From Candidatus Hydrogenedentota bacterium (GTDB lineage: Bacteria; Hydrogenedentota; Hydrogenedentia; Hydrogenedentales; SLHB01), in NCBI GenBank assembly GCA_963668025.2, contig CAXXTH010000017.1:832001-896000 (forward strand): a stretch of DNA of 64,000 nt, written 5' to 3'. Below, piece by piece: positions 1 through 64,000 of this stretch. The notes beneath the pieces are model-generated. The model searched no databases and had not been told where the DNA came from. It saw only the letters and a list, made by a program, of their open reading frames with translations. The translations under genes and the position numbers were made by a program. The number at the start of each line of letters is the position of its first letter. Position 1 is the first letter of the stretch.

Positions 1-368
1 GGGCACAAGGGCAGGCACTCGCACACGATGGCTTGCGCGCCACGCGCCTGTAGCGATTCAACGGCCTGGGCATACAATTGCGTTTCCTCACCGCATCCGG
101 CATGTGAGCGAAGCACATGGATATAAGAAATCTGCCCGAAGCCATTCCTCAAGACGGTGATGAGCAGGGCTGCGGCGCGGGGGCCCTCCATGCAAGCCCA
201 GGTTTCGGCGGCGGGAAAATCTACTGTGGCTTCGAGCATGGGATAGGCCTTCCGGCGGTAGGCCTCGCCCGCGGGTTTTCCATAAAGCCCCGCTAAGCCT
301 TCTGCAATCTCATCAATGAAGCTTTCGCAATTCTCCGGAAGCGTGTGAATTCTCTTTACTGCATACAT
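1..368 (-). CDS. Probable GNAT-family N-acetyltransferase (partial, runs off window start)
   Basis: Hand translation from ATG 368: MYAVKRIHTLPENC...GFGQISYIHVLRSHAGCGEETQLYAQAVESLQARGAQAIVCEC, open to position 1. The 'hV..HAGCG' segment resembles GNAT motif A. Not in the ORF track. Confidence 0.55.
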   Translation of the reverse strand, partial: MYAVKRIHTLPENCESFIDEIAEGLAGLYGKPAGEAYRRKAYPMLEATVDFPAAETWACMEGPRAAALLITVLRNGFGQISYIHVLRSHAGCGEETQLYAQAVESLQARGAQAIVCECLPLC

Positions 369-459
369 AAGCGCGCCCCTTAGATTGAATGCATGGTATC
401 TTCCTGGCCGCTTCACAGGCAAATTGTTGAAAGTGCGCATGGAAACGAGAAGAACGGCA

Positions 460-504
460 TTGACGGGATGGCCAGCGCCTTCATATAATTAGGGAGACTA
501 ATTA
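460..504 (+). promoter_or_regulatory. Sigma70 promoter with overlapping MarR-type operator
   Basis: TTGACG(460-465)-N18-TATAAT(484-489). Perfect inverted repeat TAATTAG-N5-CTAATTA (486-504) overlaps the -10, just upstream of a MarR gene. Confidence 0.65.
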
Positions 505-521
505 AAAGGCAAACTAATGAT

Positions 522-1019
522 TTGGAGCGCACGGTTGTGAGACAGGATTCAGTGGAACAGGCGCGGCTGCTTTTCGAGACTTCAGAGCTGCTTCGAGATT
601 TTGTGGTGCGCAAACATATGGCGCACATGCGGGCGAATGGGGAGCCGGAAATTGATATAACGGTGCCGCAGATGCATGCCTTGCACATTATCCGTACACA
701 AAAAAAAGTGAGCATAAAAGAACTAGCGGCGGCGGCGAATGTGTCCGCGCCTTCGGCTTCGGCAATGGTGGACCGTCTCCTAGAGATGGGCATGGTGTCG
801 CGGGAGCCTAATCCAGCAGATCGCCGTGAGGTCGTGGTGCGTCTTACCGATGAATCAAAGGCCATCATAATGGAAATCGAGCAGCATGTGCTGGGTTCGC
901 TTGCGGATTTATTCGTGGAAATTGGGCCAGAATATACCAGACTGTGGCAGCAGGTTTATGGGAAAATCCATGGTGTATTGTCGGAAAAGCTACGTTCGAG
1001 GATAGCGGGAAATGATTGA
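522..1019 (+). CDS. MarR-family transcriptional regulator
   Basis: ITVPQMHAL...SIKELAAAANVSAPSASAMVDRLLEMGMVSREPNPADRREVVVRLT: winged HTH with the DRR motif. First gene of an efflux operon. Confidence 0.9.
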   Translation: MERTVVRQDSVEQARLLFETSELLRDFVVRKHMAHMRANGEPEIDITVPQMHALHIIRTQKKVSIKELAAAANVSAPSASAMVDRLLEMGMVSREPNPADRREVVVRLTDESKAIIMEIEQHVLGSLADLFVEIGPEYTRLWQQVYGKIHGVLSEKLRSRIAGND

Positions 1020-1099
1020 ATGGCGCTCAGTGCGCAGGCCGTAAGGGGAGCTATGTGTCGGCATAACAAGGCTGCCTGTTCAAGGAAGCGGAGTCGTTT

Positions 1100-2452
1100 A
1101 TGAAAGCATTGTTTAAAAAGATCCTGACGCGCATCGAGCTCGTGGTGGCTTGTGTGCTGGTTCTGGTGGGGGGCGTTGCCGCCCTGGTGCTAATGCCGCT
1201 GCTCAAACAAGAGCCCCCGAAGGCGAAGAGTGCTGAGCAGGCGATTTTTGTGGAGGCCGTGGCCGTCCAGCCAGAAGATGTGCCGGTGGTTCTCAAGGGA
1301 TATGGGGAAGTGCGCGTTAGGAACCAAGTAAGCATCACGCCGGAGGTGCCGGGGCGTATAGCGGAGGTGCATCCCCGCATGGATGTGGGCGAGGTGATAC
1401 CGAAAGGAGAGGTCCTGTTCCGCATCGAGCCAGGCACATATGAGGCCCAGCTTGCGGATTCCACGGCGGCGGCGCGGCAATTGGCGGATAGCGTCCACCG
1501 CCTGGAAGTGCAATACGCCGCGGACCAGGCGCGTTTGGAAACGATGCAACGCACCTGCGAATTGTCGAAGAATGAATTTGAGCGGGCAAAAAGCCTTTTC
1601 GAGAAAGACGAGGTAGGAACAAAGTCAGGGGTCGAGCAGGCCGAGCAGGCATATAACAGCACCAAAGACGCCGTGGACCAGATGGAGAGCCAATTAAAGG
1701 TGTATCCGATTCAGATCGCGGAGGCGAAGAGTTCGAGCGCCGCCGCCGAGGCGCGGATACAGCTCAATGCGCTGAATCTCGAGCGCACCGTGGTGGTGGC
1801 TCCATTTGATGCGCGGATTGTGTCGCAAAGTGTGGAGGCTGGGCAGTATGTGTCGCCTGGCGCGCCTGTGCTCGAGTTGGCGGATGATTCGCTGCTCGAG
1901 ATATCCACGCCGCTGAATAGTAAAGAAGCGAGGAACTGGCTCGATTTCGGAGGGCAAAACGAGAATGATGCGGCGTGGTTCCAGCATCTAACGCCGCTCG
2001 AGTGTACGGTTCAGTGGACGGAAGATCCGGGCCATCATTGGAAGGGAACGCTGCACCGGGTTGAAAAAGTGGATGAGAACACCCGGACCATCTACGTCGC
2101 GGTGCGCATCGAAGGCGCGCATGCCTTGGCGGCTGAAGGCGATGGATTGCCCCTGGTGGCGGGGATGTTCTGCGAAGTGGGTATTCCAGGAAAAACACTG
2201 AAACAAGCCTACCGGCTGCCGCGCACGGCGGTGAGCTTTGAAGGCACGGTGCATTTGGTGGTGTCGAGTGGCGAAGGAGAAACCCGCCTGAAGACAGCGC
2301 CCGTCACACTGGCGTATGAGGAAGGCGGCATGGCTTATGTCAGCGAAGGCTTATCGCCTGGGGACAAGGTTATTACGACGCGCCTGGTGAATCCGCTCGA
2401 GAACGCCCTCGTTCAAATAAAAACCAAAGATGCCGGGGAGGCGGCCTCATGA
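1100..2452 (+). CDS. RND efflux periplasmic adaptor (membrane fusion protein)
   Basis: N-terminal TM, lipoyl halves (ITPEVPGRI...GEVLFRI; VVAPFDARI...GQYVSPG) and a coiled-coil hairpin. ATGA overlap with the RND gene. Confidence 0.9.
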   Translation: MKALFKKILTRIELVVACVLVLVGGVAALVLMPLLKQEPPKAKSAEQAIFVEAVAVQPEDVPVVLKGYGEVRVRNQVSITPEVPGRIAEVHPRMDVGEVIPKGEVLFRIEPGTYEAQLADSTAAARQLADSVHRLEVQYAADQARLETMQRTCELSKNEFERAKSLFEKDEVGTKSGVEQAEQAYNSTKDAVDQMESQLKVYPIQIAEAKSSSAAAEARIQLNALNLERTVVVAPFDARIVSQSVEAGQYVSPGAPVLELADDSLLEISTPLNSKEARNWLDFGGQNENDAAWFQHLTPLECTVQWTEDPGHHWKGTLHRVEKVDENTRTIYVAVRIEGAHALAAEGDGLPLVAGMFCEVGIPGKTLKQAYRLPRTAVSFEGTVHLVVSSGEGETRLKTAPVTLAYEEGGMAYVSEGLSPGDKVITTRLVNPLENALVQIKTKDAGEAAS

Positions 2453-5400
2453 GGCAATTATTGGCCGCATTCGCGCGTAATACGGTATTTGCGAACATTT
2501 TAACGCTTGCGGCGCTATTAACCGGCGTAGCGGCATCGGTGAATATGGTTCGCGAGATGTTCCCCGAGATGAGTATCGACATGGTCACCGTTAGCGTGGT
2601 GTATCCGGGCGCTGACCCAGAAGAGGTCGAGGAAGGCATTTGCCGGAAAATAGAAGAGGCGATTGATGGGCTCGAGGGAATCAAGAAGTATACGACGACC
2701 TCCCAGGAAAATATGGGTTCGGCTGTCATCGAACTGGTCGAGGGCTTTGATGCCCGCAAGGCGAAAGACGACATCAAAACCCGCATTGATGCGATTTCGA
2801 CGTTTCCCGTGGATGCGGAGCGGCCCATCGTCAACGAAGTGACTTATAGGCAGGAAGTGCTCTCGCTGGCCCTTTCCGGCCCGCTGGAAGAGCGGACCAT
2901 GAAGGAATGGGCGGAAAAGGTCAAGGATGAGATCCGCAATCTGCCCGGCGTGACGCAGGCGACGGTGAATGGCACGCGGGATTACGAGATCTCCATCGAG
3001 GTGTCTGAAGAACGGCTGCGGGAGTATGGCCTCACCTTTGATCAAGTGGCGAATGCCGTCCGGACAAGCAACCTGAATCAAGCGGGTGGAACGGTGCGCA
3101 CGAAAGGGGAGGAAATCCGCCTGCGCACGATGGGCCGGAAATACTGGGGCAACGAATTCGAGAATATCGTGCTGCTGGCGAAACCCACGGGCGAGGTCAT
3201 CCGGCTTGGGCAAATCGCCACGGTGAAAGACGGATTCATTGAGGAACCGCTTATGTCGCGGTTTAATGGCGAGCCCGCCGCCCTGGTGACTGTAGCGAAA
3301 ACCTCCGAAGAAGACGCCATCGACATATCGAATAAAGTTAAGGCGTATGTGGCGAAGAAACAGCAGGCGCTTCCACCGGGGCTGCATATTTCCGTGTTAA
3401 ATGACATGTCCACGATGATCCAGGATCGTATCGATTTATTACTGAGCAATGGGCGGTTCGGCCTCACGATTGTGTTCATCTTATTATGGTTGTTTCTCGA
3501 TTTGCGGCTCAGTTTCTGGGCGGCGATGGGGATCCCCATATCGCTTTCGGGCGGATTGGCGATCATGTGGCTGCTGGGCGGCACGCTCAACATGATCTCG
3601 CTATTCGGGCTTATCATGGTGCTGGGCATCGTCGTGGATGACGCCATCGTGGTGGGCGAGGCGATATATGTACACCGGAAAAAGCGGCAAGAGCGCCCTG
3701 GCCGCCGCCGTGGATGGCGTGATGGAAGTGGGAATGCCCGTCGTAGGAGCGGTGACCACGACGCTGGTGGCGTTTGTGCCGCTCATGTTCGTCGGGGGCA
3801 TCATGGGCAAGTTCATCCGGATTTTGCCCATAGCAGTGATCAGTGCGCTCTCGATTTCATTGTTAGAATGCCTATTCATGCTGCCCTCACACTTAAGCCA
3901 TCTGCCAGATCCAAACGCCCCGAGCTGGCTCCAGCGGCATGATTCCAAATGGAGCGGGCATTACTTGCTTGCTCCGTTCCGTTTCTTGAGTGCGTTCCGG
4001 GAGCGCGTGAGCGGGGGTATGGATTGGTTCATCGAGCACATGTATATGCCGTTCTTGAGGCGGGTGATTCGCGTCCGGTATCTCTCCATGTGTGTCGCTA
4101 TTGCGGTGTTCTTGTTTACGATCAGCTTAATCAGCGCGGGATATGTGAAGTTTGTGCTTTTTTCGGATGTGGACGGCGATATGCTGACGGCCACCATCGA
4201 GTTTCCTAACGGCACGCCAATAGAGAAGACGGAACAAGCCGTACTGCGGCTGGAAGATGCGATTCACAAGGTGGCCGAAAAGGCCAAAACCGCCAGCGGC
4301 GAGCCGTTGCTTACAAACCTATATAGCGTCGTGGGCGGCATTATCAGCGATGATCCCTTTGCGGGCGGAGGCTCGGGAACGCCGTATAAAGGCTCCGTCC
4401 GGGCGCAATTGCTGGAATCGCAATTCCGGGGATTATCCTCGGAAGCCCTTAAATACGAATGGGAGCGCGAGACGGGCGACATACCGGGCGTGGTGTCGTT
4501 TACCATAGAAGGCCAAGGCGGAGGCCCCCCGGGCAAGCCCATCGAGGTTTGGGTGCAAGGCCAGGATATGAATACGATTCTCGCGGCTGCGGACGAATTG
4601 AAAGTGCATTTGGCCCAGTATACGGGCGTTTCCCAGATTGAGACCGATTTTCGCCCCGGTAAAAATGAGATTAAGTTTGAGCTGAAGCCGGAAGCGCATA
4701 CGTTGGGCATCACGGTGTCGGATCTGGCGCAGCAAGTCTACTCGGGATTTTATGGAGAAGAGGCGCTGCGGCTCCAGCGCGGGCGCGATGATGTCCGTGT
4801 GCGCGTGCGGTATCCCTTGGATGAACGGAAAACGCTGGCCGATCTCGAGCAGGTGCGCATACGCACGCCACAAGGCTATGAAGTCCCGCTACAGACCGTG
4901 GCGTCGGCGTCGTATGGCCCAGGCTATGCCAGCATCATCCGCACGAATGCCATGCGCCGGGTAGCCGTGACGGCGGATGTGGATAAGGAACGTGCGAATA
5001 CGAATGAGGTGATCGCGGACTTGCAGGAGAATTATTTCGATACGCTCATTTCCCATTATCCGGGATTGTCCGTATCGGTTGAAGGGTCCCAACGCGATAC
5101 GACTGAATCACTCAACTCTTTATATATAGGATTTCCGCTGGCGCTGGTAGGCATATTCGTGATCATCGCCACAATCTTCCGCTCCTACATGCAGCCGTTT
5201 ATTATCATGTTCACGGTGCCCTTTGGCATCATCGGCGCGATCTTCGCGCATCTGCTGATGGGGTATGATGTCACGATGATGAGCCTGTTCGGCATCGTGG
5301 CGCTGGCGGGCGTGGTGGTTAATGACGCCATTGTGCTGATCGAGTGCGTAAATGATTATTTGGCTGAAGGCGCTCCATTTTATAAGGCCATCGAACTTGG

Positions 5401-5740
5401 CGGCACCCGGCGGTTCCGGGCGATTTTTTTGACATCTGTGACGACCGTAGGCGGGCTTGTTTCGCTCATATTCGCCAAAGACATGCAGGCGAAATTCTTG
5501 GTGCCCATGGCGCTGTCCCTTGCAGCCGGCGTGGGCTTCGCCACCATCCTTACCTTGTTATTGATCCCATGCCTGATGGGCATCCTAAATGATTTCCGCC
5601 GCATTGCCCGGCGCATGATCTCTGGCGTGTGGCTGGCCCCGGAAGAAGTCGAACCCGCACGGTTCCGTAATGATGAATTGCTCAGTCTAGACTCCGCGCC
5701 ACAGCCGGAAAAGCCAGCGGCGGCGCTGGATTCGGATTAA
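2449..5740 (+). CDS. RND efflux permease (AcrB/AcrD/AcrF family), frameshifted near 3680
   Basis: ORFs 2449..3942 and 3638..5740 are the two halves (GIVVDDAIVV; GVVVNDAIVLI; RFRAIFLTSVTT). Removing one A from the A5 run at 3679-3683 joins them as ...YVHRKSGKSALAAA... Confidence 0.88.
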
Positions 5741-5754
5741 AGGAGAAGCATGCC

Positions 5755-7227
5755 ATGCACTCAATCATGTTGGCGGTGATTCTGTCTTCGCTGGCGGCCG
5801 CCCAGGCGGAAGAGCCAGCGGGTATTCCCGCCGTGCTAGACCTTGCCACGGCGCAGCAGATCGCCCTGCGGGACAATCCTTCACTGCAAGCCGCAGCGGA
5901 ACGCGTGGCGCAGGCCCGGGAGCGGATCAAGCAAGCGCGGTCCGCTTATTTTCCTATGGTGGATGCCACGGCAAGCGCGTCGAATACGTGGCTGAGCGAT
6001 AACAGCTTGGATAGTGCGCGCGGTGAGGCGTTTCGAGGTGCGCTCCAGAGCGGCGCGGCCACGGCCAGCCTATCGCCTACAGGCGGAGCCGCCGAGCTTC
6101 CTTTGTTGACAGTATTTGGAAACTATGCGGGAGCCTATGCGGACGCCATGAAGGCGCATGCGGCGGTGGATAATGATTATAGCAGCTATAACGCCGCCGT
6201 GACGGCGCAATGGCTGCTGTTTGATGGTTTCGAGCGCAAGTTTAAGTATGCGGCTGCGAAGTTCAATTCCCAGGAATTCGAGGCAGCCTATGACGAGTCG
6301 CGCCGCTTGTTGCTGTCGGCGGTGGCGTCGAGTTATTACTCGGCAGCGCTGGCGCGCGAAAACATCACCATTGCCGAGGCGGATGAAGCATTTAACGCGC
6401 GGCAGCTCAAGGATGCCAATGCCCGGCGCTCCGTGGGCTCGGGAAGCCTGAGCGATGTGTTGAACTTTGAAGTGCAGGCAAACGCGGCGCGCGCCAGCCG
6501 GATTTCGGCGGAGAACAGCTATGCGTTGTCGCGGCTCGGGCTGGCAAGCCTATTGGGGCTGCCGGAAGGCGCGTTGCCAGCAGAAACCGAGATCGCCCCG
6601 CTGCCGGAAGAATGCCTGGAGGAAATGCAGGAGCCCCAGGCGGAAGAACGAATCAGTTATGCGCTCGAACACCGGCCCGATTTGCATCAGAGCGCGTATG
6701 CCGTCGAGCGCGCCGATGCCACCGTGAAAGCAAGTCGCGCACCGTTCTATCCAACCGTGAGCGTATCGCTGTCGCAAGCGGCCTCCACGACGGAGCGGAA
6801 ACCCGATATGAATGATTTCGCCACCTCAGTGGGATTGAATGTAAGCTATTCGCTGTATGCGGGCGGGCGAAATAAAGCGCTGTTGATGGAGGCGAAGTCC
6901 GCCAAGAGGGAAGCGGAATTCCAATGGAGCGATGCGCAAATCGGCGTGGTGTCCGATGTGCGCCAGCAAATCGAGAATGTCCTGGCGGCCCAGAAGCAGC
7001 TCGCGCTTCAACGGGCCAATGCCGTTTTTGTCCAGAAAAACCGGGATTTGGTCGAGAAGGAATACAACGCGGGCCAAACATCGCTCGTGCGGCTCAACGA
7101 AGCCCAGCGCGACTTGACATCCGCCCAGGGGCAGCTTGCCCAAGCCCGCGTGGCGCTGCGCCAGGCGTGGCATGATCTGCGCACGGCCATGGGCGCTACG
7201 CTCGAAACATGCACGGAGGAAAATTAA
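5755..7227 (+). CDS. TolC-family outer membrane efflux protein
   Basis: Signal peptide, 'AQQIALRDNPSL', 'ALEHRPDL', two OEP repeats. Directly downstream of the RND permease. Confidence 0.88.
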   Translation: MHSIMLAVILSSLAAAQAEEPAGIPAVLDLATAQQIALRDNPSLQAAAERVAQARERIKQARSAYFPMVDATASASNTWLSDNSLDSARGEAFRGALQSGAATASLSPTGGAAELPLLTVFGNYAGAYADAMKAHAAVDNDYSSYNAAVTAQWLLFDGFERKFKYAAAKFNSQEFEAAYDESRRLLLSAVASSYYSAALARENITIAEADEAFNARQLKDANARRSVGSGSLSDVLNFEVQANAARASRISAENSYALSRLGLASLLGLPEGALPAETEIAPLPEECLEEMQEPQAEERISYALEHRPDLHQSAYAVERADATVKASRAPFYPTVSVSLSQAASTTERKPDMNDFATSVGLNVSYSLYAGGRNKALLMEAKSAKREAEFQWSDAQIGVVSDVRQQIENVLAAQKQLALQRANAVFVQKNRDLVEKEYNAGQTSLVRLNEAQRDLTSAQGQLAQARVALRQAWHDLRTAMGATLETCTEEN

Positions 7228-7230
7228 TTC

Positions 7231-8025
7231 ATGGATGACCGCGAGACAGGACGCTATTGGGAACGCAACGCGGAGACGTGGGCTCCGCTGGCCCGCATGG
7301 GCTGTGATGTGTACCGCGACGCCTGCAATACGCCGGGATTCATGGCGATGCTGCCGGATGTGGCGGGACTCGATGGGCTGGATATCGGCTGCGGCGAAGG
7401 ATATAACACACGGATGGCGGCGCGCCGGGGCGTGCGTATGACGGCGCTGGATATCGCTTCCACGTTTTTGGGATACGCCCGCCAGGGTGAATGCGAGACG
7501 CCGCTAGGCATCCGCTTCTTGCGCGGCAGCGGATTGGCATTGCCTTTCGCGGATGGCTCGTTTGATTTCGCCATGGCTACCATGAGCCTGATGGACATGC
7601 CCGGCCACGCCTCGGTGTTCGCCGAAGTGCGGCGCGTGCTGCGCCCGGACGGATTCTTCCAATTCTCGATCTGCCATCCGTGTTTCACTACCACTCGATG
7701 GAAATGGGTTACCGATGAAGAAGGCCGCCGGGTGGCGCTTGAGTGCGGCGATTATTTTACACGCCGGAATGGTGAATTGACGGAACTCTGGATGTTCGGC
7801 TCCGCGCCGGAGGAATACCGGACGCGCGTGCCGCATTTTGAAATACCGACCTTTTCCCGGCCTATCAGCGAATGGCTGAACATGCTGCTCGATGCCGGTT
7901 TCGCCATCGAACGCTTGGGCGAACCATATCCCAGCGATGAGGCCCTGGCGGCGCATCCAGAAATATATGACGCCCGAATCATCGCCTATTTTTTACACAT
8001 CCGCTGCCGCAAAAACGGAAGATAG
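7231..8025 (+). CDS. Class I SAM-dependent methyltransferase
   Basis: LDIGCGEG motif I, LPFADGSFD, RVLRPDG. Confidence 0.85.
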   Translation: MDDRETGRYWERNAETWAPLARMGCDVYRDACNTPGFMAMLPDVAGLDGLDIGCGEGYNTRMAARRGVRMTALDIASTFLGYARQGECETPLGIRFLRGSGLALPFADGSFDFAMATMSLMDMPGHASVFAEVRRVLRPDGFFQFSICHPCFTTTRWKWVTDEEGRRVALECGDYFTRRNGELTELWMFGSAPEEYRTRVPHFEIPTFSRPISEWLNMLLDAGFAIERLGEPYPSDEALAAHPEIYDARIIAYFLHIRCRKNGR

Positions 8026-8390
8026 CGGAAAACTCCTATTCTCGCAGCACAACAAATTCGACAGCTCGCGTTCGTGTTACTACCATGCAAAACGTTGCTT
8101 TTTGCGAATATTTACATGGTAACCAGCGCGTTGCCTCGCAAACGCACCCACATATCAGAGCAAAAGAGGAATTTACTTAACAACAAAATCATACTAATGC
8201 TATATTCTATTTCTTTGTAATTGGTGTGGCGCTAAAAACCAGAAAGTAATGAGGCTCAAAATTCGTAATAAAGTGAGCAAAGCGTTCACAAAACTCCTAC
8301 CAATAACTCTATCTCATTAATAGATACTCTCCTTTTATGTCTTTTAAAAACAAGCACTTAGGAAAGCCTTTCGAATGCGGAAAAAGGCCA

Positions 8391-8419
8391 TTGACAAAAG
8401 CGTGAATTAATGACACAAT
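8391..8419 (+). promoter_or_regulatory. Sigma70-type promoter of the DUF1559/glycoside hydrolase locus
   Basis: TTGACA(8391-8396)-N17-CACAAT(8414-8419) in an AT-rich intergenic region. Confidence 0.5.
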
Positions 8420-8564
8420 AAATTTAGCTTATTGAACATTTCTTTTCTCGGCTTTTTTCTGGAACTGCGATATCACGTATTTCGGAAATGGATCATATCT
8501 CGCGGACCAGTTCTTCATGGGTTGGGGGTAAGTGGGCAATACAAACCATAGGAGGAGGCCAGTA

Positions 8565-9599
8565 ATGAAGTCTGAAAGACAGGGGTTCACCTTAATTGAG
8601 CTGTTGGTGGTCATCGCCATCATCGCCATCCTGGCGGCGATTCTGCTGCCTGCACTGGCCCGGGCGCGGGAGGCGGCCCGAAGGGCTTCCTGCTCCAGTA
8701 ATCTCAAGCAGTTTGGCATTATCTTTAAAATGTATGCCAATGAAAGCAAGGGGATGATCTATCCGCCCCATGCGCGCTGGTGTTTGGCTAATTATAACCT
8801 GTTTATGGGCTTGCCTTCCGATGATTTGTATCCCGACTATTGGAATGATCCGAATATCATGATCTGCCCATCCGATTCGCGCGCGACAGCGGACAGGTTA
8901 TCGGATTTTCTGCCATCAGGTTCTTTGGAGATTCCAGAGGACATCGAGGAAGCGGTCAAGTCGGTGAACATGAATAGCACGGGAGGGAAAGCGTGCCTCA
9001 ACAGCCTTCTCTCCCATCCCATTTCTTACATTTATACTCCTTACGCCGTTCAAACAAGCGCTGAGTTTTATGTAGTGGCGGTGATGTCCGGGTATATGGC
9101 GAAAGGATTGGGCACGGTTTCCCAGCCAGCGCTAAAAAATGCCGGATGCCCGGCAGCATGGACACTCGTGGGACACTACGAAGATTACGGCGATCTAAAA
9201 CAGGATGCCATAGACTTATTTGATGGCTGGGGCGGCGGCGGTTGGTGCAATAAGGGCAATATAGTGTTCAAACCCATCTACCGCCTTCGCGAAGGCGTCG
9301 AACGGTTCTTCATCACGGATATCAACAATCCAGCGTCGGGCAGTACGGGACAAAGCCAGTTGTTTGTCATGTGGGACGCTTGGGGCCAGATCCTGCAAGG
9401 CGTGGCGTTCCAAGGAGACGGACAGCCAGTAACCCGCTTCAACCACGCACCCGGCGGAAGCAATGTGCTGTACATGGACGGGCATGTCGAGTTCAAGAAA
9501 TACGGAGTGGAACCATTGCCGCCCATCGATCCCAATACGTATCCTGATCTCAGTGGGCAAGTGGGCTCCCTCATGATCACCTGCGGAGGATCTGGTTGA
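8565..9599 (+). CDS. DUF1559 prepilin-type N-terminal cleavage/methylation protein with H-X9-DG C-terminal motif
   Basis: [43 protein letters not shown]; C-terminal [28 protein letters not shown] before ATG 8565. Confidence 0.9.
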
Positions 9600-9645
9600 T
9601 GGGGTTTGTTCCATCTTACGTTGATAGTCGTGTTTGTTCGTTTCG

Positions 9646-9722
9646 GTAGGGGCGCGTTGCACGCGCCCTTCCTGTTTGACACCGGTATGCCTCCATTGAC
9701 GGTGGGGCAAGCCCCACCCTAC
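9646..9722. repeat. REP pair (GTAG-type, family B)
   Basis: GTAGGGGCGCGTTGCACGCGCCC (9646-9668) and inverted GGTGGGGCAAGCCCCACCCTAC (9701-9722). The latter recurs exactly at 33094-33115 and in degenerate form at ~43724-43743. Confidence 0.7.
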
Positions 9723-9780
9723 AATTTTTAGTGTGTTTCGAGGTCAACAACATCCGTCGCTGACGAGCAAGGAAATAAAT

Positions 9781-12471
9781 ATGCGGCACATTACAATCTG
9801 GACATTGCTTATGTTGTTGCTTTCGGGGGCCTCTTTCGCTGGAGAAGAAGCACAACCCGTATTCAAGCTCGCGCCGATTTCTGAGGTGCAACTGGGCGGT
9901 GAAATTGGACGCCGCATCGATTTGACCATTCAAGGCAACCTGCTCCAGTTGGACTTAGCGCCAGGCGGTTTGTTTTTGGGGCCGTTTCAGAAACAAACCT
10001 GGCCGCAGGACATGGGCGACTATGGCGGCTATGTAGGGCTTGGAAAGACAATGGACGCCTTGGTGCGCTTCACCGCCTACTCGGGTGACCCAAAAGTCCT
10101 CGCGTTGAAGGATAGTGTGTTCCAGACGCTGCTCGCCACGCAGACTGAAGACGGCTATATGGGTGCATTCGCGCCGGAAGCCCGTGTCACCTCGGCGTTC
10201 GACTTGCACGAAATGGTCTACATTATGCAGGCATTGGCGGATGACTACCGGTATTTCGATAGCCATGAATCGCTCGAAGCGGCGCGGCGCTTGGCGGATT
10301 TTATCATGCGCGCCAAACCGGCCGAGTGGATTTTCGAGAACATAAATGATGTCCGCAAGCTAAGCATCGAGCGGGCTTTTCTTGCCGTGGCCGACACGAC
10401 AGGCGAGGCGAAATATCGGGAGTACGGCGTGGCTACCATGGACCTGCGCAATTGGCAGCCGCCGGTGGAAGGGCATTGCTACTGGTTTTTCAACCGCTGC
10501 GTGGCGCAAGTGGATTTGTATCGCGTGGAAGGCAATCCCAAGTTGTTGGAGGAAAGCCACAAGGCCATAGACTTCCTCATGGCGAATGACGCCCAGGTCA
10601 TCACGGGCGCGTGCAGCCTCGGTGAATATTTTCATACGTCGCAAGAAGGCCGGGGCAACCTGGGCGAAAGCTGCGCCGTGGCCTACCTGATCCGGCTCTG
10701 CCACCAATTGCTGCAAGTCGAGGGGAACAGCATATATGGCGATATCATGGAACGGGCCATTCTGAATAGCCTCTTCGCGGCGCAGTCCGCCGATGGACGG
10801 CGGCTGCGGTATTACACTTGCTTCGAAGGCCCCAGGGCGTACATGAACACCGACACCTATTGCTGCCCTGGCAATTGGCGGCGCATTGTCTCAGAACTGC
10901 CCGAAATGATCTATTATGTGCAAGATGGCGGCTTCATGGTGAATCTCTACACGGCTTCTTCCGCCCAACTGAAACTAGGCAAAAAACTGTCCGCCGCCGT
11001 GCGGCAGGAAACGGATTATCCCAATTCGGGGAATGTCACGCTCCACGTGGAGCCATCCAAAAAAGCGGCGTTCGCGGTGCAATTGCGGATACCGCGCTGG
11101 TGCGGGAAGCCACAGGCTTCCGTGAATGGCAAACCCATTGAAGGCGTAACACCAGGGACGTTCTTGACCATTAAGCGGCAATGGGAAAAGGGCGACCGCG
11201 TGGAATTGTCATTGCCCATGGAAACGCGCCTAATCCAAGGGCGCAACGCCCAGTCGGGCAAGGCGGCGGTGATGCGCGGGCCAGTGGTGTTTTGCCTGGG
11301 CAATCAGGACAAGAGCTCGAATGAACTCAGCCATCTCCGTGCGCGTATCGCCGAGGTGGATGCGGAGCTCGGCGGCTTGAGCGGCAGCCCCGTGAATCTC
11401 GCGGATATCGCTGGCGGCGGCGGCGGATTCGGCGCGGGGCGAACAGGATGCGGCATTGACGCCCGTTCCGGAAACGTCGTGGGCGGCATGTACGGCCAGG
11501 TCTGGTGGCACACCGCCAATGAATTCAAAGCCTCCGAGTCTCCCTTCGTTGACGGTATTGTCGTGCCGAATGGCTCCCGCGGCCCCGTGCCGATCAGCGC
11601 CACGGGCCTCACCATCGAGGGCGTTCCCGCCACGTGCGGCATGGCCATCGGATACGCCATGGACGGCCCCAAGAACGCCAGCCATTGGACGCCCGCCGAC
11701 GGCCCGGAATACGCCGCGACGATATCGCCCATGTGCGCCTTGCCCCAGCCGTATTGCAACACGTGCGTGGGAGGTGTGGAGTATAGCGAGCCAGGCCATT
11801 CCATGCTCGGCCTCGAGGCGAACAAGGCCCTTACTTTTGACCTCGCGGCCATCCGAAAGGCCACCGGCTACCAAAAACTCACCTTCCAATCCATCATCGG
11901 CTATTGCGCGAAAGCGGACCCAACAGTGGACGTGGCCATCTATACGGATGGCAAGGCCGCACTCGAACGCACCGCGCTCACCCGGGAGCCGCTGCCGGTG
12001 AGCATCCAACTCGACACGGCGGCGCGATTCCTGACCCTGATGGTGACTGACCAAAATCAAACAACCTTTGACCACGACATCATCCCCAGCGACGCGGTGA
12101 TTTTCGGAGACCCGATGCTGGTTCCCCAAGATGCGGCAACATCAGATGGCGCGGCGGCAAAGCGCGCACACTTGGAAAAAGAAATGGCCTCACTGAAAGA
12201 GCAGTATCAACGCTATATTGAACCGCTCGATGCGGCGCGCGATATCGTGATAGACGGCGCGTCGGTGGAAGGCCCATTCCCCGACACAACGGTCCGCCCC
12301 GGCGGGATGGCATTGCACGTGAAGGGATGGAGCCCCGGACGCGATACGGCGCAGCCGCCCAACCTGGCGCTGATCCTATCCGAGTTTCCCGATCCCGAAG
12401 GCCGCGCCACGTATTTTAAAGTCAAGACTCTTGCATCCGCCGTGGAGGATGATCTAATTTCAAGTAAGTAA
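9781..12471 (+). CDS. GH127/GH146-like beta-L-arabinofuranosidase with an inserted NPCBM-like domain
   Basis: Signal peptide; catalytic/Zn motifs GEYF, GESCAVAY, YCCPGN; beta-sandwich 'VNLY...QETDYP...LRIPRW...AAVMRGPVVF'; ~300-aa insertion near the C-terminus. Confidence 0.8.
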   Translation: MRHITIWTLLMLLLSGASFAGEEAQPVFKLAPISEVQLGGEIGRRIDLTIQGNLLQLDLAPGGLFLGPFQKQTWPQDMGDYGGYVGLGKTMDALVRFTAYSGDPKVLALKDSVFQTLLATQTEDGYMGAFAPEARVTSAFDLHEMVYIMQALADDYRYFDSHESLEAARRLADFIMRAKPAEWIFENINDVRKLSIERAFLAVADTTGEAKYREYGVATMDLRNWQPPVEGHCYWFFNRCVAQVDLYRVEGNPKLLEESHKAIDFLMANDAQVITGACSLGEYFHTSQEGRGNLGESCAVAYLIRLCHQLLQVEGNSIYGDIMERAILNSLFAAQSADGRRLRYYTCFEGPRAYMNTDTYCCPGNWRRIVSELPEMIYYVQDGGFMVNLYTASSAQLKLGKKLSAAVRQETDYPNSGNVTLHVEPSKKAAFAVQLRIPRWCGKPQASVNGKPIEGVTPGTFLTIKRQWEKGDRVELSLPMETRLIQGRNAQSGKAAVMRGPVVFCLGNQDKSSNELSHLRARIAEVDAELGGLSGSPVNLADIAGGGGGFGAGRTGCGIDARSGNVVGGMYGQVWWHTANEFKASESPFVDGIVVPNGSRGPVPISATGLTIEGVPATCGMAIGYAMDGPKNASHWTPADGPEYAATISPMCALPQPYCNTCVGGVEYSEPGHSMLGLEANKALTFDLAAIRKATGYQKLTFQSIIGYCAKADPTVDVAIYTDGKAALERTALTREPLPVSIQLDTAARFLTLMVTDQNQTTFDHDIIPSDAVIFGDPMLVPQDAATSDGAAAKRAHLEKEMASLKEQYQRYIEPLDAARDIVIDGASVEGPFPDTTVRPGGMALHVKGWSPGRDTAQPPNLALILSEFPDPEGRATYFKVKTLASAVEDDLISSK

Positions 12472-12502
12472 AGCCATAGTATGTTACTACAAAATTGGGG
12501 AT

Positions 12503-14455
12503 ATGTATTCCATGAAAGAACTATTTATTTTTGCAGTGCTGGTTATCCTATGCGCACAAGGCAAGGCCTGGGCTCAAGAAGCCCAAATTAAAGTGGACGC
12601 AAGTGTCGTGACAAACTCCATTAGCCGCCACATGACGGGGGCGTGCATCGAGGATGTCAATCACGAGATCTACGGCGGCATCTACAGCCAGATGATTTTC
12701 GGCGAGAGTTTCCAGGAGCCCGCATCCACCCCGGAAGCCGTCAGCGGCATGTGGCGAAGCGTCCAATCCGGCACGGCCAAAGGTGCGTTCGCGCTCGAAC
12801 CGGGCCAGGCGTTTCTAAGAACCCAAAGCCAGCGGCTCACGTTTGCCGAAGGCCAGGGCGAACTGGGCATCGAGAATCAGGGCCTGAACCGGTGGGGCCT
12901 GTACTTCGTCGAGGGAAAACCATATGAAGGCCGCCTATGGGTGCGCAGTGAAAAACCAGCGGACCTGTATGTGGCGCTCGAGAGTGGCGATGGCGCGAAG
13001 GTGTATGCCGAAACTCGCCTGCACAGCGCCAGCGCCGAATGGCAGCCGCTCGATTTCAACCTGGCGCCCTCCGGAACGGACACGGCAGGCCGCTTCACCA
13101 TCAAGCTCAAACAACCGAGTTCGGTGGCCGTCGGATATGCGTTTCTTCAGCCGGGCGCGTGGGGGCGTTTCAAAGACCTGCCCGTGCGCAAGGATGTCGC
13201 CGAGGGCTTGCTCGAGCAAGGCCTGACGGTCTTGCGCTACGGCGGCAGCATGGTGAACGCGGAAGGCTACCGCTGGAAAAACATGATTGGCCCGCGTGAC
13301 AAGCGCCCTCCCTATAAAGGCACTTGGTATCCCTATTCGACGAATGGCTGGGCGATTGTAGACTTCGTGGCCTTTTGCCGTGCGGCCGGATTCCTATGCG
13401 TGCCCGCCTTCAACATGGGCGAGACCCCCGAGGACATGGCCGATTTCATCGAGTACATGAACGGCCCCGCCGACTCCGAATGGGGGCGCAAACGCATGGA
13501 AGACGGATTCCCGGAACCATTCAACTTGAAATACATCGAGCTCGGCAATGAAGAAAAGATCGACGAAAATTATTGGCAACACTTCAAGCCCATGGCCGAA
13601 GCCATCTGGGCGAAAGACCCCAATATTACCGTTGTCGTCGGCGACCTTGGCTATGCCGGTGTTATCCAAGATCCCTTTAATTTCACGGGAAATCCGACGG
13701 GCCTCACCACGCTGGCCACTTACCAGCAAATACTCGAGTTGGCAAAGAGCCACAACCGGACGATATGGGCTGATATCCATCTCTCGAACAACGAACCAAC
13801 CGAACCGAATCCGGAACCCATCCGCTCCTTTATCGAAGCATTGGGCAAGCTGTGCCCCGGAGCCGATTATAAAGTGGCGGTGTTCGAGGAAAACTCCGGC
13901 AACCATTTGTTGCGCCGGGGCTTGGGCCACGCGCACGCGATCAATGTGCTCGAACGCATGGGCGGCAAAGTGCCGGTGGTCTGCGCGGCAAACTGCCTCC
14001 AACCCTACAAACAGACCGACAACGGCTGGGATCAAGGCCTGCTCTTCCTGTCCCCTTCCCAAGTCTGGGGCCAGCCCTCGTACTACGTCACCCAAATGGT
14101 GTCACGCAATTACCTGCCAAAATGCGTAAAATCAGAGCTCGAATGCCCCGATAACACCTTGGATGTCACCGCCAAAACGAGCGAAGACGGGACCGTGCTC
14201 ACCCTTCAAGTCGTCAACATGGTCGAGCGCGCCGTTCCAGCCCGCATTCATATCACCGGTTTCACCCCCACGAAACCATCTGCCGAAGTATCGACGATCT
14301 CAGGGAGCTTGGAGGATGAAAACACCCCCGAAGAACCCAAACGGATCATCCCTCAACAACGGGAATGGGAACACCAGTTCCAGAACGGCATCATGCACTA
14401 CGAGTTCCCCGCATACTCATTCACCATCTTGAATCTGAATGGCAAACCCGAATAG
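12503..14455 (+). CDS. GH51-like alpha-L-arabinofuranosidase
   Basis: Signal peptide; IEDVNHEIYGGIYSQMI, LRYGG, YIELGNE, C-terminal 'SLEDENTPEEP...FPAYSFTIL'. Confidence 0.82.
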   Translation: MYSMKELFIFAVLVILCAQGKAWAQEAQIKVDASVVTNSISRHMTGACIEDVNHEIYGGIYSQMIFGESFQEPASTPEAVSGMWRSVQSGTAKGAFALEPGQAFLRTQSQRLTFAEGQGELGIENQGLNRWGLYFVEGKPYEGRLWVRSEKPADLYVALESGDGAKVYAETRLHSASAEWQPLDFNLAPSGTDTAGRFTIKLKQPSSVAVGYAFLQPGAWGRFKDLPVRKDVAEGLLEQGLTVLRYGGSMVNAEGYRWKNMIGPRDKRPPYKGTWYPYSTNGWAIVDFVAFCRAAGFLCVPAFNMGETPEDMADFIEYMNGPADSEWGRKRMEDGFPEPFNLKYIELGNEEKIDENYWQHFKPMAEAIWAKDPNITVVVGDLGYAGVIQDPFNFTGNPTGLTTLATYQQILELAKSHNRTIWADIHLSNNEPTEPNPEPIRSFIEALGKLCPGADYKVAVFEENSGNHLLRRGLGHAHAINVLERMGGKVPVVCAANCLQPYKQTDNGWDQGLLFLSPSQVWGQPSYYVTQMVSRNYLPKCVKSELECPDNTLDVTAKTSEDGTVLTLQVVNMVERAVPARIHITGFTPTKPSAEVSTISGSLEDENTPEEPKRIIPQQREWEHQFQNGIMHYEFPAYSFTILNLNGKPE

Positions 14456-14481
14456 AGCGATACTTTGGCAAATTACGTTGA

Positions 14482-15327
14482 ATGCCTAATACCGTGATGA
14501 GGCAAATAATGGATCCAAATCTCTATAACAACACCAGAAGGATCATATTTAGCACTATACATGATCCGAAAAAAGGATTTGATGCTGCGTTTGATTACAT
14601 GGAAAGAACATATCGCACTAAACTGAGCCATAATTCCTATACAGGCCTAATGGCCGAAATCCAATTCTATAAAAACTACAAGGATGCGTATAGTTTAACT
14701 GTTTCTGCTGATGTAGGAGACCATACGGATTTTTCGGGCAATCTAGATGGAAAGCCTACTAGATTTGATGTAACGACTAACACTGACTTTAAAGACTTTG
14801 AAGATTATGAACCTTATATGGGGTCAGGCATCGAATATAAGATCGCCCATTATGATCACTCTACCTTTAGCTTAGTCGATATTCTAGATTTAAGATTTGA
14901 GAAATGCTCATGTGGTGGATATCTTTTTCCCTTTATCTTGATGAAGACCGAGAACACTAATAGAAAAAATGAACCCTGCGGTAGTAACGACCAAGTGCTC
15001 ATTAAGATATGCAATACATGCCTTCACTGGTCCGAACAAACTAGGTGGTCACATATATCCTGCTGTAGCCCTTCTGAGTTTTATGAAAGTATTCGTGGAA
15101 TTAATGAGGAAGAGAACCATGCTTTAGAACAACTAGATATTTATAAGACCGATATGTACAAAACATTTCGGCGTGAAATTAACGGAAGTATTATGGCACT
15201 TGCAGAACATAACTACAAAATAACCAAACCAGATGGGGATGGTGAGTGGTTCTTTGATTTTGTATTCATAAACAGGGCCGTTTCTAAGCACTTCCCTCTA
15301 GAGGTGGAAGTAGGGCTTATTGATTAG
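14482..15327 (+). CDS. Hypothetical protein, possible PD-(D/E)xK-like nuclease with Cys pairs
   Basis: AT-rich 281-aa ORF. GLMAE...DVGDHTDF...RFDVTT pattern plus CSCGG and CNTC. The fold assignment is inference. Confidence 0.6.
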   Translation: MPNTVMRQIMDPNLYNNTRRIIFSTIHDPKKGFDAAFDYMERTYRTKLSHNSYTGLMAEIQFYKNYKDAYSLTVSADVGDHTDFSGNLDGKPTRFDVTTNTDFKDFEDYEPYMGSGIEYKIAHYDHSTFSLVDILDLRFEKCSCGGYLFPFILMKTENTNRKNEPCGSNDQVLIKICNTCLHWSEQTRWSHISCCSPSEFYESIRGINEEENHALEQLDIYKTDMYKTFRREINGSIMALAEHNYKITKPDGDGEWFFDFVFINRAVSKHFPLEVEVGLID

Positions 15328-15418
15328 GTATACCTTTTCACACATATATGCAGTTAAAGTATTTTCTATCATTATTCGCTCAATTCAATTGTGCTAGCGC
15401 CTTATTTCTTGCCTTTAA

Positions 15419-15823
15419 TCAAGAGATGTCCACATAGGCAAATGACTGCGGTGGCTTAATTCCATAAGCTTGTATAGGGCAAACAGGCTTTTCAAATACT
15501 CGAACATCCCCTACTCTAATGGCATAACCATATTCACGTCCCTCGAAATAAGCCTCAAAACTTTTCTCGTCGATGCCCGAAAACAGTCTTGTCCTTTGCC
15601 ATAGTATTGACACTCTATCGCGTATTATCTCGAGCACATCAAATTCAGCTACAACCATTTTGACTGGCGCGGTTACATACATAAAAACCGTTTCAACTGG
15701 TCGCTTAAAAATCGATCTGCGGAATTCAAATCGCTTTTCCCCGGAAAGTATCACTTCAGCATATTTTGGTTTAATCGACAATAAAGCGTGTGTCGGTCTT
15801 GGACAACTTGAGTATCGTTTCAA
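15419..15823 (-). CDS. ASCH domain protein
   Basis: ALLSIKPKYAEVILSGEKRFEFRRS...YVTAPV...VAEF...PPQSFAY, the ASCH GxKxxExR signature. Overlaps the end of the upstream gene. Start uncertain (TTG 15823 or ATG 15883). Confidence 0.88.
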   Translation of the reverse strand: MKRYSSCPRPTHALLSIKPKYAEVILSGEKRFEFRRSIFKRPVETVFMYVTAPVKMVVAEFDVLEIIRDRVSILWQRTRLFSGIDEKSFEAYFEGREYGYAIRVGDVRVFEKPVCPIQAYGIKPPQSFAYVDIS

Positions 15824-16564
15824 ATTGTTCGAGCGTGAGTCGTTCAAATCCTCGCGGAGCGGATTCAGTATCCCTAATGACATGATTCTCTATTAACTCC
15901 TTCATATTCGGTCGGGCGGGAAACGAATAGGCATACATAAATTCCACGATAAATGGTCGTGATCTTGAATTATAGTTCCAATGCTTACGAAGTTGATCAT
16001 CGGTAAAAACACTACGCTTACGACAAAGGCTCACGAATCGTTCCTCACTATTTATATTTAGATATATCGCTTCAACAATGCCGAGAGTGGTAACAACCGA
16101 TTTGTAGTATCCTCCCGTTCGATAAAATACGATCAAATCACCGGTGTATAGATCTCGGTTGATGGATCTTGAAATGTAGACCTTTCGAATAGCATTTCGA
16201 TGAGGCTGTTGCTCTACATAATCATCCGGGGATTCGTTTTTCAGAATCGAATCTGGCAGGAGCTCGGTGTGATATTCAGGATATATTGGGACGATGAATA
16301 CACGAGACTCTCGGCTCATATAGGGAAAAGTCTGGCTTGGTCTCGCAACATAAAATTGCTTTGCCATACTACGAACAAATACGTCTTCTTCACCGTAGTC
16401 ATTTTTCTTCTTGCCATGAAGACAAAAACCAAAATCCTTGAGGAGATTAATCAGTCTCTCTTGCTCAATCGAGTGCGAAAAGATCGTTACATATATCTCA
16501 TCTACATTTTGTCGCACGGCATTATCGAAAATGATCTTCAGAAAACGCTCACCTAACTTAAACC

Positions 16565-17934
16565 GGGTGCTCCCTCAATATGATAACCTCAATTGACCCC
16601 GTGGCGGGCCACGTGTTGCCAGAACTGGTCCCAACGGCCCTCGGTCATCTCCAGCGACCTGAGCGCGATCACCGCGCTCGCGCCCGCTTCCTTCCACCGC
16701 ATCCCGGAGCATGCCAGGCGTTGCTTGATCAGCGTCTTGCACGCCGCCTCCGTCACTCCGCTGCCGATGGGAAGGCGCTCCGCCGTGTGCCGCCAGTATT
16801 GCATCTTCGAGCGGTGATTGCCGAAGTAGGTGATCGCCTTGCCGAGTTCCTCGCGGCAAGCCTGGGCGCGCACGCTTGGCAAGCTCGCCTTCATCTCCTC
16901 CAGCAAGCGTCCGGCTGCGCCCCTCGTGTGCTTCAGCCGGTGACTCCAGTCCGCCTCCCACTCCCGGCGGCGCGCGCCATGACCGTGAATCGCCTCCGCC
17001 GCCTTCCCCACGTATTCCCGCGCGTGATAGAAATCCAGCATCTGCCGGTCCGTGCGCGGCGTCAAAAACTTCCAGTTGTCCGGCGCGCCGTCGGCCAGGC
17101 CGATATACAGCGCCGCCGGGTGCCTCGCCCTCACGCGCTCCACCTCGCGGCCGAAGCGCTCGAGGAAAGTCTGCTTGCCGTACTCGGGCGATGCGCCCGC
17201 GTAGATCGTGTGCAGCCGCTCCCCGTCCTTGTCGTACAGGCTGATGGACCCGCACATCGCCTGACGCCAGCCGTCCTCCCTGAGCAGCATGCAGGTGCCG
17301 TCCAGGCCCACGGCCACCGACGCGACCGGCCTGTCCAATTCCGGCAGCTCGTACTCCCACGTCTCCTCCCTGGCCTGCGCCAGGGCGCCCACAAAATCGC
17401 CGATCTTCTTCACATAGTCGCGCGAGATTGCGCGGCCTGTCGACTCGAGCAGGTCGCGGCGCATGACATCGGCGCCCATGCGGGAGTATTTTCCGCTGAC
17501 GATCCGGGCGTAGCGCGGCGTGGCGTTCATGACCATTCGCGCGTCCCGCTCCAGCGGGCAGAAGGTGCGCCCGCCCGTGGCGGTGTTCTGGTAGACGTGC
17601 CGCTCGACGCGGACCGGGCCGTGGGGCGTCTCGTAGGTCTGGCCGAAGCGCCCCTTGGTTTTGAAGGTGGTGGCGCCGACGCGGATGGGCGAGCCGTCTG
17701 TGTCGAAACGGGCCAGGGCCTCGGCCATGACTGCGCGCCCCACCCCGTTCAGGGCCTCCTGGACCGCCTCCTCCATATCGAGCATCGAACCACGCAGCCT
17801 CAGCGAGAAACTCACCTCGAACGTGTCGCCGTCGCGCCTTGTCACCATCGCTGCCATCGGTCTTCCTCCGTTAAGGGTCCGGCATACTTATCGACCCGAC
17901 ACGAGGATTTCTTTAGCATTCTGCGGGAACACCC
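16565..17934 (-). mobile_element. ISKra4-family insertion sequence, 1370 bp
   Basis: 8-bp direct repeat CTTAAACC at 16557-16564 and 17935-17942. Terminal IRs GGGTGCTCCCTCAATATGATAA / GGGTGTTCCCGCAGAATGCTAA (17/22 identical). GC-rich element inside AT-rich DNA. Confidence 0.9.
16589..17857 (-). CDS. ISKra4-family DDE transposase
   Basis: GLDGT, LADGA, LDFYHAREY, LPIGSGVTEAACK...SGMRW motifs. Confidence 0.9.
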   Translation of the reverse strand: MAAMVTRRDGDTFEVSFSLRLRGSMLDMEEAVQEALNGVGRAVMAEALARFDTDGSPIRVGATTFKTKGRFGQTYETPHGPVRVERHVYQNTATGGRTFCPLERDARMVMNATPRYARIVSGKYSRMGADVMRRDLLESTGRAISRDYVKKIGDFVGALAQAREETWEYELPELDRPVASVAVGLDGTCMLLREDGWRQAMCGSISLYDKDGERLHTIYAGASPEYGKQTFLERFGREVERVRARHPAALYIGLADGAPDNWKFLTPRTDRQMLDFYHAREYVGKAAEAIHGHGARRREWEADWSHRLKHTRGAAGRLLEEMKASLPSVRAQACREELGKAITYFGNHRSKMQYWRHTAERLPIGSGVTEAACKTLIKQRLACSGMRWKEAGASAVIALRSLEMTEGRWDQFWQHVARHGVN

Positions 17935-18941
17935 CTTAAACCCATTGATCTCAACTTTAAATGTTCCAATTTTGAGTCGGCGAGCAGGAGCAAATACCGG
18001 AACAATATCAGTGTAAGGCTCAGTATGATCTTCAACTTTTAGATAAAGAAAAGCAACAATACTGGAATCTTGGTAGCATAAATATGCTGTTTCATCAGCT
18101 TTACGATTAAACCATGAATCGAAACCTGGATAGTCAGAACGAAAGCTATCAAAAAACTGACTTTCTATATTTGTGTTTCCAAATAGCTCTTTTTTGACAG
18201 AAAGAACATGGTAGTCAACTAGTTCTGGGTTTTCCGAAACGACCTTTTCAAGAAAACTGTCAATCGTGAACACACGATCAAAAATGCCTAGCAAATCGGC
18301 TTTTCTTAGAATGCCACGGTCTTCAGAAATCAATATATCAACGCGGTTACAGAAGAGTTCATTTAGTATTATTGTATCATTACGATCATTTGGCGTGTTA
18401 TCCATTGATGTACTGAGGCTCTCGACCTCATCCGCCATTGGCGCTGTCGTCTTAATCATGCTGTAGGCCTCGAGCTTCACCGAGAAAGCTTTTCGTACCC
18501 TCTCATCATTATGTTGCTTGATCTCTTCCAAAGTAACTGGATGCACACATTTCTCATACTTAAGACGATCAAGCCAAGCAAAAAGTTTGCCGATTGTTGG
18601 TTGGACGACAGTTGAAGCTTCGCGGTGAATGATTATGTTGGTGTCCAGTAGAGCACGCATGTTGCACCTCTTCTGACGCTTAGCTTTTTTCTCGCCAGTA
18701 AAAACAGAAATTACCTATATAACACCACCTATATAAATATTTACTATACCAGAAGCATATTAAAAATATTTTATATGACATAGGCTTGCGAATTAAGCTG
18801 AAACCCCTACTTTCGATTTCTTGATATATTACATATTACGAGTAAAGGTGATTGTTTTCAAGATTAATCACCAATGGAGACGCCTATTAGCAAATCCATT
18901 TTTCCTATTTCTGTATAGTGTTTCTTTTTAGTGCCGCATCT

Positions 18942-19110
18942 TTTCAACGCAAGGCGCCAAGAACGCGGAGGTCCGCAGAGTAAGAAGAGCGAATGAAACC
19001 TTGCTTACGATGAATTCCTTTTTACATCTAAAAATAAATTTGTTCGGAAAATAGAAACATAGTATAGCCTCTCCGATAAACTCTGCGTTCTTAGCGCCTC
19101 TACGTTGAAA
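18942..19110. repeat. Inverted-repeat element with ~9-nt periodic arms (MITE/REPIN-like)
   Basis: Left arm TTTCAACGCAAGGCGCCAAGAACGCGGAG matches the reverse complement of 19081-19110 (TTTCAACGTAGAGGCGCTAAGAACGCAGAG), around an AT-rich core. A related arm lies at 43809-43835. Confidence 0.65.
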
Positions 19111-19202
19111 TGGTTTTACTTTGCCGCCGCCCCCGCCAGCGTGTACACTACTCGTGCATGGCGGATGGATGGTCCAGCCGGAAAAATGAATGGGGATTAC
19201 TG

Positions 19203-21455
19203 ATGAGTTTGCGTGAAGATGCCTTAAATTATCACCGTTGCGGGCGCAAGGGGAAAATCGAGGTCGCGGCGACGAAGCCGTGCCTGACCCAGCGGGACCT
19301 CTCGCTGGCGTATACGCCGGGCGTGGCGGCACCGTGCCTGGACATCGAGAAAGACCCGTCCCTCGTCTTTGATTACACCGCGAAAGGCAATCTGGTGGCG
19401 GTGATCTCGAACGGCACGGCGGTGCTCGGGCTGGGCGATATCGGGGCCATGGCGGGCAAGCCGGTCATGGAGGGCAAAGGGGTGTTGTTCAAACGGTTCG
19501 CGGATATCGACGTGTTCGATATCGAGCTGGACTCCCACGACCCGGAAGCCATCGTACAGGCCGTGAAGCTCATGGAGCCCACCTTCGGCGGCATTAACCT
19601 CGAGGACATCAAAGCGCCCGAATGCTTTTACATCGAGGAGCGCCTCAAGGAGCTGATGGACATCCCCGTGTTTCATGACGACCAGCATGGCACGGCGATC
19701 ATCTCGGGCGCGGGGCTTCTAAACGCCCTCGAAGTCGTGGGCAAGCGCATCGAGGACGTGCGCATCGTGTTCAACGGCGCGGGCGCGGCGGGGATTGCTT
19801 GCGCGAAGCTCTACATCAAGCTTGGCGTCCGGCCCGAAAACCTCTATTTGTGCGACAGCAAAGGCGTTATTTATAAAGGCCGCACGGCGGGCATGAATCC
19901 GTACAAGGAGGCGCTGGCCGTCGAGACGGACGCCCGCACGCTCGAGGACGCCATGCGGGGCGCGGATGTGTTCGCGGGGCTGTCCGCGGCGAACACGGTG
20001 ACGAAGGACATGGTGCGCTCGATGGCGGCCAATCCAATCATCTTCGCCATGGCCAATCCGGACCCGGAGATCACCCCCGAGGACGCGATGTCGGTGCGCG
20101 ATGACCTCATCATGGCCACGGGACGCAGCGATTATCCGAACCAGATCAACAATGTGCTGGGCTTTCCGTTCATATTCCGGGGCGCGCTCGATGTGCGCGC
20201 GCGGGCCATCAACGACGAAATGAAGATCGCGGCCACGCACGCCCTCGCCGATTTGGCTAAGCAACCCGTGCCTTACCAGGTCGCCCAGGCCTACGGCGTC
20301 GGCCATCTCCAGTTCGGGCGCGACTACATCATCCCGAAGCCCTTCGACCCGCGCGTGCTCATCTGGGAGGCGTCGGCGGTGGCGAAGGCGGCCATGGAAA
20401 CGGGCGTGGCGCGCATCCAGATCGACATCGACGAATACCGCGAGCGCCTCGAGGCGCGGCTGGGTTATGGCCGGAAGATTATGCGCACCATGATCAACAA
20501 GGCGCGAAAGGCCCCGAAGCGCATCGTGTATCCCGAGGGCGACCATGCGCCCATCCTCAAGGCCTGCGAGACGATCCTCGACGAGGGCATCGCCCAGCCC
20601 ATCCTGCTCGGCCCCGCGAAACGCATCGAGTCCATGATGGACGAATTGGGGCTAAACCTGAAGAGCCGCGTCGAGATCATCGACCCGCGCAACACGGACC
20701 GCCACGACCACTACGAAGAGCACCTGTACGAACTGCGCCAGCGCAAGGGCGTCACGCGGCAATTCGCCCACGAGCTCATGGTGATGCGCAATTATTTCGG
20801 CGCGATGATGGTCCATCACGGCGACGCCGACGGCCTGGTGTCGGGCCTGACGAGCCAGTACGCCGATACGCTGCGCCCCGCCCTCCAGATCATCGGCGCG
20901 CGGCCGGGCGTGAAGAAGGTTGCCGGCATGAACATGCTCGTGACGCGCGACCAGATCTATTTCTTTGCCGATGTGACGGTGAATGTCATGCCCACTGCGG
21001 AGGAACTGGCGGATATCGCCCTGCTTTGCGCGGACGCCGTACGGCGCTTCGACATCGAGCCGCGCATCGCCATGATCTCCTTCACGAATTTCGGCGGCGT
21101 GCGGTTTCCCGAGAACGAGAAGATGCGCCAGGCGGTGGAATTGGTGCGGGCGCGCGAGCCTAAGCTTATTATTGATGGCGAAGTGCAGGCCGACATCGCC
21201 ATAAGCCCCGAGATTCTGCGGCGCGATTTCCCCTTCACCACACTGCAAGACGGTGCGAACGTGCTCATATTCCCCTGCCTGACATCCAGCAATTCCGCCC
21301 TCCGCATTGTACAGCGCCTGGGAGGAGCAGAAGCCATCGGGCCCATCCTGCTGGGCATGGACAAGCCCGTCCACGTGCTGCAATACGGCGGCTATAATGA
21401 GATTGATGTGATCCACATGACCGCCTTGGCGGCCGTCGACGCACAAGAGAAGTAG
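19203..21455 (+). CDS. maeB: NADP-dependent malic enzyme with C-terminal PTA-like domain
   Basis: [47 protein letters not shown], then a PTA domain (RIVYPEG...DGEVQAD). Confidence 0.95.
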
Positions 21456-21466
21456 AAGACAAAAAA

Positions 21467-21502
21467 GCGGGGAGAACCTTTTTGCAAAAAGGTTCTCCCC
21501 GC
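21467..21502. terminator. Perfect 36-bp palindrome after maeB (terminator or repeat element)
   Basis: GCGGGGAGAACCTTTTTG|CAAAAAGGTTCTCCCCGC, with an A-run on the left. Confidence 0.6.
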
Positions 21503-21541
21503 ACCCCTCTCCAAAAACCTTTGATTTGACGTTGTTGTTTT

Positions 21542-21570
21542 CGTGGCATGGGCATCTCGCCCATGCCACG
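21542..21570. repeat. REP-like palindrome (family A) forming the 5' exon of intron copy 1
   Basis: CGTGGCATGGGC-ATCTC-GCCCATGCCACG, same family as REPs at 53555, 58296 and 62006. Confidence 0.7.
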
Positions 21571-21575
21571 ATTTT

Positions 21576-23472
21576 GTGTGCCAAGCATGGCGCGGATCTA
21601 AGGGGTGTAAGTCCCCCTGCAAGCCCTGATGGTGGGAATTGCTAGCCAAGAGCAAGGGCGTCGCCGCGAGGCGGGGTCTGGAGGAAGCAGGAGGCAAAAG
21701 TCGGACTCGACGCACAGAAACCGGATAGAAGGCCGGGGTGGCGGGGCAAGCCAGCAATGGATGGCGACGCCCAATAACCATTCGGACACACACCTTGGTA
21801 AATCCGGCGAGGCCCGGCGGAAAGAGGCGCGTCTTACCTTGGGAGACCTGTTCATCTGTCTGGAAGAGCCAGACTAGCGGGATGGCAACATGTCGCGAGG
21901 GGTGTGGGCAGGAGTCAGCCGAGGCCATAATACCCGCAAGGGGAAGGGCCGAATCGATCATTCAAGGAGCAGCATTGAACGTCTCGTGGGATAGGGAGCG
22001 GCAGGAAGTAGCAGGTTGCCAGATGGAGTTCCCACTGGAGTCGGCTTGCCACGGCGCAATCGGAGAAGGCGGAACCGAATCGGATGCGTTCGAGGCGCGG
22101 CAACTATCCCCGGCGGCGAACAAGAGGCGAGCCTTGACGCAAGACTTGATGGAACGGGTCGCGAGTCTTGCGAACCTGACGGAAGCGGTACGCCGGGTGC
22201 AACGGAACAAAGGCGCGGCGGGTGCGGACGGCATGAGCGTACGCGACCTGAAGCGTTGGTTTCCGGAACACTGGCGGGGACTGCAAGAGGAACTGACGGC
22301 AGGGCGCTACCGTCCCCAACCGGTGTTGGGAGTGCAAATCCCCAAGCCGGGCGGGGGGATGCGGCAACTGGGCATTCCGACGGTGGTGGACCGAGTCGTG
22401 CAACAAGCGCTCTTGCAGGCTCTCGAACCGCTTCTAGACCCGGCCTTCTCGGAAAGCAGTTATGGATTTCGTCCAAGGCACAATGCACATCAGGCGCTGC
22501 GGCAAGCCAGCACGTACGTAAGCGAAGGCCGCTGCATTGTTGTGGACATGGACCTGGAAAAATTCTTCGACCGGGTCAACCACGACATCCTGATGGCGCG
22601 CGTGGCGCGGCACGTGTCAGACAAACGCGTACTCCGACTCATCCGCTGGTTTCTTGAAGTCGGCATGATGCAGAACGGCGTATGCATCGAACGATACGAA
22701 GGGACCCCGCAAGGCGGTCCTCTATCGCCGCTGCTGGCCAACCTGCTCTTGGACGACCTGGACAAGGAGTTGGAGAAACGAGGGCATCGTTTTTGCCGCT
22801 ATGCGGACGACTGCAACATTTACGTGCAGACGATACGCGCGGGAGAACGTGTCCTGACATCGGTCACGCAGTTCCTTGAGGGGAAGCTGAAACTACGGGT
22901 GAACCGCGAGAAGAGCGCGGTGGCGTTCGTGGGAGAGCGGAAATTTTTGGGTTATCGCTTGCTGGGTGGGGGGCGATTGGGCATCGCGCCCAAGAGCCTC
23001 GACCGGGCGAAAGACCGCATCCGCGACATCACGCGACGCAACCGCGGCGACGCCAAAGTGCGCCAGATGATTGAGGAGCTCAACAGCTTCCTGAGCGGCT
23101 GGATAACCTACTATCGGTTTGCCGAAGCAAAGGGCCATCTGGAACGCCTCGGGGAATGGATGCGGCGCAAACTGCGCTGCGTCATCCTCAAACGCCTCAA
23201 GCGCACGAAAACCATAGCGGACTTCCTTAGAAAACTAGGCGTGCCGCAATTTCAGGCGTGGATACTCGCAGGGTCCGGGAAGGGCTGGTGGCGCAAAGCG
23301 GGGAGTCCTCCCGCGCAACACGCCATGGACAAACAATGGTTCGCGAAACAAAAACTGATAGACCCGGTTCAACGGTACGAAACGTTCAAAAATGACCGAA
23401 ACCGCCGTGGTACCGAGCAGGTATGCCCGGTGGTGTGAGAGGGGGGGACCGTGAGGAACCCCCCTACTCGAT
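21576..23472 (+). mobile_element. Group II intron, class C (IIC), copy 1 (1897 nt)
   Basis: 5' GTGTG; short DV with CGC triad (ACCGCCGTGGTACCGAGCAGGTATGCCCGGTGGT); DVI ending CTACTCGAT; follows hairpin + TTTT. Boundaries are supported by where identity with copy 2 starts and stops. Confidence 0.92.
21975..23438 (+). CDS. ltrA: Group II intron reverse transcriptase/maturase, no endonuclease domain
   Basis: RQLGIPTVVDR, DLEKFFDRVNHD, GTPQGGPLSPLLAN, RYADD, domain X. CDS runs into DV. TTG start after AAGGAG. Confidence 0.93.
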   Translation: MNVSWDRERQEVAGCQMEFPLESACHGAIGEGGTESDAFEARQLSPAANKRRALTQDLMERVASLANLTEAVRRVQRNKGAAGADGMSVRDLKRWFPEHWRGLQEELTAGRYRPQPVLGVQIPKPGGGMRQLGIPTVVDRVVQQALLQALEPLLDPAFSESSYGFRPRHNAHQALRQASTYVSEGRCIVVDMDLEKFFDRVNHDILMARVARHVSDKRVLRLIRWFLEVGMMQNGVCIERYEGTPQGGPLSPLLANLLLDDLDKELEKRGHRFCRYADDCNIYVQTIRAGERVLTSVTQFLEGKLKLRVNREKSAVAFVGERKFLGYRLLGGGRLGIAPKSLDRAKDRIRDITRRNRGDAKVRQMIEELNSFLSGWITYYRFAEAKGHLERLGEWMRRKLRCVILKRLKRTKTIADFLRKLGVPQFQAWILAGSGKGWWRKAGSPPAQHAMDKQWFAKQKLIDPVQRYETFKNDRNRRGTEQVCPVV

Positions 23473-23565
23473 TACCGTTGATTTGGATTTGCACCGCGCG
23501 ATGACCGCCATCGTGCTACATACAATTTTAGTAATACTTTAACCGACTGAAGAAAGAGCTGTTTT

Positions 23566-23722
23566 TTTTGACATGATTTACATGATGGACAAGATTGGAC
23601 AAGATCGCCAGGATTATTTGCAAATCTGAACGTTAATCTAGAAAGTATCCGGGCGCGTTCTTTTGTGTAGCAAAATTGCCATCAAAAAAAATCTTGTCCC
23701 ATCTTGTAAATCATGTCTAAAA
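23566..23722. repeat. Inverted-repeat element with 9-10-nt periodic arms
   Basis: Left TTTTGACATGATTTACATGATGGACAAGAT(TGGACAAGAT); reverse complement of the right arm TTTTAGACATGATTTACAAGATGGGACAAGAT. Confidence 0.65.
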
Positions 23723-23907
23723 ATAAATGCCTCCATTATAGGCGGTTTATTATGTATTCTCAGTTCAAAAACTGTCCCGGTACTTTCACTTCAGTCGGCT
23801 AAATTGTTACCAATTTTAAACCGCTTTATATGGGTGCAACAAAAATATTTGAGGCCGGCCCGCCTCCGGCGGACCGGCCTTCTGGAGGAGGAGGCGCCAT
23901 TCCGTAG

Positions 23908-25164
23908 CTACTTGGCCACGGCGGCCTGTTGAGGAGCAGTAATGTGTCCGGCCACTATGCGGGCCGTGTCTTCTGCTATAACGAGTTCTTCGTTCGTTTT
24001 GATGACAAGGGCTTTACAGGTCGAATCGTCCGTGCTGATCACGCACTCGTTGCGCGCATTGCGGTCCGCGTCGAGATGGCAGCCGAGGTATCCGGCGTTG
24101 GCCAGGATGCGCTTACGCATCGCGAAGCCGTTCTCTCCGATGCCCGCCGTGAATACGATAGCGTCGCAGCCGCCCATGACCATCGCGTAGTTGCCGATGA
24201 ATGCCGCGACGCGGTACGCGAACATCTCGAGCGCCAGCTCGCACAGCTCATCGCCCGCCGCCGCGCGCTTTTCAATGTCGCGCATGTCATTATGGCCGCT
24301 CACGCCCAGCAAGCCGCTCTGCTTGTTCAGCGTGGTATCCACTTCATCCACGGTCATCCCGAGGGCCTTGGTCATGAACAACGGCAGATAGGGGTCCAAA
24401 TCTCCGGGGCGCGTGCCCATCATGAGCCCGCCCAGCGGCGTCAGGCCCATGCTCGTATCCACGCATTTTCCGCCCTTCACCGCTGAAACACTGCTGCCAT
24501 TGCCCAGGTGGCACGTGATCACCCGCGTGTCCTTGGCTGGCATATCGAGCAATTCAACGGCTTTTTTCGAGACGAACAAGTGCGAGGTGCCGTGGAAGCC
24601 ATATTTGCGCACGCCGTGTTCGGTATACAGTTTGCGGGGCAGGGGATATTGATACGCCACCGGCGGAATCGAGGCATGGAAGGCCGTGTCGAAGACCGCG
24701 ACTTGCGGCACGTCCGGGAATATTTCCTGGCACGCCCGAATGCCTTGCAGCGCGGGCGGATTGTGGAGCGGGGCCAGTTTGCAACATTTCTCGATGCAGC
24801 CAATTACGGCGTCGTCGATCAATACCGAATCACTGAATTCTTCACCGCCATGCACCACGCGATGGCCGATGCCCACGATCTCCGAGATATCCTCGATGAT
24901 GCCGCATTGCTCGCTCAAGAGTATCTTGCAGATCGCATTGATGGCGGCCCGGTGGTCCGGAAGATTAATCTCCCCTGCTTTACCGAACATCTGCGCCGCG
25001 CATTCTTTAGAATGGACTAAACCGCAATCGCAATTAATATTTGCCGTGCAACCGCCCACCCGTTCAATAAGCCCATGGGCCAAATCCACGGATTTTCCGT
25101 TGCTACATTCAAACACCCGGTACTTCACGGAAGAAGAACCGGTATTCAACACAAGGACTTTCAT
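23908..25164 (-). CDS. ackA: Acetate kinase
   Basis: VLNTGSSSVKY, GHRVVHGG, LAPLHNP, KYGFHGTSH, CHLGNGSS, DTSMGLTPL, FTAGIGEN, TNEEL. Confidence 0.96.
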   Translation of the reverse strand: MKVLVLNTGSSSVKYRVFECSNGKSVDLAHGLIERVGGCTANINCDCGLVHSKECAAQMFGKAGEINLPDHRAAINAICKILLSEQCGIIEDISEIVGIGHRVVHGGEEFSDSVLIDDAVIGCIEKCCKLAPLHNPPALQGIRACQEIFPDVPQVAVFDTAFHASIPPVAYQYPLPRKLYTEHGVRKYGFHGTSHLFVSKKAVELLDMPAKDTRVITCHLGNGSSVSAVKGGKCVDTSMGLTPLGGLMMGTRPGDLDPYLPLFMTKALGMTVDEVDTTLNKQSGLLGVSGHNDMRDIEKRAAAGDELCELALEMFAYRVAAFIGNYAMVMGGCDAIVFTAGIGENGFAMRKRILANAGYLGCHLDADRNARNECVISTDDSTCKALVIKTNEELVIAEDTARIVAGHITAPQQAAVAK

Positions 25165-25263
25165 AACTTCCTTTCTTCTCGCCGCCCATTCAGGCGGTGG
25201 CAGGCTCGAGTGCGCCTGTCCCATTACATTGTAACCTCAATTGCTCAAAACCGGCAACTCGTT

Positions 25264-26283
25264 TTATGCGTTTCTTTTCCGAGTGATTTGGCCCTGTACC
25301 ACCGTAATGGCCGCAACGCCTACGATATCCTCCGCCACGCATCCGCGTGATAAGTCATTGACTGGCAATCGGATACCCTGGATGATGGGGCCGTACGCCT
25401 CCGCGTTCGCCAATCGCTGCACCAGCTTATACGCGGAATTTCCGCAGTTCAGGTCGGGAAATACTAGCACGCGCGCCTTACCCGCCACGGGGCTGCCGGG
25501 AGCTTTCGACGCGCCCACCTTCTCGACGATGGCCGCGTCCACTTGGAGTTCGCCGTCCAGCACGACGCCCTCTTCCGGCTTGAAATGGCTGCCGAGCCGT
25601 TCGAGGGCGATGCGCGTCGCCTCGACTACTTTCTCCGTCAAATGGCTTTTCGCCGAGCCCTTGGTGCTGTAGGAGATCATCGCGACCGTCGGCGGAATGC
25701 CAAAACTCAACGCCGTCCGCGCGGACGACAAGGCGATCTCCGCAAGCTGTTCGGTGTTGGGGTCTTCCACCAAGCCCGAATCCGCGAAGATAAACGTCCG
25801 TCCATCCGCTTCCGGCATGGCCATGAAGAAGAAGGCCGATACGATGGAACTGCCGGGGGCCGTACGTAGAATCTGGAGCGCGGGGCGCAAAGTGTCGCCC
25901 GTGGAATGAATCGCACCGGCGACGAGCCCGCCGCCTAAACCCTTGTGCAGCATCATCATGCCATGGGGAATGGGCTGGAGCATCGTGGCGCGGGCTTGCT
26001 CCTCGGTAAGCCCCTTCGCTTTGCGCATTTGATAAAACTCGTCGATGAACGCGTCCAAATGGCCCGCCGCCGCCGGGTCCACCAGCTCGAATTCGCGCGT
26101 GATGCCGAGTTCCGCCTGTTTCGCCGCCACTTGATCCCGTGCGCCTACTAATACGACGTGGGCAATGCCCTTGTCCTCGATTTGCACCGCCGCGTGGAGC
26201 GTGCGCTCATCTTCCGGCTCAGGCAAGATAATGGTGCAGGGATCTTGTTGCGCCTTTGCGATGATGGTGTCAATGAATTTCAT
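25264..26283 (-). CDS. pta: Phosphate acetyltransferase
   Basis: IILPEPEDERTL, DGELQVDAA, VFPDLNCGNSAYKLVQR, PVNDLSRGC. Upstream of ackA. Confidence 0.95.
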   Translation of the reverse strand: MKFIDTIIAKAQQDPCTIILPEPEDERTLHAAVQIEDKGIAHVVLVGARDQVAAKQAELGITREFELVDPAAAGHLDAFIDEFYQMRKAKGLTEEQARATMLQPIPHGMMMLHKGLGGGLVAGAIHSTGDTLRPALQILRTAPGSSIVSAFFFMAMPEADGRTFIFADSGLVEDPNTEQLAEIALSSARTALSFGIPPTVAMISYSTKGSAKSHLTEKVVEATRIALERLGSHFKPEEGVVLDGELQVDAAIVEKVGASKAPGSPVAGKARVLVFPDLNCGNSAYKLVQRLANAEAYGPIIQGIRLPVNDLSRGCVAEDIVGVAAITVVQGQITRKRNA

Positions 26284-26629
26284 AGGTTCCTCTCTTGTTT
26301 CGCCCCGCTGGGCGGATAGGATGCACACATATTCCGCGGCTGCGCCGACATTACATCAGGGGCATTACTGCTTGTTTTTTGGGAATTTCCTCAATCAACC
26401 AAATGCCTCGCACACATGAGAATCGTTCAACCTGTCTCTTGGCGGGCATTTGCGCATGAAAATCCCTGAACAAGGAAGCATGATTCATGCCGGACGATCC
26501 GCGAAAATCCCGAAAAACCAGTATCTCATTATCGGCCAAGTGGTTACTATTCAACATGCTGCTATACCGTTAGGTCAAGTTGCTTCAGAGCTTCGCCCAA
26601 GGGACAATATTGTTCAGGACACATCTGTC

Positions 26630-28360
26630 CTAATCGTCAGCAGGGCGCTCGATTTCCCAGGCTTTCATTTTTTGGTACAGGGTATTGCGGGCCATGCCCA
26701 GGATGCGCGCCGATTTGGCGATATTCCAATCCGTTTGTTTCAATACCGTTAAAATCTGCTCGATGGTTTCACCGGTATCCTCGGCGTCGTGGAGTTCGAG
26801 GTCGTATCTGTTTTCATGCGTGAATTCGGGGGGCAAATGTTCCGGCAGCAGCATGGAGCCGCGGCACACAATGAAAGCCCGTTCGATGCAATTCTCGAGT
26901 TCGCGCACATTGCCCGGCCAGGCATGCTTCATAAATAGGGCCATGGTTTCCGGGGCGGCCCCTTCAATCGATTTTTTGAATAGGACGTTGTAGCGGCGGC
27001 AAAATTGCTCGACCAGCAAGGGGATATCTTCGAGGCGCTCGCGCAGGGCGGGCAAGTCAATGCGCACCACATTCAGGCGGTAATACAGGTCTTGGCGGAA
27101 TTCGCCTTTCTGAATCTTGCGTTCGAGGCGCTGGTTGGTGGAGGCGATCACCCGCACATCCGTACGAATGGGCGTCGATGAGCCTACCCGCTCGAATTCC
27201 CGTTCCTGGAGAACGCGTAACAAGCGAAGTTGGAGGCGCGGCGTGATGTCGCCCACCTCATCCAGCAGGATGGTGCCGCCGTTGGCCGCCTCGAACCGGC
27301 CGATGCGGTCTTTATGAGCGCCCGTGAACGCGCCCTTCACGTGGCCGAAGAGTTCGCTTTCGAGGATATTTTCGGATAGCGCCGCGCAATTGACCTTGAG
27401 AAACGGGCCTTTGGCGCGCGGGCTTCCATGGTGCAGGGCCGCCGCCACCAATTCCTTCCCCGTGCCGCTCTCGCCATAAATAAGGACCGTCGAGTCGGTC
27501 TCAGCCAGCTCCTTGATCAGGCTGAAGATCTCTTGCATCCGCACGCTTTTGCCGATCATATCGCGGTATTGCTGGGTCTCTTCGACTTGCCGTTCCAAGC
27601 GGGTGAGGCGCGTCACATCGCGGATCATCAGGAGCGCTCCGCCGAAAGCGCCCTCGTCGTAGAGCAATGGAGCAGCGCTTACGACGATGACTTTTTCGAT
27701 GCCGCCAGTTAGTGTGAGTTCGATATGGCGTTCGAGGACAGGCTTGCGGGTATGAAGGGTTTGTTCGAGGGCTTCGCGGGCGGCTTCGAGGCGCCTGGGC
27801 AACAACTCTCGAAAGGGCCTGCCCGCGAGTTGCGCCAGGCTAAGGCCTAGGATGCTTTCCGCAGTGGCGTTGGCTTGGCGGATCCGCATATCCGCATCCA
27901 CCGTGATAATGCCTTCATTGACGCTATTAAAGATCGCCTCGAGATCGCGGCGGTAGCGGTCCAGTTCCGCAGCGTAATGGTCGCGCTCCGCGGTGAGCCG
28001 CCGCCGATCCACGGCCAATCGGGCCACCCGCGTAATATCCTGCCGCGTGACCGGCTTGGCGAGATAATCAAACGCGCCGAGGCGTACGGCCTCGGAAGCC
28101 GTCTCGACATTCGGTTCGCCGGTAATCATGACCACGGGGCAATTGAGGCCTTGCTCGCGGATGGTGCGCAGGAGGTCCACGCCGGTGCGCCCCGAGAGAA
28201 TGATATCCGTGATAACCACATCGAACTCGATCCGGTCGATCAAGTCCATGGCTTCCGAATAATCTTCCGCCGTATGGACCTCATACCCTTCTTCTCGAAG
28301 GAACTCTCCGAACGTCAGCCGAAGCACCGCCTCGTCTTCTAGGATCAACACGCACGCCAT
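26630..28360 (-). CDS. Sigma54-dependent activator, REC-PAS-AAA+-HTH
   Basis: REC (ILEDE...TDI...AKP), PAS (VNEGIITVD), GESGTGKE, GAFTGA, WPGNVREL, Fis HTH. Confidence 0.92.
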   Translation of the reverse strand: MACVLILEDEAVLRLTFGEFLREEGYEVHTAEDYSEAMDLIDRIEFDVVITDIILSGRTGVDLLRTIREQGLNCPVVMITGEPNVETASEAVRLGAFDYLAKPVTRQDITRVARLAVDRRRLTAERDHYAAELDRYRRDLEAIFNSVNEGIITVDADMRIRQANATAESILGLSLAQLAGRPFRELLPRRLEAAREALEQTLHTRKPVLERHIELTLTGGIEKVIVVSAAPLLYDEGAFGGALLMIRDVTRLTRLERQVEETQQYRDMIGKSVRMQEIFSLIKELAETDSTVLIYGESGTGKELVAAALHHGSPRAKGPFLKVNCAALSENILESELFGHVKGAFTGAHKDRIGRFEAANGGTILLDEVGDITPRLQLRLLRVLQEREFERVGSSTPIRTDVRVIASTNQRLERKIQKGEFRQDLYYRLNVVRIDLPALRERLEDIPLLVEQFCRRYNVLFKKSIEGAAPETMALFMKHAWPGNVRELENCIERAFIVCRGSMLLPEHLPPEFTHENRYDLELHDAEDTGETIEQILTVLKQTDWNIAKSARILGMARNTLYQKMKAWEIERPADD

Positions 28361-28690
28361 GAAACATTCCCTATCTGGATTAGCCTCTAAGGCGATCATA
28401 CGGGCCTGTCATACCGGTGTCAAAAATAGCCGGGAAACAGAAGTATCGCGGCAACCCGTCTTCTAGGATAACATTTTACCAAGCGTCAAGAATGGCCTGC
28501 GTGGACGCCGGTCGAAATATAGAATATAACGAGTCGATTCCGCTGCGATACCGCATACAATGCCAAAACCATCAGATGTTTGTTGAATCGAAGATATGGT
28601 AGAAACAGCTCTTGGTTCGGATGTTTCTCCGAATTTATTGGGATAACTGCTGGAACCTGGAAAACGCCGGGAGATTTCAGGTATCGTTGA

Positions 28691-29191
28691 ATGAGCAGCG
28701 TGAAGAGGCATTTCATGGAGGTGCGTGCGGTGAATGACGAGATGTTCTTCTCCACGGACAATAAATCCCTGCGCCGGGGGAAACGGCGCGCCGCTCGTAC
28801 GGAGACCTGCCGCCCCTGCACCGTGTGGGTGGTGGAGGCGTCTGAGGTCATGTTTCATGGCGTTGTAGTGGACGTCAATCCGTATGGCATGTGCGTCCGC
28901 ATGATGGATAGCTTGCCGCCGGGCACGCACATCAAAGTGCAATTGATGCGGGATGAGGATTTTAATATACCGCTCGCGGCGGCGCTTAACGGCATGGTGG
29001 TGCGCAACCAGGAAACGCATGATGGGTTTGTGGATCATGGCGTCCAACTCGAACGGGAAGAGATTCGCCCTATAGAAACCTCGAAACTGCTGCCTGCCGC
29101 GCGCAAACGGGTGGCGCGGACCCGCCGTAGCGGCGGGCAATCCCGCATGCATACATCGGATATCATCAATAACCGGCTGCGGGGGCGCTGA
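28691..29191 (+). CDS. PilZ domain protein
   Basis: RRAAR (RxxxR) and DVNPYG (DxS/NxxG) c-di-GMP-binding motifs. Confidence 0.75.
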   Translation: MSSVKRHFMEVRAVNDEMFFSTDNKSLRRGKRRAARTETCRPCTVWVVEASEVMFHGVVVDVNPYGMCVRMMDSLPPGTHIKVQLMRDEDFNIPLAAALNGMVVRNQETHDGFVDHGVQLEREEIRPIETSKLLPAARKRVARTRRSGGQSRMHTSDIINNRLRGR

Positions 29192-29192
29192 C

Positions 29193-29570
29193 ATGGGCGG
29201 ACAAAAGATCCTCGTGGTCGATGATGAGCCAGATGTGCTTGATATGATTGTCCGCACGCTCGAAGCGGACGGATTCCGCACCGTGTCCGCGTTTGATGGT
29301 TTAAGCGCGCTCGACTTAGCGGAATCCGAGCAGCCGGACCTGGTGCTGCTGGATATCATGATGCCGATGATGAGCGGTTATGAAGTCATCGAGCAGCTCA
29401 AGTCGAATCCACAAACCCAGCGCATTCCCATCATATGCCTCACTTCGGCCGAAAGCATCACCGCACGCGCACGCAGCCGGAAAGCTGGCGCGGCCAAGTT
29501 GATCATGAAGCCCTTCTCGCCTGCGGAATTGGTGCATGAACTTCATGCGGTGCTCGCTCAGGAAGCGTAG
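29193..29570 (+). CDS. Single-domain response regulator
   Basis: ILVVDDE...DLVLLDIMMP...LTS...MKPF. Confidence 0.9.
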   Translation: MGGQKILVVDDEPDVLDMIVRTLEADGFRTVSAFDGLSALDLAESEQPDLVLLDIMMPMMSGYEVIEQLKSNPQTQRIPIICLTSAESITARARSRKAGAAKLIMKPFSPAELVHELHAVLAQEA

Positions 29571-29647
29571 CACATTCAAGCTGGCAGGAATCACCCACGC
29601 GCCAGCGGCGTTCCAACTCTAGCATCAAATACCAAGGAGATCTGTTC

Positions 29648-31186
29648 ATGGCTAACATAGACGAATCGGCTGCGCCAGCCATCCCCTCCCGCTATTGCAT
29701 CCCGCAGGAGGCCATGGCGACAATCGTCATTTTCGGCGCGACGGGCGACCTCGCCGGGCGCAAATTGATTCCCGCCGTATATAACTTATGGAATGCAGGC
29801 TACTTGCCGAAAAAAGCCGTCGTCGTCGGTGTGGCGCGGCGCGCGAAAACAGACAATGAATTCCGGGATGAGATGTGCCTCGCCTTGAAGAAGCATTCAC
29901 GCACCGGCCATGGGTCAAGCGACACGTGCGATCCCTTTGTCGGCAACCTGTTTTATCATCAACTCGATTTTTCGACGGATGGCGGCTTCGATGAACTCGG
30001 CACGCGCCTGGACGCCATCGAGGCGCAGCGGGGCCTCTGTGGACGGCGGCTGTTTTATTTGGCCGTGGGACCTGAGTTTTTCGCGCCTATCACGGAACGC
30101 TTAGGCGCGGCGGGGCTCATAAAGGCTCCCGATAAAGAGCCGTGGACGCGGCTTATCATCGAGAAACCTTTCGGACGCGACCTCGAATCGGCCCGCGCCC
30201 TGAATAGCCGCATTAACGCGGTCTTGGCCGAAGACCAAGTGTTCCGCATTGATCACTATCTCGGCAAGGAAACAGTGCAGAACATCTGGGCGTTTCGCTT
30301 TGGCAACGCCATCTTCGAGCCCCTGTTCAACCAAAAATATGTGGACCATGTCCAGATTACCGTTGCGGAGACGGTGGGAATGGAAGGCCGCCGGGGGCCT
30401 TTCTACGACGAGACCGGTGCATTGCGCGATGTCGTGCAGAATCACGCCCTCCAGCTCCTCTGCCTCGTGGCCATGGAGCCGCCCGCGCGCTTCAACGCCA
30501 AAGATATGCGCGACGAAAAAGCGAAAGTCTTGCGGTCCGTCGTGCTGCCCAAGGAAAATCCGCTGTCCACGTGGGCGGTGCGGGGGCAATATGCGGGCAC
30601 GCGGGAAATCCCGGCGTATGCCTCCGAGGAAGGCGTTTCCGAGAATTCGACAACCGAGACCTATGTGGCCCTGCGGCTCTATGTGGATAATTGGCGCTGG
30701 GCGGGCGTGCCGTTCTATATTCGTACGGGCAAGCAGATGAAGAAACGAGTCACCGAGGTGGCCATTCAATTTAAGCAGCCGCCCATGCGCCCGTTCCGCA
30801 ATATCGAGGGTGATATCCCGGAACCGAACGTCCTCGTGTTCCGCATCCAGCCCGAAGAAGCCATCACGCTGTCTTTTAACGGAAAGCCGCCGGGCATGGA
30901 TTTTCATATCCGTAGCGTGCCCATGGACTTCAAGTATGGCGAGATGTTTCACGAGGATGTGCCCGAGGCTTACGAGCGACTGCTGCTTGACGCCTTACGG
31001 GGCGATTCCACGCTTTTCATGCGCGCCGACGAAATCGAGGGCGCATGGGAGATTTGCACGGAAGTGCTCGATGCCTGGGAAAAAGCCCCTCCGCCCGCTT
31101 TATACCGTCCGGGCTCCTGGGGGCCTATCGAGGCCAATCAGCTTTTTTCGTGCTGCCAGGGCATGTGGCGCGAACCGGAAGCGTAA
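29648..31186 (+). CDS. zwf: Glucose-6-phosphate 1-dehydrogenase
   Basis: GATGDLA, EKPFG, RIDHYLGKE, RDVVQNH, NWRWAGVPFYIRTGK. Confidence 0.97.
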   Translation: MANIDESAAPAIPSRYCIPQEAMATIVIFGATGDLAGRKLIPAVYNLWNAGYLPKKAVVVGVARRAKTDNEFRDEMCLALKKHSRTGHGSSDTCDPFVGNLFYHQLDFSTDGGFDELGTRLDAIEAQRGLCGRRLFYLAVGPEFFAPITERLGAAGLIKAPDKEPWTRLIIEKPFGRDLESARALNSRINAVLAEDQVFRIDHYLGKETVQNIWAFRFGNAIFEPLFNQKYVDHVQITVAETVGMEGRRGPFYDETGALRDVVQNHALQLLCLVAMEPPARFNAKDMRDEKAKVLRSVVLPKENPLSTWAVRGQYAGTREIPAYASEEGVSENSTTETYVALRLYVDNWRWAGVPFYIRTGKQMKKRVTEVAIQFKQPPMRPFRNIEGDIPEPNVLVFRIQPEEAITLSFNGKPPGMDFHIRSVPMDFKYGEMFHEDVPEAYERLLLDALRGDSTLFMRADEIEGAWEICTEVLDAWEKAPPPALYRPGSWGPIEANQLFSCCQGMWREPEA

Positions 31187-31193
31187 CTGCTCC

Positions 31194-32501
31194 CTATCGG
31201 ACCCAGGAAGCCAGCCACAGCACGGTTTCGTATGGCCGCAGCATGAGAATGGCGATGGTGATGGCGTATGCGGGCAGATAATACATGGCGCCCTTGAACA
31301 CGACCTCGATGGGTATATCTTTAGAGCGTCCAGCGATGATAAAGCAGCAAATACCGATGGGCGGGGTAATGGCCCCGAGGGTGGTTATGACGCAAATGAG
31401 GACGCCAAACCAAATCGGGTCGTAGCCTAAAGCCTCGACGACTGGGTAGAAAATGGGCAGGGAGATGAGCAAAAAGGCCAAGGCGTCCATGATGCAGCCG
31501 CCAATGGCGTAGCAAAACAGCATCATGAGTAGAATGGTCCATCCGGGCCAGTTCAGCGTGCTGATCCAGCTCGCTACTTCGTATGGCAGGCGCGTGACGG
31601 TCATGAAGCGCCCGAAAACCACCGCCCCAGCCACGATCATAAAGATCATGCATGAGATACGCAGCGTATCGTACACCGCGGCGTTCAGTTTCGCCCAGGT
31701 GATCTTGCGGCGGATGGCGCATAAGATGAGCCCAAGCGCGCAGCTCAAGGCGGCAGCCTCGGTGGGAGTCACTTTGCCGGTGAACAGCGCCGCCATGATG
31801 ACGGCGAACAAAATAAAAATGTCCATCGAATCGGGAATGGCGCGCAGGCGTTCCATCCAGCTTCGCTTTTCGCCTTTTGGACCCCAATCCGGATGAAGCC
31901 AGCAAATGGCGCTAACGGTCAGGATCATGCATATCGTCAGAATGGCGCTCGGAACGAGCGTTCCGAAAAAGAGCTTGCCGATGGATTGGCCCCGGTCAAG
32001 GCCATAGACCACCAGCACGATGCTCGGAGGAATCATGACCCCGAGGGTCGAGCCTGCCGCGACAGCGCCCGCGCTAAGCAAGGGGTGGTAGTTGTATTTT
32101 TTCATGGAAGGAATCGCGACGGCGCTCATGGTGGCCGCCGTGGCGGTGTTCGAGCCACAGATGGCCGAGAATCCCGCCGACGCCAAGATGGTCGTAATGG
32201 CCTGGCCGCCCTTCCAATGGCCGAACCATTTATATGTCGAGCTATAGAGCCGGTCGCTATATCCCGCATGATAGATGATCTCGCCCAGTAAAATGAACAT
32301 GGGGATTACCGTAAAGCCATAATTCGAGAATACGCCCCATAATTCGCTTTCCGCCATATAGAGCGCCGCAGACATGTTGGTAGCCAGGGCAAAGCCCGCG
32401 AAACCGGTGAGCGCCATGGCGAACGCGGCGGGAAACCGCAACAAAAAAAGCGCCACCAGCATCGCAATGACACCGTATAAACCAAGCATAGGGCCATTCA
32501 T
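31194..32501 (-). CDS. dctM: TRAP transporter large permease
   Basis: IPMFILLG, FSAICGS, GSTLGVMIPPSIVLVVYG, TPTEAA, ITPPIG. ATGA overlap with dctQ. Confidence 0.92.
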   Translation of the reverse strand: MNGPMLGLYGVIAMLVALFLLRFPAAFAMALTGFAGFALATNMSAALYMAESELWGVFSNYGFTVIPMFILLGEIIYHAGYSDRLYSSTYKWFGHWKGGQAITTILASAGFSAICGSNTATAATMSAVAIPSMKKYNYHPLLSAGAVAAGSTLGVMIPPSIVLVVYGLDRGQSIGKLFFGTLVPSAILTICMILTVSAICWLHPDWGPKGEKRSWMERLRAIPDSMDIFILFAVIMAALFTGKVTPTEAAALSCALGLILCAIRRKITWAKLNAAVYDTLRISCMIFMIVAGAVVFGRFMTVTRLPYEVASWISTLNWPGWTILLMMLFCYAIGGCIMDALAFLLISLPIFYPVVEALGYDPIWFGVLICVITTLGAITPPIGICCFIIAGRSKDIPIEVVFKGAMYYLPAYAITIAILMLRPYETVLWLASWVR

Positions 32502-32994
32502 GAAAGAGGTTCCTTTCGGCGGATGCAAAGCGTGGCAAAATCCGCCGCCATGACCAAGGCAAGTATGGCGAATCCCAACGCGACCACGTAGATGACGGGA
32601 TAATAGGGCAGCTTCAAAGTTTCGGTCACTTCGCCGGATTGCCGGAGTGTTTCAGCAAGATGGAAAACGCCATACGCCAGTGCGCCAAAAAAGGCCATGC
32701 TCACCAGGTATTGCAATCCATCTAGTAGGCGGAGCAGCCAGGCGGGAAATCCCCGGGTGAACAAATCCACCATGATGTGGTCTTTGCAGCGCTGGGTTTC
32801 GCCAAGGGCCAAAGCCACCGAGAGCGCTCCCAATAAACCCACCAGCTCATATGTGCCCGAAAAGGGATGGCCCAGCATGCGCGAGACCACATTGCCCGCA
32901 CCCAGAAGCATCAAACCCAGCAGGGACACGCCTCCCAGGACAAGCATCACACGGTGTGCGTCCATTGGCTGAAGCTCTCAAAAAAACGAAACAC
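32498..32994 (-). CDS. dctQ: TRAP transporter small permease; probable 2-nt indel near the 5' end
   Basis: Four TMs with NVVSR...ELV...HIMVD. ORF track starts at 32965, but GTG 32994 after GAGGGG gives MFRFFESFSQWTHRVML if one CA unit is removed at ~32955-32958. Confidence 0.8.
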
Positions 32995-33062
32995 CTTGCT
33001 TTCCCCTCATCATGCGGCGATACATGGCATGCCATATAGTTTCTTATATGCTTATAGACATC

Positions 33063-33115
33063 GCAGGGTAAGGCTTGGCCAGCATCCTTGAATGGTGGGG
33101 CAAGCCCCACCCTAC
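33063..33115. repeat. REP pair (family B)
   Basis: Degenerate GCAGGGTAAGGCTTGGCCAGC, then GGTGGGGCAAGCCCCACCCTAC (33094-33115), identical to 9701-9722. Confidence 0.65.
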
Positions 33116-33153
33116 GAAAGTCTTGTATTGTAAATGGACGGTATTACGCCCGC

Positions 33154-34306
<1,153 letters not shown>

Positions 34307-34382
34307 TCATGTGGATAGTGCATTCATATAGGCTTTGTGGTGCCCGTGTCAAGAAAGCGCCAATGAAAGCGGCCATGAAGGG

Positions 34383-35484
34383 CTATTCCTTGCCCAGCTC
34401 TTGTACAGGAAATTTAAAAGAAAGGGGCGCGCCCTGCCGGTCTACCGTGAGGGTGATCGTATCGCCTACGAAAAGATCCCATATGGCGAAATCGATATCC
34501 TGCGAAGAAGCGGTCTCCTGGCCATTGATGGACGTGATCACATCGCCGGGGCGCAGGCCCGCCTCGTATGCCGGGACGTTGCGCATGATATTGACGATAA
34601 TGCATCCGCTTTGCGCCGTGATGCTTTGCTGGCGCAGTGCGGTTTGCGCAACTTCGCTGATGTTTTGCACGCGGAATCCCGGCCATGGATCGCGCCGGTG
34701 TCCATAGGCAAGAATTTCCTGAGCTACGCGCTTGGCGCGGTTGATGGGAATGGGCGAAACCCAGGCCGTTGCTGCCGCCGTCACGGGAGAAAATCATGGT
34801 GTTTACGCCGATGACCTCGCCCATGGCGTTGACCAATGGCCCGCCGCTGTTTCCGGGATTGATGGCGGCGTCCGTCTGGATCATCCGCTGGTACAGGCGC
34901 TCGCCCTGCCCGATGGTGGGGCTTAATCGGCGCTTATTCGCCGACACCACCCCCACGGTTACGGACGGCTCGGGGTCGGTGATCAGTCCGCCGAAGGGAT
35001 TGCCAATGGCCACGGTCCATTCCCCGATGATGAGGTTATCCGAATCACCCATCTGGGCGAATGGCAAATGCTCTCCCTTCGCTTTCAGGACAGCCAAATC
35101 CGTCCGTTTATCTCCTCCGACAAATTCGGTCTCGATTTGGCGGCCGTCGGGAAGCGTGACCGAGTGGATGTAATCCGCATCGGCTACGACATGGTAGTTC
35201 GTGAGGATATGGCCTTCTTTATCGAAAAAGAAGCCGCTGCCGGACGTCTCGATTTCCCGTTTCCGGGGCGAGGGCATATAGAAGAAATCCCAGAATCCGG
35301 GTTCGAGCGGGCTGGTCCGGGGCGACACGGCTACATTAATGCTCACCACGGCGGGCGCTGCGCGCTCGATAGCCTGGGTAATAGCATTATGGCGGGATTG
35401 ATCCACCGGCGTTTGCGCAATGGCGCTGGACGTGATCATAACGCCCAGCGCCATCGTTCCGAATATGACTTGTAAGCGCTTCAT
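34383..35484 (-). CDS. HtrA/DegP-like serine protease with one PDZ domain, frameshifted near 34753
   Basis: SGSGF, LTNYHVV, DLAVL, QTDAAINPGNSGGPL. Removing one C gives GLGFAIPINRAK, continuing into the PDZ ORF (PAYEAGLRPGDVITSING). Confidence 0.88.
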
Positions 35485-35512
35485 GATGCGCTAAACCTTT
35501 CCTCGAAGCTTC

Positions 35513-37609
35513 CTATTCCGCCGCAGGGGTTTCCGCCGGAGGCGCAGGCTTCACTTCCACGCTGGGAGTGGGTGCCGGAGCCGGTTTTATTTCCGGGGTA
35601 ATCGAAACCGCTTGCGCAGGAGGTTCAACCGTGATGGCTGGCGCTGCCGCCGGAGCCGCTGTTGCAGGCTCCGCCGGGGCTATCGCACCTGCCGGGGCTG
35701 GTTCCGCGGTTTCGGGTTTCGCGGGTTCCGCTGGCGGCGGGGTGAGCGCTTCCGCATTTGGCAGCAGTTCCGTGGCGTCCACTGAGGATAGCGCGAACAC
35801 CGGAAGCTTCGTTCCGAGCATAACCGGAACTTTGTTGTCTTTCTCCACGCCGAAGTTTACTACGTTTTCGTCTCCCTTCGCCGTGCGAATGCGCAAGACC
35901 GATGCCGGTTCGCCGCCAAGAGACGTTTCCGTGAACAGGATATCTTCCGCTTGGGCGTCCGTGATGGCGGCCACGAGATGTTCCACCGCTTCCGAATTGG
36001 CGGGCTGCTCGTTGCCATCCGCATTGAGTTTCCAGCCGTCCGGCCCGCTCGTTAGTTCATACTTCGCTCCACCGCGTTCGACGGTGATGCTGGCAAGGTC
36101 TTCTTCCGCCACATCTAAAAGCTGGCGGCTGAACAGATCCTTGAGTGCGGGGAAAAGCCGGGTGATATCGGAACGGCGCACGAGCAACACCGCTGGATTG
36201 GAATCCAGCCGCGCATAAACGCCATCCAGGAACGCCGAGTCCTTGCCCAGCGTGAGGGTATGCGCCGAGCCGTCCGCCAGCGTCACCGTGATGGTCCGCG
36301 TGGGCGCATCCAGGCCCGTGTCCACGCCTTCGGCGCTCGTTAGGTATTCGGCTGCTTTCCACGTGCTCATGGCGCGCACAATGCCATCGGCGGCGGTGGT
36401 TTGCAGTTCCAGCGCGACGGCGGGCTCGAGCGCTTTCCAGCCGCTTTCTTCCTTGGCCAGGCGCACATTGCCTTCCGGCTGGGTGATGGCCACCTGGGCG
36501 GCTTGGTCGGTTTGGAACGTAAGCCCTGGCAGTTCAAAGCTGTTCATCGAGGTTTCCATGCCGAACAGCATTTCGAAGACATTCTTGGCCACTTCGTAAA
36601 TCCGCTCCGGTTCACGTCCCGGGACGAGGATGTAGCCATTGTCGCTGGGCTTTTGGCGCGCGCCTTGAATGACGATGGGCGCTTCCTGGCCTTCCACGGC
36701 GATGGTGCAAGTATACGCCGGCGCATCCAGGCCCAATTCCGCCTTTTTCGCGGGGTCCGCGAAATCCGTGGCGTTCAATTTTGACAGGGAACGCACACAG
36801 TTCATGAATCCCGCTTGTTTCAGCTCGACGCCATCCGCGCCCTCAGCCACTTTCCATTCATATTGCTTTTCTTTCGGCTCGGGAGTGGCAGGGGTTTCGC
36901 CTTCCGCGCTTGCCGGTTCAGCGGGCTTCTCCTCGGGTTTCTCTTCCCGCTGCAACACGAGATGCTTATACGGATTCTTCATGTCGAACCGGGTCAGTTT
37001 TGCCTGGTCCAACTCCAGGACGCCCTTATCCAGCCATGTGGCAGGAGTGGGAGCGGCTTCATTTTCACCGCCGCGAAGCCCCGCCATGGCGCGCACGTCA
37101 TGGGCAATCAGATATACGTTTTTCGATTCTCCAAACCGGGCGAAGGACTGGCGGTTGGCCAGGCTCTTGCCAACCAGGAGTTCGCAGGCCGGTTTCGCGG
37201 GATCATTGGTATATGCCGCTACATGGAAGGCCGTATCATTGGCCAGTTCATAATCTTTTAGCCCCTCATCCGCTACTTCCTGTTCGCGCGGTTCGCCCTT
37301 GATGTCCGCCAGCGCATCCAGGAGTTCCGTGATCTTCTTTTCCGCCACCGGGGCATTAAAATGGTTAGCCGCCTGCCATTTATCGGGCGCATCCGCTGTC
37401 CGTTCGAGGACTACTTTTTCATCCGGTTTGCCGCCGGCATACAGTTCGATCTTCGTGATATCGGTTTTTGCTACGCCTTCCGGCATCAACGCGGTTAGCT
37501 TCACCGCATCTTCAATGGACGCCGGTTTATCTTTGGCCTGCTTGAGCACCACCAGCGCGGCCAGCACCACCAGAATCCCTACGAGAAGGATGATCTGTTT
37601 CGGTTTCAT
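35513..37609 (-). CDS. DUF4340-repeat membrane-anchored protein (Gld-like ABC partner)
   Basis: N-terminal TM, repeated 'W...GLDAP...L.LG' units, Pro/Ala-rich tail. Follows a GldF/G-like permease. Confidence 0.75.
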   Translation of the reverse strand: MKPKQIILLVGILVVLAALVVLKQAKDKPASIEDAVKLTALMPEGVAKTDITKIELYAGGKPDEKVVLERTADAPDKWQAANHFNAPVAEKKITELLDALADIKGEPREQEVADEGLKDYELANDTAFHVAAYTNDPAKPACELLVGKSLANRQSFARFGESKNVYLIAHDVRAMAGLRGGENEAAPTPATWLDKGVLELDQAKLTRFDMKNPYKHLVLQREEKPEEKPAEPASAEGETPATPEPKEKQYEWKVAEGADGVELKQAGFMNCVRSLSKLNATDFADPAKKAELGLDAPAYTCTIAVEGQEAPIVIQGARQKPSDNGYILVPGREPERIYEVAKNVFEMLFGMETSMNSFELPGLTFQTDQAAQVAITQPEGNVRLAKEESGWKALEPAVALELQTTAADGIVRAMSTWKAAEYLTSAEGVDTGLDAPTRTITVTLADGSAHTLTLGKDSAFLDGVYARLDSNPAVLLVRRSDITRLFPALKDLFSRQLLDVAEEDLASITVERGGAKYELTSGPDGWKLNADGNEQPANSEAVEHLVAAITDAQAEDILFTETSLGGEPASVLRIRTAKGDENVVNFGVEKDNKVPVMLGTKLPVFALSSVDATELLPNAEALTPPPAEPAKPETAEPAPAGAIAPAEPATAAPAAAPAITVEPPAQAVSITPEIKPAPAPTPSVEVKPAPPAETPAAE

Positions 37610-37658
37610 TGTGTGTATTCCTCCGTGTCTTTTTATTGGGCTTCTCTGAGCCTGGCCG

Positions 37659-40199
37659 TTATTGTTTGTTGTTGAACGACATGGTGTACGCCGTGCGCGA
37701 CTGTTTCCGGACAAGGGCCACCACGATGCCAATGCCGACAATAATCAGATTGACCGCCGCATAGTTGATGGTTTTCCAAAATACCCTTGCGCCCTTGTCG
37801 GGACGCTCAATCGAGCGGTTCACCAGTTTCTGGCCGCGCACATTAATCAAGTCAGGGCCTAATGTCATGACATCCACGCTGTTCAAGACCATGTCGCGGT
37901 TGTTGCCGTACTCCACGAAGTTATCATTGAATAACTGGGCGCAACCCAGGACGATCAGCTTGCCCGGCGCGGGGGTGATAGGCGCGGCGGCAGGCTCGTT
38001 GGCGTCAGGCGGCTCTGGCGGCATGCCAGGGCGCGGCTGCGAAGGCGCCCATGCCGGACGCGGCTTGTCTTTGTACAAGTCCGGGAATTGGCCTTCCACC
38101 ATCACCATGAGCGGATACTGCTCGCCCTTCTCGGGCGGCTTGCGCATGAGCGCTTCATTGATGGCTTGATTCAACTGATCGGGCTGTGCGCCTTCAAACG
38201 GCACGGACCACGCCCGATTTGTCGTATGCATCAACACACGGTTTTCGAGCTGGAGCGACGCCAGTTTGTCGGTATCGACCGTGACCGCCGTTCCCCAGAA
38301 ATACAGCACTTCCGAGAGCCAATTGGTGACCGCCGTATCCGGATTCATATTGGCGGAAGTTTGGTACATCTGAATGGGAAGCGTGATAGGCTGGCCCATG
38401 CCCAGCAAATCGGCCAAGGAGCCGCCCTCGCTACGCACATTCACTGCTTGGTTGTTCACATCCATGAGGATATCCGGTGAGACGCTCAAGCCGTATTCCT
38501 TCAGCAATTCATTCACGCCCGGCTCGACATCCGTGCGGCTGACCGACGTGCCGTTGCGCGTGACGCGGTAATCCCACTCATAATTCTGGACGGCAAGAAA
38601 CACGGGCTTGCCCGACGCCAGCGCGCGGCTGATTTCGTAACGCTGCCGTTCCTGGAGTCTGCGCGGATATAAAATCACCAACGCATCGTATTCATCCGGC
38701 AATGGGCTGTCTTTTGTAAGCGACACCCGGCGCACGTCGTACTTCTCCACTTGGAGCCACTTCATGAGGCGCTGATAGGGGTCTACCGATTGTGGAATGG
38801 GCTGCCCCATCTGGGCGTAGATCTGCTTCATCTCCTCGGGAACGGTATCTTCCGGGGCCACCAAGGCGATAATAGGCTGCTTTTCCCGCGTCAGCTTATA
38901 GATGGTATTGACAAGCTGGTATTCGAGTTCATTCAGGTTTTGCGGCACGATTTGGGGGATGATTTCCTCCGGCTTGTCGCGGTATCCCACCAGGATGCTC
39001 GAATAGACCAATTTTTGGGTGATTTGGTCTTCATCCATGGCTTGGACGCTGAAAGGCGCTACGCCTTTATCGAGCATGCGTTCTTCGAGGGCCTTGCTAT
39101 CGTCTTTTTTCTCTTCCTTTTTCTCTTCACCCATCACTTCGGGCTTGGCGATGACATTCGCGGCGCGCAGATTCAATACGGAATACTCGAGTTTGCCGCC
39201 CGACGCCACCTTCAGCTCTTCGAGCTTGTCTTGCACATCCTGTTCGAGGGTGGCCAAACTCGCGGGCATCTCATCTTTCGGCGTGATGTAGTACTTGATC
39301 TGCACGGGGGCCTTCAGGGATTGCAGGATGTTTTTGGTGGCTTGCGAAACCGTGTAGATCTTGTTCTCCGTGAGATCGAGACGGCCTACGCTCTGGCCCG
39401 TGATGAGCCAGTTGAAGGCCAGGCCAATCGCCACACAGAGCGTAAGCGTGACCGCGAACGAGAAACGCGCCTTCGGGCGGCTGCGCCCTTCAATGTAAAG
39501 CATATTCAAGGCCAGGAAAACCATGGTCCAGGCCAAGAAATACAAGACATCTCCGGCTTCAATGACGCCCCGGGTGAAGGACGAGTAATGCTCGATGAAG
39601 CCGACCGTCTGGCTGAGCCATGCGCCGAGGCCGGGGAAGAATTCATCGATCTGCATAGCCACGAAATCCGTGCCCGCCAAGAACAGGCCGAAACATACGA
39701 GCAGCGTCACCACAAAGGCCACGATCTGATCTTTGCAGAAGCCGGAAAAGAAGATGCCTATGCTCAGGAAAAACGCCCCGAGGAGCAGTGCGCCGAGGTA
39801 ACCGCCGCACGTAGCGCCCAAATCCGGTTTGCCCAGGCTGATCAGCATGAGCGGCACCGTCACCGTGGACAGCAGCGTCAGCGCATAGAAAACTAATGTC
39901 GTAAAGAATTTGCCCAGCACAAGCTCACGGGCGCGCATGGGGAACGTCAGCAGCATTTCCCATGTGTTTTCCTTGCGCTCTTCCGCCCATACCCGCATGG
40001 TCACCGCAGGGATGAAAATGCATAACAAGATGGGCAGATTACTAAAAAAGTTGCGCATATCCGCCATGGGATACGCGAAGAAAGTGGTCATATACAAGCC
40101 CACGCTAATCAACAAGAACACGATCATGAAGATGTAGCCGATGGGCGACGTGAAATACGCGGTGAAATCGCGGCGGAAGATGGTCAGCATATTTCGCAT
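37659..40199 (-). CDS. ABC-2 permease fused to GldG-like domain (GldF-GldG-like)
   Basis: YFTSPIGY, PAVTMRVWAEERKENTWEMLLT, LGKF, then RLDLTENKIYTVS...LEYQL. Confidence 0.85.
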   Translation of the reverse strand: MRNMLTIFRRDFTAYFTSPIGYIFMIVFLLISVGLYMTTFFAYPMADMRNFFSNLPILLCIFIPAVTMRVWAEERKENTWEMLLTFPMRARELVLGKFFTTLVFYALTLLSTVTVPLMLISLGKPDLGATCGGYLGALLLGAFFLSIGIFFSGFCKDQIVAFVVTLLVCFGLFLAGTDFVAMQIDEFFPGLGAWLSQTVGFIEHYSSFTRGVIEAGDVLYFLAWTMVFLALNMLYIEGRSRPKARFSFAVTLTLCVAIGLAFNWLITGQSVGRLDLTENKIYTVSQATKNILQSLKAPVQIKYYITPKDEMPASLATLEQDVQDKLEELKVASGGKLEYSVLNLRAANVIAKPEVMGEEKKEEKKDDSKALEERMLDKGVAPFSVQAMDEDQITQKLVYSSILVGYRDKPEEIIPQIVPQNLNELEYQLVNTIYKLTREKQPIIALVAPEDTVPEEMKQIYAQMGQPIPQSVDPYQRLMKWLQVEKYDVRRVSLTKDSPLPDEYDALVILYPRRLQERQRYEISRALASGKPVFLAVQNYEWDYRVTRNGTSVSRTDVEPGVNELLKEYGLSVSPDILMDVNNQAVNVRSEGGSLADLLGMGQPITLPIQMYQTSANMNPDTAVTNWLSEVLYFWGTAVTVDTDKLASLQLENRVLMHTTNRAWSVPFEGAQPDQLNQAINEALMRKPPEKGEQYPLMVMVEGQFPDLYKDKPRPAWAPSQPRPGMPPEPPDANEPAAAPITPAPGKLIVLGCAQLFNDNFVEYGNNRDMVLNSVDVMTLGPDLINVRGQKLVNRSIERPDKGARVFWKTINYAAVNLIIVGIGIVVALVRKQSRTAYTMSFNNKQ

Positions 40200-40228
40200 G
40201 GGGTGATACCTCCAATCATGGGCCCGGC

Positions 40229-41176
40229 TTATTCGCCGACGGCTTTGGCTCGTTCTGTTAGGGCTAAGAAAGTTTCCTCGAGGGTGAGAGGCCGGTCAGT
40301 AAGTTCACGAATGTCCCAATTTTTGGTTTTGGCCAGCCGGCCTACTTCACGCCACATCTCGCTTCCGGGTTTGCCTGACAAAACGAAGCCCGAGAATCCG
40401 TTGTGTTCGCCGTCATATTCCACATGGTCCACGCCGTCGCATCCGGCCAGGAGCCGCTGAAGCTCTTCCCTGCTGCCCGCCAGTGACACTTTGATACGGT
40501 CCTGCTGTTTGATTTGCGCACGCAGTTCATCCACGGTGCCGTCGCCGACGATGCGGCCCCGGTTAATGATGACGATGCGGTCGGCGGTGGCCTCGACTTC
40601 CTGCAAGATATGGGTCGAGAGCATCACCGTGCGCCCTTCCGCGAGTTTGCGGATCAATTGGCGGATCTCGATGATCTGATGCGGGTCAAGCCCTGAAGTA
40701 GGCTCATCGAGAATGATGATGTCGGGATTATGGATCAAGGCCTGGGCGAGAGCAGTCCGCTGGCGGTATCCCTTGGACAACTCGCGGATCACCTTGCGGA
40801 ACATGGGACGCAAACCGCATTCCTCGACCACCAAGTCCATCCGCTCACGCAAGTTAGCCCCCTCGAGCCCGCGCGCCTTGGCGACGAACTCGAGATAGCC
40901 CCGCACTTCCATATCCATATACAATGGAAGCACTTCCGGCAAATATCCGATGCGTTTGCGCACTTCGAGAGGCTTAGCGAGGATGTCCATGCCCCCCACC
41001 TTGGCCGTGCCGGAAGTCGGGTGAAGATACGTCGTAAGGATTTTCATGGTGGTGGACTTGCCCGCCCCATTAGGCCCCAGCAAGCCTACGATCTTGCCTT
41101 CATGCACTTCGAACGATACATTGTCCAGGGCGACGACCGGACCGTAATGCATCGTCAGCTTTTCCGCTTTGATCAT
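40229..41176 (-). CDS. ABC transporter ATP-binding protein (GldA-like)
   Basis: GPNGAGKST, LSKGYRQR, ILDEPTSGLDP, STHIL. Confidence 0.93.
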   Translation of the reverse strand: MIKAEKLTMHYGPVVALDNVSFEVHEGKIVGLLGPNGAGKSTTMKILTTYLHPTSGTAKVGGMDILAKPLEVRKRIGYLPEVLPLYMDMEVRGYLEFVAKARGLEGANLRERMDLVVEECGLRPMFRKVIRELSKGYRQRTALAQALIHNPDIIILDEPTSGLDPHQIIEIRQLIRKLAEGRTVMLSTHILQEVEATADRIVIINRGRIVGDGTVDELRAQIKQQDRIKVSLAGSREELQRLLAGCDGVDHVEYDGEHNGFSGFVLSGKPGSEMWREVGRLAKTKNWDIRELTDRPLTLEETFLALTERAKAVGE

Positions 41177-41462
41177 GGTTTTATCTCCTGCATTCTTTAC
41201 GCCCTAGCAATACCGCGCGCATGTAAGCCGCACGCGCCTGACGAGCGGACAATAAAGCCGCCTAAACACACACACCTATCCCCCTCTGCGAAGAGCATAC
41301 TCCATGCCGCATGTAAACGCTTGCGGCATGGGGAAAATAAGATAAACGCAACATATTATAAGATCAAGATTTACTAGAGTCACGCGCCATAAGGCCCCTC
41401 AATGCGCCATGGCCCATTTGAGGTTCCATACCCGATATGAAGCAGGCGCGTACGCAAAGAGA

Positions 41463-41624
41463 TTACCCGGCTTTTGTGTCATACGCATTAATCACAGTGA
41501 TCACGGCATCAAACGAAAAGACCCACCAGCTCCAGAAAGACTCCCATGTAATTTTATCGGTTGTATCGTCCGTAGTTTGCGCCCGCATCGGCATCGCCTT
41601 CGAAACAAACCGTACATGTTTCAT
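41463..41624 (-). CDS. Small 53-aa Trp-rich peptide, hypothetical
   Basis: MKHVRFVSKAMPMRAQTTDDTTDKITWESFWSWWVFSFDAVITVINAYDTKAG. AAGGAAGG RBS upstream; co-oriented 39 nt after the atpI-like gene. Confidence 0.55.
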   Translation of the reverse strand: MKHVRFVSKAMPMRAQTTDDTTDKITWESFWSWWVFSFDAVITVINAYDTKAG

Positions 41625-41663
41625 ACATCGAATCCCTTCCTTGTTCCACGCCTGCGCCATCGA

Positions 41664-42053
41664 TCATTCCTCACCGCTGTTTGGCTGTTTTTCCCGGATA
41701 AGCACCCGTACAATCTGCACCATTTGTACGATGAACAACCCGGCAAGCGCTCCATACAGCCCGCGAAGCGAGGTTCTATCGAGCCGCAACGCCCACACCA
41801 GCGCCATAGCATACACGCAAAGCCGGGCCAGCGTCCACGGAGGCCGAAGCGTGCGCAAGGCATCGCGTCCGGCGCGGGCAAGTTTCTCCATACGAAAGGA
41901 AAGGAACCAGAACGGTATGATTCCGCCCATGCCCCCCAATAAGACGCCTTCAGCGGCGGCGCGGCCCCAGCACAACGCAACGGCGGCCCCCATGCCCATC
42001 AACAGCAAAGAGAACAGCACGGTAAAGCGGCGGAACTGCCTTAATTCTTCCAT
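41664..42053 (-). CDS. ATP synthase subunit I / AtpR-like membrane protein
   Basis: Four-TM protein 'GVLLGGMGG...ARLCVYAMAL...GALAGL', overlapping the atpZ-like gene. Confidence 0.6.
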   Translation of the reverse strand: MEELRQFRRFTVLFSLLLMGMGAAVALCWGRAAAEGVLLGGMGGIIPFWFLSFRMEKLARAGRDALRTLRPPWTLARLCVYAMALVWALRLDRTSLRGLYGALAGLFIVQMVQIVRVLIREKQPNSGEE

Positions 42054-42334
42054 GTAGCCGCTTTCATCAAAACGCGATAGGCTTCATACCCCCCGCACGC
42101 CAAGCCAAGCAGCACGCCGAGCACCAGAAACACGGCCGTCGTGCCCAGTTTTTCATCGAGGTATTGGCCCAGCCATACCCCCGCCACGATGGGCAGCGCG
42201 ATGGACATGCCCAACTGGCCCGCCAGCGTGAGAGCCGCCAATGAGGCGGGATTTGGTTTTTCCCGGGAATCCATGATTCTACTCGCGCTCCAAACACTCG
42301 ATTTGACGCTATCACTCCATGCGTCCGGTGTCAA
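42041..42334 (-). CDS. AtpZ/AtpQ-family protein (ATPase gene 1)
   Basis: GQLGMSIALPIVAGVWLGQYLDEKLGT...GVLLGLACG, the G..LD..LGT signature. Real start is probably the internal MDSREK. Confidence 0.8.
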   Translation of the reverse strand: MTPDAWSDSVKSSVWSASRIMDSREKPNPASLAALTLAGQLGMSIALPIVAGVWLGQYLDEKLGTTAVFLVLGVLLGLACGGYEAYRVLMKAATWKN

Positions 42335-42422
42335 ATAGGATTATACCTTCTCAAATACATTGTTTTTCCCACGCTCTCGCGGGATGCAATGACATGCCTC
42401 TCAACAAATGTGTATAAAAAAG

Positions 42423-42457
42423 AAAAAAGGCCCAAGCACACCACATTCTTGGGCCTT
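42423..42457 (-). terminator. Rho-independent terminator
   Basis: AAGGCCCAAG...CTTGGGCCTT stem followed by a U-run on the minus strand, downstream of the 42490..43371 gene. Confidence 0.65.
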
Positions 42458-42489
42458 ATGGAAGCAAAAATTTTTCGAGTTTATTCGGT

Positions 42490-43371
42490 TTAGCTTGTTT
42501 CCTTAAACCGCTTGATATACGCCATTCCCAATACGCCCGCCAATATCAGCAATCCCGCCGGTATGATCAAGCCAAAGGCGCTTATGGCAGGGACGGCGCT
42601 CGCAGGATCTTCCGCAAATGCAACAAGCGAGTGGCAATACCGGTTCACGGTGTCATCCGTCCACCCCATGGCAGTCTCACCCGCGGCGCCTGCTGCTTTT
42701 GTGCTGCCTGCGCTCAAGCTGCTCACGGCGGCAATATTCCACCGTTGTACATTGCCCGTGGCAGGATCCGGGGCATACACCGTCGCCTGGTTCCCCGTGC
42801 TGATGATGTCCACAATCCAGGCATTGTCGGAAACGGTCGTGATGCTGTTTGTAATCGTCGTGGGTACGCTGCCATTCAAACTAAATGATGCGGAAGCCTC
42901 CGGCGCTTGTTGTTTCACACCCGTCAACGACACGGCGCCCGCCGTGATATCTTCTGCTTTGGCATCCAGATTCACCACCACATCATACGCGCCGCCAGCA
43001 GGAAGATCTGCTTCCAGCATATAAAACATTTCTGTCATTAGCTTGTATCCAGTGCCTGTTTCGATGCCTGTATTCGGAACTTCCGTCATCGCGACACCGT
43101 TGTAGGTGACACTGGCGATACTGGGCATTACAGCGTCCACACTTGTATCCACTTGGGTTTGCTCGACCTGCACACCCACCACCAACGCGCGCCCCGAACC
43201 GCCAGTGATGGTGTGCGAGAACGTAAGGATATCTTGATCTCGCCCGTTGGAAGCCGTGCCCACTTGTGCCGATGAAGCATTGTCAAATTCAATTGCTGCT
43301 TCCGCATTCGAAATCATGAAGAACATCGCTATCAAGATTAGTGTCGTAGCAAACAAGACTTTGCTGCTCAT
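42490..43371 (-). CDS. Secreted/surface protein with IPTL-CTERM-like sorting signal
   Basis: Signal peptide (AEA-A), Ser/Thr/Ala-rich beta domain, C-terminal VPAISAFGL + TM + basic tail (KRFK). Confidence 0.7.
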   Translation of the reverse strand: MSSKVLFATTLILIAMFFMISNAEAAIEFDNASSAQVGTASNGRDQDILTFSHTITGGSGRALVVGVQVEQTQVDTSVDAVMPSIASVTYNGVAMTEVPNTGIETGTGYKLMTEMFYMLEADLPAGGAYDVVVNLDAKAEDITAGAVSLTGVKQQAPEASASFSLNGSVPTTITNSITTVSDNAWIVDIISTGNQATVYAPDPATGNVQRWNIAAVSSLSAGSTKAAGAAGETAMGWTDDTVNRYCHSLVAFAEDPASAVPAISAFGLIIPAGLLILAGVLGMAYIKRFKETS

Positions 43372-43717
43372 TGCTTTTCCTCCTTAATAACTTGCCCTTT
43401 GCCCCTGTACGTTTCTCCCTGTTCACAACACACATTGTTAAGCAGCTCAACGGCGAAAAGAATGTGCTCTCCTAGCTATTTTCATAAAATACACTAAATA
43501 TATATTTTTCATTATTTGCGTTTAAGATACCACAAGAAATCGATTTTGGCAATCAAAAAATGCATCAAGAAATGCGAAAGAAATGCGAAAGAAAAGTGAT
43601 ATTCTGCATTACTAACGGGCAAAATCTTGTTTTCTGGCAAGGATATTTTGTGTAAGTCAAATCAAATAAAGTTGTTATAGCATACGATTTTTCATGATAT
43701 TTTGGCTGGCTCTTCTT

Positions 43718-43835
43718 TTGAATGGGGGCCAACCCCACCCTACCGCTATAAACTTTAGTGTATTTCGTGGTTGAAATCCGGATCTTTGGTTGCGGCTTTG
43801 CCGCGCTAGGTTCTTCGCGCCTTGTGCGTTGAAAT
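43718..43835. repeat. Composite cluster of short repeats
   Basis: Degenerate family-B REP (43718-43743), CTTTAGTGTATTTCGTGGTTGAAAT, hairpin GCGGCTTTGCCGC, and TTCTTCGCGCCTTGTGCGTTGAAAT (related to the 18942/19081 arms). Confidence 0.55.
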
Positions 43836-44157
43836 GACTCCACTGCACCAAGCGGGTGAACCTGCGCATTCCATGTAACACGGCAATGATGCCTGCTTTC
43901 ATGGGTTAATGCGCCTTTTTGCCAGAAGGGGATGGGCCTTGCCCAGCGATTAGGGCGAAAAACAACAGCGCTTGCATGTTTTCCATGTGCTCGTATACGA
44001 TAGGGGTGCAGTGCAGGGGATGCATTCAAAAACATCTATTGGGCGCGCGTAACCGTTTTCGCCCGCCGATTTCACCTACTGAAAAGAGGTGCAATCCCAT
44101 CTTTGCGGACGCACGGTACACGAATCGCTGCACTATCCAGCAGAAGAAAGGGATATC

Positions 44158-46875
44158 TTGGCCTATCGGCTCTATCTTATTGATGGCAGCGCATTCGCGT
44201 ACCGGTCATTCTTCGCCATTCGCGGGCTCACGAATTCGAAAGGCGAACCCACTAACGCGGCATTTGGCTTTGCTCGAGTGCTGTTACGCATCCTGCGCGA
44301 GGAAGACCCCAGCCATGTGGCCGTCGTATTCGACGCGCCTGGCGGAACGTTCCGGGATGGCTGGTACCCCGAATACAAGGCCACGCGGCCTAAGACACCG
44401 GAAGAACTCGTCGTGCAAATGCCCATGCTCGACGCCTTAGTCGAAGCTTTCAACTTGCCTATGCTGCGAGTGCCCGGCGTCGAAGCCGATGATGTCATGG
44501 GCACATTGGCGGCGCAAGCGGCCCAAGCAGGCATGGAAACCGTCCTTGTGACGGGCGATAAGGATCTCCTCCAACTCGTTACCAGCGCCACGCGGGTCTA
44601 TGATCCGAATAAGGGCGATTCAGGCGCATGGTATGGCCCGGCGGAAGTGAAAGAACGTTTCGGCGTGGGGCCAGAACATGTGATCGACGCCCTCGGCCTC
44701 ATGGGCGATACGGCGGACAATATCCCCGGCGTGAAGGGCATCGGCGAAAAAACGGCCTTCAAGCTCCTCGAACAATACGGCTCCATCGAAGGCGTCTACG
44801 AACACCTCGATGAAATCAAAGGTAAAGTGCGCGAACGCCTCGAAGCGGACCGCGACATGGCTTTTCTCAGCCGCAAACTGGCCACTATCGTGACGGATAT
44901 CCCTCTTGAACTCGGCGTCGCGGACCTCGCGCGCCGGCCATTTGACCGCCAGCGCATGGCGGACATATTCGCCCGCCTCGAATTTCAATCGCTCCTGGAA
45001 GAATTCACACCCGACGCCGTGGAGACGGAAACGCTCGATTACCGCCTGATCATGACGGAAAAGGAACTCGATGCGGCCATCGTGGAGATGCGCGACGCGG
45101 GCGAATTCTCGGTCGATACGGAAACGACTTCGACGGAGCCTATGCGGGCTCGCCTCGTGGGAATCTCGTTAAGCTGCAAAGCTCAAACCGGCTATTATAT
45201 CCCCGTGGGGCATATTCACCCTTCGGACAGCCTTCTTGATATGGGGAACTCCGAAGCAGATGGGCCATCGCCTTCAGACCAATTGTCGCTGCCGCTGATC
45301 ATAAAAAAACTGGGGCCTTTGCTTGCGGACGCCTCGATTGGAAAAATCGGCCATAACATTAAGTACGACTTGATTGTGCTCGAACGGGCGGGTTTGCCGG
45401 TCCAAGGCGTCATCTTTGACACCATGGTTGCTTCCTATTTGACAGACCCCTCCCGTTTGAGGCATAATTTGAACGAAGTAAGCCTCCACTACCTCAAGCG
45501 TAAGACCATCCCCATATCCGATTTAATCGGAACGGGAGCAAAAGCTATCACCTTCGACCGTGTTCCCATCGCTCGAGCGTGTGAGTATGCATCCGAGGAC
45601 GCGGATATAGCGTGGCGGCTGGCGGCAGCATTAAGGCCGTTCTTACGTGAGCGCGGGTTGTATAGCCTCTTCGAGCAGGTCGAGTTGCCGCTCATAGGCG
45701 TGCTGGCGCGTATGGAAAAGGCCGGGATCGCCATTGATAGCAGTTTATTTGGCGCGCTCCGGCTCGAGGTGGAGAAACGTCTTGCTTCCCTTGGGGAAAG
45801 AATAATTGAAGCAGCCGGCGAATCGTTTCAAATAAACTCGCCCAAACAACTACAACACATCCTGTTTGACAAGCTCGGGCTGAAGCCCTTGCGCAAGACT
45901 AAAACAGGATACTCGACGGACATGGATGTCCTGGAGGAATTAGCGCTCGAACACCCGCTTCCTGCTCTCGTATTGGAATATCGGACACTCGAAAAACTGC
46001 GCGGAACGTATATTGACGCACTGCCCAAGCTCGTGAATCCAGAGACTGGCCGTATTCATACCTCGTTCAACCAAGCAGTGGCGGCCACCGGAAGGTTATC
46101 GAGCAGCGACCCGAATCTGCAGAACATTCCCGTGCGCACCGATATCGGGAAGCGCATCCGGCAAGGTTTCATTGCTCGAACGGGCGGCTGGAAATTGATT
46201 TCCGCCGACTACTCGCAAATTGAATTACGCATCCTGGCCCATTTATCGGGCGACGCCGCTTTGCGCGAGGCATTCCAGCAGGACGAAGATGTCCACCGCG
46301 ATACGGCCGCCCGCATTTTTGGCGTTCCGCCCGAACAGGTCACACCGGACATGCGCCGCCAAGCCAAAGCTGTAAATTTCGGCGTCGTTTATGGCATCAG
46401 CGCGTTTGGGCTCGCTAAAAACTTGGGCATATCAAATAAAGAAGCCGCGGATTTTATCGAACACTACTTCGCCCAATATCCAGCGGTGCAAACGTGGATC
46501 GACGCCACCATCGTTCAGGCGAAACAGGATGGATATGTGACGACGCTATTGAACCGGCGGCGGTATGTGCCGGAACTCGATGCATCGAACATGGCGGTGC
46601 GGCGCGGTGCGGAGCGGGTGGCTATCAACACCCCCGTGCAAGGCAGCGCGGCGGACATCATCAAGCTGGCCATGGTCCGGCTCGATGAAGCCATCGAGAG
46701 CACGCGGGCGCAACTACTGCTCCAAGTACATGACGAATTGCTGGTGGAAGCGCCCGAAGACGAAGCAGAGGAGACCGCCGCCCTCATGCGCGAACGCATG
46801 GAAACGGCGTTTAGCCTGGATGTGCCGTTAAAAGTCGATGTGGGCATCGGCGGCCATTGGGCGGAAATTCATTAA
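44158..46875 (+). CDS. polA: DNA polymerase I
   Basis: 5'-3' exonuclease (LIDGSAFAYR, EADD), 3'-5' exonuclease (DTET, HNIKYD), ATGRLSSSDPNLQNIP, ADYSQIELR, QVHDEL. TTG start after GAAAGGG. Confidence 0.97.
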   Translation: MAYRLYLIDGSAFAYRSFFAIRGLTNSKGEPTNAAFGFARVLLRILREEDPSHVAVVFDAPGGTFRDGWYPEYKATRPKTPEELVVQMPMLDALVEAFNLPMLRVPGVEADDVMGTLAAQAAQAGMETVLVTGDKDLLQLVTSATRVYDPNKGDSGAWYGPAEVKERFGVGPEHVIDALGLMGDTADNIPGVKGIGEKTAFKLLEQYGSIEGVYEHLDEIKGKVRERLEADRDMAFLSRKLATIVTDIPLELGVADLARRPFDRQRMADIFARLEFQSLLEEFTPDAVETETLDYRLIMTEKELDAAIVEMRDAGEFSVDTETTSTEPMRARLVGISLSCKAQTGYYIPVGHIHPSDSLLDMGNSEADGPSPSDQLSLPLIIKKLGPLLADASIGKIGHNIKYDLIVLERAGLPVQGVIFDTMVASYLTDPSRLRHNLNEVSLHYLKRKTIPISDLIGTGAKAITFDRVPIARACEYASEDADIAWRLAAALRPFLRERGLYSLFEQVELPLIGVLARMEKAGIAIDSSLFGALRLEVEKRLASLGERIIEAAGESFQINSPKQLQHILFDKLGLKPLRKTKTGYSTDMDVLEELALEHPLPALVLEYRTLEKLRGTYIDALPKLVNPETGRIHTSFNQAVAATGRLSSSDPNLQNIPVRTDIGKRIRQGFIARTGGWKLISADYSQIELRILAHLSGDAALREAFQQDEDVHRDTAARIFGVPPEQVTPDMRRQAKAVNFGVVYGISAFGLAKNLGISNKEAADFIEHYFAQYPAVQTWIDATIVQAKQDGYVTTLLNRRRYVPELDASNMAVRRGAERVAINTPVQGSAADIIKLAMVRLDEAIESTRAQLLLQVHDELLVEAPEDEAEETAALMRERMETAFSLDVPLKVDVGIGGHWAEIH

Positions 46876-47007
46876 TATAAGATGCCTCGTGAAATGTAAA
46901 TGCTGGCCCTTGTTATCTGTACATAATAGTTTCGGCTTAAACGCTTTGCGCGCTATGTTGGACGCGGGCAAGGTTTCCCCGAAAGCAAAGAATCGAAAGG
47001 ATTATGA

Positions 47008-48510
47008 ATGTCCGAGCACAACGAAAACGGCAAACCCCAGCCGAAACCGCGCACCCGTGTTGCGCGGCCTTCGGGCAACGGCGGACGCACTACAACCCGC
47101 AACTATCGGGGCCGCCCGGCGGCGAGCAGCAGGACCCAAGCTCCTGTTTCGGAAAGTGCGGCGCCTATCGAGCAGCCTAAAGCCACGGAGACCGCTGTCA
47201 TAAATGCCAGCGAGGGCGAAAAACCGAACGGCGGCCAGCCCGTATCTCCAGCGCCTGAGATCTCCATCGGCGCTCTCAAGCGGATGACCATGACCGAGCT
47301 GACCAATGCGGCCCGCGAGCTAAATATCGAGAACTACAGCGGCCTCAAAAAACAAGATTTGATCTTCAAAATCCTCCAGTCGAGCATCGAGTCTTCCGGA
47401 GCCCTCTACGGCGAAGGCACCCTCGAGATCCTGCCGGATGGATTCGGGTTCTTGCGCTCGGTGGACTACTCGTACCTGCCGGGGCCAGACGATATTTATG
47501 TGTCGCCTTCGCAGATTCGTAAATTCGGATTGCGCACAGGCGACTCCATCCAAGGCCATGTGCGCCCGCCGAAAGAAGGCGAACGTTATTTCGCCTTGCT
47601 GAAAGTCGAGGCCATCAATTTCGAGAGCCCCGAGATGGCCCGCGAGCGCATCCTCTTCGACAACCTGACGCCCATCCATCCGAATGAGCGATTGCATCTC
47701 GAAACCACGCAAAAAGAGATCGCCATGCGCGTCATGGACCTCATTTCGCCCATCGGCAAGGGCCAGCGCGGCCTTATCGTGGCGGCTCCCTTCACCGGCA
47801 AAACAGTGCTCCTGCAAAAGATCGCCAATAGCATCACGCAGAACCACCCGGAAGCCTATGTCATGGTGCTGCTCATCGACGAGCGCCCGGAAGAAGTGAC
47901 CGACATGGCCCGCTCGGTGAAAGGCGAGGTCATCGCCTCGACCTTCGACGAACCGCCCGAGCGCCACGTGCAAGTCGCTGAAATGGTCCTCGAGAAGGCC
48001 CGCCGCCTCACCGAGCACAAGCGCGACGTGGTGATCCTCCTCGACTCGATCACGCGCCTCGCCCGCGCGTATAACACCATCGTTCCATCGAGCGGCAAGG
48101 TGCTCTCGGGCGGCGTGGACGCCAACGCCCTCCAGCGGCCCAAGCGCTTCTTCGGCGCGGCCCGCAATATGGAGGAAGGCGGCAGCCTCACCATTCTCGC
48201 CACGGCCCTCATCGAGACGGGCAGCCGCATGGACGACGTGATCTTCGAAGAATTCAAAGGCACGGGCAACATGGAGATCCACCTGGACCGCCGCCTAATG
48301 GAGAAACGCATCTTCCCCGCCATCGACGTGCTCAAGAGCCGCACGCGCAAGGAAGAGCTGCTGGTCCAGGCCGACGAACTCGAACGCATCTGGCTCATGC
48401 TCAAAGTCCTCGGCGGCCTCAGCGCCCTGGAAGCCACGGAACTATTGGTCGAACGCCTGAAAAAATCCAAGACCAACGCCGAGTTCCTAGCCACGATGCA
48501 GAAGATGTAG
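47008..48510 (+). CDS. rho: Transcription termination factor Rho
   Basis: [48 protein letters not shown], plus a low-complexity N-terminal extension. Confidence 0.97.
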
Positions 48511-48537
48511 GCGCGTTCCGTATTAGGGAGCCTGTGA

Positions 48538-50196
48538 ATGGACATTAATGTCAGCATTGTCGATCAGCGCCTGGCGGGCCTGATGGATGAGTATGCCGCT
48601 TCCCTGCCCGGAGAAGGAGATCTAGTTAAGCGCAAATCAGCGGCGTTTGTATTGCTCAGCATGGCCTCCATGCTGGATATACCGCTGGATGAAGCGCTGG
48701 AGCTCTTGACGGAGGGAGGCGGCGATGCGGGTGTGGACGGTCTTCATATTGGTGAAGTGCTGAACGATGAATTTGCCGTGACATTGTTTCAAGGCAAATA
48801 CAAGCAAGATCTGAGCGGCGAGGGCAATTTTCCGGAAAACGACATACGCAAGATGATCAATACGGTTTCCGTGCTGTTTGATCCCCAAAAAGTCGTGGAG
48901 CTGAATCCAAAACTAGCCCCAAGAATCGAGGAGATCCGTTCGCTGGTTCGGGATGGATACATCCCCAACCTCCGGGTTGTGTTTTGCAACAACGGAAAGC
49001 CCTGGACTAGCCAGGCCCAGGCATGGATAAACCAATCAGGACTCGATCCGCAACAGGTGGAGTGGGTTCATTGGAACCATGATTCCATCGTCTCGGTCAT
49101 GCGAAAAAAGAAGGCGGTGGCCCACACCCTTCGGTTGACCGGGAAAGCGCTCGTCGAGGATTTCAATTTTCGGCGGGTGCTTGTTGGGAAAACACCAGTA
49201 ACGGAAATCGCCGACTTATTCCGGGAGCACGGGGATTTATTGCTGGAACGCAATATTCGCCGGTACCTGGGCCTTCGCGCCAACCGGGTCAATTTTGATA
49301 TCCATAGAACCTTACGAGATCCCAAACAGCGAGAGAATTTTTACTTCTACAACAATGGCATCACCATCATCTGCAAGAAATTCCGGCATAACGCCCTGCA
49401 AGGGGAAAACTACCAAGTCGTACTCGAGGACATGCAGATCATCAATGGCGGGCAAACGTGCAGGACTATCCAGCAAACTCTCGCTGATCCAGAATTGTTT
49501 GATCAATTCGACCAGGTGTATGTGCTGGTGCGTATCTACGAGTTGTCCGATGATGACCGTTCTTTTGTTCAAGCTATAACCTATGCTACCAATAGCCAAA
49601 ATCCCGTTGAACTGCGGGATCTGCGCTCGAACGACGAGATCCAAGTCCAGTTGGAATTGGGCATGAAGGAACTAGGATATACCTACAAGCGGCAGCGCGA
49701 TGATTCTGTAACGGGCGACAAGGTGATCACTAGTTCGGCGGTGGCGGAGAGCGTGCTGGCGATCTGGCGACATCTTCCTCATCAGGCCCGGCACCGGCGT
49801 AAGGAGCATTTCGGCGCTTACTACAATATGATTTTTAGGGACCTGAACGCCGCCCAAGCCGTGCTTGCGGTGTTGATCATGCGGTATGTTGAAAATGAAC
49901 GCAAAAGGCCTGCAATGACGAATCCGCCTCGCTTTCTCCCATATGCGTCGCACTATATTGCGATGTTAATAGGTATTTTTCTTACACAAAGTGAATCTCT
50001 GGAAATCACACATAGGAATTTTGGTGAATTAGTGCAATCATTCAACCAAAAAGTAGATGATGTCTATTTGAACGCTATTGCGCTCCTCGATAGGGCCATG
50101 GGGGCTTTATATGGGGATAGGCAAGTATCGTTACAGCAATTATCAGCTACCTTTCGCCGTGGAGATCTGTTATCTTTTGTGTTGAAGCCGCAATAA
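48538..50196 (+). CDS. AIPR-family (abortive infection phage resistance) protein
   Basis: GGGDAGVDG...FQGKY; [11 protein letters not shown]; [10 protein letters not shown]; QIINGGQT; [14 protein letters not shown]. Confidence 0.88.
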
Positions 50197-50350
50197 TCCA
50201 ATAGACGTCTTTCTTTCCGCTCGGGTGCAAATCGTAAAGGCAGGAAAGGAAGACTGTTTTTTTGTACTAAAGCCGCGGAAGGAAATGTATACCTTTGCAT
50301 AAATTGTGTTTTTATGATTAAGAATCGATGCGGACATCAGGAGCAATACC

Positions 50351-51553
50351 ATGGAACGACCTTATGATGTAATGGCGGCGGGGCATTTGTGTTTGGATGT
50401 CATTCCACGTTTTCCCGACACGGGCGCGAAGACGATAGGCGATATTATCCGGCCGGGCAAATTAGTCGAGATGGAAGAAGTGAAAATGTGCACCGGCGGG
50501 CCGGTGTCGAATACGGGCATCAACCTGAAAACGCTGGGCTGCAAGCTTATCTACTGCGCACGCATCGGCGATGACGAATTTGGCCGCCTCACGCGGGCCT
50601 TCCTTGAACAAAATGGCAATGCCGGCGGCATTCATGTGGTCCAAGGCAGCGCCAGCTCGTACACCATCGCCCTCGCCCCCCCAGGCATTGACCGCGTTTT
50701 CCTGCACAATCCCGGCACAAACCACGAATTTGGCCCGGAAGACTTGCAGCCGGAACTGATCGCACAATGTCGGCATTTCCATTTCGGCTATCCGCCGCTC
50801 ATGCGGCGTATGTTTGAAAACGACGGCATGAGCCTCCAGCAAATATTTAAAACAGCCAAAGAAGCAGGCGCCACCACCTCGCTCGATATGGCGCTTCCAG
50901 ATCCAGATTCGGCTTCCGGCAAGGCTCCTTGGATGAAGATCCTCGAAAACATTCTGCCTTATGTTGATATTTGCCTGCCTTCCATCGAGGAAGTCTTCTT
51001 CATGCTCGAACCTAAAAGCTTCCTCCGCATGAAAGAAGAAAAGGGCGGTGCGGAACTGATTGATTTCCTTAGCTCCGCGGATTACACACGCCTCGCGGAT
51101 AGGCTTCTCAGCTTGGGCTGCAAAATGACCGCGCTCAAATCGGGCCATCGTGGATTCTACTTTAAAACCAAATCGAAGGATGCGTTCGCGGGCATGGGCG
51201 CGGCAAAACCTGGCGATATGGACGCCTGGAGTGCGCGCGAATTGTGGTGTCCGGCGTTCAACGCCCCCAACCTCGCCAGCGCCACAGGCTCGGGCGATTC
51301 CTCCATCGCGGGATTTATCGCGGCCTTCTTGCGCGGCAATACGCTCGAGACGAGCCTCAAGTACGCCAACATGGTGGGCTGGGAGAACGTGCAGGAACTC
51401 GACGCCATCAGCGGCATCCAAACCTGGGAGCGCACCACGGAGCTGCTTGGTGAGAAGAAGCCCATGAATGAGGTGCATATCAATAACTCCGGCTGGAAAT
51501 GGTCGGATAAATATGAGTTGTGGGCGGCTCCAGGCGATCCGCTCCACGCATAG
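50351..51553 (+). CDS. PfkB-family carbohydrate kinase
   Basis: TGGPVSNTG, RIGDDEFG, ATGSGDSSIAGF. Confidence 0.88.
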   Translation: MERPYDVMAAGHLCLDVIPRFPDTGAKTIGDIIRPGKLVEMEEVKMCTGGPVSNTGINLKTLGCKLIYCARIGDDEFGRLTRAFLEQNGNAGGIHVVQGSASSYTIALAPPGIDRVFLHNPGTNHEFGPEDLQPELIAQCRHFHFGYPPLMRRMFENDGMSLQQIFKTAKEAGATTSLDMALPDPDSASGKAPWMKILENILPYVDICLPSIEEVFFMLEPKSFLRMKEEKGGAELIDFLSSADYTRLADRLLSLGCKMTALKSGHRGFYFKTKSKDAFAGMGAAKPGDMDAWSARELWCPAFNAPNLASATGSGDSSIAGFIAAFLRGNTLETSLKYANMVGWENVQELDAISGIQTWERTTELLGEKKPMNEVHINNSGWKWSDKYELWAAPGDPLHA

Positions 51554-51575
51554 CATCATGTATTTCCCACAGTTG

Positions 51576-51608
51576 GAGAGGCTTTTCTACGGAGAAGCCT
51601 CTCTTTTT
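51576..51608 (+). terminator. Rho-independent terminator, 5' exon of intron copy 2
   Basis: GAGAGGCTTTTC-TACG-GAGAAGCCTCTC: 12-bp stem with a C(UACG)G tetraloop, then TTTTT. Confidence 0.8.
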
Positions 51609-53502
<1,894 letters not shown>

Positions 53503-53552
53503 TGTGAGAGTGGTTCACGATTGGATGCAACAAGCAAATGGATTCCACTCTT

Positions 53553-53604
53553 CCGTAGCATGGCCGTCTCGGCCATGCACATGGGCGGGACGCCCATGCT
53601 ACGG
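53553..53604. repeat. REP doublet (family A)
   Basis: GTAGCATGGCCGTCTCGGCCATG and inverted CATGGGCGGGACGCCCATGCTAC. Confidence 0.75.
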
Positions 53605-53671
53605 CACAAAACCCCGCGCTCGAATCATGCCGGTGGTTTCCGGTAAGATCACCCAACAGGAACGATCTTTC

Positions 53672-54778
53672 ATGCGGGCCAGGTTTCCCGCTTACCCTAC
53701 GGATGATGATGTGGCGGCGGCCAATCGGATAAGGCAGTTGCAACGGGCTTTGCTGGAATGGTACCGGCGGGAGGCCCGCGATTTGCCATGGCGGCGCACC
53801 AGCGATCCGTACGCCATATGGCTCTCCGAGATCATTCTCCAGCAAACCCGCGTCGATCAGGGGCTGCCTTATTATGAACGCTTTCTGGCGGCATTCCCCG
53901 ATACCGCATCCTTGGCCGCCGCATCCCTTGACCACGTGCTCAAGCTTTGGGAGGGGCTCGGCTACTATTCCCGCGCCCGCAATTTGCACCGCTGCGCCCA
54001 AGTCATCGCGGAACAATACGCCGGAAAATTCCCCGCGACGGTCGAGGAGCTCCTTGCCCTGCCCGGCATCGGACCTTATACGGCGGGAGCCATCGCCAGC
54101 ATCGCCTACGGTGTTCGCGCGCCCGTCTTGGATGGCAATGTAATCCGCGTGCTGGCGCGCGTTTTTAATTTAGACGCTTGCACGGATGAATTGGCGACGC
54201 GCCGTGAACTCTGGCGAATGGCAAAAACGCTGGTGCCCGCCGATGCGCCCGGTGATTTCAACCAGGCGGTGATGGAGCTTGGCGCACGCATTTGTACGCC
54301 GCGCACGCCACGCTGCGATGAATGCCCCATCGCGGAGGCATGCCAGGCGCGCAAGACGGACGAGCAAGATAAACGCCCCGTCCGCCGACGGCGTCCCGAA
54401 GCGCCGCATCAGGAAATTGTAGTGGCCGTGATCCGGCGCAAAGACGAATATCTGCTGGGAAAGCGGCCTCCCACCGGCCTTCTTGGAGGCTTATGGGAAT
54501 TCCCCGGCGGGAAGGTCGAGCCCGGCGAGACGCATCAACTGGCGCTTCGGCGCGAAGTGCGGGAAGAATTGGGCGTGGAAGTGAAAGTGGGCAAGCTTAT
54601 CGCCTGCGTGAACCACGCCTACACCCATCTGCGGGTTACGCTCAACGTATATGCTTGCACGCTTTCCGAGGGCGAACCCCAACCCCAGACACATGTCGAG
54701 CTCAAGTGGGCGAAGCGCGAGGATTTCCCGCGCTTCGCCTTTCCCAAAGCGAATCATAAATTTCTGGCGCTCGTGTAA
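53672..54778 (+). CDS. mutY: A/G-specific adenine glycosylase with C-terminal Nudix domain
   Basis: RDLPWR, SEIILQQT, WEGLGYYSRARNL, LPGIGPYTA, LDGNVIRV, Fe-S motif CTPRTPRCDECPIAEAC. The ORF-track start (53453) lies inside the intron, so ATG 53672 is preferred. Confidence 0.95.
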   Translation: MRARFPAYPTDDDVAAANRIRQLQRALLEWYRREARDLPWRRTSDPYAIWLSEIILQQTRVDQGLPYYERFLAAFPDTASLAAASLDHVLKLWEGLGYYSRARNLHRCAQVIAEQYAGKFPATVEELLALPGIGPYTAGAIASIAYGVRAPVLDGNVIRVLARVFNLDACTDELATRRELWRMAKTLVPADAPGDFNQAVMELGARICTPRTPRCDECPIAEACQARKTDEQDKRPVRRRRPEAPHQEIVVAVIRRKDEYLLGKRPPTGLLGGLWEFPGGKVEPGETHQLALRREVREELGVEVKVGKLIACVNHAYTHLRVTLNVYACTLSEGEPQPQTHVELKWAKREDFPRFAFPKANHKFLALV

Positions 54779-54793
54779 GCCGCGCCTCGTGTA

Positions 54794-55063
54794 TTAGGAT
54801 TCGTGGCCGAATTCGAGGAGCTGCACCTCAAGGCCATCCACGGCTTCCAGCTTCACCTTGAGTTCACGGCATTTCTGTTCGTCGCCGAACATCTCGAGCA
54901 AAATCACCCCGCCCGGCGAACAAAAATTATCATGCACTTCATGCAAGCCAATGCGGGTCTTGATGTAGCACCCAAATTCCGAAAACAGATTTTGAAGGAG
55001 CGTGGCGTCTTTCATGCGATTGCGCACATGAATACCCATGACGATATGCTTGTTTCCAACCAT
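54794..55063 (-). CDS. Small ACT-like protein (resembles the TM1266 iron-only hydrogenase regulator family)
   Basis: IVMGIHVRNR...FGCYIKTRIGLHE...CSPGGVILLE; GGAGG RBS. Family assignment is tentative. Confidence 0.6.
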   Translation of the reverse strand: MVGNKHIVMGIHVRNRMKDATLLQNLFSEFGCYIKTRIGLHEVHDNFCSPGGVILLEMFGDEQKCRELKVKLEAVDGLEVQLLEFGHES

Positions 55064-55208
55064 TTTGTGGCCTCCTATATCAGCTTGATTTCCCGCCTAT
55101 GATTATACCTATACGCCGCACGCGCTGGAACCTATTTGTTTAGGACAATGGAATGCGTCAATCCTGCCTGCTCAATAAAATAAAAAATCCACTGTTTTCA
55201 AAATCATC

Positions 55209-55280
55209 GCCACATACGTCCCAAGAGACTCAGCAGAAAAAACAACCGCACTCTTGCGTTCTCTTTGTGCTTCTTGTGGC
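55209..55280. repeat. Degenerate periodic inverted-repeat element
   Basis: GCCACATACGTCCCAAGAGAC... versus reverse complement GCCACAAGAAGCACAAAGAGAACGCAAGAG. Confidence 0.4.
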
Positions 55281-55318
55281 AGTTAAATCCTTGTGCATGT
55301 TCCTTCTTGCTTCGCTGC

Positions 55319-56623
55319 TCAGTCCGCCGCTTCATGGCGATCTAGAGGGATATGGAATGCAAACTCCGCCCAGCGGCCTTCTTCCGATTGCGCCGCGATT
55401 GCGCCGCCATGGGCCTCGATAATGCGCCAGGTGGTGTACAGGCCGACGCCAGTGCCTTTTTGCTTCATCAGCTCCGGTTTTTGGATGCGCGAGAATTTGC
55501 GGAATAGCTTGTTACGCTGGTCTTCTGGGAATCCTGGCCCTTCATTCCATACGCCCACCTGCAACTGGCCTTCGGCTGCTTCCGTTTTTATCCGGATAAG
55601 GCCCTTTGGATATCCGTATTTAACGGCGTTTCCCAGCAAATTGGCCATCACGATTTTCATGAGGTGCGGATCGCATTCGAGCAGCGGTTCCGGGGCGGGA
55701 AATTGCTTCTCGATACGCATCGCTTGATGCTCGAATTGTGGGCGAACCAGCTCGAACGCAGGTTCCACGATATCTTCACTAAAATGCACTTCCTCATACG
55801 ATGGTTTGAGCTGCCCGGATTCGATGTGGGCGTAATCGAGATATTCGCCCACCAGGTTCATCAGGTATTCCGCCTTGTGGGCCATGCGCTCGATGGATTC
55901 CTGTTGTTTAGGCTCGAGCGCGCCGACATAGCCTTGTGTCATGAGGCGCGCATCCATGATGAGCGAGGCCAGCGGGCTTTTCAATTCATGGCTGACGAAT
56001 CCGAGCATTTCCGTATACGCGCGATTGGCGTTTTCAAGCTGCTCGATGCGCCATGCTTTCTCGACCGCCTGGCTAATCCGTTCGGCCATCGCGAGGTGGA
56101 GCATCGCATGGCGGGCCGTGTAGCTATGAGGCGCGCGCGAACTGCGAAACAGAAAACCTACCGGGCGGCCTTCCACCACCAAAGGGCATGTCATGCTCGA
56201 ACATACCCCTTCCTCAATCAGCAAGCGCGTGGATTCGCTCGATGGTTTCCGTTTGAAATACGCATCGAGGTCATGAATGATGCGCAACCGGCCTGTCTTG
56301 AGCACGGCGGCGAGCGAGCTGCCGCGCATATCCGCCGCATAACCTTTATCCAAGCATAGCGGGCCATACAGGGCTACGGCATGATGGGACACCACCCGCT
56401 TGCCTCCATCTTCCAGGAACGCCACGCTTACACGGTCGCATGGCGTGACGCCGCGCGTCGCTTCGAAGAGGAACGTGATGATATCCGCCAGCGATTCTCC
56501 TGCTGCAATACGGCGGTTTACTTCATGGGCGGCAGCGAGTTCAGCAGGCGGCAGGGCTACCGCATCGGCTCGGAGTTTCGCCGGATCGATATATTCGAGT
56601 ATATGCGGTTCATGCTTGGCCAT
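55319..56623 (-). CDS. GAF-domain sensor histidine kinase
   Basis: GAF (SSMTCPLVVEGRPVG), SHELKSPL, NLLGNAVKY, NEGPG, GTGVGL. Confidence 0.9.
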   Translation of the reverse strand: MAKHEPHILEYIDPAKLRADAVALPPAELAAAHEVNRRIAAGESLADIITFLFEATRGVTPCDRVSVAFLEDGGKRVVSHHAVALYGPLCLDKGYAADMRGSSLAAVLKTGRLRIIHDLDAYFKRKPSSESTRLLIEEGVCSSMTCPLVVEGRPVGFLFRSSRAPHSYTARHAMLHLAMAERISQAVEKAWRIEQLENANRAYTEMLGFVSHELKSPLASLIMDARLMTQGYVGALEPKQQESIERMAHKAEYLMNLVGEYLDYAHIESGQLKPSYEEVHFSEDIVEPAFELVRPQFEHQAMRIEKQFPAPEPLLECDPHLMKIVMANLLGNAVKYGYPKGLIRIKTEAAEGQLQVGVWNEGPGFPEDQRNKLFRKFSRIQKPELMKQKGTGVGLYTTWRIIEAHGGAIAAQSEEGRWAEFAFHIPLDRHEAAD

Positions 56624-56795
56624 CAGGTGTCCCGTCATTTGGCGCAATAAATGTGTTGTATAGTGTCCCAAAACAAGGGCGAAATACAATAGTTTCCCGC
56701 TTCTGGGCGGGAAACAGGCCGAATGCGGCCAGCGCTTCATTGTTTTCCGCCCGGAATAGTTTTCAACTGTTTTTACTTGTACTTAAGAATTTTGC

Positions 56796-56823
56796 TCAAG
56801 CCCGCCATCCATTCTGCCGATAT
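56796..56823 (+). promoter_or_regulatory. Sigma28 (FliA)-like promoter
   Basis: TCAAG(56796-56800)-N15-GCCGATAT(56816-56823), close to the TAAA/TCAAG-N15-GCCGATAA consensus, 36 nt before ATG 56860. Confidence 0.6.
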
Positions 56824-56859
56824 ACGTAATGGACAACAGCTATAATCAGGAGACATGAG

Positions 56860-58278
56860 ATGGGGAACAGCCTAGTTTCGCCACTTTTAGACGCGTCCAT
56901 ATTGGGAGCGCGCACGCAATCCTTGCTTGCGGAATTACTCCAGCGCTTGAATCATTCGAGCGATACCACGGAGGCCACAGAGTCCACGGACACGGCGGCC
57001 GCTGTTCCCACGGATACTTTGGGTGCTAACCAAGACGCCCAAGTCGATGATGCGTTTCAATCTTCGGTATATCAATCCAAGATGCAGCGCGTCTCCCTGG
57101 CCGTCCAGTTGCAGCAAGTGCGTACCCGGATCGGCGAGTACATCGAGCAAAACAGCGACGCCGAGGGCAGCGAAACGGATGCGGGCGCTTCGGACACCGC
57201 CGCCACGGCGGAAGCGAAGCAGCTCAAGTTCGACTTTTTCGCGGAGACCCGCTCGGTGGAACTGGCGCTATTTCAACAGCGCACGGATGCGGTGGCCAGC
57301 AAAGTGGGTGGCGAACAGGGCCAGCAATTCACCGCCGTCAGCCAGCAAGTGAGTTTCCGGTTCCAGATGTCCCTCGAGATCACCGGCGCGGCCCTGAGCG
57401 GATACGCGGGTGCGGCGGAGAACCTATCCGACAGTTCCAGTGACGCCTTGGATACGTTCATGAGTTTCGCCAATGATTTGCTCGAAAAAACGAACGATTT
57501 CATGAACCAAGCCCTCGAGATGCTCCAAGGATTCTTCTCTGGCGGCGAAACCAATATCCAAGACCAACTGAATCAGTTTCTGCAAGGCCTTAGTGATATT
57601 GGTTTTCTCAATTTGGACAACATTCAAGGCCTCACTTCTTCGGATGACGCATCCAGCCAGGCTGCAAACACTCAAAACGCAAATACGCAAAACGCCACCG
57701 TGCAAGTCATGGGCATGAGTTTCAACATTGAAATTCAAATGGAATTTGCGTTTTCGTATGAAGAGTTAGGTGTCCAGCAATCTGATCCCATTACCTTCGA
57801 TCTGGATGGAGATGGCGTTGAGCTCACCGGTTACGCCAATGGCGCGAATTTCGATATCACTGGCAGCGGCCAGAAGGTAAATACCGCATTTGTGGAAGGC
57901 GGCGACGCTTTCCTGGTCTTTGATCGCAACAACAATGGCTCCGTGGACAACGGGAAGGAGTTGTTTGGCGACCAGAATGGAGCCAGCAACGGCTTCGAGG
58001 AATTGCGCAAGCTCGATTCCAATAAAGATGGCGTCATTGACAGCAATGATAAAGATTTCGCCCAGCTCAAGCTCTTCAAGGATAACGGCAACGGCATCAC
58101 GGAAGAGGGCGAATTGGTCTCGCTAGCCGATGAAGGCATCACATCCATTAGCCTCGGTTACAAGGATGTAGACGAGGCAGCCGCCAACGGCAACCGCATC
58201 ACGCAAACTGCTTCGTTTATCCGAAACAATGGACGTTCCGGGCGAGTGGTGGACGCTGTTCTTAATTATTTGGCGTAA
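56860..58278 (+). CDS. Protein with C-terminal FrpC-type Asp-Pro self-processing module
   Basis: S-D309-P310-ITFDLDGDGVE...DRNNNGSVDNGKELFG...LDSNKDGVIDSND...ELVSLADEGITSISLGY...NGN. S/T/Q/A/D-rich N-terminus, no signal peptide, no RTX repeats. Confidence 0.8.
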   Translation: MGNSLVSPLLDASILGARTQSLLAELLQRLNHSSDTTEATESTDTAAAVPTDTLGANQDAQVDDAFQSSVYQSKMQRVSLAVQLQQVRTRIGEYIEQNSDAEGSETDAGASDTAATAEAKQLKFDFFAETRSVELALFQQRTDAVASKVGGEQGQQFTAVSQQVSFRFQMSLEITGAALSGYAGAAENLSDSSSDALDTFMSFANDLLEKTNDFMNQALEMLQGFFSGGETNIQDQLNQFLQGLSDIGFLNLDNIQGLTSSDDASSQAANTQNANTQNATVQVMGMSFNIEIQMEFAFSYEELGVQQSDPITFDLDGDGVELTGYANGANFDITGSGQKVNTAFVEGGDAFLVFDRNNNGSVDNGKELFGDQNGASNGFEELRKLDSNKDGVIDSNDKDFAQLKLFKDNGNGITEEGELVSLADEGITSISLGYKDVDEAAANGNRITQTASFIRNNGRSGRVVDAVLNYLA

Positions 58279-58295
58279 GAATAGAGGTGACAATT

Positions 58296-58365
58296 GTGGC
58301 ATGGGCGTCTCACCCATGAAGCGCCGGATTTAGCGTTCGCTTCATGGGCGAGACGCCCATGCTAC
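58296..58365. repeat. REPIN (family A REP pair)
   Basis: GTGGCATGGGCGTCTCACCCATG...CATGGGCGAGACGCCCATGCTAC. Confidence 0.75.
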
Positions 58366-58450
58366 ATATGAATATGAAAAATCACTTTGTTCTTCATTCC
58401 TCTAGGCGCTTCGTTTTGATACAATACTTTTCCGGAAAGGGGATGGTGTT

Positions 58451-59830
58451 GTGAAACGAACGCGTCTTGAAGCAGAAAAAACGAGTATTCTTGTAGCGAC
58501 GGCGGATGTGCCCTATGGCGACACGCTCGCCCGCTATCTCGATTTAGACGGTTATGCCCTTGAACGGTGCCATGACGCCCGGGGCGTCTTGCGGCTCGTG
58601 AGCCGCAAACCCTTTAATGTCATTGTGCTCGATCTTGAACTCGGCAATGAAGGCGATGTGGACCTGATCACCTACGTACGCCGCCAGTTGCCCGCCGCGA
58701 AAGTGATCTTGCTCTTTGATATGGCGCGGATTGAACGGGCCATCGAGGGCATCCGCCACGGCGCCTTTTTCTATCTCCCCCGCACCTGCCAGCCGAGTGA
58801 TGTCATGCTGGTGGTGCATAAAGCCGTGCGCAGCTTGGGCGCGGATACGTCCGTGCGCCAATTCGAGCGCGGCATGCTGGATGAATTGCTGGGCGGTTCG
58901 CCCGCCATGAAGCGCGTCATCGAGATGGTGTCGAAGGTCGCCCCTACGGACAGCACGGTGCTGCTTCTGGGCGAGAGCGGCACCGGCAAAGAACTGCTGG
59001 CCAGCATGGTTCATCGTTTGAGCCAGCGTGCGGATACGCCGTTCATCGCCATCAACTGCGCCGCCTTGCCGGACAATTTGCTCGAAAGCGAAATGTTCGG
59101 GCATGTGAAGGGGGCTTTCACGGGAGCCGACTCGGACAAGCGGGGGCTATTCGAGGAGGCGGATGGCGGCACGATTTTCTTGGACGAAATCGGCGACATG
59201 GCCCTCATCACCCAGGCGAAACTCCTGCGGGTGTTGCAGAACGGCGAGATCAGGCATGTAGGCGCGTCGGTATCCCAGCGGGTCGATGTGCGGATCATCG
59301 CCGCCACGAACCGGGATCTCGAAAAGGCCGTGGCCCAGTACACGTTCCGTGAAGACCTTTACTTCCGGCTGAACGTCATCCAGATCCGCATCCCGCCGCT
59401 TCGGGATCGCATGGAAGCGTTGCCTAAACTTATCCGCCACTTCGTGAGCCGCGCCAACGCCCAATATGGCAAGGAAGTGAAGGAGATGGACGAACCGGCG
59501 CAAATCCTCCTGCGCAACTATGATTACCCCGGCAATATCCGCGAGCTCGAGAGCATCATCGCCCATGCGGCGATTATGTCCGAGGACGGCGTCATCCGGG
59601 CGCAAGATTTGCCCGACCAGGTCCGGCTCGGCCGGGGGCCGCGCCTCGCATTACCCAACTATTCGGCGGACAGCATCCCCTCGATTGCCGATATGGAGAA
59701 GCAGCTCATTCAAACCGCCCTCGAACGGCTGCATGGCAATCAGACGGAAGTGGCCAAGCGGCTGGGCATTTCGCGCTCGACGCTGTGGCGGAAGCTGAAA
59801 GAGTATGAACTCGAAGGCGTAGGCGGATAA
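58451..59830 (+). CDS. Sigma54-dependent activator (NtrC family) with atypical receiver
   Basis: GESGTGKE, GAFTGA, FLDEIG, YPGNIREL, Fis HTH. Confidence 0.92.
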   Translation: MKRTRLEAEKTSILVATADVPYGDTLARYLDLDGYALERCHDARGVLRLVSRKPFNVIVLDLELGNEGDVDLITYVRRQLPAAKVILLFDMARIERAIEGIRHGAFFYLPRTCQPSDVMLVVHKAVRSLGADTSVRQFERGMLDELLGGSPAMKRVIEMVSKVAPTDSTVLLLGESGTGKELLASMVHRLSQRADTPFIAINCAALPDNLLESEMFGHVKGAFTGADSDKRGLFEEADGGTIFLDEIGDMALITQAKLLRVLQNGEIRHVGASVSQRVDVRIIAATNRDLEKAVAQYTFREDLYFRLNVIQIRIPPLRDRMEALPKLIRHFVSRANAQYGKEVKEMDEPAQILLRNYDYPGNIRELESIIAHAAIMSEDGVIRAQDLPDQVRLGRGPRLALPNYSADSIPSIADMEKQLIQTALERLHGNQTEVAKRLGISRSTLWRKLKEYELEGVGG

Positions 59831-59843
59831 CGGCGCGGCAGCC

Positions 59844-60422
59844 CTATGCGCCCGCCGCAGGCAGCATCGCACGCACATAGCCGCCGGTGAATTCGTTGGC
59901 GAGGATGTCCATCAGGATAACGTCCCACATGCGGCCCGCGACAAAATGGGATTGCCGCCTCACGCCGGCATGCTTGAATCCACAGCGCTCATAACAGTGA
60001 ATCCCACGGGTGTTGTACTCGAAAACCCATAAATTAATGCTGTGCAAATTCAGCACGTTGAACCCGTAATCCAGCATCAGCATGGTGGCCTCTTGGCCAT
60101 ACCCTTTCCCCCAATACGACTTCTCGCCGATGGAAATGCCGAATTCGCCTTTGCGGTTGATAGGGCTTATATTATGCAGACCCGTTGCGCCGATCACTTG
60201 ATGATTGGCCAGATCATAAATGCCGAATATCGGTTCGCCGCTTTTCTGGAATCCCTCGATCCACGTCCGCTCGGAGTCCGGCGTCTGCGAGGATTGAATG
60301 CCTTTCCCCAGGTTGATGGTTACTTCGGGATCATTCATCCATCCCGCCAGTTGCTCCGCTTGTTCGAGCAGCAATGGCGCAAGATAACATTTCGAGCCGG
60401 ACACCTTCGCATGATTCGCCAT
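59844..60422 (-). CDS. RimJ/RimL-family GNAT acetyltransferase
   Basis: GEFGISIGEKSYWGKGYGQEA...LNLHSINL...NTRGIHCYERCGF. GAGGGAG RBS before ATG 60422. Confidence 0.88.
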   Translation of the reverse strand: MANHAKVSGSKCYLAPLLLEQAEQLAGWMNDPEVTINLGKGIQSSQTPDSERTWIEGFQKSGEPIFGIYDLANHQVIGATGLHNISPINRKGEFGISIGEKSYWGKGYGQEATMLMLDYGFNVLNLHSINLWVFEYNTRGIHCYERCGFKHAGVRRQSHFVAGRMWDVILMDILANEFTGGYVRAMLPAAGA

Positions 60423-60468
60423 GGCGATGCACTCCCTCTTGGTTGCTAGACGCTTTATATCTTTGTCG

Positions 60469-60484
60469 GCATTATGCATACCAA
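60469..60484 (-). promoter_or_regulatory. Possible sigma54 -24/-12 promoter
   Basis: Minus strand TTGGTATGCATAATGC (GG-N10-GC), ~47 nt upstream of the GNAT gene. Confidence 0.4.
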
Positions 60485-60621
60485 ACATCATCTGGCTGGC
60501 CTTTAGTATGAATAGAGAGCAGATACGACGCTTCAGCGGCTCCGCGATTTGGCTTATACTACAAAGAGATACAAACAGGGCCCCAATGCGATAGGATACC
60601 TGACATGAGCCGGGGAGCACG

Positions 60622-61221
60622 ATGAATACACCTATCGAGAGCAGTGAGTTCGTAAAACTCATCGAAGCGCATCGCGACGAGTTCTACCGGTATGTGAAGC
60701 GCATGCTGTGGGAACCGGGCGCGGCGGATGATGTGTTCTCATCCGCCGTATTGTCGGCCTACGAGAACTTGCCTCGATTCGAGCCTGGCACGAACTTCCG
60801 TGCATGGGTTTTTCGGATTCTAACCAACAAGTGTTTCGTGGCCAACCGCGAAACGGCCCGCGCACCTCAGCCGTTGGATGATTCCTTCGATGAGACGTGG
60901 GCCGCGGTGCAAGAGGGTCCCGATTACACGGAGATGCTCGATGAGCCCATGAGGGTGCTCGATGCCTGCGGCGGCGAAGTGTATAACGCCTTTCGCCTGT
61001 TGTCGGCGGCGGAGCGTTCATGTTTATTATTAAAGGCTATCGAAAGTTTTTCGTACAAGGAAATCGCCGAGATACTCGATATGCCGGAAGGAACAGTGAT
61101 GACGCATTTAGCCCGAGGACGCGCGAAACTGCGAAAGGAATTGCTCGATTATGCGCGTGAAAGGGGCATCTTGGGCCGCGCCTCGAACCGTACGGAAGAT
61201 AAGCCGGAGGGTGGGATATGA
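60622..61221 (+). CDS. ECF sigma factor (SigR/SigH-like)
   Basis: RFEPGTNFRAWVFRILTN and FSYKEIAEILDMPEGTVMTHLARGR. Confidence 0.9.
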   Translation: MNTPIESSEFVKLIEAHRDEFYRYVKRMLWEPGAADDVFSSAVLSAYENLPRFEPGTNFRAWVFRILTNKCFVANRETARAPQPLDDSFDETWAAVQEGPDYTEMLDEPMRVLDACGGEVYNAFRLLSAAERSCLLLKAIESFSYKEIAEILDMPEGTVMTHLARGRAKLRKELLDYARERGILGRASNRTEDKPEGGI

Positions 61222-61979
61222 CCGTGGGCCGGGATGAACAGCGTTATCTGGATGGCGAAATGACGGACGCGGAAGCCACGGCCTTTTGGGAGGCGTTGCC
61301 AGAGCCGGAACAAGAACGGCTGAACAAGGAGCGCCGTTTTGAAGCCGGCTTGAAACAGGTGATGGACCAGGATGTGGGATGCCCGGACGCCGCATGGCGG
61401 CGTCTCGAATGGCAATTGCAACATAAGCGCCCGGCAAGCCGTTCTAGCGTGGTGCGATGGACGCTTCGATTCGCCGCCGCCGCCGTGGTGGCCGCAGGCG
61501 TCTTGTTCGCCATGCGCCAAGCGGATGCCCCGGAGAGCAGTGAGGCCTTTTTGCGCGTGGCGGAAGCCAATGTAACGGATTTCGCCCAACATGCCCAAAC
61601 CGAGCAGCCTACCATCGAGCACGTGCGGCGTTTCCTGTCCGAACGAGGCTTTTCCATCCAATTGCCTGCCGAGGAAGCGCTGTCCAACCGCACCCACGAA
61701 AAAATACACCTGCTGGGTGCGCGTTGCGAGTCTTGTCCATGCGAGGACGTAGGTGAAATTCTCTTCGACTGCTGCGGGCAGCCGGTGAAGATCGTCATGG
61801 CGCACAAAGGGGGCCGGGCGGCGGATTTGTTGAGTAAGGCGCATTCCAACCACGCATGCAACTGCGAAGTGCAGCGCGTGGAGGAAATAGGCGAGTACAT
61901 CGTGGCCGTCGTAGGCCGGCACCCGTCGCCACAACTCCTGGAGCTTCTCGCCGCAAGCCCTTCAACGGACCCTACTTAA
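61218..61979 (+). CDS. Putative membrane anti-sigma factor with Cys-rich C-terminal domain
   Basis: ATGA overlap with the ECF gene; YLDGEM N-terminus; one TM; CESCPC, DCCG, HACNC. Confidence 0.7.
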   Translation: MTVGRDEQRYLDGEMTDAEATAFWEALPEPEQERLNKERRFEAGLKQVMDQDVGCPDAAWRRLEWQLQHKRPASRSSVVRWTLRFAAAAVVAAGVLFAMRQADAPESSEAFLRVAEANVTDFAQHAQTEQPTIEHVRRFLSERGFSIQLPAEEALSNRTHEKIHLLGARCESCPCEDVGEILFDCCGQPVKIVMAHKGGRAADLLSKAHSNHACNCEVQRVEEIGEYIVAVVGRHPSPQLLELLAASPSTDPT

Positions 61980-62005
61980 ACGTTTTACTTCATACGCTTC
62001 TCTTC

Positions 62006-62072
62006 GCATGGGCGTCCCGCACATGAAGAGACGTCTTTAATGCATGCTTCATGGGCGAGACGCCCATGCTAC
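62006..62072. repeat. REPIN (family A REP pair)
   Basis: GCATGGGCGTCCCGCACATGAAG...CTTCATGGGCGAGACGCCCATGCTAC. Confidence 0.7.
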
Positions 62073-62232
62073 GGGATGCATTAAAACATATTGATTTCAG
62101 GCGCTTGAAATATACCCGCCGCCGCATGGGTTGTCACTACTAAACCCAATACGTATACTGGCGTTGCGCAGGATAGGCATGCTGGGATATTGGGGCATGT
62201 TGTTTTTTTAGCGGAAGGAGAAGAAGCATACC

Positions 62233-63177
62233 ATGGAAAATGTCATTATTATCGGTTCAGGGCCGGCAGGCTATACGGCGGCGCTCTACACAGCCCGCGC
62301 CGATTTGAATCCCCTCGTGCTCGAGGGTGAATTGAGTAAAGATATCCTGCCCGGCGGGCAGCTCATGACTACCACCGAAGTCGAGAATTTCCCCGGCTAC
62401 CCCGATGGAGTTTCTGGGCCAGAGATGATGGAGCAATTCAAAAAACAGGCGAAACGGTTCGGGGCGCGCATCGTATCGAAAACCGCCACCGCCGTGGATC
62501 TTTCTTCACGCCCGTTCAAAATCACCGCAGGCAAAGAAACCTATGAGTGCAAGGCCCTTATTATCGCCACGGGGGCTACGGCGAGATACCTCGGCCTGGA
62601 GTCCGAGCAGCGCTTCATGAACCGGGGCGTATCGGGCTGCGCCACGTGCGATGGCGCATTGCCGCGTTTCCGCAACAAGCCGCTAGTGGTGTTGGGCGGC
62701 GGCGATACGGCCATGGAGGAATCGCTGTTTCTGGCTAATTTCGCCAGCGAAGTCCATGTCATTCACCGGCGTGATCAGTTTCGCGCCAGTAAAATCATGG
62801 CGGACCGCGTGATCGCACATCCTAAAATCATCGTCGAGTGGAACACCGTGGTGGACGAAGTGTTGGGCGATGACGAAAAAGGCGTCACGGGCGTGCGCGT
62901 CAAGGACGTGAAAACCGGTGAAACGCGCGTCATCGAGTGCGTCGGGTATTTTAGCGCCATCGGCCACAAGCCCAACACGGACCTGTTTGTGGGCGTGCTG
63001 GATACGGACGAGACCGGCTACCTGGTCACGAAGCCCGATTCGAGCTACACCAATATCGAGGGCGTTTTTGCGGCGGGCGACGTGCAAGACCGTATCTACC
63101 GCCAGGCCATCACGGCCGCTGGCTCCGGGTGCATGGCTGCTCTCGATTGCACCCGCTGGCTCGAAGCGCAGGAATAG
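62233..63177 (+). CDS. trxB: Thioredoxin-disulfide reductase
   Basis: [37 protein letters not shown]...QAITAAGSG. Confidence 0.96.
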
Positions 63178-63268
63178 GCAGGCGAAATAGTGTGGATAGC
63201 CCGGCGGATCCCTTGGTCCGCCGGGCGTTTATGTGGCCAAACTGTAGTGCATAACATCCGGGAATCCG

Positions 63269-63829
63269 ATGAGTTTCTTATCTGTTCTTTTAATTGCCGT
63301 AGGCTTGTCCATGGATGCATTCGCCGTGGCGCTGGCCTCGAGCATCGCCCTGGGCCGTCCCACGGGACATCAGTTGTTCCGGCTCTCATTCCATTTCGGA
63401 CTGTTTCAGGCCTTCATGCCCGTCATTGGCTGGTTCGCGGGGCGTACGGTGGCGGTCTATGTCCAGGCGTGGGACCATTGGGTAGCGTTTGGCCTATTGT
63501 TGGCCATCGGCGTCAAAGCCATCACCGAATCCTTGCGTTTTCATGAAACGGCGTCTCGATGCGGCGACCCTACCAAAGGCTTGTCACTCGTGGCGCTATC
63601 CGTCGCCACTAGCATCGACGCCTTGGCCGTCGGGCTCAGCTTCGCCATGTTGGAAATGCAGATCTGGTGGCCGGTGCTTATCATCGGGATTGTGGCAGGC
63701 ATACTCACCTTGGTGGGCATGCGGCTCGGCGGCAGGCTCGGGGCCAAATTCGGCGGGCGCGTGGGCGTCCTCGGCGGCCTGATCCTGATCGGCATCGGCG
63801 CGAGAATTTTGTTTCAGCATTTGATCTGA
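63269..63829 (+). CDS. mntP: Manganese efflux pump MntP family
   Basis: AVGLSMDAFAV, FGLFQAFMP, DHW, ATSIDALAVG. Confidence 0.92.
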   Translation: MSFLSVLLIAVGLSMDAFAVALASSIALGRPTGHQLFRLSFHFGLFQAFMPVIGWFAGRTVAVYVQAWDHWVAFGLLLAIGVKAITESLRFHETASRCGDPTKGLSLVALSVATSIDALAVGLSFAMLEMQIWWPVLIIGIVAGILTLVGMRLGGRLGAKFGGRVGVLGGLILIGIGARILFQHLI

Positions 63830-63851
63830 CGGATCTGACGGATCCGGCTGA

Positions 63852-64000
63852 TCAATCGCCATTCCCGAACAACGCTTGCACGAACTCCCGCGCGTTGAAC
63901 GGCTGAAGGTCATCCACGCTTTCGCCTACGCCGATGTATTTGATGGGAATACCCAATTGCCTCTGGATGGCCACCGCCACGCCGCCTTTGGCGGTGCCGT
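63852..64000 (-). CDS. ftsY: Signal recognition particle receptor, 3' end (partial)
   Basis: Hand translation: GTAKGGVAVAIQRQLGIPIKYIGVGESVDDLQPFNAREFVQALFGNGD*. The frame ends shortly after the G domain, as in FtsY rather than Ffh. Confidence 0.85.
   Translation of the reverse strand, partial: GTAKGGVAVAIQRQLGIPIKYIGVGESVDDLQPFNAREFVQALFGNGD

Follow-up and report, generated by a model that had tools for sequence, protein, structure and literature searches.

A short protein without RTX repeats that ends in an FrpC-type self-processing module and lies under a sigma28-type promoter in a Candidatus Hydrogenedentota bacterium: a possible flagellum-exported clip-and-link protein

The window, i.e., the whole stretch of 64,000 nucleotides of a Candidatus Hydrogenedentota contig that was analysed, contains a stand-alone gene for a protein whose C-terminal part is a predicted self-processing module (SPM, Table 1). 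The upstream neighbour is a divergent gene for a GAF histidine kinase, while downstream a palindrome with 29-bp arms, which may be the transcript end of the SPM gene, is followed by a sigma54 response regulator. No flagellar genes were found within the window. The M-G start is frequent in the best 120 of 221 homologues. A leader ORF of nine codons (56829-56858) has its stop one base 5' of the SPM start codon, and two GGA motifs are present in the leader of the SPM gene, which we take to be of the kind bound by CsrA in flagellin mRNAs. Elsewhere in the window, a REP-like palindromic repeat was seen at five places (13414, 21547, 53559-53598, 58295-58366 and 62007-62068; 11 strand matches versus 0.03 expected), often as paired arms between genes. 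A group II intron (51692-53468) is located directly before mutY, beside REP-like repeats; Rfam matches to D1-D4 lie at 51692-51979, and an ORF for its reverse transcriptase/maturase occupies 52005-53468. Also observed were a lone AIPR-family gene after rho (48538-50196) and a gene for an ECF sigma factor, accompanied by one that probably encodes an anti-sigma factor (60622-61979).

Table 1. The SPM gene and its parts, with positions in the window
Feature	Position	Strand	Remarks
Sigma28/FliA-type promoter	56795..56823	+	-35 CTCAAG at 56795-56800, 15-nt spacer, -10 GCCGATAT at 56816-56823
Ribosome-binding site AGGAGA	56848..56853	+	6 nt 5' of ATG; from the sequence
CDS P0001, non-RTX protein with terminal SPM	56860..58278	+	472 aa
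Residues 1-57, variable low-confidence leader without hydrophobic core	56860..57030	+	model and conservation
Residues 62-246, conserved all-helical domain	57043..57597	+	conservation and AF2 model
Residues 291-300, conserved Q-[LM]-E-F-x-F motif	57730..57759	+	after variable linker; unstructured in the monomer model
Asp309-Pro310, predicted scissile bond	57784..57789	+	equivalent of FrpC D414-P415
Self-processing module, Pfam PF26745 SPM	57787..58275	+	reaches the stop codon; sequence and fold matches
Inverted repeat, 29-bp arms, REP-like	58295..58366	.	3' of the SPM gene; copies elsewhere in the window

An earlier note, made from the letters of this DNA, had read the C-terminal part as an FrpC-type SPM in a protein without RTX repeats, and both points were borne out. 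Residues 310-468 align with the FrpC SPM (6SJW) at E 1.3e-26, and among solved sequences 6SJW and 6SJX were the only two matches (E about 1e-26). The same two structures were the only ones matched by the AF2 model at E<=0.001 (Foldseek, E about 1e-13), and the superposition on 6SJW gave Z 22.3 and an rmsd of 1.7 A over 150 aligned residues (VIA), at an identity of this SPM to FrpC of ~40%. The precomputed Pfam 38.1 annotation assigns PF26745 to the query and its homologues; against our copy of Pfam-A and NCBIfam, the 472-aa protein had sub-cutoff matches only, with three weak Pfam hits. The count of GGxGxD repeats is zero. The ORF holds a single Asp-Pro, at 309-310, from which 164 aa (D309) or 163 aa (P310) remain to the C-terminus, and the module ends at the stop with no tail after it.

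The residues of the module were checked by comparing the 6SJW alignment with the ones named by Kuban 2020 (PMC7078468). The equivalents of the Ca2+-loop residues (D419/D421/D423/D456, D462-E474, D499-D510 and D521-E532), of D478 and D579 at the fifth Ca2+ site (D371 and D465 in this protein) and of the "narrow port" (L475/G477/G491/L582) can all be found in the protein, and they hardly vary among the best 120 of 221 homologues. Two departures were found, namely that the last Ca2+ loop, D521-E532, is one residue shorter than in FrpC, and that the T-shaped Trp pair W451/W519 of FrpC is replaced by F344/F406, still an aromatic pair, of which F344 is kept in 120 and F406 in 95 of these best 120. 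A Gly preceding the Asp, which blocks FrpC cleavage (PMC7846742), was found in 4 of the best 120 of 221 homologues and in several loci. Judged by its residues, the integrity of the predicted SPM is well supported.

The Asp-Pro dipeptide is kept in all of the best 120 of 221 homologues, in 78 of 79 loci of the genome scan (a count made without one locus cut by a contig end) and in 198 of 200 further short proteins, which were obtained from searches limited to 163-555 aa and none of which has RTX repeats. The profile search returned 27,799 representatives at E<=0.001, and 132 of the 146 new representatives listed contained several SPMs, in 99 cases together with RTX repeats. Within such large proteins, only 43 of 312 near-complete SPM-like domains start with Asp-Pro, so the fold alone does not preserve the dipeptide. 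The other 269 have AP, SP, PP or TP in its place, and these Asp-less repeats are apparently non-cleaving; in many of the giant RTX-type proteins (P0121-P0266), 2-4 domains of SPM fold were seen, for the most part close to the C-terminus. Since the fold tolerates the loss of the Asp, its retention in the short class would imply selection for cleavage. It is conceivable that the module of the 472-aa protein is itself an inactive Ca2+-binding domain of SPM fold, as the Asp-less copies presumably are, given that non-cleaving uses of the fold exist and that the Trp pair is replaced here. Against this, not only the Asp-Pro but also the D478 and D579 equivalents are near-invariant throughout the short class, and we consider an inactive domain extremely unlikely.

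The proposed sigma28-like promoter was confirmed as an exact site, with TCAAG at 56796, a 15-nt spacer and GCCGATAT at 56816, 36 nt 5' of the ATG and with AGGAGA in between. The sigma28-type consensus, which we take to be TAAA(G)-N15-GCCGATAA, was checked on E. coli K-12 flagellar loci. A strict pattern near this consensus (T[ACT]AAG-N14/15-GCCGA[TA][ATG]), chosen after the family loci had been viewed, was applied to 300-nt upstream windows and was found 5' of 51 of the 59 family genes, versus 4 of 5900 shuffled windows. Within 2.39 Mb it has 64 matches, 56 of which precede an SPM gene; of the remaining eight, two are located 5' of flagellin genes. At the locus L031, three flagellins and FlaG are encoded downstream of the SPM gene, at L039 a flagellin is encoded upstream of it, and in both cases each unit has its own promoter site. 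Thus, the conservation upstream of homologues that the earlier note had asked about is found at 51 of 59 loci and extends to flagellin genes at these two, which speaks strongly for the promoter. The flagellins concerned (L031:11046-14480 and L039:8810-9631) are minimal ones of about 270 aa, and the three tandem flagellins of L031, with flaG, adjoin two large secreted-type repeat proteins.

A position weight matrix (PWM) was built from the 51 sites, with the 99th percentile of 757 control upstream regions as threshold. The site in the window scores 23.8, above all 757 controls (maximum 17.0). Family loci passed in 57 of 59 cases, including six of the eight outside the training set, and two failed. 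For the distant relatives from other phyla, whose starts were hand-picked (L042 and L062, with no clear start, were left out), 12 of 18 passed, 11 of 18 being the safer count because the pass of L080 looks like its ribosome-binding site. Seven of eight E. coli flagellar/chemotaxis promoter regions passed as well. Among the Pseudomonas relatives, which are 255-aa proteins, the ones with an annotated 45-residue N-terminal extension show T-Q-x5-A-D-I in 8/9 and A-D-I in 9/9 of those listed, as would be expected if a -35/-10 pair had been translated. No sigma70-type promoter was found on the + strand, where a lone TATAAT occurs at 56841-56846. Taken at the level of upstream DNA, sigma28 regulation of the SPM gene appears well supported. 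A second sigma28-like site in the window (17888-17916, - strand, PWM 17.0), inside a PIN-domain gene and upstream of a 422-aa ORF without Pfam match, is possibly due to chance. Regarding the host, Ca. Hydrogenedentes is listed among the phyla with flagellins in a figure legend (PMC7018530), and a paper on Hydrogenedentota MAGs has no word on bacterial flagella.

In total, 221 homologues were obtained at E<=0.001, the best 120 having 40-54% identity over 76-100% of the length, and the phylum-named members among these best 120 are Ca. Hydrogenedentes. The genome scan covered 80 of 106 loci, 59 of which have the N-terminal domain in common; some of the 59 bear titles such as Nitrospirales, yet group in the tree with Hydrogenedentota sequences. 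The other loci among the 80 combine different N-terminal parts with a C-terminal SPM, and their record titles name Omnitrophota, Sumerlaeota, Riflebacteria, Armatimonadota, Planctomycetota, Myxococcota, Bdellovibrionota, Fibrobacterota and Gammaproteobacteria. Forms of 255-311 aa occur, among other cultured carriers, in Ectopseudomonas mendocina, E. composti, Marichromatium bheemlicum and Fontimonas sp., and the Atlas clusters of SPM proteins of 320-452 aa include members from Pseudomonadota and Bacillota. A quick tree, computed without FrpC from 46 short sequences, the first 30 of the 43 DP domains and 25 random ones of the 269 non-DP domains, placed the 46 short sequences on one side of a branch and the 55 large-protein domains on the other (SH-aLRT 96), a grouping that is partly by construction, since shared patterns had served to collect the short rows. 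Plasmid searches gave 166 and 173 matching records; in the five plasmid SPM proteins inspected, 88-1540 residues follow the module and none is of the short class. One partial match was obtained in the phage collection. By eye, the distant short SPM proteins (L065, L068, L073, L074, L076 and L080; P0379, P0418 and P0362) share a brief amphipathic N-terminal motif, Q/L-I/L-L/I-R/K-x-x-L/F, and an alternating Ser/Gln/Glu-hydrophobic stretch directly ahead of the Asp-Pro. A chemotaxis cluster (cheA, two cheW and MCP; L068:2052-7967) lies two genes off the gammaproteobacterial homologue. In the neighbourhoods of the SPM loci (80 of 106), no conserved operon or frpD-like partner gene was found; LptF/G recurs in ~20 of these loci and a bifunctional nuclease in 14.

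As to the export route, simple hydropathy and motif tests, rather than a trained predictor, were used. The claim that a Sec signal is absent held, with a hydrophobic N-terminal stretch in just one of the best 120 of 221 homologues; a twin-Arg was seen in three of these, an early Cys in five and a transmembrane-like segment in none. By the same tests, the 472-aa protein has no Sec, Tat or lipoprotein signal, and its N-terminus is variable and disordered. The FrpC SPM binds Ca2+ at about 150 uM and is active only outside the cytosol (PMC7078468), and by analogy an active SPM would have to be exported. The mean biosynthetic cost of the SPM protein is 20.9 versus 23.5 for 404 neighbouring genes, only 2.2% of which have a lower cost (flagellins, 19.2-19.4), as expected for an extracellular protein. 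Given the late flagellar promoter and a leader that is variable and disordered, export by the flagellar type III system requires the fewest assumptions, and we infer this route for the 472-aa protein, with residues 1-57 as the candidate export signal. It might also be that the protein is co-regulated with flagella and leaves the cell by another exit (vesicles, lysis or an unlinked type I system that recognises the C-terminus) or acts in the periplasm, considering that its flagellar export is deduced by exclusion only and that some type I substrates have no RTX repeats. Moreover, flagellar export signals are without consensus (PMC5223770). However, the module stops four residues past the L582 equivalent and thus leaves no room for a type I tail, in contrast to the five plasmid SPM proteins, which carry tails after the module. 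In addition, no type I exporter is among the conserved neighbours (LptF/G and the bifunctional nuclease), and Bacillota are among the Atlas clusters of similar short SPM proteins, which makes such an alternative exit very improbable in our view. For flagellar type III export of the 472-aa protein, precedents exist in the Campylobacter Feds, which are sigma28-dependent, non-flagellar and flagellum-exported proteins (PMC5223770), and, as regards Ca2+-triggered self-cleavage in type III substrates, in NopE with its MIIA domain (PMC6506597).

The N-terminal part (residues 1-308; 49% S/T/Q/A/D) had been described as low-complexity. This is true for the stretches 2-57 and 250-290, which are variable among the best 120 of 221 homologues (mean top-residue frequency of 0.21 and 0.16), but not for the helical domain in between, where residues 113-190 are conserved (0.61) and residues 131-250 are modelled as a confident helical bundle (AF2, block pLDDT 82-96). 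Also conserved in the best 120 are residues 291-300 (0.67), whose Q-[LM]-E-F-x-F motif resembles a Q-L-x-F-x-F motif at 121-126. For the N-terminal domain, Foldseek gave no match at E<=0.001 and Atlas gave matches at or below 0.81 only; with VIA, run on the whole model, the domain matched mostly designed helical repeats with Z<=9.7, within the helical-bundle background. The searches thus yielded no natural solved relative of the modelled domain, but this is not evidence of a new fold. The helical domain is the candidate target-binding part. Lysine makes up 2.3% of the N-terminal fragment versus 3.7% of the background, and in 55 of the best 120 of 221 homologues the last 50 residues of the fragment have no Lys. 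These data do not point to a fixed self-cross-link: no lysine of the fragment is conserved (its frequency stays at or below 29% in every alignment column of the best 120), and the residue as such is slightly underrepresented.

Taken together, a modest preference can be given to the explanation that this gene stands alone, belongs to the late flagellar regulon and encodes an exported clip-and-link protein that acts as a covalent tether. FliA/sigma28 would almost certainly transcribe the SPM gene together with flagellin, as suggested by the upstream sequences. The SPM would remain unfolded in the Ca2+-poor cytosol and the protein would probably exit via the flagellar type III channel by means of its N-terminal leader. 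Once outside, external Ca2+ would, very probably, fold the SPM, upon which the Asp309-Pro310 bond would break and Asp309 would be converted to an anhydride, a step taken over from FrpC chemistry, the residues needed for it being conserved. In the least certain step, for which we see a little better than an even chance, the 309-aa fragment would be placed by the helical domain and form an isopeptide bond to a lysine of a nearby protein, giving the tether. The partner could be the own filament or surface, a matrix protein or another cell; with no partner gene, no conserved lysine and N-termini that diverge between phyla, no target is indicated.

This last step is where two further explanations part from the tether. 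Within the same regulon and export route, the module could clip without linking, as a Ca2+-triggered release switch or an export-competent pro-domain, the anhydride being hydrolysed and the freed helical fragment working non-covalently. The quick reaction of the anhydride with water (PMC12538545), the absence of both a partner gene and a conserved acceptor lysine, and the variable linker ahead of the scissile site would agree with it. Nevertheless, the scarcity of lysine in the fragment fits avoidance of self-capture, a conserved motif is found 10-18 residues ahead of the Asp, and every tested SPM homologue both cleaved and ligated (PMC12538545), so that clipping alone seems unlikely. Alternatively, the protein might be a filament-exported accessory part of the flagellum that cross-links flagellin or the cap, or self-polymerises as a coat. 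Such a role would suit the co-regulation with flagellin, the adjoining flagellin genes of L031 and L039 with their short products, and a protein that is helical and Cys- and Trp-poor; yet a flagellin is nearby in only 2 of the 80 related loci (80 of 106) and in none of the other 78, no flagellar protein is among the fold-search matches listed, the N-terminal parts differ widely between phyla in length (about 95 to 310 aa), and a conserved lysine for self-linking is missing. We consider an accessory part quite unlikely.

Extending the tether explanation to the family, it is a tentative proposal, to which we give slightly less than an even chance as a whole, that the widespread, so far unrecognised short-SPM branch represents a conserved "covalent glue" of the late flagellar regulon, an anhydride protein armed by Ca2+ and exported via the flagellum, with a lineage-specific N-terminal domain that picks the target. 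The glue would either cross-link the filament or attach it, or the cell, covalently to a surface, to matrix or to partner cells, and it would be found in Ca. Hydrogenedentota, Sumerlaeota, Riflebacteria, Armatimonadota, Myxococcota/Bdellovibrionota and Gammaproteobacteria, and possibly in Bacillota. So far, clip-and-link chemistry has been described for large RTX proteins that host-associated bacteria secrete by type I systems (PMC7078468, PMC3034196). If the proposal is true, the compact SPM would move it into general motility-to-attachment biology across several phyla, the sigma28 regulon would gain a conserved non-structural gene, and covalent modification of flagella or of the biofilm matrix would become possible. 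The clade is also a source of many divergent Trp-free SPMs for protein ligation of the NeissLock type.

The SPM domain itself is already known, and Pfam 38.1 labels these proteins as PF26745. In the relevant passages of Kuban 2020, the SPM is described as "exclusively present" in a subset of RTX proteins (PMC7078468), and an RTX review treats it likewise as a trait of RTX proteins where it touches on the module (PMC3034196). The NeissLock work dealt with FrpC, FrpA and homologues of at least 60% identity to FrpC (PMC7846742, PMC12538545). A literature search of titles and abstracts, with subscription journals mostly outside its reach, returned no description of non-RTX or flagellar-regulon SPM proteins. 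Short PF26745 proteins of Pseudomonadota and Bacillota, for instance MDS_3680 of Ectopseudomonas mendocina and a Marichromatium bheemlicum protein, whose N-terminal parts differ, have database labels only ("VCBS repeat", "calcium-binding" or "SPM domain-containing").

Among the known systems, the closest are FrpC and FrpA of Neisseria meningitidis and ApxIVA of Actinobacillus pleuropneumoniae, with which the 472-aa protein shares the fold, the sequence pattern and the Asp-Pro site, as well as the four Ca2+ loops, D478/D579 and the port residues of PF26745. In contrast to FrpC and ApxIVA, which exceed 1000 aa, the protein described here is 472 aa long, has neither RTX repeats nor a type I tail, carries the SPM at its extreme C-terminus, has Phe-Phe instead of the Trp pair and no frpD-like partner gene, and comes from an environmental host in which a sigma28-type promoter takes the place of iron regulation. 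Ca2+-induced folding and self-cleavage are also known for the MIIA domain of NopE1/NopE2 (Bradyrhizobium) and VIC_001052 (Vibrio coralliilyticus); NopE is secreted by a type III system and VIC_001052 is linked to one (PMC6506597). MIIA, however, lacks a classical Ca2+-binding motif and constitutes a domain family of its own, and the type III system concerned is non-flagellar (PMC6506597). It is not among the three weak Pfam hits of the 472-aa protein, and the SPM fold accounts for the module. Finally, no sequence relation is expected with Feds, Cia and FspA of Campylobacter or YplA of Yersinia, for none of which the passages on them mention covalent clip-and-link activity (PMC5223770), whereas their export through the flagellum without a Sec signal is the very route proposed here, and the Campylobacter Feds also share with our proposal the sigma28-dependent co-expression with flagellin (PMC5223770).
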